Origin: Octopus vulgaris
Lineage: Eukaryota
Length of the DNA stretch: 64,000 bases
Assembly: GCA_951406725.2 (NCBI GenBank)
Contig: OX597828.1
Coordinates: 14,012,001-14,076,000, forward strand
Direction of reading: 5' to 3'
Notes under the pieces: generated by a model
What the model was told of the DNA's origin: nothing
Databases searched by the model: none
What the model saw: the letters and a program-made list of their open reading frames with translations, nothing else
Part shown: one piece after another, positions 1 through 64,000 of the stretch
How positions within the stretch are numbered: the first letter of the stretch is position 1
Layout: each line of letters opens with the position of its first letter
Translations under genes and position numbers: made by a program

Positions 1-214
1 ATTCCTATTGCATCTTTATAATTGAATATTATTAGGACTTGTATAAAAATAATTCTGAAAATTATTTTGTGTATTGTAAAAGTTTGATCAATTTATTGTA
101 CATAAATTTTAACAACAAAATCTTATATGAACTCCCAATGGTCATATGGACCCCCAAGGGCCGTAGTGACCCCCACCTCCGAGGGGTCGTATGAACCCCG
201 GCTGAGAACCATTG
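1..214. mobile_element. End of a hAT-like (Charlie-type) non-autonomous DNA transposon
   Basis: Ends in GGCTGAGAACCATTG (resembles the GGTTGAGAACCACTG hAT terminus), preceded by GACCCC/GGGGTC subterminal motifs and followed by ATGTAGAC; other end not in window. Confidence 0.5.
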
Positions 215-299
215 ATGTAGACTAATATAAAAAGTTCTACTGATTACAGAAATGCTCGCGAACATAATACCATCGTCTTCATTTCTTTGTTAACTTTTA

Positions 300-770
300 T
301 ATCATCATCATCATCATCATCCTCGTTCAACGTCCTCCTTCCATGCTGGCATGGGTTGGACGGTTTGACAGACGCTGGCCAGGCAGAAGATTGCGCCATA
401 CTTCTGAGTCTGTTTTGACATGGTTTTTTATGGCTCGATGCTCTTCCTAACACCAACCACCCCGCAGAGTGGGCTGAGTGCTTTTTACGTGGCATCAACA
501 CAGCCAAGGTCAGTTCAGGCATGTTTTTTTTTTACAGCTGGATGCCCTTCCAAATGCCAACCACTTTAGACTGTGGACTGGATGCTTTGTAAGTGACACC
601 GGCACTGGCAGAGTAACCAACTAACTTGCAAGACAAGGAACCTTTGAGAGGGGAGGGACATTGGAGGAGGTGATCTTGTGCCAGAGAATGAAAGTTTAGA
701 CTGTGACAGAAAGACAGAGACAGAAACAAATGCCTTGCTGTAGAGGAGGTACATGGTTATCCAGTCAGAG
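300..770 (-). mobile_element. RTE-LINE-tail-related SINE-like repeat (family D) with (CAT)n tail
   Basis: (CAT)n-CGTTYAACGTCC...TTCCATGCTGGCATGGGTTGGACGG..GGATGCCCTTCC recurs at about 46820, 47580, 51000-51155 (opposite strand), 54705, 59860, 60120 and 62500. Confidence 0.55.
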
Positions 771-771
771 A

Positions 772-829
<58 letters not shown>

Positions 830-1219
830 GAGAGGTGTACTAATCTCCTGATTGGTAATTTCCTCGGAATTACAGTTCGTATGGCACGTTGCTTGGATTA
901 ACGGAATACTTATTCACCGATTTTCTTACCTACACATTCTGTAAACCAGAATCCTCAATGGAGTGCTGACTTGGTATTCACATGGATTCCCTAAAGTATC
1001 GAAGCTCTGTGCATGTGTGTGTGTGTGTGCGTGCGTGTGCGTATGCCTGTGTGTATGTTCGTTCTTCTCTTTCTCTTTTTAATTTAGAATAAATTTTGAC
1101 CGACCACCAAACTTGGTAGCGAGTTTGTAAAGAAAAGTGTCTTGTTTTAACCATCATCCTTTAAATCTCAACGTCTTCCAGATTTTTATAGTTCTACATA
1201 ACGCAATCATTTGTTACGT

Positions 1220-1264
1220 TGTATGTATGTATATATGTATGTATTATGTATGTATGTATGTATG

Positions 1265-1298
<34 letters not shown>

Positions 1299-1365
1299 TG
1301 TATGTATGTATGTATGTATGTATGTATGTACGTACGTATGTATGTATGTATGTATGTATGTATGT
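1220..1365. repeat. (GTAT)n microsatellite
   Basis: Direct tandem tetranucleotide; representative of dozens of (TA)n, (CA)n, (GATA)n, (TAG)n, (TTA)n and (CAT)n tracts that generate the spurious ORFs. Confidence 0.95.
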
Positions 1366-2310
1366 TTACAGACAATGGATGAGAGCTGGGTACAGAAAAC
1401 ACATAGTATGGGAAACACATGTTTGAAATGTGCAAAAAGTCCAAGCTTCTTGAAACAGCTGGTGAGTTAAGAAATTACATATTTTCTTATTTTATTCTGT
1501 AAGTTTATTCCTTTACGCAGAAGAGTAGCAGTCCATAAAAAACAGATAAATCTTCCACAATATTGTAAAATTCCACTCAGTGGCCACATAGACTCTTGCG
1601 CTAGAAATAACAATCTCAAATTTCTTATATTCCCTTTCTATCGATGTAAAGACAGAACCTCTACACATGAAAGAATCAAGAAGGAGAATCTTTTTATTGA
1701 AAAATTCCAGACGCTTCTTAAAATGCAAACTCCATGGTGACCGTATTCCTTTTCCTAGCCTTATATTAAATATATATACATGTATTTAATAATATATATT
1801 AAATACATATATATTTGTTACTTGTATTTCTAAGAACAGACAGAAGCATCCTGTTGAAAAAAAATTCAACATTCCAATTAAAGAGTATAAAACCCACAGA
1901 ATTGTCTCCCCTTATCCACAGGGACTGCAAAACTCCTACCCCACTTCCTGTTTGACACATAAACATCCAACCTTCTCGAACAAAAAACTACACTTAAACA
2001 CATGCATCCTAATCCTTCAAACAAGTTTTTCCATGGAATACTATTGAACTTTAAAAGCTTAAAGACAGAATGATGTATTGGTATGTTTATTTATTTTTGT
2101 ATATATTCATTATAATTGTTTTGAAAAAGCATTATTTTTCCCCCCTTTCTTATCTTGAAAATTTGCCATGCAATGAAAGTCGGTTTGAAATCCTTTTTAA
2201 TCTTGCTTACACTTTATTTATATTAAAATTTCCTTTCAGTTTAGCATTCTGCCTTCTTCTTATTATTTTTTCCTTTCCTTACATACGTATGTATATATGT
2301 GTGTGTACAC

Positions 2311-2369
<59 letters not shown>

Positions 2370-2444
2370 TTGAGTTGTGGGGTATCGCACGAGTGGGATT
2401 ATATATGAAAAAAGGTTTGAAAATGCAATTTAAACGATGTTTAT

Positions 2445-2490
2445 TTACTTAACCGGTTTCACTCTTTGTTAAAAAGATTGTCAAAAGTAA
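2445..2490 (-). ncRNA. Minimal type I hammerhead ribozyme motif, U3-A8 core variant
   Basis: Minus strand: TTACTT-TTGACAA-TCTTTTTAACAAAGAGT-GAAA-CCGG-TT-AAGTAA; 6-bp stem I, palindromic CCGG stem III loop, AATAAA overlapping the 3' end. Confidence 0.6.
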
Positions 2491-3243
2491 CATTGAATAT
2501 TATGGGTTCAAAAAAAGTTTTTTACATAATTGTCACATTGAATATTATGAATTCAAAAATGTTTTTTTATACATAATTGTCACATTACATGTATAAATAT
2601 AGTATAAAAAAGTTCAATAGTGTGATGAGAATATTTGGAAAAATTGGCAGAAAAGAATAAAACAAATATATTATTGGAAATTTGGTTGCGTTAATTATTG
2701 GTTGTCGCAAATTGTCACATTACATGTATATATATACAGTCTTTGGTAGAAATGACATGTTAAAGACATAAGGAAGTGTAATAGTTTGGTGAGAAAGCTT
2801 GTAATATTGACAGAGAAAATTAAAATGGATATTTTAGACATCTCAGAATATTTTGAATCGAAGGCGAGAATTTGTTTTTTACTGACCTGTTTGTTTTAGC
2901 AGAAAAGTTGAATTGAGAGAAAAAAAAGATATGTACCCAATTTGGTTTATACTTCCCCTTCAAGCATCAGTGACTTTGGGGTTATTGGGAGGTGAGTATG
3001 CGGGTGTGAATAGATGTGTCCGTGTGCCTGCTGGTCAGACAGCGTCTGTTTGTCACACACATATATACACACACACACACAACAACAATACACACACACA
3101 CATAGTATACACACACACACCACATACACACAACACACACACACACAGAACACACACACACACAACGCACCCACATATATAATATATACACACAGCACAC
3201 AAATATAACATGTATTTATATATAATATACACACATATATAAA

Positions 3244-3293
<50 letters not shown>

Positions 3294-4090
3294 CACACGC
3301 ACACATATATACATAATATAAATATCACACAAATACACCTAGCATATATATACACATACAATACACATACACAGCATGTATATAATACACATACACAATA
3401 TATGCATGCAATATACATACGCAATACATACATATAATATATATATATATAGACAATGCATATACATATATACATATATACATATAAATAGTGTTTACAT
3501 ACACATACATAGATATACCACATATACACACAATATACATACATACAATGCATACACATACACGTACGCATACATATAAAATATATAGACACACACACAC
3601 ATAACATACATACACAATGCATACATATATATACACGCAACGTATATATACATGTATTCATGTATATATAGCACACTTACAATATACATATATACAATGC
3701 ACACATACACACATATATACACTTAATTGTACACATACATATACAATACACATACATACAATATACATATACACAATGCGCATGCAAATAATGCACATGT
3801 TTATACACCCATATACATGAAAATATATATACACACACACACATACACACACACATATATATATATACACATATATATATATATATACACATATACATAC
3901 ATACATACATGCACATACATATATTTTTTCACACACATACACACACATATATATATAAAATTCACACACACACCCACACACACAAAATACAAACCTATAG
4001 TGTACACACTCAAATATATCTCTACATACCGCACACACACGCAAACAATGTACTCACATATACACACATACCATGCATATACACACACAG

Positions 4091-4122
<32 letters not shown>

Positions 4123-4545
4123 AACAAATACACATGTAAATACATACACTCGTACACAATGCTCACACACACACACATACACACACACACGCACACAGTG
4201 CACACACACACACATATATACACACGTGCACACACACACACACAACGCGCGCACACACACACACATACACACACGCACACAGTGCACACACACACACACA
4301 CATAAACACACGCGCACACACACACACACACAACGTGCACACTCACACACACACACACAACACTCACACACATACATAACCTACATATATATAATGCATG
4401 CGTGTGCGTGCCACGTATGTGTGCGGTCAATGCCCGCTAGTGTGTCCTATGCGTGCCGATGCGCGCATGTGCCCACCCGCACGATATGCTGTGAGTGTGC
4501 GCGTGCCCCTGTGTGCCTGCTCTGGATGTGTGCCCAGGGGGTATG

Positions 4546-4905
4546 TTAGAGTATGTTTAGTTGTGGTCTGTATTTTTGAATAAGATTACTTTCCTTATTT
4601 ATTCGTGTTTGGTCTGTGGTGTTGTCCGAGCATTGGTATAGTGGGAAGACTAAGAATTTGGGGGACTTATTGTGTGCACAAAGGTCTAAGTGTCCACTTA
4701 GTGGTATCTGTCTTGTGGAGGGGTCCCTCAGTTGTTGTCGGTGAACTGTCATTCTTTCTCTGAGGGTAAGGCTCGTTTGCCCTATGTAGTCTTCGTGGCA
4801 TCCTTCACACCTTATGACGTAGAGTAAATTTTTTGATGCGCACGTGAAATTATTTTTTATGATGAATGTGTGTCCCGAGTGGAACTTGTACGACGATCCC
4901 TCGTG
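4546..4905 (-). pseudogene. Penelope-type GIY-YIG endonuclease domain (C-terminal fragment)
   Basis: FTCASKNLLYVIRCEGCHEDYIGQTSLTLRERMTVHRQ...HL...RINKESNLIQKYRPQLN; the first ~40 aa of the listed ORF come from the inverted pLTR. Confidence 0.88.
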
Positions 4906-5467
4906 ACAAACAGACGCTGTCTGACCAGCAGGCACACGGACACATCTATTCACACCCGCATACTCACCTCCCAATAACCCCAAAGTCACTGATGCTTGAA
5001 GGGGAAGTATAAACCAAATTGGGTACATATCTTTTTTTCTCTCAATTCAACTTTTCTGCTAAAACAAACAGGTCAGTAAAAAACAAATTCTCGCCTTCGA
5101 TTCAAAATATTCTGAGATGTCTAAAATATCCATTTTAATTTTCTCTGTCAATATTACAAGCTTTCTCACCAAACTATTACACTTCCTTATGTCTTTAACA
5201 TGTCATTTCTACCAAAGACTGTATATATATACATGTAATGTGACAATTTGCGACAACCAATAATTAACGCAACCAAATTTCCAATAATATATTTGTTTTA
5301 TTCTTTTCTGCCAATTTTTCCAAATATTCTCATCACACTATTGAACTTTTTTATACTATATTTATACATGTAATGTGACAATTATGTATAAAAAAACATT
5401 TTTGAATTCATAATATTCAATGTGACAATTATGTAAAAAACTTTTTTTGAACCCATAATATTCAATG

Positions 5468-5513
5468 TTACTTTTGACAATCTTTTTAACAAAGAGTGAA
5501 ACCGGTTAAGTAA
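5468..5513 (+). ncRNA. Minimal type I hammerhead motif (inverted copy of 2445-2490)
   Basis: Same sequence as the 2445-2490 motif, in the inverted arm. Confidence 0.6.
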
Positions 5514-5547
5514 ATAAACATCGTTTAAATTGCATTTTCAAACCTTT

Positions 5548-5599
<52 letters not shown>

Positions 5600-5649
5600 A
5601 TATAGATATGTATATATATGTATATATTTGTGTGTGAGTGTGTACATTT

Positions 5650-5721
<72 letters not shown>

Positions 5722-6092
5722 TGTATAGACATCAAAAAAATAAATCCACAGTAATTTAGTGTTCAATTAGTAACAAGTTGTTAAACTCCAACATATTATT
5801 ACATTGCAATAAATCCAACAAGAACCGACTTGTGTGTAAATACATAATTTACGAAAACAATCAGAAAAACAAAAATTTGACATACAGTTTATAATTGTGT
5901 CCAACAGCTGTTTCACTGAGAGAGATGTCATTAAATGTATAATCATATAATTTTGACACATAATTTATCATTTTAAATTGAATTCAAGGATTGTGCTCAC
6001 ACAAATCACCGAGAATAGTGTGTGTTATGTTAATTATAAAACTGTTACTAGTTTAAGTACATAGACAGGGAATATATACAAGGATATATTTA

Positions 6093-6127
<35 letters not shown>

Positions 6128-6214
6128 TGTATGTATGTATGTATGTATGTATGAGTGTATGTATGTATGTGTTTGTATATATATATATATATAATATTTA
6201 TAAAAGGGAGGATG

Positions 6215-6258
<44 letters not shown>

Positions 6259-6890
6259 TGATTGTAATTTATGCACATCCACAAATTAGCACGCATGTCG
6301 CTCAAATTTTAGGACGACATTTGTCAACATCCTATCTGGGTTTTGTCAACTTATTTTTTTCCCGAGGCACCCGCGGATAGGGTAAAAATCTGTTTTCAAC
6401 CATAGCTTTTAACCATAACAAATATCAGCCATTGCTTTTTTGCCAGCGTCTAACAAAAAAAAGATAAAGAAAAGTGGAAGAAGGAGGCAGAGAGTTTCAC
6501 GGGAAAGACAAAGTGAGAGAGCGAGAGAGAGTAAGTGACTACGTTCATAAAAAGTAAAATGTAAAATGTTTTGTTTTTTGTTTTTGAAAGGCACACTATA
6601 TTTTATAATCATAGTATATATATTTTCCCACGCATACATACATGCATGTACACATTTTAGGATGGTCGTTGACTGCTCATGAGCTCTTCTGCCCTTTGAC
6701 AGGTCTTATTTTACGTCCTGCAATGTCTCCAACAATCACAGTCCTCACCAAGCAAGGTTGATTGGGTTACCAGTTTAGTCGCCGATGACCCGACCAAGCA
6801 AAAGGCTGTACTGGGTTATATGTTACCATTAGGGCCCAGGCTCAGATCAAGGTTTAATATCTACTCTTATCAGTTTGATATATATATATA

Positions 6891-6953
<63 letters not shown>

Positions 6954-7059
6954 GGAATATAATTCCCAAACTTACAGGGAAAAGTTCAATTTAGCAAATT
7001 TAAAATCTAATTTCAAATTTGCTAAATTGAATTTATATATTTCACAATATATAATATAT

Positions 7060-7858
7060 ATATATATATATATAATTTAGGGAAAAAACACTATTAAACA
7101 ATTAAAAAAAGAAAGATGTTATAGAAAACATATACTACATAAAAAATCATATTTTAATTCAATAAAGTACAATAAATAGTAAATAGTAATAAAAAAGCTA
7201 CGCACGTTTCATGGCTACATTTTCAAATAGATAATAATAATAATAAAATCAATTCGATTCAAAATTAATCGAACTAAAATTAATTCTATTTAAAAATGTA
7301 GTCACTCATCAGGTCTAAGATAATAAATAATAATAAAATAAATGTACTTATCTTAACTTATGCTAATTATCAAATAAATATATTAAAAATACTTGTATTA
7401 ACTATAAATAATCGAAAAAATTTAAAAGTATTTCTCAAAATAAAAATATAACTTATATTTTCGAAGGCTTTTAAGAAATATTGTTAAATACTTTTTGATT
7501 ATTTATGGTTAATACACGTATTTTTAATATATTTATTTGATAATTAGCATAAGTTAAGACAAGAACATTTATTTTATTATTATCATTTATCATTTATTAT
7601 CTTAGAACTGATGAGTGACTATATTTTTAAATAGAATTAATTTTAGTTCGATTAATTTTGAATCGAATTGATTTTATTATTATCTATTTGAAAATATAGC
7701 CATGAAGCGTGCGTAGTCTTTTTACTACTATTTACTGTTTATTGTACTTTATTGAATTAAAATAAGGTTTTTTTATAGTATATGTTTTCTATATGGTGTG
7801 AATAACATCTTTCTTTATTGAATTAATAGTGTTTTTCTCTAAATTATATATATATATA
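7060..7858. mobile_element. AT-rich fold-back element (Penelope pLTR-like) carrying two inverted hammerhead motifs
   Basis: About 7060-7450 is the diverged reverse complement of about 7460-7858; (TA)n at both ends; CTGATGAG...GAAAC at 7195-7316 (-) and a GAAG-mutated copy at 7604-7719 (+). Confidence 0.7.
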
Positions 7859-7954
7859 GTTGGAATTTACAAAAAAAACAAAACAAAAGATGAAGACGGC
7901 TGTGTAAACAACAAACAGATGTATTAGTTTAACGCTTGGGAAGTGAGAAAGTCA

Positions 7955-7987
7955 TTTACGTTTCGAGCCTACGCTCTTCAACAGAAA
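7955..7987 (-). ncRNA. Minimal hammerhead-like motif (CUGUUGA-A-GAGCGUAGGCUC-GAAA-CG-UA)
   Basis: Stem II GAGC/GCTC followed by GAAACGTA; same family at 33400-33433 (-) and, degenerate, at 33056-33090 (+). Confidence 0.45.
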
Positions 7988-8357
7988 GGAACACAGAAAT
8001 AAGCAGGGAGGAAATAAAAAAGGGTTAGTGGCTAGCGATCAATCAAGTCGAATGCCGGACAGAAGTGGTCAGACAGGGGAGCTAGGAAGAAGGAGAGATA
8101 AAAAAAAAGTAGTGGTGATCCCAAAACGAAGGTACGCGTGCGTGTGTATGTGAGAGCGTGTATGTGAGAGCGTGTGTGCGTGTGTTTGTGTGGATAGGTG
8201 CTTCTGACCTTGAGGTGTGCGTGTGTGCATGTGTAGGTGTGTGGATGATGGTGTGGGTGCTGGGAAGTGGTCAGTGCCAGTGTGTGCGAGGTGGTGTGAC
8301 GTGGTGTGGTGATGTGGTAGTGTAGTGGTGTGTGGTGTGATGTGGCAAGATGTAGTA

Positions 8358-8565
8358 AGGCGTCGAGCTGGCAGAAACGTTAGCACGCCGGGCGAAATGC
8401 ATAGCGGTATTTCGTCTATCTTTACGTTCTGAGTTCGAATTCCGCCGAGTTCGACTTTGCCTTTCATCCTTTCGGGGTCGATAAATTAAGTACCAGTTAC
8501 GCACTGGGGTCGATGTAATCGACTTAATCCGTTGGTCTGTCCTTGTTTGTCCCCTCTGTGTTTAA
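8358..8565 (+). mobile_element. tRNA-derived SINE family A (Nin/Deu-like central domain)
   Basis: A-box-like GAGCTGGCAGAAACG, B-box GAGTTCGAATTCC, then GCCTTTCATCCTTTCGGGGTCGATAAA..AGTACCAG; more than 20 copies in window. Confidence 0.8.
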
Positions 8566-8697
8566 ATAAGTTTCACCTGTATAAAGATACAGGAGTATGT
8601 GTGTATATATATGTGTGTTACATGAATTGTACTGATATAGAATATTTGTGTGCGAGTGTGTATGTATGTATATTTAAATTTCGCTTGAAAATGTGTT

Positions 8698-8737
<40 letters not shown>

Positions 8738-8833
8738 ATTTCAGATTTATATATGCGTGTGTGTGTGTGTGCTTCCTTGCGTGCGCGAATGTGTGTGTAT
8801 GTATATTTAAATTTCGCTAGAAAATGTGTTTGT

Positions 8834-8877
<44 letters not shown>

Positions 8878-9071
8878 ATTATATGTTTCACATTTATATA
8901 TGAGTGCGTACATGTGTGTGTTTGCACATGCGTATGTGCGTATGTGCGTTGGTGTATGTTTCAGTTTCACTTTTGAAATACGCGTTACAAATAAATTTCA
9001 CCTTTACGATATGTGCGTGTTGGTATGAGTACGTTTGAGTGTGTAGATATGTGAGTGTGCATGTATACGTA

Positions 9072-9134
<63 letters not shown>

Positions 9135-9431
9135 GCTATACATTTCAATAAGGTTGTCAGGTGCCAAGCGTTGCTATAGAAACTTCGCTGATTTTATTCA
9201 AATTTGCCATGTTTGACGATGTACTTAGTGTAAAGTTTCTGGTCGTGGTGGTGGGTGGGGGTGGGGGTAATTGTTCGTAATGGTTATAGTTGTTTAGCTG
9301 TTTGACTGGCTGGCTGGACGGATGGATGGACGGCTGGCTGGTTGGTTGGTTGGCTGGTTGGTCGGTTGGTTAACTGGGGAGATTGGTTCGTACGTTGGTA
9401 TTCTATGTAGAGAGGAAATAACCGACTGGTT

Positions 9432-10075
<644 letters not shown>

Positions 10076-11026
10076 GCATGAAAGGAGGACGGATGCATCG
10101 ATGGATGGACGGACGGGTGGATGGAAGAAGGGATAGACGGATGGGTCTTGTGATTTTCCTTCGAGCTATTATTGTCAATGCTTATGATGTAGTTGTTAAA
10201 TGTTGTTGTTGTTGTTGTTGTTGTTGTTGTGGTGGTGGTGGTGGTGGTGGTGGTGGTGGTGGATTAGTGGTGGTTGAAATCCTGATGGTAGTGAGACGAA
10301 TATGATGAAAGGTAGATTCGTTAATTTTAGTACTACTAATCGTAATAATAACAGTATACTATGAAACAGCAGTAATATAGTAACAGCACCATACTATATA
10401 GTATCGTATATGATAGTAACATAGATACTAGTAGCGGTAGTACAAACAAAGTATTTCTAGTAACGGTTGGTTGAACTAGTACTGTACTGTGGTTGACAGG
10501 TGTTGTTTGATACCAGGTTAGCTTTGATCGGGAGGATCTATGATCAAGGGTGTTCCAGCTGTGACCATCCCGTCTTTATCTAAGACAGTACGACCCCAGA
10601 ACTGCCGTATTCTAGCTTGTTCTTCTTTCATACCTAAAATAGTAGAATGTAAATCCGATTGAGATTCAGCTGCTATTTCTAGCATGTAGGGTGACAACGT
10701 AGAGATCCCCTCATTGGCTCTTGCATGGTACTCAAACATGGCAAGTTGTTGTTCTTCTTGTTTAGCTCTAGATCAACCCTGACTGAATAGCATTTCCGTG
10801 TTTAAAAGCGTTCCAGCCTTGACCATTTCGTCTTATTTGCATATGAGAGATAACATTGTCCAATGTGTCCTAACTTCTTTCAAAATAGTGATGTGTACGA
10901 TCTGAGGGAAATTTGGTTAGTCTTTCTAGCAGGTTGAGGAACGATGTAGAGAGTTTCCTGGCGTAATTACTGGTATTGATAGTGAGTGTATTATACTACT
11001 ACTATATTTGTATGGCATTCCTACAG

Positions 11027-11091
<65 letters not shown>

Positions 11092-11249
11092 GGTGATCAT
11101 GGTGGTGGTCGTGGTGGTGGTCGTGGTAGTGGTCGTGGTGGTCGTGGTGGTGGTCGTGGTGGTCGTAGTGGTGGTCGTGGTGGTCGTGGTTTTGGAGGTG
11201 GTGGTGGTGGTGGTGGTGGTGACGGCAGCGGTGATGGTGATGAGGTAGC

Positions 11250-11291
<42 letters not shown>

Positions 11292-12038
11292 CAGTAGTGG
11301 TGGTGGTGGTGGTGGGATGGTGATGGTGATGGTGATGGGGTAGCGGTGGTAGTAGTACTAGTAGTAGTAGTAGTAATAATAGTAGTAGTGGTGGTGGTGG
11401 TGGTAGTGGTAGTGGTGGTGGTGGTGGTATGATACGGCTACTATTGATGCGATGGAGGATCCTCCGTCGGCTTCGACGCTGAGTAACATGCAACTGGTGT
11501 TCGATCAACTAAGCAACAACCTACTCATTGGTTTTTCTTTTTTTTCTAATAGTGCAAGTGGCTGAGTACTCCACAGACACATGTACCTTTCACGTAAACC
11601 GCAAGTAAAAACAACATGTCATATACGAGTGTGTAACAGGACTGGCTCTCTTTCGATAACGGTACAATCCATTCGACAGTCCCTCCCCCACCGTCACCAC
11701 CTGCCCTACCCAGTGTTTCCAAACCTGTCCCCCACCCCGGTTCCCACAATAACTTTCTAGAAAAACGTATGCCCCACTGGCGGTTGGGAAAAAACAAGTT
11801 CATTTTTTTAATATCTAATCATTAATATCTAATCACAATAAGGTGGTGAGATGGCAGAATCGTTACCACGCCGGACAGAGTGCTTTGCAGCATTTCGTCC
11901 GTCTACGCGTTCTAAGTTCAAATTCCGCCGAAATCGTCTTAGCCCCCCCACCCCCCGAAACTGCTGGCCTCGTGCCAAAATTTGAAACCAATGTTCTGTC
12001 ACAATTATTTAATACAAAAGGGTCTACTGAGTTTGTCA

Positions 12039-12205
12039 GGCGCAGGAGTGGCAGTGTGGTAAGTAGCTTGCTTACCAACCACATGGTTCCGGGTTCATTC
12101 CCACTGCGTGGCACCTTGGACAAGTGTCTTCTACTATAGCCTCGGGCCGACCAAAGTCTTGTGAGTGGATTTGGTAGACGGAAACTGAAAGAAGCCCGTC
12201 GTATA
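12039..12205 (+). mobile_element. tRNA-derived SINE family B (CORE-like GCACCTTGGGCAAGTG domain)
   Basis: GGCGCAGGAGTGGC..GTGGTAAG A box and GGTTCA.TCCC B box; copies at about 13830, 17720, 38974, 45485-45900(-), 46050(-), 52715, 58270(-), 61085, 61315 and 63340. Confidence 0.75.
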
Positions 12206-12226
12206 TATGTATATATGTGTGTGTGT

Positions 12227-12272
<46 letters not shown>

Positions 12273-12282
12273 GTGTGTGTGT

Positions 12283-12315
<33 letters not shown>

Positions 12316-12742
12316 ATAGTCATAATCACGCGCATTTTGAAAGAAAACTGGTGGAATGTTCCTGTGAAGACTTCGATAAAATGTAAGAATAGCAAACCAA
12401 ACTTAGTGATCTGGAACAGAAAAAAGAAATTATCCACAGCGGTTGAACAGTTGGCCATTAGATGTTAACATAATGTTGAAAAATTAGTGGAAAAAACCCC
12501 CACATTTCTGCCGAACTAATGATAAATCTGAAGTTGCTCTGTCCAGACTATAGTTTTAGATTTCTACCAATTATTATTCGATGTCTTGGCTGTATAGATA
12601 CGTGAATAACTGCCTCGGTAACGAGCCTGAGAAGCAAGATTTCGTAAAACCAATAAGAACAGGCCTAATAAAGAGTATACAGCGATGAACTATTAAAGCC
12701 ACTGTCAAGATACGTTAGACAGTCAAGAGGTTTAGCATGTAA

Positions 12743-13541
12743 CTAGCAGCATAGCCCGGCGTTGCCCGGGTATGTAAGAGCCCCCTAGTAGGCAACGACT
12801 AATCCCAATCTAGTCTTTTCCCTCTAGGGAACGAAGGCGCATGTGTAGGTTGCAATGTCTTCTCTTCACTCCCAAATAACTATCAAACAGCTATCGATAA
12901 TTCAACCCAATTCCTACCAGGAAGAAATTACATTCGAGACTTTACCCTCAACACCGCCACTTCTGCTAATAGCTGCTGCAGCCGCAAGTTATTCGAATAC
13001 TTTTTTTGTTTACACTTTCTTTATAACTACCACCCCAAACGTTTTACCTTAAATTTTTGACGTACCCTAAGGGTCCTCGGACGCTACTTGCGAACTCTTG
13101 GTTTATTATAAACCGCTTTTGTCGAGTGCATCAAAAAACCTTTTCCATTCGTTTGTTCAGTTTGGTCACTTTTAACTTTTTCGTTGTTGTCACTCACATT
13201 GCTGCTCGCTTTTTTGCCGTTTTTGTACATTTTTATACATTTTGGGATACTTACCCCACGTGTTCCGAGAGTTTAAAAGGTCGAGTTGCGTCCCCTAGAT
13301 AGTCTGTAGAAAATGTGTTACATATAAAAAGCTTAGATTCTCGACCCATGTCGAATTTATCGATTTTTTTCAGAACTGGAAGAACTTTTCAAAATTTTCG
13401 CTGCGTTAGTTTTGAATTATGACATTGGGCTATGTGTGTGTCAAGTTTCATCAGAATCGGTTGAAAGCTGTGGTCAGGGTGAGGGTACAACCTGACAGAC
13501 ACACAGACACACAGACAAACTGCCGTTTATATATAGAGAGA
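12743..13541 (-). mobile_element. Non-autonomous Helitron
   Basis: Minus strand starts TCTCTCTATATATAAA and ends CCCGGGCAACGCCGGG hairpin...CTAG; inserted between A and T with no TSD. Confidence 0.8.
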
Positions 13542-14686
13542 TAAGTGGATATACACACGTTTAGACAGGCAAATATGTTTGTGTACACACTTTATGCAAT
13601 GACATGTATGGCTGCACTTATGTACGGGTATGTACAAAGGTAACATGCATCCTTATATGCATACATGTATATACGCATACTTATAAGTATACATACATGC
13701 ATACATTCATACATAAATAAATACATACATACATACATACATACACACACACATACATCCATACATACATACATACATACATACATACATACATACATAC
13801 ATACATACATACACACACACATATAGATACAGGTATGGCTGTAAGGTAAGAAGCTTGCTTCCAAACCACAAAGATCTGGGTTCAGTTCCACTACATGGCA
13901 CCTTGGGCAAGTATCTTTTACTACAGCCTTGGGGAGTCCAAAGCCCCTGAAATAGGTTTGGTAGACGAAAACCGAAAGAAACCCGTTGTATATATGTGTG
14001 TGGAGGTGTGGGGGTGTACGTGCATGCACGTGTGTGTGTGTGTACTTGTTTTTGAACCACTATCGCTTGACAACCGGTGCTGGTTTGTTTCAGACAACTA
14101 ACTTAACGGTTCAGCAAAAGAAAACGATAGAATAAGTACCAGACTTTGAATAAGAAGTACTGGGTATCGATTTGTTCAACTAAAAAACCCCTTCAAAGCA
14201 GTGCCCCAGCATGGCCGCAGTCCAATGGCTGAAACAAGTAAAAGATAAAAGACACATATAATCTTTTACTTGCTTCAGTCACTGGATTGCGGCCATGCTG
14301 GGGCACTGCGTTGACGGTCAACCCGAGGCTATAGTAAAAGATACTTGCCCAGGATACCGCGCAGTGGGACTGAGCCCGGGACCACGTAGTTATGAAATGT
14401 TAACTATAACACCAGAGCTGTTATCTCCGGACCATGATAATTCAAAATGGTTCTCCAGGTGTCGAACCCGACGAAATGCTTTGCACGATTTGCTGGAAAC
14501 ATTAACCGAAGAATATTGCAAGAAGCTGAAAATGTTGTATCAATCATCTCTGGCGAATGCATCCTCTTGTTCTTTCAGGTCATCTTTCTCTGATTTAACT
14601 CAGGGACCCATGAGAAACTTCCACGAGTGTAAAGCATGAACCTGGCATTCTATCGGAGTTGTTGACCGTTCATTTATTTATTCATA

Positions 14687-15109
14687 GGATCTTTTCGGTT
14701 TGAACGGCAGTTTTTAAAAATAATTTCCACGTAAGTAAACACTTTTAAACTTCGTATACTGGTAGAATGTGTTTATAAAACATCTTTTTCTCTTGGCTTT
14801 AGTGAGAAAATACTATAGTTTGTAAGATATTTGTTGTTGTTCTTCTTCAATTTCTGCAATTTCAACCAATCAATGACGTCTATTAAGGTAAAAAGCATTC
14901 TGTGCCGTATGAAAATGTCCTTCGTTTAAGAAACAGATTGGGTTCATTTACATTTCTGAAGAAAGAAAGATACCCTTCCCCCACCCCTAACCCTAACCCT
15001 AACCCTAAAATAGATTGAAATGCAATAGATCGATACTAGGGTCATAATTATGGGTGACAATTTCACATGACACCGCTAGAAAAAACTGCCGTTCAAACCG
15101 AAAAGATCC
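14687..15109. mobile_element. MITE with GG-terminated TIRs and 8-bp TSD (Merlin-like)
   Basis: TIR GGATCTTTTCGGTTTGAACGGCAGTTTTT at both ends; TSD TATTCATA at 14679-14686 and 15110-15117. Confidence 0.8.
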
Positions 15110-15661
15110 TATTCATATACCCTGGAGTGAGTATTTCTCCTTCATAACCACTGAGTCACGCCTACATACATACATTCATGCATACATACGTAACCGGCAC
15201 TCCGTTGGTTACGACGACAAGGGTTCCTGGTGATCATCAACCGAACAGCCTGCTCGTAAAGTAAACGAGCAAGTGGCCGAGCACTCCACAGACATGCGTA
15301 CTCTGGATGTATTTTTCAGAGAGATTCAGTGTAGCATAGAATGTGACAAGGATGGCCCTTTGTAACACAGGTCCAACTCATTTTTTGCCAGTTCAGTTAG
15401 ACTGGAGAAGTCTGAAATAGAGTATAAACTGCCTTGCTCAAGGACACAACGCGCCGCCGGGAATCGAACTCAAAGCCTTATGATCGTGAACCGAATATAC
15501 TAACCACCAAGCCATACGTACATACATACATACATACGTACATACATACATACACACACACACACACATACACACACACACATACATACATACATACATA
15601 CATACATACATACATACATACATACATACATACATACATACATACATACATACACCTACGC

Positions 15662-15872
15662 TGAACTATTGAGAAATCTGCAGCTACTCTGCTCAGATTA
15701 CAAGTTCAGGTTTATACCTGTAATTATTAGGACACATTGCCTAAGTAGCAATCTTAAGAAATTAGGCTTCTCAAAACCAGAATGAAGAATGCTGATTCGA
15801 AGACTACAGATCTAAGCTATCACTGGAACCGTAAAAATCTGTAAAACTTTCCAGAAGTTTATCATTTAAGTA
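15662..15872 (+). pseudogene. C-terminal relic of an RLE-type (R2/R4/Dong-like) non-LTR retrotransposon ORF
   Basis: Translates ELLRNLQLLCSDYKFRFIPVII...LKKLGFS...LIRRLQI*AITGTVKICKTF*; 3' UTR continues to a (TAAA)n tail at about 16390. Confidence 0.6.
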
Positions 15873-15916
15873 TATATGAGCATGTCTAGACATGCAAGTA
15901 AGTATATGCACGAGAA

Positions 15917-16194
15917 CTTATTTTTTATTTATGCGCCCTTTTCAAGCCTAGCCAGGCTCATGGGCCCGGTTTCCCGGTTTCTGTGGCCTATGTGTTCCAC
16001 TCCAGCTGGACGGGATGCCAGTCCATCGCAGCGTTACTCAAGAAACAGGAAGAAAGAGTGAGAGAAAGCCGGAGCCTCGTGGAGCTTTAGGTGTTTTCGC
16101 TCAATAAACACACACAACGCCCGGTCTGGGAATCGAAACCGCGATCCTCCGACCGTGGGTCCGCTGTCCTAACCACTGGGGCTTGCGCCTCCAC
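15917..16194 (-). mobile_element. tRNA-derived SINE (family C-related) with 12-bp TSD
   Basis: TSD TATGCACGAGAA at 15905-15916 and 16195-16206; head GGAGGCGCAAGCCCCAGTGGTTAGG and B box GTTTCGATTCCC on the minus strand. Confidence 0.8.
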
Positions 16195-17095
16195 TATGCA
16201 CGAGAATACATACATAAAACAAAATAAAACATTAAAATCTGTGGATGCACTGACTTCAAAAACTGCACACATGTACACAAACACCCTATTGATGTTGTTG
16301 AAATTCCAGTGAAGAAGCCTTGAATGTAGGATAGAAATCGACTCTTTCTCTATTGGCAAGAAATCTTGGAATAATACTGAATAATGACATAATAAATAAA
16401 TAAATAAATAAATAAATGCGCCCTTTTACAGCCTAGCCAGGCTCATGGGCCCGGTTTCCCGGTTTCTATGGCGTATGGGTTTCCCGGTTTCTATGGCGTA
16501 TGTGTTTCCCAGCTGAACGGGACGCCAATCCATCGCAGCGTTACTCATTTTTGCCAGCTGAGTGGACTGGAGCAACGTGGAATGAAGTGTTTTGCTCAAG
16601 AACACAACGCGTTGCCCGGTCCGAGGAATCGAAACCACAATCTTACGATCATGGGGCTGACACCCTAACCACAAAACCACGCGCCTGCACGAATAATGGC
16701 ACACATTATATTACATTAGATTTCATGAGACTGAATTAGTTGTTGAGATCGTGTGCGTTGTTTAAGCGACGTCAATCGAGCGGCATGGGACTAACCGAGA
16801 TTTATTCATTAAAGTTACATTGCTGTATAATTAGAATGTTACTAAGTGGACAAGGTCAGTTGTTTAATTTGTTTGTGACACAAATTCTGGAACCGAACCA
16901 AGTAGATAAAGCCAATTCTATTGATTGTGTAACAACAGTAAATTAATGTCGTTTATTTTCAACTGGGCACCAATGAAGCCAGTTAAGTTCGCTTGCCAAT
17001 TATTACGGCACAATTGCTTTCGTTGATGAATTTGAATAAATGTATGAAACATGTGTCGTAGTTAATATTATAGTTTATATATATATTTATAAATT

Positions 17096-17345
17096 GGAGG
17101 CGCGTGGCTTAGTGGCTAGGGTGTCAGCATCATGATCGTAAGATTATGATTTCGATTCCTGGACCGGGCGATGCATTGTGTTCTTGAGCAATACACTTCA
17201 TTTCACGTTGCTCCAGTCCACTCAGCGGGCAAAAATGAGTAACGCTGCGATGGACTGTCGTCCCGTCCAGCTGGGGAAAACATACGCCATTGAAACCGAG
17301 AAACCGGGCCCATGAGCCTGGCTAGGCTGTAAAAGGGGCGTATAT
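17096..17345 (+). mobile_element. tRNA-derived SINE family C
   Basis: GGAGGCGCGTGGCTTAGTGG..TTCGATTCC..CACTTCATTTCACGTTGCTCCAGTCCACTCAGC; related copies at about 15195, 16410, 18175, 28525, 47125, 51915, 52230, 57835 and 59440. Confidence 0.75.
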
Positions 17346-17801
17346 ATTATTATAGATTTTAGTAGGCTCGTATCTCCACCGCGGTCAGATTTTAGCAGTT
17401 TGTCTTTTTGGGATCGATTTTGCAGTTTTTAAACAAACATTCTGTAATACATTATACCTATGTGTGTATGTGGGTGTATGTGTATGTATGTGTGCATGTA
17501 TTTATGAAATACACATACATACAGTCATACACACATACACACTCATGCATACATATATCCATACATACGTCCATAAAATGCATGCATACATATATCCATC
17601 CATCCATCCATTTATCCACACATACATATATACGCACATAGTTACGTACATACATAGGTACGTACATTTATATGTATTCCCATACAAGGTGCGAGAAGTG
17701 GATGTGGGGTAGCGAAACCGTGGGCAAGTGTCTTCTACTATAGCCTCGGGCCGACCAAAGCCTTGTTAGTGGATTCGGTAGACGGAAACTGAAAGAAGCC
17801 C

Positions 17802-17882
<81 letters not shown>

Positions 17883-18505
17883 ATACTTACACACACACAT
17901 GTATTTGTGTGTGGGTATCTGTGTTTGTCCTCCCACCATCGCTAGACAACCGATGTTGGTGTGTTCGACAAAAGAGACCGATAGAATAAGTGCAAGGCTT
18001 ACAAAGAAAAAAGTCCTGGGCTCGATTTGTTCGACTAAAGGCGGTGCTCCAGCATGGCCGCAGTCAAATAACTGAAACAAGTAAAAGAATAAAAGAATAT
18101 AACGAATAAAAGAATACATACACACATACATGCGTAGGTACATACATATGTATACACATATATAGAGGAGGAGCACTCCGTCGGTTACGACGAGGATCCC
18201 AGCTGATACGATCAGCGGAACAGCTTGTTCGTGAAATTAACGTGCAAATGGTTGTGTATTCCACAGACACGTGTACCTTAACGCAGTTCTCAGAGAGCTT
18301 CAGAGTGACACAGTGTGGGACAAGGCTGGCCCTTTGAAATACAGGTACTACTCATTTTTGCCAGCTGAGTGGACCGGAGCAACGTGAAATAAAGGACACA
18401 ACGCGTCGCCGGGAATTGAACTCACGACCTTACGATCGTGAGCCGAATATCCTAACCAGTAATCCACACGCTTTGTATATATGTATATAGACACATATAT
18501 ACATA

Positions 18506-19767
18506 CGAGGGACGTTCAATAAGTAATGCCTCTGACCCACTTGCAGTTGTTTGATCTCTATAGATTAAGTGGCAAATTACAGCTCTGAGCTAATTGTGGT
18601 TTCTGATTTACAGGTGTTTGAACTGAGTCAAGTGTGAAATGGAGCCTGTTGAGTGTCGAGCAGTGATCCGGTTTTTGTATTTGAAAGGACGCACACCACA
18701 GGAGACTTTTGATGAAATGAAAGTAACTTATGGTGATGATACCCCATCATATGACCTTGTAAAACGCTGGCATCGTGAATTCAAACATGGTCAGAACTCT
18801 GTGGAAACAGCTCCCAGATCTGGTCACCCCCTTCTGCCATTGATGAGGCATCTGTCCGTCAAGTTGAGGCTGCCATTTTGGAAGATCGATGCATAACTAT
18901 TCGCCAAATAGCCCATGAGGTCAAGATTAGTACCGGGTCTGTGGAAACTATCATTCATGACCATTTGCATAAGCAAAAGGTGTCTGCCAGATGGATTCCC
19001 AGGTTGCTCACACCTTTCCAGAAGCAAGAACGCGTTGAGTGCTCGAGGATGAATTTGGAGATGTGCCAAGAAGATGAGTCAAAATTTTTCAAAAGACTGA
19101 TTACACAGGATGAAACCTGGGTCCATCACTATGATTCAGAGACCAAAGCCCAGTCAATGCAGTGGAAGCACCGTGACTCACCTCCTCCAAAGAAGGCAAG
19201 GGTGCAGCCCTCCGCTGGCAAGGTCATGCTCACAGTCTTCTGGGACCAGGACGGAGTAGTGATGACAGATTTCCTGGCAAAGGGTACCACAATTACAGGA
19301 GCCTATTATGCTTCACTTTTGAGGAAATTAAGAGAAGCTATCAAAATCAAGAGGTGGGGCAAGATCAGCAAAGGCATCCTCCTCCTGCAGGACAACGCTC
19401 CGGTCCACAACTCGCGTGTCGCCAGATCAGAAGCACAGGCGTGCTGCTATGAACTCCTCCCCCATCCCCCCTACGCTCCTGACCTTGCACCCTCTGATTT
19501 TCACCTCTTCCCAGCCATGAAGTTGTTTTTGAAAGGAAAGCATTTCACAGATGATGCAGCCTTGAATTTCTAAAGTCACGTCCTGGTTGGAGGACCAAGC
19601 TGGGGTCTTCTACTACAAAAACGGTCTCCAGCGCTGCATCAAACGATGGGAGAAATGCGTAACTCTGGGTGGTTCCTATGTAGAAAAAGACTAATAACTG
19701 TGCCAAGTTTCGTTGCTCTACTGCTATGGGAAATGGGTCAGGGGTATTACTTATTGAACGCCCCTCG
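18506..19767 (+). mobile_element. Near-full-length mariner DNA transposon (1262 bp)
   Basis: TIRs CGAGGGACGTTCAATAAGTAATGCC / GGTATTACTTATTGAACGCCCCTCG with TA TSDs at 18504-05 and 19768-69. Confidence 0.95.
18639..19694 (+). pseudogene. Mariner DD34D transposase, two frameshifts (about 18830 and 19565)
   Basis: HTH N-terminus (ECRAVIRFLYLKG), WIPRLL, TQDETW, QDNAPVH, HPPYAPDLAPSDFHLF, RWEKCVTLGGSYVEK*. Confidence 0.92.
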
Positions 19768-19819
19768 TATATACATATATACACATACACACGCGCGCAC
19801 ACACATATATAAAAAAAAT

Positions 19820-20055
19820 TCCTATTTCTTTGTTACCCACAAGGGGCTAAACATAGAGGGGACAAACAAGGACAGATAAACGGATTAAGTCGATTATATC
19901 GACCCCAGTGCGTAACTGGTACTTAATTTATCGACCCCGAAAGGATGAAAGGCAAAGTCGACCTCGGCGGAATTTGAACTCAGAACGTGACGACAGACGA
20001 AATACGGCTACGCATTTCGCCCGGTGTGCTAACGTTTCTGCCAGCTCGCCGCCTT
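19820..20055 (-). mobile_element. SINE family A copy
   Basis: Reverse complement of 8358-8565; near-identical copy at 22830-23062. Confidence 0.8.
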
Positions 20056-20285
20056 ATATATAAAAATTCTGTGTCCCCCATTAGGGTTTTAGGTCTCCAT
20101 TGTAAGCGTTGTGCTTAGTACAGTATGTCAAGACGTATACTTTGCATGCATTCCCCTTCAATGGCAGGAAGGAAGAATGCAAGGAAATTATTAGCCTCAC
20201 TAGGAGCTGAAAGACTTGTGTGTTCAGACATGCTTCGAGGTGGAGTTTTACTAAAATATGATAAACTGGCACACACACGCACGCA

Positions 20286-20368
<83 letters not shown>

Positions 20369-20478
20369 ACTCTCATTTTCACCTCTCTCTATCCCCCAGG
20401 TTCGCTCTCTGTCTCTCTCACACACACACTCTCTTTCCCGACCTCTCTCTCTCCTCTCTCTCTCTATCCCCCACGTTT

Positions 20479-20513
<35 letters not shown>

Positions 20514-20518
20514 CACAT

Positions 20519-20553
<35 letters not shown>

Positions 20554-20644
20554 TACACACAAACACGCAAACATATCCAAAATACATATCCACGCTTTCA
20601 CTCATACCGTTAGACAGAAAGAAAGATAGATGGATAGATAGATG

Positions 20645-20720
<76 letters not shown>

Positions 20721-20726
20721 TGATAA

Positions 20727-20808
<82 letters not shown>

Positions 20809-20911
20809 CACGTGATCGCTCTCGCCACGTCCCCACCCTCTTCCTCTCACTCTCTCTGTCCCTCTCGCTCGCTCTATCCCTCTCTCTCTCTGTTTCTCTC
20901 TCTCTCCCTCT

Positions 20912-20950
<39 letters not shown>

Positions 20951-22046
20951 CATTGAACCAAAAGAATACTTATATTTAGGCCATTTAGCATCTCCAAAAT
21001 CCCAGCTTATAGGATGTTACTTTCGATTCAATATCTAACCTTAAAGAAAGAGATTAATCAATGCTCAAAAATCTTTTCCCAGGGTCATTAGATCACGATT
21101 CCTTATCTCACTAGAATTTCCCCATCTTTTCTATGCCATCATCCCTTACTTTAATTGAATCCGACAAGGCAACCGGTCTGTTAAAGATGCGGAAGCCATG
21201 TTTTTATTCTCGATTTCTTACCAGTTTTAATATTCGTGGTAAGTTCCACTCTATCTTTATTTCTGCCTGCCATGCGAATTTCTGTCTTTTTATGAAGATG
21301 GCTGGAGAAATGTCAGGTTCCATTAGATGTTCGGTAATCTGCAATTGTTTTCTTTAACCAAATTTTCTTCAGCGATCTTTGCCGTTCAGAATTTACACCA
21401 TATTCTTTGCCTGACATTCGTCAATTAACTAAACAAGAATATTTTAGTCCAGTGTATGTATTCGGCTTCTTGATTCCGAGTTAAATAGCAGCAGCTATGT
21501 TTTCTCTGATATTTGACAGCTAGAATCCATTTGACGATATGAATTGAGAAGAGAGCGGGAAAAAAGTGAAGAAAATGGGCAACGTAATTCAAATGTGTAT
21601 ATGTGAGGTCAGCGGCCGGAGCGGGGTAATAAATACGATACCAGTGAAGTGGAGAAGAATGGGAACCAAATATATGGAGAGGAAGGATACACTAAAATAA
21701 TCTTGAATCGTTAGAATACGAGAAGGCTTCTAAAATCAACACCAATTCTCCCTCAAATCACATCCCATCGTCATAAAAATGCAAGGACTCGCTGGATGTT
21801 GTAGCTCCAGTTATATATTATAAGATTTTTTTAATGACGGAATGGTCATGGTTGAAACCTATTTAATCATAGATCTACTTGACCATTGCTAACTTGAGTC
21901 TAAATAAACCCTTCTACTATAGGCCCAAGGCCTGAAATTTGTGGGAAAAGAGCTAAGTCTATCATATCGATCCCAGTGCTTGACTGGTACTTATTCTATC
22001 GACTCCGAAAGGCTGAAAGGCAAAGTCGACCTCGGTGGTGGTGGTG

Positions 22047-22129
<83 letters not shown>

Positions 22130-24432
22130 TGTTGTTGTTGTTGTTGTTGTTGCTTTTCGTCCCAGGTCGGTTCTGATCGAGCAGACTCATTGACATGTAT
22201 GCAATCACCCAGATGGCTGGATACGATCTGGGGATCCATTGCTCAAAATACTGTACCTCCATCCTAGCTGGAAGCCATGTTGTTCTTTCTGGCATTCAGT
22301 TGTCAATCGTATTTCTTGGTGCTGGTGTTCCTTTTGTTGTTGTTGTTGTGTAGTCCCAGAGTCAGGGAACGGAGATAAAATGACAGGTGAGTATGTAGTC
22401 GCGAACTGGCAGACATATGAACCCTCTTGCTATCCCACCCATTCCTGCTCCTTCACCCTTGACCCAGCAGAATCGCTAGGATGTGACAACTAGAATGGGA
22501 TAAGGCTGAACTAGTACCAGACTGAAACTCATATAAAACTGAGTAAACTGGAGCAATGTGACATGAAGTTCCTCGCTCAAGGTCACAATTTGCGAGCTGG
22601 TCCGGGAATTGAGCTCACTCTCTCAAGACAATGAGCAGAACATCTATCAGTACATCAAGGCTGGGATAGCAGGAGGTAGAGAGGGCTGCACACCAGCACC
22701 CGGTGCAACTCATTTAGAATTGAGTAAACTGGAACAATGTGGAGTAAAGTACCTTGCTCAAGAACACACCGCTTCACCCAATCTAACAATCGAACCCGCG
22801 ACTTTATGAACGTGAGTCGAATATTCTAACCTATTTCTTTACTACCCACAAGGGGCTAAACACAGAGAGGACAAACAAGGACAGACAAACGGATTAAGTC
22901 GATTATATCGACCCCAGTGCGTAACTGGTACTTATTTAATCGACCCCGAAAGGATGAAAGGCAAAGTCGACCTCGGCGGAATTTGAACTCAGAACATAGC
23001 GGCAGACGAAATACGGCTACGCATTTCGCCCGGCATGCTAACGTTTCTGCCAGCTCGCCGCCTATTCTAACCACTAGGCTACACACCTTCACGTTGTAGT
23101 TGTATCTGAGTGTAATGATAGATGCAGTGACCGAGATTGTAGATACTGGAGTTTACTGCAGCAAAATACTGCGTTCTTCTATTGTGATTCTTCAACATTC
23201 ATTGTGAATATTTTTTGCTTCATTATATGTCTGTTTGTGGTATCTTGGTAACCTTATGTTTTGTATTCTTTTCTTAGTTTATTGTTTTGTTCCAGAGATA
23301 TTGAAAACCCAGGCAAGACTGATATAATCCTTGGTTGAGTTAATGTATTGTTTGCACTCAATTGTTATAGTTTCCTTCCGTTGGTCAACTGCGTTCATTG
23401 TGATCGCTTTAGATATAAAATGTCCATCTATGTATCACATTCTATCTAGAAGCATCGTTGAAAGGTAAATTTACTGCGGCATTCGTTCCAAGATATCTCT
23501 TATGCATGTGTTGTGTTTAAAAAAAATAATATATATATATAGGAGGGAGATGAAAATAGTCCCAGCACTAGCTAGCAAGGATGCTAGATGCATTTCGACC
23601 TCTTTGGGCCTTGTCAATTGCATGTACCTACGGCCAGTCATATACATACATACATACATACATACATACATACATACATACATACATACTGAACCGCTAA
23701 GTTATGGGGGCATAAACACACCAACACCGGTTGAAAACATACATCTATGAAATTTCAGGAAACATAAGATGCCCACTTCAAGAGATTCGATATTTCCTTC
23801 TGAACATCCAGAACTGCTTTTTTGTTCGTTTGTTTGTTTTATTAATTTTTTCTTTTTATTTATTTATTTATTTATTTGCACTCTCTGTATTTCAAGTGGT
23901 TTCCTACAAGGAAAAGGGTATTAAAAAAATAAGACAATAAGATGCAATAAAAACCCGCAGAATATTGTCCATATAAACGTTTCCTCTGTTAAATAGCGTC
24001 TGATTAGCATATGGAAATGACAAATGTAAAATGGCCGCTTGTCTTTCTTCCTTCAGTCAACTCGGCCGAAAGATAACGCACGATATAATTTATTTATCAG
24101 TTATAGTGGATTTGCCAGCTTTACACAGCCAGTTCGTCAACTAAGTCTTCACTCTAACCTTATTATGTTAGGTTGTTATTGTAAAACCAACATTATTATC
24201 ATTCAGTCAAGTTATTCAGACGTGGTTTCGACGATGGCAATATATTCTTAGTGTGTGCTGACATCAAACATGGCGAATAATTTAACGCGCAAACATAATA
24301 ACTTGCTAGACTCCTGCATTAGACGTAAACATAAATATTTCTTGGCGTTCGTCTGATGTACATATTAAGTACCCTTCGCTGAAAACCTGTGAAAGGAAAT
24401 CTTTACATTCAATTATCATAGATATTGTTATT

Positions 24433-25330
24433 ATGGCGGTGAACTAGTAGAATCGTTAGCAGACCTATCAAAATGCTTTGCAGTATTCCGTCCGTCTTTA
24501 CGTTCTGAGTTCAAATTCCGCTGGGGTCGACTTTACCTTTCATCCTTTCCGGGTCGATAAAATTAAACACTGGGATTGATGTAATCGACTAGATCCTCCC
24601 CTAAAATTTCAGACCTTGTGCCTATAATAGAAAAGATTATTAAAGCGGTGAGCTGGTAGAGTCGTTACTCAGTGGCATTTCTTCCGACTTTTTATATTCT
24701 GAGGTCAATTTTGCCTTTCACCCTTTCAGAATCGATAAAATAATTAAAGTACCAGTCAAGTACTGAGGTCCATGTTTTCGACTGTCCTTCCTCCATAAAA
24801 TTCCAGGCCTTGCATCAAAATTTGAAACAATTATTATCATAGATATTGATGGCTACGGTGGCGAGCTGGCAAAATGCTTAGCGGCCTATCGTCAGTTTTT
24901 GCGTTCTGAGTTCAAATTCTGCCGAGGTCTACTTTGTATTCCATCCTTTCAGGGTCAATAAAATAAGTACCATTTCAGTGAGATCGATGCAATCGACTTA
25001 ACCCTTGCCCCGAATATTGAAACCATTATTGTTATTGATGGCGACGAGGTAGAAAAATATTTAGAGCTCGGAAAACATGTTTCTCAGTATTGCTTTTGGC
25101 TTTATACACTCTAATACAAAACCGCCGAAGTCAACTTTTATCTATCATCCCTCCGAAATTGATTAAATAACGTAACAGTCAATACTGGATCGAATGTATC
25201 CACTTAACCACCCCTAAATTTCAGGTCTTGTGCCTTGAAATAATTATTATAATCAGTGAAATACCGGGGTGAATGTAATCGACATAAACCCCTCTCCCAA
25301 ATTCCATGCCTTGTGCCCCTAATAGAAAGG
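24433..25330 (+). mobile_element. Cluster of tandem, older SINE family A copies
   Basis: About four head-to-tail degenerate copies, each with a CCTTTCATCC..GTCGATAAAA-like core. Confidence 0.7.
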
Positions 25331-25435
<105 letters not shown>

Positions 25436-25474
25436 TCTCTTTATCACAGGTTTTACTGGTGCTCCTGGTGCCTT

Positions 25475-25536
<62 letters not shown>

Positions 25537-25537
25537 G

Positions 25538-26090
25538 AATGAGAGAGCAGTGCATGCCATCAAAGTGACACTGGGGTACAAATATACGAAGCCCAGTATA
25601 CCCATCATGACTACCCGTCTGATAAGGGTACACCAGGCACATGCATCACAACCATATGTGCGCAACATGGTGATCTCATAACAAGATAAACAGCGCATGT
25701 CCTTGCGGGTGGGGCCCAGTTAGAATTTTCTTCTGGTTGGGTAACCCATCCCACTCAAAAGGTCCCTGATTAATGGTTGTTTAAGGATGTTAAATGAAAC
25801 ACCCATGTTTCCAGAGGTGAATCATTCAAACCCTAAACAATCCCTCTCAACACATGGCTATGATGCTCCCCCACAACTTCTACTCGTGATCAGAGATGCA
25901 GATATTGTCAGCCACTAAGGGACATGGTCAACTGGTTATGGTCAAACAACTGACAAGCAAATCTGTGGTATTGAGCAGAATATTTGCTGTAGCCCATCTT
26001 TCATATCAAGACAAAACAATGTACATGATAACACTTCCAGTCAGTTAAGATCAGAAGCCATGAGAGTCACTGCTTGGTACTGCATCAGGA
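25538..26090 (+). repeat. Interspersed repeat between (TTA)n and (CAT)n, probably RLE-LINE-derived
   Basis: 3' end encodes a QK..SLLGTA-like RLE C-terminal motif; bounded by trinucleotide tracts. Confidence 0.35.
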
Positions 26091-26193
26091 ATTAAAAAAA
26101 AAATTTTTTTATCATCATCATCATCACCATCACCATCACCATCACCATCATCATCACCATCATCATCATCATCATCATCACCATCACCATCAC

Positions 26194-26225
<32 letters not shown>

Positions 26226-26266
26226 AGTCGTCGTCGTCGTCGTTGTTGTTGTTGTTGTTCTTATTA

Positions 26267-26328
<62 letters not shown>

Positions 26329-26464
26329 GTTATTATTATTGTTATTGTTATTATTATTATTATTATTATTATTGTTATTGTTATTGTTATTGTTATTTTT
26401 ATTGTTATTGTTATTGTTATTGTTGTTGTTGTTGTTATTGTTATTGTTATTGCTATTGTTATTG

Positions 26465-26549
<85 letters not shown>

Positions 26550-26639
26550 AATGATGATGATGATGATGATGCCAATACAAAGTGCCTTGTACACAATGAA
26601 ATTATTTGATGTTCTTGTTTATATATTGCATTTTTTTTT

Positions 26640-27790
26640 TAGGAGTCCAGAGTTGTTCAGATGTCGTTTTTGTTGTATTGATTGATCTTTTCTGGGGTTG
26701 TCCCCTCGCCGAACATATTTCTTTCCAAAATTCTTCCACTTATGCTGTTGGTGTTGCATTGATCTTGATTTTATTTTAGCCAAGTTTTTAGAATCTTTTC
26801 GAGTTGGAGTTGAACTGTTTGTTTTGTTCAAAAAAACGTTGGCGTTTCTCATACCGGCGGATTCCTTGTGCTTTGGCGATAATATCTTGCTTAAGCAATT
26901 CTTTTACCTCAGGTATACCTTGTTCGGTAATTTTGTATTTACGTAGTATTTTTCTTCTATTGTTGCTTAGTAGTGTTGATTGTCTTCTAGTTTCTTTAAG
27001 GATTGACACATCCTTTCTTTTATGGGTTTGAGGGTGTATCCAGCTTCTTTTGTGGCCACAGGCTGCTGCCTATATCATAAAATTTAACCTGGTCATATTG
27101 ACATTTGTTTCTGTGGCTATTAGTTCTGTGACGACCAGATTCATGTTATTTATTATTGACGTTTTGATTGATTGATTGATTGATTCTAGTTTCAGCTTAT
27201 GAGCTGTGGCCATGCTGGGGCACCGCCATTTATCAATTTTAATTTTTGGGAGGTACAATCGGTGGTCCCTACTGATATCTGTGGCTTTCAATTCTTTGAT
27301 TATATTCATTTTTAAAATATCATAATCTTCACCTTCACTGTTTCCAGGTTTTAGATTTGTTTCGTATTCCCTCTCGTTCATATTTTTGTCTATGGTATTC
27401 TGGTTTGGTGCATTTTGCTCATCATTATACTTTCCCTCGGTCTGGACATGTTACGTCTGTCTTCGTATTTTACAGTCCCAGTACTTATGATATTATTTGG
27501 CATTGCTGTGTGGTTACTATCTACGTTTTCCTGGTGTATTTTTCTTTTTAAGTGTTCAATTTCTATTTCTGATTTTCTTTTATGAGACTATATGTCCGTT
27601 TGTTAGCTAGTTTATTAGGGTTCATTGCTGTATCCAAATCTTTGTCTAGGTTATTTTTCTTCCAGATTTTAGATGTATATATTGTTGCGTTTTCGTTCTG
27701 TGAGTAGAGCACTGCTGTAAAATAAGCGTGCAGGATTGAAATATATTCCTCACATGTCCATTTATGCTTTTTTGATTTTATTTGCAGAAT
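26640..27790 (-). pseudogene. Decayed N-terminal region of an R4/Dong-like non-LTR retrotransposon ORF
   Basis: KWTCEEYISILHAYF; LKQDIIAKAQGIRRYEKRQRFFEQNKQFNSNSKRF resembles the pre-RT region of R4-clade ORFs; trinucleotide microsatellites on both sides. Confidence 0.6.
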
Positions 27791-27842
27791 ATGAACAATA
27801 ATATCCGGCTCTTTATTTTGATGGTCATCATTCTCGTAGGGT

Positions 27843-27886
<44 letters not shown>

Positions 27887-27913
27887 TATCATCAACAACA
27901 ACAACATCATCAA

Positions 27914-27980
<67 letters not shown>

Positions 27981-29971
27981 GTTATTATTATTAAGGCGGC
28001 GAGCTGGCAGAATTGTTGACACGCTGGACAAAATGCTTGGCGGTATTTAGTCCGTCTTTACGTTCTGAGTCCAAATTCCGACGAGGTCGACTTTGCCTTT
28101 CATCTTATCGAGTTCGATGAAATACACTAGCCCTTCCACCAAAATTTTAGGCTTTGTGCCTACAGTAGAAAGGATTGCTATTATTATTATTATCATTATT
28201 ATTGGTGATGGTAAATATGGTAATGATAGAGGTGGTGGTGGTAGTGGTGGTGGTGGTGGTGGTGGTGGAACCTTCCGTTTAAATTCACTTCTTTTATCAG
28301 CAGGACTAATGTCAACAACACACCCAGCCGTGGAGTGATATTCCTTTGATTCTGTTTTGTGTATGACGGTGTTTCATGTGTTCACTCTACGAAGAGAAGT
28401 GTATGCCAATACAAAGTGCCTTGTACACAATGAAATTATTTGATGTTCTTGTTTATATATTGCATTTTTTGTTTGTTTGTTTTTTTGTCAACATCTATTT
28501 CGTTGGTTATTTAAAAAAAAAAAGACTCCGCCGGTTACGACGACGAGGGTCCCAGCTGATACGATCAACAGAACAGCTTGCTCGTGAAATTAACGTGCAA
28601 ATGGCTGAGCATTCCACAGACACGTGTACCCTTAACGTAGTTCTCGGGGATAATCAGCGTGACACAGAGAGTGACAAGGCTGACCCTTTGAAATACAAGT
28701 ACAACTCATTTTTGCCAGCTGAGTGGACTGGAGCAACGTGAAATAAAGTGTCTTGCTCAAGGACACAACGCGTCGCCGGGAATCGAACTCACAACCTTAC
28801 GATCATGAGCCGAATGCCCTAACCACTAAGCCACGCGCCCTCACTTCGTTGGTTATAAATCTCCAAAGGTTCAAATCACTGATTCACTGTATTTGCAATG
28901 GTGAAAGTAACAAACGATTGTCTATACAACGCGGACGCAACAAATATCACAAGGGATATTATTTGCAGTTCTCGTCATGCCACTGAACGAGTGATGCTAA
29001 TTCAGAGCGTTGAAGGCAGGTATACTGAAAGAACACGCGCACGGAGCATCTCCAAATAGGGGAGGTAATTCAAAGCGTTGTGATCAAGTATAGAGAAAAT
29101 ATAAGTGTGCAATTCATGCCAAAAATATGGATGCTGACTCAGAATAATAGGTTCAAGGATATAGAAAGGACAGAGGCTCAATTTATCCCAAAGAAGTATA
29201 ATAACTGAAAACATTGATCGCGGGGATATTAAAAAGGCCTAACACAACGCACTTCCAAGAGATATCAGTTCAGAGTATTGATGGTGGGTATACAAGGAGA
29301 GGAGAGGCTCAATGCATCTTGGAGCTCGTTGGTCTCATGTCACCTCTAATCAGGTTCATATTTTGTGTTCAGCCGATTTCCGCTTCCTCTTGAGGACTTA
29401 AAAAAGTCAGTAATGTATGATTTGAAGGAAATTTGTTTGCTATTTCTATCAGGTCGAGCGACCATTTAGAAGCACCTTGTTGATATTAAACAAGCAGATC
29501 TAAAAGTTTTCCAGCCTTGATCATCCCATCATTTTCTATGTCAGGGTCTAAAATATCCATGTGTATCTTTCTATTTATTAGGACAGTAGAGTGTGTTATT
29601 TGTAGGATGTTTGACTGCTATTTCTAGCAAGTAGAGCGGCAACCGCGAAGAGGCGCTGTCATTGGTTTAGCATTCAACTACTAATCTTGCTACATCAATT
29701 ACAAACCATATTGTAGTATTGTTTCTATTGACTCTTATAATTAACCATCGTTCTGCACTGTTTGACTTGGTAATCTTTCAGACACTGCGTGGGTGGCTGA
29801 TATTCGCTTATGCGTGTATGCGGGTATAGTAAGTGTATATATGTATGTGTGTACATATATACATACACACGTGTGTGCGTGTGTGTGTATCTGTATGTAT
29901 ATGTGCGTATGTGTATACATACATACACATATACATGCATATATATATATATATATATGCATATACATATG

Positions 29972-30013
<42 letters not shown>

Positions 30014-30403
30014 TATACATACATATATATATATATATGCATATACATGTGATATATATATATACGCATATTTATACATGCCCCCTATGTGTGTGTGCAC
30101 ATACAGACATACATACATATATATATATATTTACAAATTGAGATAGGGGTTGTAAATGCAACCCTCCATGGGATAACATATATCCAATTTATATTCTCTT
30201 TTTTATATATATTCTACTTATTATACAACATTACTCTTTTATGTACACTTTTTTATGTACATTCCTTTATGTGCACTGATTTGTTCTGCTATTTTATGTT
30301 TAACCCTACAGTCTCTTATGTGGTGGTTTAATAAAGTATGTGATTGAGTATTATCTGGTAATTAATATTTGATTTAGATGTATTTCTCCATTTTCTTATC
30401 TTG

Positions 30404-30458
<55 letters not shown>

Positions 30459-30723
30459 TCAATATAGGGTGGCAAAAAAATTTTGTACAATTCTTTTGCC
30501 TCCAGCGGCCTAGTGGGAAAAAATTAAATAGTCATAAACCATTTTTACGTTCAACATCACAATCAAGGAACGGCCATAATAGGCCATTCACCCACTAGAA
30601 ATAACAGCCAAAAGCTTTAACCGCAAAATAACATTAATACCGTAAACCAGGAGAAAATTGAAAAACTTTTACCCTGTAATTTCTTAGACGATGCACCGTT
30701 TAACCGCAAAATAACATTAATAC

Positions 30724-30822
30724 CTTACTGATGAGTCTAAGGGCCTATGGTGGATTGGCTTGATTTAATTTAATCAGGTTAGTTTACCATTAAACGGTAG
30801 ATGAAACGGTGCATCGTCTAAG
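30724..30822 (+). ncRNA. Type I hammerhead ribozyme (stem I shortened to 4 bp by the junction)
   Basis: CTTA-CTGATGA-GTCTA...TAGAT-GAAA-CGGTGCATC-GTC-TAAG. Confidence 0.75.
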
Positions 30823-31210
30823 AAATTACAGGGTAAAAGTTTTTCAATTTTCTCCTGGTTTACGGTATTAATGTTATTTTGCGGTTAAAGCTTTTGGCTG
30901 TTATTTCTAGTGGGTGAATGGCCTATTATGGCCGTTCCTTGATTGTGATGTTGAACGTAAAAATGGTTTATGACTATTTAATTTTTTCCCACTAGGCCGC
31001 TGGAGGCAAAAGAATTGTACAAAATTTTTTTTGCCACCCTATATTGATTAATTATGAATTTTCTGGTTAGTTCCGTAATGGAATCGGTGGCTTATATTTA
31101 TTTGCTGCCGATAAATTTGGCGCGAGTGCGACGATTTGAAAATTTTAGGTCAGATATTGCCGAGGTAGCAAGAGGAATGCCTCGTGAAAAATATCTGTTC
31201 CGACTTGGCT

Positions 31211-31317
31211 ATTTCTTACTGATGAGTCTAAGGGCCTATGGTGGATTGGCTTGATTTAATTTAATCAGGTTAGTTTACCATTAAACGGTAGATGAAACGG
31301 TGCATCGTCTAAGAAAT
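31211..31317 (+). ncRNA. Type I hammerhead ribozyme, canonical core, extended stem II
   Basis: Stem I ATTTCTTA/TAAGAAAT (8 bp); CTGATGA; stem II GTCTA/TAGAT enclosing a 19-bp G-U-rich hairpin; GAAA; stem III ACGG-TGCA-TCGT; GUC site ending at 31309. Confidence 0.88.
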
Positions 31318-31435
31318 TACAGGGTAAAAGTTTTTCAATTTTCTCCTGGTTTACGGTATTAATGTTATTTTGCGGTTAAAGCTTTTGGCTGTTATTTCTA
31401 GTGGGTGAATGGCCTATTATGGCCGTTCCTTGATT

Positions 31436-31588
<153 letters not shown>

Positions 31589-31967
31589 CATATATATACA
31601 TATATATCAGATACTACAAAACACGGCCAGAACTAAAAACTCTCCATCTCCCCGCATTGAAAAGGGAGTTCGCTACTAAACCAGTCAAATTCTGTGATCA
31701 ATGGATTTTTGCAGTATGAGAGAGAGAGAGAGAGGGGGAGAGAGAGAGAGAGAGAGAGAGGGGGAGAGAGAGGGGGAGAGAGATGAGCAAAGGAAGTTAT
31801 CGTTGAGCATGTTGTGGAAAATAAAAATCAGCCAATTTCCGCTTCCTGTTGAAGACGATGTACGATGTTCCTTCCGACGCCAGACAATGGTAGACGATCA
31901 AGTTGACATAACACTGCCGATTGCCATTTAGTTGTTGATGTGTTTATGTATTTAATGCTGTAGCTAT

Positions 31968-32036
<69 letters not shown>

Positions 32037-32054
32037 CGCGCGCGTGCGTGCGTG

Positions 32055-32109
<55 letters not shown>

Positions 32110-32408
32110 GAGAACGGAGATTTACGCATCCATATTTTATTATAGTTATTTGGCCAGCCCATATATATATATATATATGGGCTGGCCAGATTGGAGCAAT
32201 CTCGAATATAACCAGCCGAAATTGCAATGATAATCTGGAACTCGACTGAGGATAAAAAAACTCCTTGTTTTCTTTGTATCGTCTGTCTGGATGTTTTGTG
32301 TTCTTGTCCCATTTTTGTATTTTATATATATATAGATAGATATATATTTAAAATTTCGTGTAAGACACATCCATCTCGTTAGATGTGGCCACCTCTCCGA
32401 ACGTTCAA

Positions 32409-32458
32409 ACATCTGACGAAGTAGACGTGTTCTACACCCACGAAACTTTAAGTGATGT
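32409..32458 (+). ncRNA. Hammerhead-like motif, probably inactive (GUG at cleavage site)
   Basis: ACAT-CTGACGA-AGTAGA..TCTAC..-GAAA-CTTTAAG-TG-ATGT. Confidence 0.45.
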
Positions 32459-32852
32459 GTAGCTGAGTCTCTCTCTTATTAAATGTAGGAAACTCTTACC
32501 ACATGTGTTAAGCTTCACTTTCTTTATTCCCTTCAATCACTCGCGCGTGTATGTGTATATGTCTGAGTGTTTTTATGTATCTATATGTATGTATGTGTGC
32601 GTATGTGTGTGCGTGCGTATATATATGTGTGTGTATGTATGTCTATATATATAGGTATGTATTTGTGTGTGTGTGTGTGTGTAACCACATGTGAATCCCT
32701 GCTGACGTTCTGGGATTCAGAAGCAAACACGGTCAATTACGGATAGTGGTCAAAGGGAGACAATCCCTTATTGACAAATAGTAAGGATGTCTTTTCTTCC
32801 TCCATTTTCTAGAGAGGTGATTTGCTGGAGAGGCTATAGGCAAACGGGTTTT

Positions 32853-32911
32853 GGGTCTGAATAAACGCTGTAAACTTAAGCACTTTATGGACGCGAAACA
32901 CTGAGTAACTC
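32853..32911 (+). ncRNA. Degenerate hammerhead motif; sister copy at 36131-36191
   Basis: GGGT-CTGAATA...GAAA-CACTGAG-TA-ACTC; sister reads CCGACGA-G...C-GAAA-CCCGGGG-TA-ACTCC; upstream 100 bp also related. Confidence 0.4.
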
Positions 32912-33238
32912 CATACACCGGACATATCTATCTTTATATATATATATACAGTCATATATATAATTCAACATGTGCAACTGTTAACCCGTAACTCTCTTTT
33001 TTTCTTTTTTCACCCCACCCCACCCCCACCGCCATTTGTTTTCTATCGTCATTCATTTCTGTAGAAGAGCGTAAGCTCAAAATGTCAATGATTCTTCCAC
33101 TTTTCCAGAGTGTCGAACTAATAGACTAAACCATGCGTAGGCTCGAAACGGCAACGTCGAGCGTTAAACTAATACACCTGCCTGTTGTTCCCTCACCTGC
33201 CTTCCATTTTCTTTTCTATAAATTTTAACTATACATAT

Positions 33239-33300
<62 letters not shown>

Positions 33301-33399
33301 CGGGAAGCTTTATGAAAATAAACAAAAGACGAAGGCAGGTGGAATACAAACAAACAATTGTATTAGTATGGCGCTCAGGAAATATAAATAAAACAAGTC

Positions 33400-33433
33400 T
33401 TTTACGTTTCGAGCCTACGCTCTTCAACAGAAA
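33400..33433 (-). ncRNA. Minimal hammerhead-like motif
   Basis: Minus strand: TCTTT-CTGTTGA-A-GAGCGTAGGCTC-GAAA-CG-TA-AAAGA, 5-bp stem I. Confidence 0.5.
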
Positions 33434-33882
33434 GATACACAGAAAGAAGGAGAGAAAAAATGCGTGCAGAGGCTAGCGAATCAACATGGCGATCTGATTT
33501 CGGCCAGAAGTCAATACACACATGTGTATGTATTGATTTCCTTTTTTTTTTTTTTGAACCAATGAAATCATAAGGTGAAAGGAAAGGGTTAATATGGCGG
33601 CTACAAATGAGTTGTTTCCGTTGTTGTTAGTTACATTTTGCTAGTTGTAGCAATAATCCCGGTGGATGTTCCATTCTCGGCAGTGATGAATGCGTTCAAT
33701 GAATGAGTGGGCGGCAAAACAAAGCTAACAGAAGTCGACAAGAGAATTAACATAAGGAAATATATATTACATGGTTTACAATAGAAAGCTTCTGTTAGTA
33801 TTTCTCTCTCCCTCTCTCTCTCTCTCTCTTCTTGATATATATACATATGCATATATACAAACATACATTTGTATATATAGAG

Positions 33883-33955
<73 letters not shown>

Positions 33956-34033
33956 TATGTATATGTATATATATGTGTGTGTATGTATATATATATATAT
34001 ATACGCATGTATACATATGCATCTGTTTATATA

Positions 34034-34078
<45 letters not shown>

Positions 34079-34193
34079 GCATGTGTACACATGCATTTCT
34101 TTATATATGTGTGTGTGTGTATATATATATACACACACGCATGTATACATATGCATTTGTTTATATGTGTGTGTGCATATATATTTATATATG

Positions 34194-34230
<37 letters not shown>

Positions 34231-34255
34231 GCATGTATACATATGCATTTGTTTA

Positions 34256-34311
<56 letters not shown>

Positions 34312-35303
34312 GACATATATATATATGTAGGTATATATGTTTGCATGGACATACATTTACGTATGTATCTATTCATCTATTTATCCGTATATGCGTGTGT
34401 ATAGATATGTGTATCTATCTATCTATCTATTAATCTATATGTGTGTGTGTGTGTGTGTGTACACACATATAGAGATATACATGTAATTATGTATACACAC
34501 ACACATGCACACACACACACATGCACACACACACACACACACACACAGTGTGTGGGTGAGAGATTTTGTTCAGTCTGCAATTAAACTAAACGGTATATAA
34601 AGTCTCCGGTTAATATAAAGGACGCCATACAATGGACCTTGTAGAGTATTGAAAGATATTTGTTACAATTATACCAAACGTAGCAGAACGGTTGTTTTGT
34701 TTCGATGAACGTTATGCTCTTTTACCAGAGAACACGGACGGTTTCTAAGCAATGAGAGTAAATAGCAGAGATATAAATCAGCATAGAACCAGATTCGATA
34801 CAGTCAAATCAAACATTATTTCATTTGGCTGTATCGAAGCTTGTTCAAAGCTAGTGACGTATGCTGCTGTTGTAGTTTTTTTATTATCTGCTCTCAGATA
34901 CTAACCTTATTCACTCTTGAATATCCGTTGTTGAAAACGGTTGTTGATACAATAGTGATAACACAGACACACACATACTAGAATCATCTGGCGAGACGGA
35001 CGAGACCAATGCGCCTACGGAAGTTTAAGTCGTATGGAGCTGAATTAAACTTATTAAAGATATATGTAACTCTTACCAAATTTGTTGAGTGCTATATATA
35101 TATATATTTATATAATAGAAATATGTTACAAAAAGAAAATAGAAGCTACACGTGGAAATGTAAGGGGAAAGTAAGAAGAAAAATAAGCGAAAATGCACAT
35201 TGGAAATCAAAAGTAGTAAAGGCTTTTTTATAAAAAGTAACGATAGATATATACAATTGGAGGAACTGAGGTAGGAATAAAAGTAATAAAAGTGATTAAG
35301 AGA

Positions 35304-35350
35304 TTCAAAAGCATACCGGTTTCGTGAATTTTCTAATCATTGCTTTGAAT
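35304..35350 (-). ncRNA. Minimal hammerhead motif, A3-U8 core variant
   Basis: Minus strand: ATTCAAAGCA-ATGATTA-GAAAATTCAC-GAAA-CCGG-TA-TGCTTTTGAAT; extended stem I, palindromic CCGG. Confidence 0.5.
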
Positions 35351-35355
35351 GCACA

Positions 35356-35431
<76 letters not shown>

Positions 35432-35537
35432 TAATCCAAACAAGGAAACACAGAAAAAAAGAGAAAAAAAAACACAGCAACGCAGGACGTGGAACAATTA
35501 AAGTATTATTGACGCTCAGGAAAGAAGGGAAGGAGAG

Positions 35538-35570
35538 TTTAACGTTTCGAGCGGCGCTCTTCGTCGGAAA
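35538..35570 (-). ncRNA. Minimal hammerhead-like motif (CCGACGA core); inverted relative at 35745-35773 (+)
   Basis: Minus strand: TTT-CCGACGA-A-GAGCGCCGCTC-GAAA-CG-TT-AAA. Confidence 0.5.
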
Positions 35571-35867
35571 CAAGGAGAAGGAAAGATCCCAAGAAGGGAA
35601 GACAGAGGAAAAAATATTTGAGCTGGTGGTGCTCAAGAGATCACATGTTGAAAGAACAGAAGTTGAGAGGTAGTCGATATATATAACTACACACGTGCTG
35701 TTGGCAATTTCTTTTACTTCTTTGAACTTTTCCCTTTCTCCTCTCCGACGAAGAAGTATGCTCGAAACGTCAAATTCTCTCCTTGTGCACGTCCGCTTGT
35801 CCGTAAATTTTATTATTCATTTATTTGAATTGATTGTTTATTTAAATTGACTAGATAGATAGATAGG

Positions 35868-36005
<138 letters not shown>

Positions 36006-36205
36006 TCGTCAGTAAAGCACACTAAGTTATAGAGTGTAAGGTAATTAGATAAAGATAGTTATGGTCGGTGTATTGCCACGAGGTCTTTTCTTTCTCCACT
36101 TTTAAGAGAAGTTATAAGCTGCCGGCCATTAGGTTCCGACGAGATGCTGTAAGGCTTGGCGCTTTATGGATGCGAAACCCGGGGTAACTCCATAGATATA
36201 TATAA

Positions 36206-36713
36206 CTAGCAGTATCGCCCGGCGTTGCTCGGGTTTGTAAGGGAAATAACTATATAAGCATTTTTAGAGTTACTTCCCTTATAGATGCCAATTCGGGCTT
36301 TCTTAGCCATTTCTGTTTTGGTGTCTTCAAGCCATGAAGTCGTTGTTCTAAAAGAACGCTGGTCTTCTTCACAACGCTTTACGACGTTGATTTCCTTACA
36401 CTCCCTTCCCCACAGCTTCACGAGGGAGGGAAGAAGGGGGAGAACACAGGTGCAGGTGTGACCATGGACGCCAACTCCTCTGCCATCGACACACGAAAAA
36501 ATATGCATTAAAATGGAATAAAAAATTATGTTAAATTATTTTTAAAATCGTAGACTCATCGTAGACGCGCGCTAATACGCAGACGGGCTCGATATGAATC
36601 ACGACTATAAGATACCCGAATTTGGTTAAACTGCACCGCAAAATGTGGGAGTAGTTAGGAATCTAAATCGAAGGGGACAGACAATCACACAACTACAGTT
36701 TTATATATATAGA
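36206..36713 (-). mobile_element. Non-autonomous Helitron
   Basis: Minus strand TCTATATATATAAAA start, CCCGAGCAACGCCGGG hairpin and CTAG end; A/T insertion site. Confidence 0.8.
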
Positions 36714-37326
36714 TAGCCCACATACTTAGACGTGATCTGTCGCCTCGGTTCTCAAGTCTTTATCAAATGTAAACATATCGACAAATTGCATTTGTTAAGC
36801 AGAAGAACACCCCCCCCCCCTCAGGATTAAGCATGCAATCTCACAAACTTGGACCTTCACCCTGTTGAATTAATTTACATCCAGTATAATAATTCTGATT
36901 CGAACAGGCCAAAGAGACGCAACTCTTAATTTTCTTTTTTCATATTCCAGTTCATTTTTTGTTTTTGTTTTTTGTTTTTTTTACTTTCCTTTCTTGTCCT
37001 TTCTCCTGTTTCCTCAAAGGCCTACATCCTTTCTCCTTTTTTTCTCAGAAAAGACCGGCCATATTGTATATTTGAATTTAAAAGATTGTTTGGAAACACA
37101 AGCACGCTATACAAGCTTTACGGATTATCGTATTTTCACAACATGAAGCTTATAGTAGCGCGCGTGCGCGCACGAGTATGCGTGTGTATGTTTGCACGTG
37201 TGTATGCATGCATGCGTGAAAGTAAGTGTGTGCTTGTGTCTTTGTTGCCTCTACTGCTTGACAACTGGTATTGGTTTGTTTATACACACACACATATATA
37301 TACTTTATATATATATATATATATAT

Positions 37327-37462
37327 AACGTAAAGTATACTAGCCATCTCAATATGGCTAACCATTAAGGGTGGGTGTTACTGTAGCTTTTAGCCCCAGG
37401 AGATCAAGTAACACCCACCCTTAATGGTTAGCCATATTGAGATGGCTAGTATACTTTACGTT
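37327..37462. repeat. Perfect 56-bp inverted repeat with 24-nt spacer
   Basis: 37327-37382 is the reverse complement of 37407-37462; adjoins (TA)n. Confidence 0.9.
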
Positions 37463-37521
37463 GTCGAGCAGTTACTGTTTACATCTCGTTCAGAGATTTA
37501 TTATTGCTATATATATATTTA

Positions 37522-37614
37522 TTTAAAAGCAGCAGAAATATAACAAAACTGCCCGACGAACGGGAACGTGAAACTCTGAGTAACAGCTTTTGATATATTC
37601 CTGCTGCTTTTAAA
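37522..37614 (+). ncRNA. Type I hammerhead motif with long imperfect stem I
   Basis: CTGC-CCGACGA-ACG-GGAA-CGT-GAAA-CTCTGAG-TA-ACAG; outer arms TTTAAAAGCAGCAG / CTGCTGCTTTTAAA. Confidence 0.6.
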
Positions 37615-37687
37615 CAAAGCATATTACTCTACCTCTGGTATTTGAGTACTCTTTTTTCCACCTTGTTTCACATTTATGTGCTTACTC

Positions 37688-37781
<94 letters not shown>

Positions 37782-37782
<1 letters not shown>

Positions 37783-38968
37783 TAGAGTGAACTGTTAGAG
37801 ATAATATGTCATTATTCAGAGTTTCATACTCGGAACCGCTAAAAGTATCATGAAACGAATACGAACTCAACTTCTTACTTGAACATTAACATCATATATA
37901 ACTTGTTATCTCCTCACTATGTCCAGTAATGCATTATGGGATCGGAAATATAATAAGGGTCATAATCATTACATGTATTGCTGGGATCTATTTTCCTTCG
38001 ATTAGTTAAACATAAAACATATAAGACTTCTAGGATTTATATAATTTACCAAAGAAGAAGGCTGTTAAATGATATTATTGGTGTTTGTCAATATGGAAAG
38101 TTTATGAGTGGAAATAATTAAGGTGGCTATGACTGTATTGATATATGTTATTGTGTATTACAGATAGGAAATGACGTTATAAAACGCCAGACCCCATAGA
38201 TATCAGGAGTATACCATTGTGAGTTAAAACTGAGGAGGAAAATAGAAACAGTTGACTGCTCCTGCTAAATAGTTAAGGGAAGTGGTGTAATCTCCTTATG
38301 CTTCAGTAAGTATTTTTTGAAGTGGTGACATTTAGTGAAGAGTTCTGATCTGACATTTAAGTAAGAGAGCTCGAAACTTTTTGTAGCTTTTTGTATGGTC
38401 TGTATCTGATGAAAATCTTCCACTTCATATCACGTGTATTAATGTTCTTCTAAATACCAGATATTATCAGATAGTTTTGTTGCAATCTTCGTTTCTATAT
38501 TTCTGAGGGAAGAAGTATCATTGTTTGGATTTACTTTCCACCATACTTACATCTTTTCATACAAGTAGTGGTGATTTCTTCCGCATTCATTATCACTTCA
38601 GCATTGCATACCTAATTAAGTGGGAACGCATTTATTTCTATATTTGGCATTAGCTTCTGTTAATTTAGCTAGTGTGATTGTTATTCTTTAGTTGACGGTA
38701 CAGCTATAACACAGCTTAATGCTATTGCTGTTCAATAATTTTCTGTATCGATAGTTGATGCAATATTTATTAAGAGTAGGAAGATTTGAGCAATGTTAAA
38801 CTTAACATTCAAAAAGGTAGGGAAGTGTGAACGAGATAATATTGCGGCACTGCCTCATACTGCTTGGCAGAGATTTAGGATCATACACGAGCTTATCATT
38901 AAATGTGCTAGCATCTAGTGCTTTATTGTAGTAGAGAACTGCATTGTGGAAATTATTTTCGACAGTTC
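37782..38968 (-). mobile_element. Decayed Penelope-like element 3' half (RT-EN linker, endonuclease C-terminus, tail)
   Basis: Fragments YYNKALDAS..RNIISFTLPY, NVKFNIAQIFL, RKLLNSNSIKLCYSC and YLNVRSELFTKCHHFKKYLL match Penelope-type ORF motifs; ends at (TA)n. Confidence 0.7.
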
Positions 38969-39814
38969 GTAAAGTGGCTGTGTGGTAAGTAGCTTGCTTA
39001 CCAACCACATGGTTCTGGGTTCAATCCCACTGCGTGGCAACTTGGGCAAGTGTTTTCTACTATAGCCTCGGGTCGACCAAAGCCTTGTGAGTGGATTTGG
39101 TAGACAGAAACTGAAAGAAGCCCGTCGTATATATGTACATGTATATGAGTGTGTGTTTGTGTCCCCCCCCCCTCCAACATCGCTTGACAACTGATGCTGG
39201 TGTGTTTACGTCCCCGTAACTTAGCGATTTGGCAAAAGAGACTGATAGAATAAGTACTGGGGTCGATTTGCTCGACTAAAGGCGGTGCTCCAGCATGGCC
39301 GCAGTCAAATGACTGAAACTAGTAAAAGAGTAAAGAGTATATAATTAATTAGATTTTTTTTAATTATGAAAGAATAACAGGAATCTATATTAATAATATG
39401 TCATTAGGTTTGACACATAGTTTGTGAATAATTAGTTTTCTTTTTTTTTCTTTTTTTTTCAACGATTGAACTCAAAATAGAAAAATTATTACAGCATGTA
39501 TTGGACTAAACGTTGGATTAAAAGGCTGCTCGTGAGACAAATTTATAACTCATATACCATTATCGGACACAATGAGAAAATAACATTCCATATAAGTCGT
39601 TGATGTTCAAGTAAACGGTTAAGTTTTCGTTCGTCTGATATAGTTTGTATTTGTCTGTGGTTCGCTTGCTAGTAAAGTCTAGGAAATTTAAATATGTAAG
39701 TTACTGGTGATAGTTATATTTTGATGAAATTTTTGAAGCAGTTAATATGGTACTTTCTGAGTGTATCTAATGTGCGTCAAATGACACACATTAGATACAA
39801 AAGGTCAATAAATA

Positions 39815-40322
39815 CTTGCCATTACATTTTTAATCAACCAAATATAAACCATTTTGTTGCACAATGCATCTCCATCTTTCCTTTAACTTCAAAATACCCT
39901 CTTCCCAGAATCGAGGTGGTTTCATGGCAAAGAATTCATCAAGGTATCTTTTTACGTCATCCAAGGAATTGAAATTTTTACCATTAAGACTATTCTGCAG
40001 AGACCTGGATAAGTGGAAATCCGAAGGAGCAATATCTGGTGAATATGGAGGGTGAGGTAACACATCCCAGCCGAGCTGCAGCAATTTTTGTCTGGTTCCC
40101 AAAGCATCAAGTGCCGAAAATGGACTTTCTTATCTTCCATTTTAAAGGGTTACAGAATTAACACAGGTTATAGGAACACAAATCTTCTTCCACGAAAAGA
40201 TAGCTTAAACTGTGCTCTAAATGGAGGTGTAGTCAAATCCTATTTTATAGACTTAACCATGTTGTAAAATAAGTCAAAATGTAAGCTACTATAAATCGGC
40301 ACGAACTTTCCAGACAACCCAA
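39815..40322 (-). mobile_element. Internally deleted mariner (second family)
   Basis: 5' TIR TTGGGTTGTCTGGAAAGTTCGTGCCG next to TA; start MEDKKVHFRHLML fused to LGWDVLPHPPYSPDIAPSDFHL...LKERWRCIVQQNGLY. Confidence 0.85.
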
Positions 40323-40329
40323 TAGTATA

Positions 40330-41080
40330 TTGAACACAGATTTTTCTGACTGAAGATACAATGAAAAGAAATGAAAGTATCTGGATCGGATAATACTTTT
40401 TGTTATCCGTGCAATAAACCTTTCATGTTTTCCTGTAATGGAAATTTAGTGAGTATGTACATTCACTCACTAATTTAATCAAATTTAGTCCGACTTCACG
40501 ACATTTATCGTGAAAGTTTGTTAAGATATCTATTCCTCGCGTTCTACCCATAAGAGTACCCAAAGCCAGTAACTCTTCGTAGCAAATAAAATCTTCTGTT
40601 ATTGTCCAAATGAAGTATAAAACCTGCGCTGAATCAGTAGTATCAGTTGATTCATCGAAAGCGGTGGAATGATATATATTACCTTTTGAAGTATTGTGTG
40701 AAGTTGTTCTATTGGCTAATTCATGCTGCCGGTCAGTTATGGTTCTCCTAAAAAAAGTTGCTTGTACTTTGAAACTTTATCGGGGTTTAAGCATCCTACA
40801 ACTTCGACAACGTATTCTTTTACGATTTTCACATCGCTGAATGGCTTCTTTTTCCCCGAGTATATAAACCACTCCATAAGTTGCTTCAGTGACATTGTTT
40901 CCGTGTCTTACCTCTGCTTGAAATAACTGTCTTTGCTTTCGCTTTTCATCTTTTAATTTCGCATCCCTCTTTCTAATTTGAAACATTTGTGGTTCTTATG
41001 AGTGGCATAATGCTGATGTGCATTGCATTTCTTCAATGTTGATATTGCAACTGTAATGAATGGCTCCTTAGTACATCACA
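40330..41080 (-). pseudogene. hAT (SPIN/Charlie/GTF2IRD2-like) transposase relic
   Basis: STLKKCNAHQHYATHK; TEATYGVVYILG; STAFDESTDTTDSAQVLYFI..EELLALGTLMGRTRGIDI; FHCIFSQKNLC (CxxH motif region). Confidence 0.8.
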
Positions 41081-42514
41081 CGGTCAATACAATAAATATA
41101 AAAAGGGTAATACATAAATGTGCCAGAGGGGAAAGAGAGACACACAACCGAGTAGAATGTTTAAGAAAAGATTTATGGATATGTTAACATGTGTGTCTGT
41201 GTCTGCATCATGTATACAGAATAATAGACAGGCCGTCATGAGAACAAAGTGTATGTTGTATTGGCATGGATGTATGCGTGTGCGTTACGTACATGAGAAG
41301 TTAGACGAATGTCCATAGTCACAAGAATGAGAAATACCAGTTCAGTAATTGAAATACTGTATCAAGAGGTTGCGGCCATGATGCTGAGCCGGTTGTAGTA
41401 CATGTCATACGTGAAGTTGTTGCTGTAATGCTGCTGCTTGGGTCACTTGGTACAGGAGTTCTCACAGGTTGTATATTTGCTGTTGATCCATGGTGAAGTA
41501 ATTCTCGAACAGTGCAGTATTGAGACCTGTGCGAGCTGCTTGTTGAGCTGTGTACGTAGAGATGATGTTGACTACGTTAAGAAGATGAAGGTGGCGACGA
41601 AGACGGAGGTTGCCGTAATGCTGTTGGACGAGTGTCGTCGTCTGACGTTGTCGCTGGAACTGGCTGTGTTTTGAAACCAAAGACCTCGAGACGAAAAGGA
41701 ACTGGGTTTTTATAAGAAGCTATAGGTTCAAAACTGCGTTGAGAACGTGATTTATTTAGGGGCACCGATTAGTTATACGCAGCGAATTGGCGCGACAGAG
41801 TAAGAGACAAATTGCGCCAATACCAACCAATCAGAGTAATGGACGCAACGGGGTCCAAATAGCGGTCAAAGGCTAGCTGCACATATATATATAATAAAAG
41901 GGAAAGAGGACTTTCACTCGAGTGTTCGCTAGACAATAATGCAAAGCAAACAAATAATCTTATCTTCAGCAGACAAAAAACAATATTGCAGTCCCCAATC
42001 CTCATTAAAACCTGTTTTCTTCCTTCAGCGTTTTCTTGGTCTTCTTTCACACGATGGACTTTGAAGCTGACAAAATAAGAATATTAAAATATATATATAT
42101 ATACACGAGTACAGTCAGGCTGTGAAACTACTCTCAAATTCCACTTCAAATGGAAAGTCGCGTGCACCGTTGTCACAAGTTCATAATCATTAGCGTACTT
42201 GATCGCCACAGGCTCTCATTAACCAGTATCGGGAGCCAGTCAGGTGAGAAAGTTAACGTACATTCTAGAGTTAGATTAGAACTAAATCATGAGTGTAGCA
42301 GATGTCGAAATGGCCCTTGCGGCCTACAATTTTTTTAATAGTGGTGGTCAGTTGGAAAGGATTATTTCATTGAATTTTCATTTACTCTTTGGTATTTTAA
42401 ATATGTTCATTTTAAGATTGGAATAAAAATGATAAAGGACGAACCATGAATAAAAATAAGATTTGTTCTGCAAGATTTGGATTCATTCAAAAGGCCACAC
42501 GTAATGGCCTAGAA

Positions 42515-43216
42515 GGCCGTCGGTTCCCCACTCCAGCCATAAACCCATCTTTCATCGTCAGAGATGACGGTTTTCATGAAGTCTGGGTCGTGGTTAACAC
42601 AGTCTAGCATGTCCTGAGCGATTTCCATTTGGAATTGCTTCTGCAGCTTCGCCAACACCTTGGGGACGAATTTCGCTGACACCCTTCGCATGCACAAATC
42701 TTCCGTTAAAATGGAATGCACCGATCCTGTGCTTATTCCCTCTTTGTGAGCAATTTCCTGGATTGTTACACATTGGTCTTCCATGACTATTCGCCAAACC
42801 TTCTCAATTGGCTCCTCGTTGTGAATGGCCTGCGTCAGCGTGTCTTGCTCTCCACTGAGGTGCGGCCGTGTCTGAAACGGTTCTACCACTCATTGATTTG
42901 AATTTTGCCCATTGCATCATCGCCAAAGGCCTGGTGAATATTCTGTATGGTCTGAGCTTGAGTATCACCAAGCTTTAGGCAAGACGATACAATATCTCTG
43001 CTCAAATGCGTTCGTAGAAACGAAAATCCGACGAACGCGCACTACACGTCCGTTCTCTAGGTGTAACAATCCAGATCTGGGACGACTTACCAGCGTGAAA
43101 TTTTTCATGCCTGCGCAGGAAAGGTGGCTTCATCTCCCACCCAAAGGATTTTGCCCACACAGCATTAGTTTTGGCGGTAAAAAATTAAAATCGGTTACTT
43201 TTTTAATGCACTTTGT
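42515..43216 (-). mobile_element. 3'-truncated mariner (third family)
   Basis: VTIQEIAHKEGISTGSVHSILTEDLCMRRVSAKFVPKVL...VISDDERWVYG; degenerate TIR near 43190-43216. Confidence 0.8.
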
Positions 43217-44429
43217 TTCAGATGTACTCTTTTCTAAAATTTTTTTAAAAAGTCTCAAAAATTAACTCAGTTATGATATGCCCACACGGACGTATTAAAT
43301 GCATCCCAATTTTAGCTGTGTATATTCATGAAAAAAATGTGGGGTGTCTAATACGTTCGTGCGATTTTTTTTTAATGTAGTTAAATACGGTATTAATATT
43401 TTGTACAACGAAGGCGGTGGGATGGCAGAATCGTTAGCACACCCGGCAAAGTTCTTAGCAGCATTTCGTCCGTCTTTACGTTCTGAGTTCAAATTTCGCC
43501 GAAGTAGGCTTAGCCTTTCATCCTTTCGAAATCGGTAGAATAAGTACCAGTTGTGCACTGGGGTCAAAGTAATCGGCTTACTTCCTCATCCGAAATTGCT
43601 GGTGTTGTGCCAAAATTTGAAACCAATATTTCGAACAACTACGAAATAAAGTACAAAATAATGTACTTTATTTTATACAAAGGGAATGAAATGCAAGGCT
43701 GAGCGCAGTGTGATTTGAACTCATGTACTTTGTCCTTCGCTCTAACAACTCAGTTAATTTGCTACCATGTATATTGCACATGTAGTAACAGAGAGTGTGT
43801 AGGTTGGCGGTTTGCATGTCATTTTAGTTATTTCGATTCGGGTATTTTTGTTCTGCTGTAGGTGTGCAGGAGGTTTGTGGTCTGGTCCGTGTGGATGTGC
43901 TCTATAGGCGTGGCTTGTGTAGGTGTCTCAGGGTGTGGTCTGTGTACAATGTGTAGTGATATGAAGTGTACTTGATTGACTTTTGCTTTTCGTAGTTCGT
44001 ATGAGCCACGTAGGCGTGGCATAACCCATAATGGAACTAGTAATATATTACTTGTTCACCTCTGTTATTTCTTCGTTTGGGGCAAACGTAGAATCTGCGA
44101 ATGGTTATTTGACTATTCGTGTGTCGTTTTGCGTTCTTCACTGTCACACACACACACACACACACAAGTGAAAATTAATGAGACACACCTGAGATTCTTC
44201 ATCTGAGACCCTTAAATGAATGTATGTACCCACTTTGTTGTGGGCACCTACAAAACAGCATATGTAAAAAGTAATCACACACACACACACACACACACAC
44301 CACCACACACACACACACACACCACACCACACACACACACACACACAGAAGTATAAGTGCAGATGCATAAACCTACATATATGTATGCACGAAATCAACC
44401 ACATACAAAACAACCCGGGAACTGTCTTA

Positions 44430-45235
44430 GCTCGCCGCCTTTAAATATATTCTTTTCTACTCTAGACACAAGGCCCGAAATTTTGCGGGAGGGGGCCAGT
44501 CGATAAGATCGACCCCAATACGCAACTGGTAATTAATTTATCGACCTCGAAAGGATGAAAGACGGAATTTGAACTTAGAATGTAAAGACAGATGAAATAC
44601 CGCCAAGCATTACGCCCAGTGTGCTAACGTTTCTTATTTCTTTATTGCCCACAAGGGACTAAACACAGAGGGGACAAACAAGGACAGACAAAGGGATTAA
44701 GTCGATTACATCGACTCCAGTGCGTAAATGGTACTTAATTTATCGACCCCGGAAGGATGAAAGGCAAAGTCAACATCGGCGGAATTTGAACTCAGAACGT
44801 AGCGGCAGACGAAATACCTATTTCTTTACTACCCACAAGGGGCTAAACACAGAGGGGACAAACAAGGACGGACAAACGGATTAAGTCGATTATATCGACC
44901 CCAGTGCGTAACTGGTACTTATTTAATCGACCCCGAAAGGATGAAAGGCAAAGTCGACCTCGGCGGAATTTGAACTCAGAACGTAACAGCAGACGAAATA
45001 CCTATTTCTTTACTACCGACAAGGGGTCTAAACACAGAGGGAACAAACAAGGACAGACAAACGGATTAAGTCGATTATATCGACCCCAGTGCGTAACTGG
45101 TACTTAATTTATCGACCCTGAAAGGGTGAAAAGCAAAGTCGACCTCGGCAGAATTTGAACTCAGAATATAACGGCAGAGGAAATACAGCTAAGCATTGCG
45201 CCCGGTGTGCTAACGTTTCTGCCAGCTCGCCGCCT
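44430..45235 (-). mobile_element. Tandem multimer of SINE family A
   Basis: Three to four near-identical units of about 183 bp, joined at GAAATACC/TATTTCTTTA. Confidence 0.8.
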
Positions 45236-46178
45236 TACAAATAATACAATATTACATAAGTATTTTATAAGCATTTTATAAACATTCTATGTTTTTTTTT
45301 CTTTTCTGGAAACTCGCCGCGTACCGGTAGCTGATGGCTTGAGGACCGCACTGGTCTGCGGACCACCACTTTGAGTAGCTCTGTTCTACAGCATTCTTCA
45401 TATCACTCCTTAACTTATTTATTCAAATTCGTACCATTGACTCATTTGAGTTATTCCCCATGGTTCATTTTAGATTTTGTCGTGTATCTTTTACTTGTTT
45501 CAGTCATTAGACTGTGACCATGCTACAGCACCGCTTTGGAGAATTTTTAATCGAATGAATCGACTTCGATACTTTTCTTTTCTTTTTTTTTAAGGCTGGT
45601 ACTGATTCTATCGGCCTCTTTTGCTGAACTGCTAAGTTGTGGGGGACATAAACACACCAACACCGGTTGTCAAGCAGTGATGGGGAACAAAAGCAGACAC
45701 AAAGATACACACATATAGTTATAAAAATATGCATACATACGACGGGCTTCTTTCAGTTTCCACCTACTAAAATCCACTTACAAGGCTTTGGTTGGCATGA
45801 GGCTATAGTAGAAGATATTTGCCCAAGGTACCACACAGTGGGACTGAACTCGAAGCCATGTGGTTAGAAGGCAAGCTTGTAACCACACCGCTGTGCCTAT
45901 TTTTCTTTCTTTTTTTTTTATTTTTAATAATGCTTTCTTTCTTATATGTATTCTTTTTATTTTTTGTTTTACTTGTTTGTCATTTGAAGTATCACCTTGA
46001 AGAATTCTTAGTCAAGTGTGTCGACACCAAGACTTTTTTTTTTTTTGAAGCCTGGTACTCATTTTATTGGTCATTTTGCCAAACTGCTAAGTTACAGGAA
46101 TATAAAGACACAAGCACCGGTTGTCAAGCAGTGGTGGGGGGATGAACAAACATAGACACAAAAACACACACAAATGTA

Positions 46179-46215
<37 letters not shown>

Positions 46216-48257
46216 CAGGTTTATTTCAGTTTCCACCTACCAAATCCATTCACAAGGCTTTGGTCAGCCTGAGGCTATAGTAGAAGACACTTACCCAATG
46301 TGCCACGCAGTGGGACTGAACCCAAAACCATGTAGTTATGAAGCAAGCTTCTTACTATATTGTTGAGTATAAGCATTGAGTGTCTCTAATATTTTTGGGT
46401 CTTGCCAATGAAGTTGGAGTGATGCAGTACTCACGACTCCAAGACCAAATGACCATATCACCCTTACTATTCTTGTTGAAGGCACATGGCTGTGATCAGA
46501 GCGTTGGGTTTGCTCTAAGTTCCCCTCCGAGGTACAAGTATGGACAAGGGATTCTGCATGATTATTCACATCATGTAGAGCAAAGTAGTTTATTCGAGAT
46601 AATTTAGTGGGCTCCATTCCAATCAGCCAAAACATGAGTACCAACAGTTAATCTAGGTTTAGCATACAGAGTGGATTAGTCATTCAAATCGATCCCCAAT
46701 ACACATTTCAGTACAGTAACATTCTCCATCTGTCCAGTCGCTACTTTATGAAACATAAAGGGACACAAAGACATCAAAATTCAGACCCATACAAACAGAT
46801 TATTGTGATTGTCATCATGGTGGTTTCAACGTCCACTTTTTCCATGCTAGCATGGGTCAGATGGAATTTCTTGAGACAGTTATTTTATTTTTTACAGTCA
46901 GATGTCCCTCCTATCGCCAATCCTCACCTGTTTCCAAGAAAGGGAATATTTTCCTATAACTAGCCATTTCTTTTTTTCATAGAAGTCAGGAAATGAACAA
47001 CCCTGCTTGTATGACAATGATGCTCATTTACAACCATCACATGATGTCTAGAACATGGTTACACACAAACACATGCACACAACCCACCCCCCATGACATC
47101 CTTACTATTTTCACTGAAGACGCATAGCTCAGGGATTAGAGCATCAGGCTCACAATCATGAGTTAGTGAGTTCAATTCCCAGCCCAGACTGTGTGTTATG
47201 TTCTTGAGCAAAACACTTTATTTCATATTGCTCAAGTTCATTCAGCTGTAGAAATGAGTTGCGATGTCACTGGTGCCAAGCTGTATTGGCCTTTGCCTTT
47301 CCCTTGGACAACATCAGTGACATGAAGAGGGGAGGCTGGTATGCATGAGCAACTGCTGGTCTTCCATAAGCAACCTTACCTGGCCTTGTGCTCGGAAGGT
47401 AACTTTCTAGGTGCAATCCCATGGTCATTCATGACCGAAAGGGGTCTTTTACCTTTTTATCAAATATCAGAATGTTAAAGAACAAAAACAGGATGAAATA
47501 TTGCAAGACATTTCATCTGGTACTTGTCTACTTTCATCAGTTCATTGCTTGAAAAATGCCCCTTAACAACATAATAATCATCATCATTATCATCTTCAGT
47601 TCACGTCTATTTTCCATGCCGACATAGTCAAGATGGTGTGATAGGATAAGACGAGCTGCAGGGCTATTTTGATATCCAATATCAGTTTTGGCAAGGTTTC
47701 TATGGCTGGATGCCCTTCCTAATGCCAACCACTTTACAGTGTGTACTGGGTGCTTTTTACATGGCACCTGCTTTTCTTATGAATAAATAAAGAAAATTAA
47801 TAAAGAAAATGATGGAAGAACTAATAACTTCATAAAAGCAATTTTTAACTAAAATAGACATCAAGTACCTTGGGTACTTCATAAAATCGAGATAAACATC
47901 TGGTACCTTAGGTACTTTTAGAGCTTAGAGTTCATGCTGTTGCAAGCATCCAGGCCAGATCCCAATTTGAGAGCTTGAGGATATCTTCTTTCTACAAATG
48001 TTAGAAACCTGGAATAAAAAATAACAAAAGGATATGGGCATGGCCCTACACAACCTGAGAGAGCAGTGGAAAAAAAAACACATCTTATGGAATCGATATC
48101 TTTTTGAAACTTGAAAAAAGAAGATGGAAAATACAGTCTTACTTTTAGAGGTATCAACCATGGTATACAAAAAAGAAGACTGCAACCCCAGTATGGATGG
48201 GTGATGTGTAAAAAAGAATGATGATAGCTGGGTGAAAAGGTATTATATGATCTAAAT

Positions 48258-48912
48258 CCACTATTCTCAACTGGGGTCTATATGGCCCCTGAAGGGGTCC
48301 ATGCAACAAAATAGTAAACTGGAGATCCATAATAGTATTTTAAGGGCCCCTGAAAAAATTTTGCTTTTGATTTATTGAAGAAACAACTAGCTTTCTTTCT
48401 CTAACATTTTACATAGTTAATTGGGCATTCACCATATTATAAGTATTTTAAGGGCTCCTGAAAAAAGTTTGCTTTAGATTTATTGAAGAAACAACTAGCT
48501 TTCTCTCTCTAACATTTTACATAGTTAATTGGACATTTACAATATTATAAGCATTTTAAGGGCCCCTGGAAAAATTTTGCTTTCGATTTATTGAAGAAAC
48601 AACTAGCTTTCTTTCTCTAACATTTTACATAGTTAATTGGGCATTCACCATATTATAAGTATTTTAAGGGCCCCTGAAAAAATTTTGTTTTAGATGTATG
48701 CATTGGTATTTATTGCAAGAAACAGCTAGGTTTCTGTCTCTAACATCTTACATAGTTCAGCCTACAGAAGTTAATGTGCAAAAAACAAAATAGGAATTTC
48801 GGAAAAAGTTTCTATAAAACTAGTTTTTAAACATCAAATGGCTATGGGGGTCTACCTGAGTAAAAGAGTAATCAAAGGGGTCCATAGTTAGAAAAATGCT
48901 TGTGAACACCTG
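48258..48912. mobile_element. hAT MITE with internal 108-bp tandem repeat, inserted in an RTE-like LINE tail
   Basis: 8-bp TSD ATCTAAAT (48250-57, 48913-20), degenerate TIRs; TAAGGGC at 48341, 48449, 48557 and 48665. Confidence 0.75.
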
Positions 48913-49151
48913 ATCTAAATGGTAGGATTCTGTAGAAAAGGAAAACTGAAAAAAAAAGTCATAGGAAAAAAGAAAGACTGTGATGAAATTTTATCTAAGG
49001 CTGCTGAGCTTCACAGAAGTCACAAAGGACTGTAACAAGGGGGAGACGATATGTTGAAGCGGACAAGATAAATCCATGCCAACATGGAAATGCGGATGAT
49101 GGAGATGATGGTGACGATGGTGGAAGAGAGTGGGCAGGGTGTGGGTTGACG

Positions 49152-49182
<31 letters not shown>

Positions 49183-49533
49183 GGAGGAGGAGGAGAAAGA
49201 TAGTAGTGATTGCAATAATGATGATGATGATTACAATGGTGGTGGTGGTGGTGGTGAGGATAATGATGATGATGATTGCAATGGCAGTGGTGGTGACGAT
49301 GATGATGAGGAGGAGGAGGAGGGGGAAAGGAAAAGGATTGTTGTGATTGCAATGGTGGTGGTGGTCATGATGATGATGATGATTATGCTGACTGCTGTGA
49401 TGGTGGTGGTGATGGTAGAAACAATGCTGACAATTGCGGCAGTGGTGAGGTGGTAGTGATGGTGGTGGTATTGACTTAAGTTGGCTCTGCTCAGTTATAA
49501 CTTATTATACATCAAACAAGAACACTTTTACAT

Positions 49534-50292
49534 TTATTCAGTTTTTATTTGTGTATGCGGTAAATCAAGAGGGAGCTGTTCCCCAGAGACTGTTGTCAAA
49601 CTGACTGGAGAAAGAGTGGTGTTTGATTGAGTGTTTACGTTAGGACAGCTGTTGGACATTAGAGAATCAACTTCAACCTCAATCACAACTGACGTGCTGT
49701 AGTCTGGTTGATTGTGACTAATCATACCCGTTATCATTTGTGACAAATTACAGATGGTCTTCTGATATTGAAGTCCCGTTAAGGTCATTTTGTTGTCAAC
49801 ATGTTCGTAGTTCAGGAAAGAATCTGATTTGTTTAAGTTATTCTGAGACTCTGCTATGGTATTTTGCGAAGAACAGGAAATCGGGTCTGTTTCTTGTTTT
49901 ACCTTTATTCCTGATTGGCTAGGTCCTCCATCACAGTCGTTGTCCATCTGAAATCTGTTTGTTATTTGGTAGTTGAAATATATATTCATCTGTTCTTCAT
50001 TCGAAGATTTCAAAGATGTATTGGATTGGTTTTGCATTGTACATTGTTTATATCGATCCACAAGGCTCAAGATATTGTATACACCAAGGATCTTAGCAAT
50101 GCACTCCATGTTGTATAGAATATCTGAATTTAAAACCAGGACTCCTTCATACATATAGGTACAAAAGGCCCAGAGAGCTTCCTCTTGAATGTCAGGAGTA
50201 AAAGTTAACTGTAGGTATTCACCTTTCAGCACATCAGTATTTGGAATTTCCAGAAGTTTGGTACAAGTGGCAATGAGAAGATCTCGATGAAC
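49534..50292 (-). CDS. BTB/POZ-domain protein, last visible exon (BTB second part, low-complexity tail, stop)
   Basis: Acceptor tctctttcag at 50293; VHRDLLIATC..LL...ALWAFCTYMYEGVLVL...IAKILGV..ILSLV is a BTB signature; phase 0; 253 codons to TAA. Confidence 0.88.
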   Translation of the reverse strand, partial: VHRDLLIATCTKLLEIPNTDVLKGEYLQLTFTPDIQEEALWAFCTYMYEGVLVLNSDILYNMECIAKILGVYNILSLVDRYKQCTMQNQSNTSLKSSNEEQMNIYFNYQITNRFQMDNDCDGGPSQSGIKVKQETDPISCSSQNTIAESQNNLNKSDSFLNYEHVDNKMTLTGLQYQKTICNLSQMITGMISHNQPDYSTSVVIEVEVDSLMSNSCPNVNTQSNTTLSPVSLTTVSGEQLPLDLPHTQIKTE

Positions 50293-50439
50293 CTGAAAGA
50301 GATATTATATGAGATATTAATTACTTTCAAAGAAAATAATGATTTTTAAAAATCTTTTTTCATGCAGACATAAAGCCACAACTCTGTACAAGACAAACCA
50401 AAACAAGAATCCTCTACATCAATGATTCTTAACCTTTTT

Positions 50440-51000
50440 TGTAGTGCCTTGGTGGTACATAAAAAGCACCATCCATACGTGGCTGATGCCAGTGCCCTCT
50501 GATTGGCTCCTGTGTCGGTGGCATGTAAAAAGCATTATCTGAATGTGATCGATGACAGGGCCACCTGACTGGCTCCTATGCAGTGGCATGTAAAAAGCAG
50601 CATACAAACATGGCCAATGCCAGTACCCACTGACTGGCTCCTATGCCAGTGGCATGTAAAAAGCACTATCTAAACATGATCGATGCCAGGGCCACCTGAC
50701 TGGCTCTCGTGCCAGTGGTACATAATAAGAACCATCTGAATGTGGCCAATGCCAGGGCCCCCTGAATGGCTCCTGTGCCAGTGACATGTAAAAAGCACTA
50801 TCTAAATGTAATTGATGCCAGGGCCACCTGACTGGCTCTCGTGCCAGTGGTACATAATAAGAACCATCCGAATGTGGCCAATGCTAGAGCCTTCTGACTA
50901 GCTCCTGTGTCAGTGGCACGTAAAAAGCACTATCCAAATGTGATCGATGCCAGGCCCACCTGACTGGCTACTGTGCTGGTGGCACATAAAAAGCACCCAC
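50440..51000. repeat. Minisatellite of about 61-bp units inside a family D repeat
   Basis: GTGGCATGTAAAAAGCA...GATGCCAGGGCCACCTGACTGGCT repeated about nine times; related array in reverse at 62610-62900. Confidence 0.85.
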
Positions 51001-51349
51001 TATACTCTCGGAGTGGTTGGCCTTAGGAAGGGCATCCAGCTGTAGAAATTTTGCCAGATCAGAATGGAGCCTGATACAGCTGCTGGCTTTCCAGACCTCA
51101 GTCAAACTGTCCAACCCATGCCAGCATGGAAAACGGACGTTAAATAATGATGATGAGGAGGATTATGCCTGGTGCCTACCTAAGTTGTCAGTGAGATATC
51201 ATGGATGATAATTTATACATTTTATTCAAATGGAGATCATAATACAAGAAGAAAATACTTGAAGAAAACTATTCGAGACAAGAAATATAACATTAGAAAT
51301 GAATTATCTCTCATTTTATTTTAATAACCATTACAAGTTTTATCATGTA

Positions 51350-51641
51350 CTAGCACTATGACCCAACAATTTCCAACCAATCACATACAGCTAGCTGGCA
51401 TTCAATTGGCGTATTAAGTTTTGGGCATTTTGATTGTGTTTTGGGTAGAAAATTCACAAAAAAGTCACTTCTATTGATTTTTTAATGGCTTTGCGGAGTG
51501 ACTGGGGAAATGTAAAGATGTGCATGACCACCCTTGGATTGCTTTGAATGACCATAGAAAGTGCAAGCCCTCTAACTGAAAAATTGTGGATTTGTATAAA
51601 GGATACACACGCAGACATTTTACTGTTTATATATAGAGAGA
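51350..51641 (-). mobile_element. Degenerate non-autonomous Helitron
   Basis: Same termini as 12743-13541 (plus strand CTAGCA... and ...TTTATATATAGAGAGA); hairpin decayed. Confidence 0.55.
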
Positions 51642-53570
51642 TAATTACTATTATAGGTAAAATTCAATATGTTAATTATGTTACCTCACTGTCCCCTAAA
51701 GCCTAAACCCCACCCTTCACATGCTCAGTACTCCTTTTCACATACCCAGCACCCCCTTTCACATGCCCAGTTCCCCCTTTCTCAAGCCCAGCACCCCCTC
51801 GAAGGGAATGTCTTCCATGTTGAGAAACTCTGCTCTACATAGTCACTCAGTTTGCTAGATACATCAACTAAATTTACTCAAATCATTTTGAAAAGAAAGG
51901 ATTCATTGGATAGTAAAGGTAATGGGTAAAGACCCCTTTCGGTCATGAATGACCATGGGATTGCACCTAGAAAGTTCCCCTCTGAGGCACAAGTCTGAGC
52001 AAGGTTGTATATGGAAGACCAGCAGTTACCCATGCATACTAGTCTCCCTTCTCCTTGTCACAGATATTATCCAATGGAAAGGCAAAGGGGCCAATACAGC
52101 TTGGTACCAGTGACATCGCAACTCATTTCTACAGTTGAGTGAACTGGAGCAATGTAGCATAAAGTGTCTTGCTCAAGAACACAACACACAACCCGGTCCA
52201 AGAATAAAACTCACTACCTCATGATTGCATGGAGGCACATGGCCTAGTGGTTAGTGCAGCAGACTCGCGGTCGAGGGATTGCAGGTTCGAATCTCAGACC
52301 GGGCGATGTGTGTGTTTATGAGCAAAACACCTAAGCCCCAGGCAGCTCCGGCAGAAAGCAATGGCAAACTTCTGCTGACTCTTTCACCACAACTTTCTCT
52401 CACTTTTTCTTCCTGCATCTTGCAACTCACCTGCGATGGACCAGCGTCCCATCCAGGTGGGGAACCTATACACCAAGGAAACCGGGAAACCGGCCCTTAT
52501 GAGCCAGGCATGGCTCGAGAAGGAACAAACAAACAAAAATGATTGTGACCCCAACACTCTAACCACTGAGCCATTGGATAACATGGTGCTAAATATACAA
52601 AAACAAAGAAAGAGTGGGTATGCTCTTGATCATAAGTCTACTCACCCAAGGGTGACTGGGTTTAAACTATGACAACTTTGAGAATGCAAACCAACAGAGC
52701 AACGTCTGAGTATTCATAGGCTGTGGTAAGAAGTTTACTTCCCAATCACATGGTTTGGGGTTCAGTACCACTGCATGGCACCCTGAGCAGGTGTCTTCTA
52801 CTAAAGTTTTGTGACTGGATTTGTTTGATGAAAAGTGAAAGTGTGTCTGTGAGTGTGTGTGTGTTATATTTTTCCTTGCCCCAGCTTCACAAATGAGTGT
52901 CACCATCATGACTGCTTTCCTTCACATCCAGTCATCCATGAAAAATATGTTTAGCCATGCTTGGAAACCGGTTGAAAGTTGGTGATAGGAAAGACATCCA
53001 GCCACAGAAAATTCACATCAACAGATTCTAACTGACCCGTGCAAGCATGGAAGAATGGTCATTAAAAAGTGATAAAAAAAAAAGATCTGTTCTGCTCAGG
53101 GTTGCCTTGGCCTAAACAAAAACAACTCTTGTATTATGTAGTCTGTAGCTCTTCAATAAATAAAAACTGTTTTTGTTGTTGTTGTTGTTGGTCAGTCCAT
53201 AACTAAAAACATTCCGTCTGTTACTGCCTTATCTTTTTACTGGGCACAGAGAACTCAAGACAATGTTTCTTTTTGAGTCTTTTCTCTCTATGACGATAGG
53301 GTGAGAATTAAGGGAGATTTCACAGCTATTTCTAGAAAGTCGAATGACTATGGAGAGGTCCTCATTATTTCATGAAACATATTGTTTATTTGAGAAGGCA
53401 GGGTGTGTCATCTGAAAGGTATCTCACCACTATTTCTATTCAGCAAAATAAATGTATATGTATACAGGTATGCACACACACACACACGTGTGTGTGAGGA
53501 TATATATATATATATATGGAAAAAGAAAAGTCAGGTAGAAAATGCTAAAATAATTTTATAAAAAACATTT

Positions 53571-53606
53571 CAGTACTGGTTTCTGTCATTTAGACTTTTT
53601 CAACTG
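53571..53606 (-). ncRNA. Minimal hammerhead-like motif, U3-A8 variant, in a TA-flanked 210-bp element
   Basis: Minus strand: CAG-TTGAAAA-AGTCTAAATGACA-GAAA-CCAG-TA-CTG; (TA)n at about 53500 and 53735. Confidence 0.45.
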
Positions 53607-54150
53607 TAAGTATGGAAAACAATTAAATTTTGGAAGAATTAAAAGAAAATTTTGTTTTTAAAGAATATTTTACAAGAATATGTTCAAATACAAGTGGAAT
53701 TTCCCTTGTTTACTCTTGTGAGTTCGAGGTTATATATATATATATATAACATATTGTTCGTGTGCTGCTAGATTCAGAAGATTAAATGTGTTACAGGAAC
53801 ATGACAGGAAAAAAAACACACAATGAACATGAATATGCTCGACCCCTTATCATCTATTGGCCAAATATCACCACAATTTGTCACCACAGCAGTATCAGTA
53901 CCATAAGCTACTGCTGTATAACTGAGCAGACATGATAAACGACTGCAAATAACAAGAAATGATAAGGTCTCTAGACCAAACAGTAATTAACGATGAGTTA
54001 TGAGGAAAATGAAGAAAAATACATACAACGGAAGAAACAAATAGATAAGCAAGGACAATGACAGAGAAAAGATAATAAATGATAGAGAAAGATATCTATA
54101 TCACTCTATTTGGCTCATAAATAAGAATTAAAAACTAATTGATAACTTAC

Positions 54151-54367
54151 TAAGATTGTATGAGTTCCATTACTAATAGCTGCATTGCAAAATAACCTTG
54201 ATTTCCACATCTGATAAAGTTGGGTCATTACACAACTCTGATGATGCTGCATCTGGAATTTGTAGGTTGGTGGCTTTGGAACTGGAGATGGTGTTGGCAC
54301 CACAGAAGTCTGTGGTTGAACCAAGGCTGGTGGCGAATGTAACTGAACATTTTTCTTGTTTGGTTGA
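54151..54367 (-). CDS. BTB/POZ-domain protein exon (Pro-rich linker and BTB first part)
   Basis: ccatttacag acceptor, gtaagt donor; 217 nt, phase 2 to 0; ..HHQSCVMTQLYQMWKSRLFCNAAISNGTHTIL joins VHR. Confidence 0.88.
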
Positions 54368-54405
54368 CTGTAAATGGAACATTCATCATTAATACCTTTG
54401 TTTTA

Positions 54406-54625
54406 CCCTTCAGCATTCAGATTACTCTGTCAAATGTAATACTTATTTATTCACATTGTTTTTAATTAATTGTGCCTTATCTCATAGCTTCAAAATTTTG
54501 ATGATGTGATTATTTATCTTTAGAATGTCATTGTATGGTAGGTGTGAGAGGCTGAATCTCATAAGTTTGAACATAAAACAAGGATAATATTCTGGCCTGG
54601 TATGGCCGGTTTAAACACTAAAGGG
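54406..54625. mobile_element. piggyBac-like MITE
   Basis: CCCTTCAGCATT ... AACACTAAAGGG termini with TTTA/TTAA flanks. Confidence 0.6.
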
Positions 54626-56226
54626 TTAAATTAATGGAGAACTAGATAGAATGCAAGCCAACAAAGAAACATTTAAATATTCATAGGTGTAGATGACACA
54701 ACAATCATCATCATCGTTTAATGCTTGTTTCCCATGCTGGCATGGGTTGGATGGTTTGAAAGGAGCAGGCAAGCCACAGAGTTACACCAAGCTCCGAATA
54801 TCTGTTTACGCTTGGTTTCTATGGCTGGATGCCCTTCCTAATGCCAACCACATTACAGAATGTGCTGGGTGTGTTTTTACATGGCACCAGCACCATTGGT
54901 TTTTTTATGTGACACCAGCACCAGTGCTTTTTACATGGTACCAGTACGGGTGCTTTTTATGTGGTACCAGCATGGTATGTATGAAGATATTTTAATCTTC
55001 TATATTGTGTGTGTGTGTATTACAAGGTAAAGTCTGTCTGAAGCCATGAGGAATATTAGATCAGATAGGTTATACAAGTTTCTGAGATATTTAAGTAAGA
55101 GAGACTACAAAGCTCCCCTACCCACAAAACAGAATATCATTCCAGAATAATAAGGTCAATCCTCATCTGCTGCTATTGCTAGTATTCATATTTAGCTGGG
55201 ATGCCTGGAGTAGCAGAAAATGAAGTGACTTGCCTGAGGAGATGTGTTGTCCAATCTGGTAATCAAACCTTACGATTCTGTGGTAACACACTAAACATTA
55301 GGTCATGTGCCTTCGTAAATGTGTTTGTGGCATGTATAGTGTATATATGTATACTCACACACACACACACACACAATAGACACAGGCATACCTGTGTAGG
55401 TAATAAGATTGTTCTACATGCCACATTGGGCAAGTGATTTGTGAATGAACTTTGTAAGCGTAAAGTGTGTGGAGGCTCAATGTGTATATATAAGTATGTC
55501 TGTGTGTGTAAATAGAAAGAAAGAAGGAAGGAAGGAAGGAAGAAAGGAAAAAAGAAAGATAGATAGACAGATATATTAACCACTCTTCAAAGAGAGGTCA
55601 TAGGATACTAGCCATTAGGGTAACCCTATGAACTGGCAATAACTGTCTTTATCAAAATACTCTATGCTCTATAACTTAGTGTGCTTTCTTTAGGATTCAT
55701 GATAATGATGATATGGTGTGTGTGTGTGTGTGTGTGGTACATGTTAGGCATAGCTAGGTAGATATGGACTTCACACATAACACACACACAATCAGGTTTT
55801 ATTTCACAGGCATACCTGTGTAGGTAATAAGATTGTTCTACGTGCCACATTGGGCAAGTGATTTGTGAATGAACTTTGTAAGCGTAAAGTGTGTGGAGGC
55901 TCAATGTGTATACATACACACACATATATGCATGTGGGTAGGTGAAAGAGAGAAAGAGAAAGAGAGAGTATGTGTATGTTTGCAGGAGTGTTGACATTCT
56001 ATATCTTTTGTAAGACACCATCTAAGCAAAATGGTAATGTCATGTTTACATTCTTTGAGGCTCGGTATTTTCAGTGACCAGTGGAAAAAATATCTTTTAC
56101 TCAAGAAATAGGTAAGCGCTGGCAAAAAGCAAGGGTCAGTTTTATACTACATCTATACACTATACGTAGCCAGCAGCTATACACCCTATGCCCATTTAGT
56201 TAACATCTACACTTTGTAACACTACA

Positions 56227-57361
56227 CAGGGTGGGCCAAAAGTCATGCGCAAAATAAGTTCAATATGTTCTGGAACTGTCAGACACATGCTCTAAGTTTT
56301 GTAAAATTGAATAAAATAAAATTATGGCGAATACTCACATACTTGTACATGATGAACAGAATGAGTAATAATAATAATAACCTTTTCTACTCTAGGCACA
56401 AGGCCTGAAATTTTGGGGGAGGGGGGGCAGTCGATAAGATTGACCCCAGTACACAACTGGTACTTAATTTATCAACCCCGAAAAGATGAAAGACAAAGTC
56501 GACCTTAGTGGAATTTGAACTCAGAATGTAAAGACAGACGAAATACCGCTAAACATTTCACCTGGCATGCTAACGTTTCTGCCGCCTTAATAATACTAAT
56601 ATTATTATTATTAATAATAATAATAATCTTTTCTATTAAAGGCACAAGGCCTGAAATTTGGTGGGAAGTGAATAGTCAATTACATCAACCCCAATCTTTC
56701 ACTGGTGCTTAATTTATTGACCCTGAAAGGATGAAAAACAAAGTCAACTTTGGTGGAATTTGAACTCAGAATGTAACAGGCAAAATACCACTAAGCATTT
56801 TGTGCAGTATTCTAACAATTCAGCCAGCTTGCTGCCTTAATAATGATATTGATAATAATAATCCTTTCTACTAAAGAGACAAGGCCTGAAATTTCTGTGG
56901 AAGGGGTCAAGTTGATTATATCGACCCCAGTGCTCAACTGGTGCTTATTCTATCAACCCCAAAAGGATGAAAGGAAAAGTCGACCTCAGTGGAATTTGAA
57001 CTCAGAACGCAGCAACAGGTAAATTACTGCTAAGCATTTCGCCCGATGTGCTAACAATTCTACCAACAATAACAAGGCGGCAAGCTGGCAGAAACGTTAG
57101 CACGCCAGGTAAAATGCTTAGCAGTATTTTGTCTGCCGTTACATTCTGAGTTCAAATTCCGCCGAGGTCAACTTTGCATTTCATCCTTTCGGGGTCAATA
57201 AATTAAGTACCAGCCGAGCACTGGGGTCAATGTAATCGACTTAATCCCTTTATCTGTCCTTGTTTGTCCCCTCTATGTTTAGCCCCTTGTGGGCAATAAA
57301 AAAATAAAAATAACAACAATATAATATAAATGTATTGGCGTTTGACTTTTGGCCCACACTG
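56227..57361. mobile_element. Tc1-like MITE interrupted by four SINE A copies
   Basis: TIRs CAGGGTGGGCCAAAAGTCA / TGACTTTTGGCCCACACTG, TA on the right flank. Confidence 0.7.
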
Positions 57362-57425
57362 TACAATCACCCTGTACTGTATACTGCTACCTGACAAAAA
57401 GTGAAAAATTACTTATGTTACTTAC

Positions 57426-57656
57426 CCATCATCACAAGGTATGTTTGTATTAATATCAAAAGCCTGGTTACAAATGGGTTCTCCAGTTGGCACAGTGGTG
57501 CTCGCTTGTCCTGGAATCGACTCATGCAATACACGCTTTCTCCAATAGTCTTGACGAGCTCGAGATTCCCGCTTTTTAATGCGCCAATATTCTCTCATCC
57601 ATTCTTTGGGCTTTTTGTTAGCGCCATGTCCCCGAACACTACGGCAATGCTTTAAC
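57426..57656 (-). CDS. BTB gene exon (basic helix; absent from the ORF track)
   Basis: ttttcaaag acceptor, gtaagt donor; 231 nt, phase 2-2, open: LKHCRSVRGHGANKKPKEWMREYWRIKKRESRARQDYWRKR...IPCDD. Confidence 0.82.
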
Positions 57657-58528
57657 CTTTGAAAATCAAATAAAAAATGATATATGTAAAATCGAATTCA
57701 GTTTTCACCCAGCTATGAATTTGTCAACGGAATGCCTGAAGATTCATTTGGATTTTGATTACAATGTTTTTAAAAATCTAAGAATGTAAGAACAGTTGTG
57801 GGGAAGCAGAGTGCAATACTAAATATAATTAACTGGCACTTTGTCAATTATGCTAACGAGTGTTCCAGTTGATCCGATCAATAGAACAGTTTGCTCATGA
57901 AATTAAAATGCAAGTGGCTGAGCACTCCACCAACATGTGTACCCTTAATGTAGTTCTCAAGGAGATTCAGTGTGACACAGAATGTGACAAGGCTGGCCCT
58001 TTGAAATACAGGTACAACTGATTTTTGCCAACTGGGTGGAGTGGAGCAATGTGAAATAAAGTGTCTTGCTCAAGGACACAACATGTCGCCAGGAATTGAA
58101 CTCATGCCCTTATGATTGTGATCCGAATATGCCTAACCACTATGCCACATGCCTTCACTAAATATACTCTACGTAATTGATTATTAGCTACAGAAGCAGT
58201 ATTAATAACAAAAGATAACGAAGTAATCACTGTTCTGACAAGGCAATCCATGTTACGTTAGATATGAAGATATTCTTTTACTCGTTCCAGTCATTTGGTT
58301 GTGGCCATGCTGGGGCACTGCCTTGGAGGGTTTTAGTTGAACAATCGTCCACAGGACTCGTTATTTTAAGCCTAGACCTTATTCTATCAGTCTCTTATGC
58401 TGAACCACTAAGTTACAGGGATGTAAAGACACCAGCACAAGTTGTCAAGCAATGATAGGGGGGGGGCAACAAAGACACAAAGACACATATAGATATAGAC
58501 ACACACGCACGCATACATGCATGCACAC

Positions 58529-58570
<42 letters not shown>

Positions 58571-60362
58571 GACAGGCTTCTTTCAATTTATGTCTACCCA
58601 CTTCACTCACACAACTTTGGTCAGTCTGAGGTGATAGTAGGAGACACTTGACCAAGATGTCACACAGTGGGACTGAAACCTGAACTATATGGTTGCGAAG
58701 CAAGCTTCTTACCACACAGTCATGACTGCACCTATATACTCTACATGATTTTAAGGTTTTTGTTTTTTCTAAGGGCAGTAGGAATAAGGAAGGCATATGG
58801 TGAAGGTAATACTCTCACAATTGGAAGATGTACTTTTGATTCACAGACTGAGTAAGGGAATTTGGTTCTTGAGTAAATCGTTTCACATTGCTCCAGCCCA
58901 CTCAGTAATATGAATTCCAGCAATATATGTGAAGTTTACCCTTCTGGGGTGAATGCTGAAATCTCAGTTAATTATATGCCATGGAAACAGGGTCTGGTCT
59001 TATGAGTCCTGGGGTGTCATAAACAGACTTAGGAAGAAATAGGAGAAAAATTGAAATGAAATGGTAACAACCAGGAATTAAAGTCTGGTTACAAACTCAG
59101 TTCACCAGGACCTTATAAAGTCCTTATGAGGTTGCTCAATCTACTAGAAATAGTAACCAAATTCTCTCAAGTCACACTCTATCATCATCAAAAGAAAAGA
59201 CATGCTGGATAATGAAGTTCTAGATAAAATATGAAAAAAGAAGGGGGGAAACAAAATGGTCATGACTGGAATGCCTTTGATCATAGGTCAGTTAAATCAA
59301 GCCTACTTGGGGCTAAATTAGAATAATAACAAACATTCTATGATCAACAATATGTGTACAGATAAAGAGCTCTGATTAAGCCTACTTTTACTGTGGTAAC
59401 AACCAAAATATACAGATATATAGATATATAATCTGTGAAAGTGCATGGCTTAGTGGTTAGGGTGTTGAATTCATGATCATAAGATTGTGGTTTCAATTCC
59501 TGGACTGGGTGATGCATTGTGTTCTTGAACAAAGCACTTCATTTCACATTGCTCCGGTCCACTCAGCTGGTGAAAATGAGTCATCCTGCTATGGAGCAGC
59601 ATCCTATCCAGGAAGGAATATATATGCCAGAAAAAAGAGGAAACCTGCTCTATGCTCCTTACAGAGTAATGCGGGCTAGCCATTGATATGAACTGAACAG
59701 TTGAGAGAACATAACATATCCAAACTGAAAAACAGGACTCTACATGATTCATATCTGAATGGTTGGGTGTGAAGTTGTGGCCCTCCATCTAGTAGAAGCA
59801 TAGGATATCCTGTACAACAGATCTATGGGCCACACTTAGTCGCTCAGACGACTACTTCATCATCATCATCATCATTTAGCGTCTGCTTTCCATGCTAACA
59901 TGGATTGGACGGTTCAACTGGGGTCTGGGAAGCCAGAAGGCTGCACCAGGCCCAGTCTGATCTGGCAATGCTTCTATGACTGGATGCCCTTCCTAACGCC
60001 AATACTTACATTCTGAAATTCTCTTAGGATTGTTGAGGCATGCAAGCCACCACACAACAAGGATTGGACCTTGTGGCAGAACAATGACCATAGTCAACGA
60101 TGTCGGCTTCATTTTTAAAACATCATCATCAGCATCGTTTAACATCCACATTCCATGCTGGTATGGGTTGGACAGTTTGACATGAAGCTGGCTAGCAGGG
60201 AGCTGTGCAAACACCAACTATCTGTTATGGCAGGGTTTCTTACGGCTGGATGCCCTTCCTAATCCATAATAAATACTACTCAATGTTTTTTTTGTTTTTT
60301 GTTTTTTTGACAGCAACAACAGAAAATGCAAAAATGAAAAAAAAGCAATGGCAGTTACTCAC

Positions 60363-60434
60363 CTATTTTTGATTTTTGGAACAAACTTGGTTGGGTTTTC
60401 TTGTAGCTCATTTGTAGTATTCATGATATTGTAC
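60363..60434 (-). CDS. BTB gene 72-nt exon
   Basis: gttttag acceptor, gtgagt donor; phase 2-2, open: YNIMNTTNELQENPTKFVPKIKN. Confidence 0.75.
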
Positions 60435-60490
60435 CTAAAACTAAGATAATTAATAATCAAAATAAGAGCAACAGAAATATATAATATCTA

Positions 60491-60658
60491 CAGTAGTGGC
60501 CAAAAGTTTGGAACATATGTGTGAAAATTAGAATTGAGCCATTGGATCAGTTATTAGGTAAGTATATCTCTACACTGTATATATTTGGATTGAATTGTAC
60601 TTGGGCATAACAATTTTAATTTAAAAAAAAAAATGTTCCAAACTTTTGGCCATAACTG
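60491..60658. mobile_element. 168-bp Tc1/mariner MITE
   Basis: TIR CAGTAGTGGCCAAAAGTTTGGAACAT / ATGTTCCAAACTTTTGGCCATAACTG; TA TSD. Confidence 0.85.
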
Positions 60659-61581
60659 TATATATAATATAAGGTGGTAGGCTGGCAGAATCATTAGCAT
60701 GCCAGGCAAAATGCTTAGTGACATTTCATCTATCTTTACATTCTGAGTTCAAATTCTGCCGGGGTTGACTTTGCCTTTCATCCTTTTGGGGTCGATAAAA
60801 TAAGTACCAGTTGAGTACTGGAGTCAATGTGATTGACTGTCCTCCTCACCCCAAAATCCAAGCTGTGTGCCCATAGTAGAAAGGATTATTACTAAATGCT
60901 TAGTGGCATTTTGTCCATCTGCACATTCTGAGTTTAAATTCTACCAAGGTCAACTTTGCCTTTCATCCTTTCAAGGGCTCGATAAAATAAGTACCAGTTG
61001 AGTACTGGGGTTGATGTAATCAACTTACCCACCTCTATTGAAACTGCTGGCCTTGTGCCAAAATTTGAAATCAATATGTTGCAGACATGGCTGTGTGGTT
61101 AGGAAGCTTGCTTCCCAGCCACATGGTTTTCGGGTTCAGTCCCACTATGTGGTACCTTGGGCAAGTGGCTTCTGCTACAGCCTCAGGCCAACCGAAGCCA
61201 TGAGAGTGAATTTGGTAGGTGGAAGTTTTGGTTGTATGTGTACATGTGCAAGTGTTTGTACCTCCTAACAGAAAACAGAGAGGAGGGAATGTATAATATG
61301 TATATATTAACATAGGTGCAAGCATGGCTATGTGATTAAGAAACCTGCATTGCAAACATGTAGTTTGGGGTTCAGTCCCACTGCTTGGCACCTTGGGCAA
61401 ATGTATTCTACAACAGCCCCATGGTGAGTGATTTTGGCAGATGAAACTGTGTGGAAGCCTATTGTATATATATATATGTATGTGTGCATGCATGTCTGGT
61501 TGTACTTGTGCTTGCCCCACCACCACTGCCTATCAGTGTTGGTTTGTTTGCATCCTTGTAACTTAGTATTTTATCAAATGG

Positions 61582-61982
61582 ATGATATAACACTCCACCC
61601 AATACCTTCTGCACACCAGAAATATTGGAGTCTGATGTCACACTCAACTCCATATCTTCAACATACCAGAGATATTGGTGTCTGATATCACACTCCACTC
61701 CACATCTTCAACACACCAGTGATACTGGAGTCTGCTATCTCACTCCACTTAATATCTTCAACACACCAGTGATACTAAAATCTGATATCACACTCCACTC
61801 CATATCTTCAACACACCAATTATACTGGAGTCTGATATCAAACTCCACTCCATATCTTCAACACACCAATGATACTGGAGTCTGCTATCACACTCCACTT
61901 AATATCTTCAACACACCAGAGATACTAAAATCTGATATCATACTCCACTCCATATCTTCAAAACACCAATAATACTGGAGAT
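61582..61982. repeat. 50-bp minisatellite, about eight copies, intronic
   Basis: CTGATATCACACTCCACTCCATATCTTCAACACACCAGTGATACTGGAGT units at 61632, 61682, 61732 and onward. Confidence 0.9.
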
Positions 61983-62151
61983 TGGACATAATGCTACACG
62001 ACAAATCTTCAGATATCTTCAGAGATATTGGTGCCTGGTATCTGCAAATCTTCAAATACCAGAGATGGTGGTGAGATAAAGTCATCTGGACAGACAGTTC
62101 TGGTTAAAACAAGAGCAACAGAAATTAAAATGGTTAGCAACAATACTTTAC

Positions 62152-62415
62152 TTTTGATCTGGGAGTTCAAAATCCTGAACTTCTTCCACTGAAATTACCA
62201 GAGGTGCTTCACAGGATGCTGGCATATTGCTGATGTTGGCAGAGGTAAGTTGCTGCTGTTGGTGTTCTTGCTGTTGCTGTTGGTGTTCTTGCTGTTGCTG
62301 TTGTTGATGCTGTTGCTGTTGTTGTTGCTGCTGTTGCTCTTCCGATAAGCCTTGACTGGTTATCTCATTACATTCGATGCTAATTGAAGGATTTGTCACA
62401 AGTTCGTTTTCATCG
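62152..62415 (-). CDS. BTB gene exon with poly-Gln tract (5'-most supported exon)
   Basis: atttccttaag acceptor, gtaaagt donor; 264 nt, phase 2-2; DENELVTNPSISIECNEITSQGLSEEQQQ...EVQDFELPDQ. Confidence 0.75.
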
Positions 62416-63496
62416 CTTAAGGAAATAATGGAAACATAGAAACATATTCAGAAAGAAGCTTCTTTAAACAATTACAATTCCAACATGCATACACATATCA
62501 TCATCATCATCGTATAACGTCCGTTTTCCATGCTAGCATGGGTTGGACGGTTTGACCAGGGTCTGGGAAGCCAGCTGGATGCCCTTCCTAACGCCAACCA
62601 CTCTGTGAGTGTAGTGGATGCTTTTTACGTGCCACCTGCACAGGTGCCAGGGGAGGCTGGCAGCAGTCACGATCAGTTGGTGCCTTTTTACGTGCCACCG
62701 GCACGGAAGCCAGTCAAGGGGGTGCTGGCATTGGCCACGTTCAGATGGTGCTTTTTACGTACCACCGGCACAGGTGCCAGGGGAGGCTAGTGGCATCCAC
62801 AATCGGTTGGTGCTTTTTACGTGCCACCAGCATGGAAGCCAGTCAAGGGGGTGCTGGCATTGGCCACGTTCAGATGGTGCTTTTTACGTGCCACCAGCAC
62901 AGGTATCACAACTACAATTTCCATTTGATTTTTATTTTGATGTTGATGCAATTGACTCAATAAGTCTCCTCAAGCACAGCAAGTCGCCCTAGATACACAC
63001 ACACACACACATGTACATATATATATCAATATTCATATACATGCATATACAAATACCCCAACATATATCTATGTTTGTGCCTGTATACATACACATATAT
63101 TCATATACACATATGTACTTATGTACCTCATACACACATACATATATAAAGACCCCCCCACCACCAAATTAGACAGTTTTAATCTCATTCTCATCGATGT
63201 CAACTTCAAATTCATCATTGTCAACATAGGATGGAGCAGATTCATTTTGATAAACAAACATTATTATCGGTGATTACTTGTCACAGAATTAATTGGGAAA
63301 AAGAAAAACATAAACATTAAAAAGTTTAGTGAAACACAAGTGTGACTATGTGGTTGAGAAGTTTGCTTCCCAACCACATGGTTCCATGTTCAGTCCCACT
63401 GTGTGGCACCTTGGGCAAGTGTCTTTTGCCATAGCCTCGGGCTCACCAAAGCTTTGTGAGTGGATTTGGCAGATAGAAACTGAAAAGAAACCCATC

Positions 63497-63540
<44 letters not shown>

Positions 63541-63677
63541 TGTGTGGTGTGTGTGTGTGGTGTGTGTGTGTGGTGTGTGTGTGTCTTTGTATCTCAGTCA
63601 ACCACTGCTTGACATACGGTGTTGGTCTGTTTATATTCCCTTGAAAAAAAGTTTGATAAAATATGTAGCAAGCTTAG

Positions 63678-64000
63678 GAACAGGAGTGGCTGTGTGGTAA
63701 GTGGCTATAGGCATAGGAGTGGCTGTGTGGTAAGTAGCTATAGGCATAGGAGTGGCTGTGTGGTAAGTAGCTTATAGGCACAGGAGTGGCTATAGGCATA
63801 GGAGTGGCTGTGTGGTAAGTAGCTTATAGGCACAGGAGTGGCTGTGTGGTAAGTGGCTATAGGCATAGGAGTAGCTGTGTGGTAAGTAGCTTATAGGCAC
63901 AGGAGTGGCTGTGTGGTAAGTGGCTATAGGCATAGGAGTGGCTGTGTGGTAAGTAGCTTATAGGCACAGGAGTGGCTGTGTGGTAAGTAGCTATAGGCAT
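63678..64000 (+). repeat. 33-34 bp tandem array of the SINE B 5' head
   Basis: ATAGGCAYAGGAGTGGCTGTGTGGTAAGTAGC(T) repeated about ten times to the window end. Confidence 0.9.

What the first reader, a model, noticed from the sequence alone, without database searches (positions are those of the whole stretch)
35304..35350. Hammerhead core variants covary the 3-8 tertiary pair, including a rare A3-U8
Seen: cores CUGAUGA (C3-G8; 31219), UUGACAA and UUGAAAA (U3-A8; 5474 and 53597-53603) and AUGAUUA (A3-U8; 35334-35340), each with an intact stem I and GAAA-CC(G/A)G-UH. Known: positions 3 and 8 form a Watson-Crick tertiary pair and U3-A8 occurs in Penelope-associated hammerheads. Inference: three pairings in one window indicate selection on catalysis. 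The A3-U8 case is a single copy with a weak stem II, so it is the least secure.
Basis: partly seen in the sequence, partly recalled or inferred. Interest (0 to 1): 0.7.

Follow-up and report, generated by a model that had tools for sequence, protein, structure and literature searches.

The report
Penelope hammerheads swapping their core pair
A family of jumping genes in this animal genome carries a small, predicted self-cutting RNA in which two paired core letters are A-U instead of the usual C-G, and related families use G-C or U-A, which suggests the pairing is kept by selection, although cutting itself is untested.

Summary
The A3-U8 core at 35340-35334 (minus strand) is real and is no one-off. 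[quoted passage not shown] A3-U8 is the family state: 73 of the first 100 of 124 pattern matches; 22 are G3-C8 and 5 are mismatched. The weak stem II is partly a private change of this copy. The A-U and G-C subfamilies differ at 10 of 1,160 columns, two being positions 3 and 8. Trees built without the core put the A-U copies inside G-C lineages, and a second A-U family arose separately (AU test p=0.0025). Stem I covaries too. All four Watson-Crick pairs occur in this genome. Inserted copies decay neutrally, so selection likely acted on master elements, not on this copy. Likely mechanism: a slow, dimer- or protein-assisted minimal type I hammerhead; cleavage is untested. Natural U3-A8 is published. 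I found no natural A3-U8 in the papers searched, but key papers were not held. The scan noted A3-U8 before in other genomes and G3-C8 in this one. Verdict: new variant of a known kind.

The parts
35093..35360 (-). 5'-truncated 3' end (pseudo-LTR region) of a Penelope-like element, flanked by (TA)n; family A
   Evidence: 2,071 first-look candidates, 40 scored, best copies 87-90% identical; extent; longer copies carry RT, Cys linker and GIY-YIG-like frames upstream
35303..35350 (-). minimal type I hammerhead motif (the finding)
35341..35350 (-). stem I, 5' strand
35334..35340 (-). core strand A3-U4-G5-A6-U7-U8-A9 (A3=35340, U8=35335)
   Evidence: family state
35324..35333 (-). stem II (G10.1-C11.1 closing pair; private U-to-A change at 35332)
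35314..35323 (-). G12-A13-A14-A15.1, palindromic CCGG, U16.1-A17; predicted cut between 35314 and 35313
   Evidence: homodimer cofold -20.9 vs 2 x monomer -10.4 kcal/mol; cut site from hammerhead numbering (established knowledge)
35303..35313 (-). stem I, 3' strand
5466..5516 (+). U3-A8 hammerhead motif of family B (very young PLE), inverted partial copy
2442..2492 (-). second family-B U3-A8 motif, in the main copy of the same insertion (about 2280-4902 minus)
4546..4902 (-). GIY-YIG endonuclease end of the family-B element
   Evidence: PF01541, E 2.7e-5, above cut-off, on 4546-5046; inversion point at 4903
53568..53611 (-). U3-A8 hammerhead motif of family C (decayed copy)
31211..31310 (+). 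C3-G8 hammerhead motif with long stem II region and longer stem III; second copy with its core at 30728

Best explanation
The stretch is the 3' end of a truncated Penelope-like retroelement whose family carries a minimal type I hammerhead motif with A3-U8 in place of C3-G8; the family motif likely cuts its own RNA slowly, as a dimer or with the element's protein, and this inserted copy is likely inactive debris. Shown: motif, family membership, 3-8 and stem I covariation, linkage to RT and GIY-YIG-like frames. Inferred: PLE transcripts from tandem or inverted copies bring two motifs together through the palindromic ACCGGU, which supplies stem III; the 3-8 Watson-Crick pair holds nucleotide 8 in the active-state geometry, so any of the four pairs will do (recalled: the 2'-OH of residue 8, not its base, is the acid); cleavage falls after U16.1-A17. 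Master elements with a broken 3-8 pair did not found lasting subfamilies, so each switch was fixed as a compensated pair; in family A the order was likely G-C first, A-U later.
For: Family counts: 63 A-U, 9 G-C, 6 other of 78; 73 A-U, 22 G-C, 5 other in the first 100 of 124, counted by eye (reversed-pattern control 0). Subfamilies differ at 10 of 1,160 columns, two being 3 and 8; the other eight lie 313 nt or more upstream. Tree of 21 of 64 copies without columns 3, 7, 8: all 12 A3 copies form one clade (bootstrap 78) among G-C copies. Tree of upstream coding DNA: family D (A-U, 96) is sister to family F (U-A, 100) plus the family A group (95), with G-C lineages at the base of the A group; one clade for all 24 A3 rows is rejected, p-AU 0.0025, and 3 state changes are needed on 43 rows. 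Genome-wide: A3-U8 376 matches (control 82) against A3 with any other base at 8, 237 (control 576). In 14 hand-picked representatives the 3-8 pair is A-U 7, G-C 5, U-A 2, never unpaired; all 4 stem I pairs change on both sides; U4, G5, A6, A9, G10.1, C11.1, GAAA, CCGG, U16.1 are invariant (the rows were chosen through patterns that fix most of these letters). Literature: natural U3-A8 (PMC3088659 section 8; PMC4209133); in a PLE hammerhead C3G or G8C alone abolish cleavage and the double mutant partly restores it (PMC11167929, passages); PLE minimal hammerheads cleave weakly as dimers (PMC4209133).
Against: No cleavage data. The predicted minimum-energy folds of monomers and dimers do not show the full hammerhead for the window copy; stem II is mispaired there. 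The number of independent switches is only 3 on the tree, and the G-C to A-U order rests on weak nodes (50, 78 with a midpoint root). Only 2 of 30 copies picked by downstream sequence begin at the predicted cut (offsets +25, +26), while 14 begin 0-35 nt upstream of the core or at its first bases: most copies were made from uncut RNA. In the one PLE tested in vitro, hammerhead mutants did not impair insertion and no RNA-seq reads ended at the cut site (PMC11167929). Family A lacks the extra nucleotide between 9 and 10.1 that most published PLE motifs have (PMC4209133 Fig. S3). Copies in the genome show no extra conservation of the core.
Confidence: 0.7

Rival explanations
1. The fold is kept for a non-cutting job, such as a binding or pausing site for the PLE protein; the 3-8 pair is selected for shape, and cleavage is negligible in the cell.
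For: 5' ends of copies pile up just upstream of the motif, not at the cut (14 of 30 vs 2 of 30). Hammerhead mutants did not affect in vitro insertion in an anole PLE (PMC11167929). Cervera and de la Pena leave 'functions other than self-cleavage' open. A 16,562-match family in this genome has U at the normally fixed position 6.
Against: The 3-8 pair is described as forming in the active conformation and not in the ground-state crystals (PMC3884650, passage); position 17 is A, C or U in the motifs listed, but the search patterns fixed this.
Confidence: 0.2
2. The paired changes are chance: two substitutions carried along in a master element, with no selection on pairing.
For: Each switch is one event however many copies inherit it; only 3 are counted. 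G-to-A and C-to-U are both transitions in an AT-rich genome. G3-U8 and A3-C8 copies exist (6 of 64).
Against: Other diagnostic columns are 8 of about 1,158 (0.7%) and none lies within 300 nt of the core, so a partner change at exactly position 8 is unlikely by chance; all three switches land on Watson-Crick pairs; stem I covaries as well. The one large mismatched set seen (C3/U8, 9 of the first 100 rows) is the antisense strand of a LINE-like RT frame with no hammerhead stems (3 loci examined).
Confidence: 0.05
3. Family A got its A-U core in one step by a short conversion or template switch from family D, which has the same eight letters; the two A-U families would then share one origin of the core.
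For: Both families contain AUGAUUAG. The clade test used upstream coding DNA, not the core.
Against: The flanks on both sides of the eight letters differ between A and D, leaving no homology to drive an exchange; stem I and II of family A stay those of its G-C relatives.
Confidence: 0.05

Closest known systems
Minimal type I hammerheads in pseudo-LTRs of metazoan Penelope-like elements (Cervera and de la Pena 2014, PMC4209133; read: main text parts 1-2 of 4, supplement PDF parts 1-2 of 3)
   Same: Position in the 3' repeat of 5'-truncated PLEs, short stem I, G10.1-C11.1, palindromic stem III region, dispersed solo and inverted copies, U3-A8 as a known variant
   Different: A3-U8 and G3-C8 cores: of the 56 rows of their Fig. 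S3, 53 are C3-G8, 2 U3-A8, 1 U3-G8, none A3-U8 or G3-C8 (their descriptors fixed the core). Family A also lacks the extra nucleotide after A9 and has a stem II of only 2-4 bp
Natural hammerhead core variants (Perreault et al. 2011, PMC3088659; read: section 8 and passages)
   Same: Covariation of positions 3 and 8; U10.1-U11.1 closing of stem II as in family B; weak stems II and III
   Different: Only U3-A8 is named as natural there; here A-U and G-C also occur, with a traceable switch inside one family
Anole Poseidon PLE hammerhead (PMC11167929; read: passages)
   Same: PLE-borne hammerhead in which the 3-8 pair is rescued by a compensatory G3-C8 double mutant; protein-assisted
   Different: G3-C8 was engineered there; the motif overlaps the start codon; A3-U8 not mentioned in the passages seen
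Small PLE-associated hammerheads that cleave as dimers (Lunse, Weinberg and Breaker 2017; paper not held, title seen in reference lists only)
   Same: Short stem III and dimer mode, by title and recall
   Different: Unknown: it may already list A3-U8; could not be checked
Metazoan non-LTR retrozymes (PMC7761336 passages; bioRxiv 10.64898/2026.07.22.740005 part 1 of 5)
   Same: Type I hammerhead, PLE connection
   Different: Family A is the end of a coding element and is dispersed, not a tandem non-coding repeat

Membership tests
Hammerhead ribozyme, type I | Core U4 G5 A6 A9 / G12 A13 A14 A15.1 / U16.1 H17 | tested here: met
   the 29 loci were found by overall similarity, not by a core pattern
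Hammerhead ribozyme, type I | Watson-Crick pair between positions 3 and 8 | tested here: met
   95 of the first 100 of 124 matches
Hammerhead ribozyme, type I | C3-G8 identity of the consensus | tested here: not met
   A3-U8; identity is known to vary in nature (U3-A8, PMC3088659)
Hammerhead ribozyme, type I | Stem I with covariation | tested here: met
   4 of 4 pairs change on both sides, 95.9% of cells paired
Hammerhead ribozyme, type I | Stable stem II | tested here: inconclusive
   G10.1-C11.1 invariant, second pair U-A/C-G; only 2-4 bp, broken at the second pair in the window copy
Hammerhead ribozyme, type I | Match to an Rfam hammerhead model | tested here: not met
   none among 150 of 151 matches listed at E<=1; the C3-G8 motif at 31219 was not listed either
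Hammerhead ribozyme, type I | Site-specific self-cleavage | not testable with these tools
   needs a bench assay; 2 of 30 copies begin at the predicted site, not significant
PLE minimal hammerhead | Palindromic 15.2-16.2/loop 3 allowing a dimer | tested here: met
   ACCGGU; homodimer cofold pairs it in the window copy and 3 of 5 other copies folded
PLE minimal hammerhead | Extra nucleotide between 9 and 10.1 | tested here: not met
   absent in family A; also absent in 2 of the 56 published rows
Penelope-like element (EN+) | RT followed by C-terminal GIY-YIG endonuclease upstream of the repeat | tested here: met
   frames in longer copies; Pfam GIY-YIG E 0.0075, below cut-off, in 1 of 6 family-A fragments; family-B EN above cut-off and about 45-50% identical over family-A EN remnants; ESM Atlas top hit 0.95, HTH_animal clusters, one set with RVT_1 19%; no RT hit in Pfam, NCBIfam or PDB
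Penelope-like element (EN+) | 5' truncation, inverted partial copies, insertion in microsatellites | tested here: met
Neptune clade of PLEs | CX2-5CxxC linker and phylogenetic placement | tested here: inconclusive
   CxxxxCxxC linker seen in translations, matching the passage in PMC8557442, which says Nematis has a linker too; no tree with reference elements was built
Non-LTR retrozyme | Non-coding tandem units, each with a hammerhead | tested here: not met
   family A is attached to a coding frame and dispersed

The most novel reading that the evidence does not exclude
Penelope-like elements of one genome have moved through all four Watson-Crick pairs at the active-state 3-8 position, with A3-U8 arising at least twice; these are working natural hammerheads, and the elements need the ribozyme to reach its catalytic conformation in order to spread, which would settle that PLE minimal hammerheads are functional parts rather than passengers.
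Probability: 0.4. Interest if true: 0.68.

Novelty: new variant of a known kind. Interest (0 to 1): 0.5.

Why it matters
Whether the weak, minimal hammerheads of Penelope-like elements do anything in the cell is an open question in the papers read (PMC4209133, PMC7761336, PMC8557442, PMC11167929). Repeated compensated change at a pair tied to the active conformation is evolutionary evidence that they do, and family A gives a natural G-C/A-U pair of near-identical ribozymes for a direct mutant-cycle test. It also shows that descriptors fixing CUGANGA miss real families. The surprise is moderate: the exchange is predicted by the structure, U3-A8 is published, and engineered G3-C8 rescue is known.

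Tried and rejected
Rfam scan: only microsatellite noise. Expression: no RNA holder listed; contigs of three runs of unstated kind, under three organism labels, cover the motif and a guessed-RNA run covers parts of the repeat, but the tables gave no letters for positions 3 and 8, so nothing is drawn from them. Copies starting at the cut site: 2 of 30, not significant. Selection on inserted copies: none seen. CpG decay as cause of the G-C/A-U change: neither position is in a CpG (sequence). A DNA hairpin joining 3 and 8: the flanking 2.1 and 9 letters are both A, so none. An alternative register with a 6-nt core was rejected because the 7-nt register aligns with the G-C and U-A relatives. Family E (old, copies about 70% alike, A3 and U8 the majority letters by eye in 26 of 28 loci) may be a third A-U origin, but its only endonuclease link (L227) sat on a long unstable branch and was left out. 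The protein tree did not resolve the inside of the A group. The adjacent U-A/A-U inverted pair L139/L140 is one insertion and was not counted. RT fragments gave no useful hit in Pfam, NCBIfam or PDB. Papers not held: Lunse 2017, Przybilski and Hammann 2007, Hammann 2012, Arkhipova 2017, Martick and Scott 2006, Nelson and Uhlenbeck 2008, Lee and York 2008.

Full report
1. Observation. The window is G000:C15:14012001-14076000 in a 2.8-Gb animal genome. On the minus strand, 35350-35303 reads as a type I hammerhead: a 10-11 nt stem I with one bulge, core AUGAUUA (A3=35340, U8=35335), a 10-nt stem II, GAAA, CCGG, UA. A descriptor finds 4 sites in the window and none in 200 shuffles.

2. The element. 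35093-35360 is the 3' end of a dispersed repeat (2,071 candidates, 40 scored). Longer copies extend upstream into decayed frames with DKG and YLDD motifs (labels recalled), a CxxxxCxxC linker and a GIY-YIG-like end, with the motif about 120-200 nt after the stop, in sense. Profile support is modest: Pfam GIY-YIG below cut-off in 1 of 6 fragments, above cut-off for the related family-B frame, ESM Atlas neighbours with HTH_animal and RVT_1. Copies are 5'-truncated, sit in (TA)n and sometimes have inverted partial copies, as described for PLEs (PMC8557442, passages). I file it as an EN+ Penelope-like element, Neptune-like by the linker only.

3. Is A3-U8 the family state? Yes. Among the 29 closest loci (30 rows) 26 are A-U, 2 G-U, 1 G-C, 1 A-C (biased to the window's subfamily). 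With positions 3 and 8 left open, 63 of 78 exact matches are A-U and 9 G-C; with a looser pattern, 73 A-U, 22 G-C and 5 mismatched in the first 100 of 124 (by eye; 24 not listed). The window copy differs from the majority at 9 of 240 columns, one of them the second base of stem II.

4. Is the covariation more than descent? The A-U and G-C (N7=U) groups differ at 10 of 1,160 columns; eight lie 313 nt or more upstream in the coding part and two are 3 and 8 (the groups were defined by these two, so the independent test is the tree). A tree without the core columns, on the 21 of 64 copies long enough, puts all 12 A3 copies in one clade (78), and the upstream diagnostic sites track the core state. 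G-C copies are more diverged from each other (90.1%) than A-U copies (92.9%), and further G-C families with other stem II sequences branch earlier, so the order G-C then A-U is likely but rests on weak nodes.

5. Other families. A pattern for any 3/8 state gives 12,634 matches (control 997); the first 100 are 77 U-A, 8 C-G, 2 A-U, 1 G-C and 12 other, 9 of which belong to one repeat whose 3 loci examined are the antisense of a LINE-like RT. A3-U8 gives 376 (control 82); A3 with another base at 8 gives 237 (control 576), a mixed set of single mutants and chance. A second A-U family (D, stem II GCGAAAGC, endonuclease about 52-64% identical to family A in most copies) is separated from family A by a U-A family and by G-C lineages; one origin is rejected at p-AU 0.0025, with 3 changes of state on 43 rows after leaving out L227. 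In 14 representatives the 3-8 pair and all four stem I pairs change on both sides; slid controls fall to 16-38% paired against 95.8%. The tool warns that relatedness inflates such scores, and the rows were my choice.

6. What speaks against function. Inserted copies lose core letters as fast as flanks. Fourteen of 30 copies chosen by downstream sequence start within 35 nt upstream of the core or at its first bases, 10 run 395 nt or more upstream, and only 2 start at the predicted cut. Predicted folds give stem I and the intermolecular ACCGGU helix but not the family stem II in the window copy. In an anole PLE, cleavage needed the protein and was dispensable for insertion in vitro (PMC11167929, passages).

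7. Mechanism. Shown: sequence, family, covariation. Inferred: two motifs pair through the palindrome, or the protein assists folding; the isosteric 3-8 pair supports the active conformation (PMC3884650, passage); cleavage after U16.1-A17 processes multimeric PLE RNA. My odds: covariation reflects selection 0.9; family-state RNA cleaves measurably in vitro 0.65; this genomic copy acts in the cell under 0.1.

8. Novelty. Natural U3-A8 is published (PMC3088659 section 8; PMC4209133). Searches for A3-U8/A3U8 and related terms returned no paper with a natural A3-U8, and none of the 56 rows of Fig. S3 of PMC4209133 has it. Colon notation could not be searched, figures are not held, and seven relevant papers with their supplements were not available, above all Lunse 2017, so absence from print is not established. 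Passages of PMC6765202, PMC7761336, PMC6155905, PMC10085705 and PMC6257768 added nothing on this point. Earlier notes of this scan report A3-U8 in a probable frog PLE and in a phage, and G3-C8 in a satellite of this genome; I did not test those loci. What this locus adds is the within-family switch and two origins. Verdict: new variant of a known kind, interest 0.5.

Noticed in passing
window 7984 and 33430 (C3, minus strand); L240-L249: Hammerhead-like motif with C3-G8 but U at position 6 (CUGUNGA plus an extra A, 4-bp stem II, CG loop III). 16,562 exact pattern matches in G000, control 0; about 96 of the first 100 have U6, 2 have A6, N7 takes all four bases, while flanks differ by 15-30%. 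One locus has a PLE-like RT remnant upstream. Not found in paper search; the scan noted a like family in another genome (e1-9559914).
   Followed up: partly
window 2280-5730: Very young PLE insertion (family B) with an inverted partial copy; 34 of 40 scored genome hits are 100% identical over 146 nt, many in inverted pairs 2-11 kb apart; it has a 2-kb conserved, CA-rich 3' region and a U3-A8 motif with U10.1-U11.1. Likely recently active.
   Followed up: partly
window 30450-31440: Two C3-G8 hammerhead motifs 491 nt apart with a long AT-rich hairpin in stem II, inside a partly inverted repeat structure; family not searched.
   Followed up: partly
L139/L140 (G000:C1:7828096-7828240): An inverted pair of family-F motifs about 120 nt apart, one U3-A8 and the other A3-U8, stem I also differing. 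Single case, cause unknown.
   Followed up: no
L250-L279: 5' ends of family-A copies cluster just upstream of stem I (14 of 30 between -35 and +1), suggesting a reverse-transcription stop or repeat boundary at the motif.
   Followed up: partly
G000:C1:20002278-20004183: Six C3-G8 motifs about 359 nt apart (retrozyme-like array); motifs with a similar stem II and U3-A8 occur elsewhere on C1.
   Followed up: no
window 18779-19573 (+), 42509-42889 (-), 49534-50304 (-): Two mariner-like transposase remnants and a probable host exon resembling a BTB-domain protein (labels recalled from the translations, not searched).
   Followed up: no
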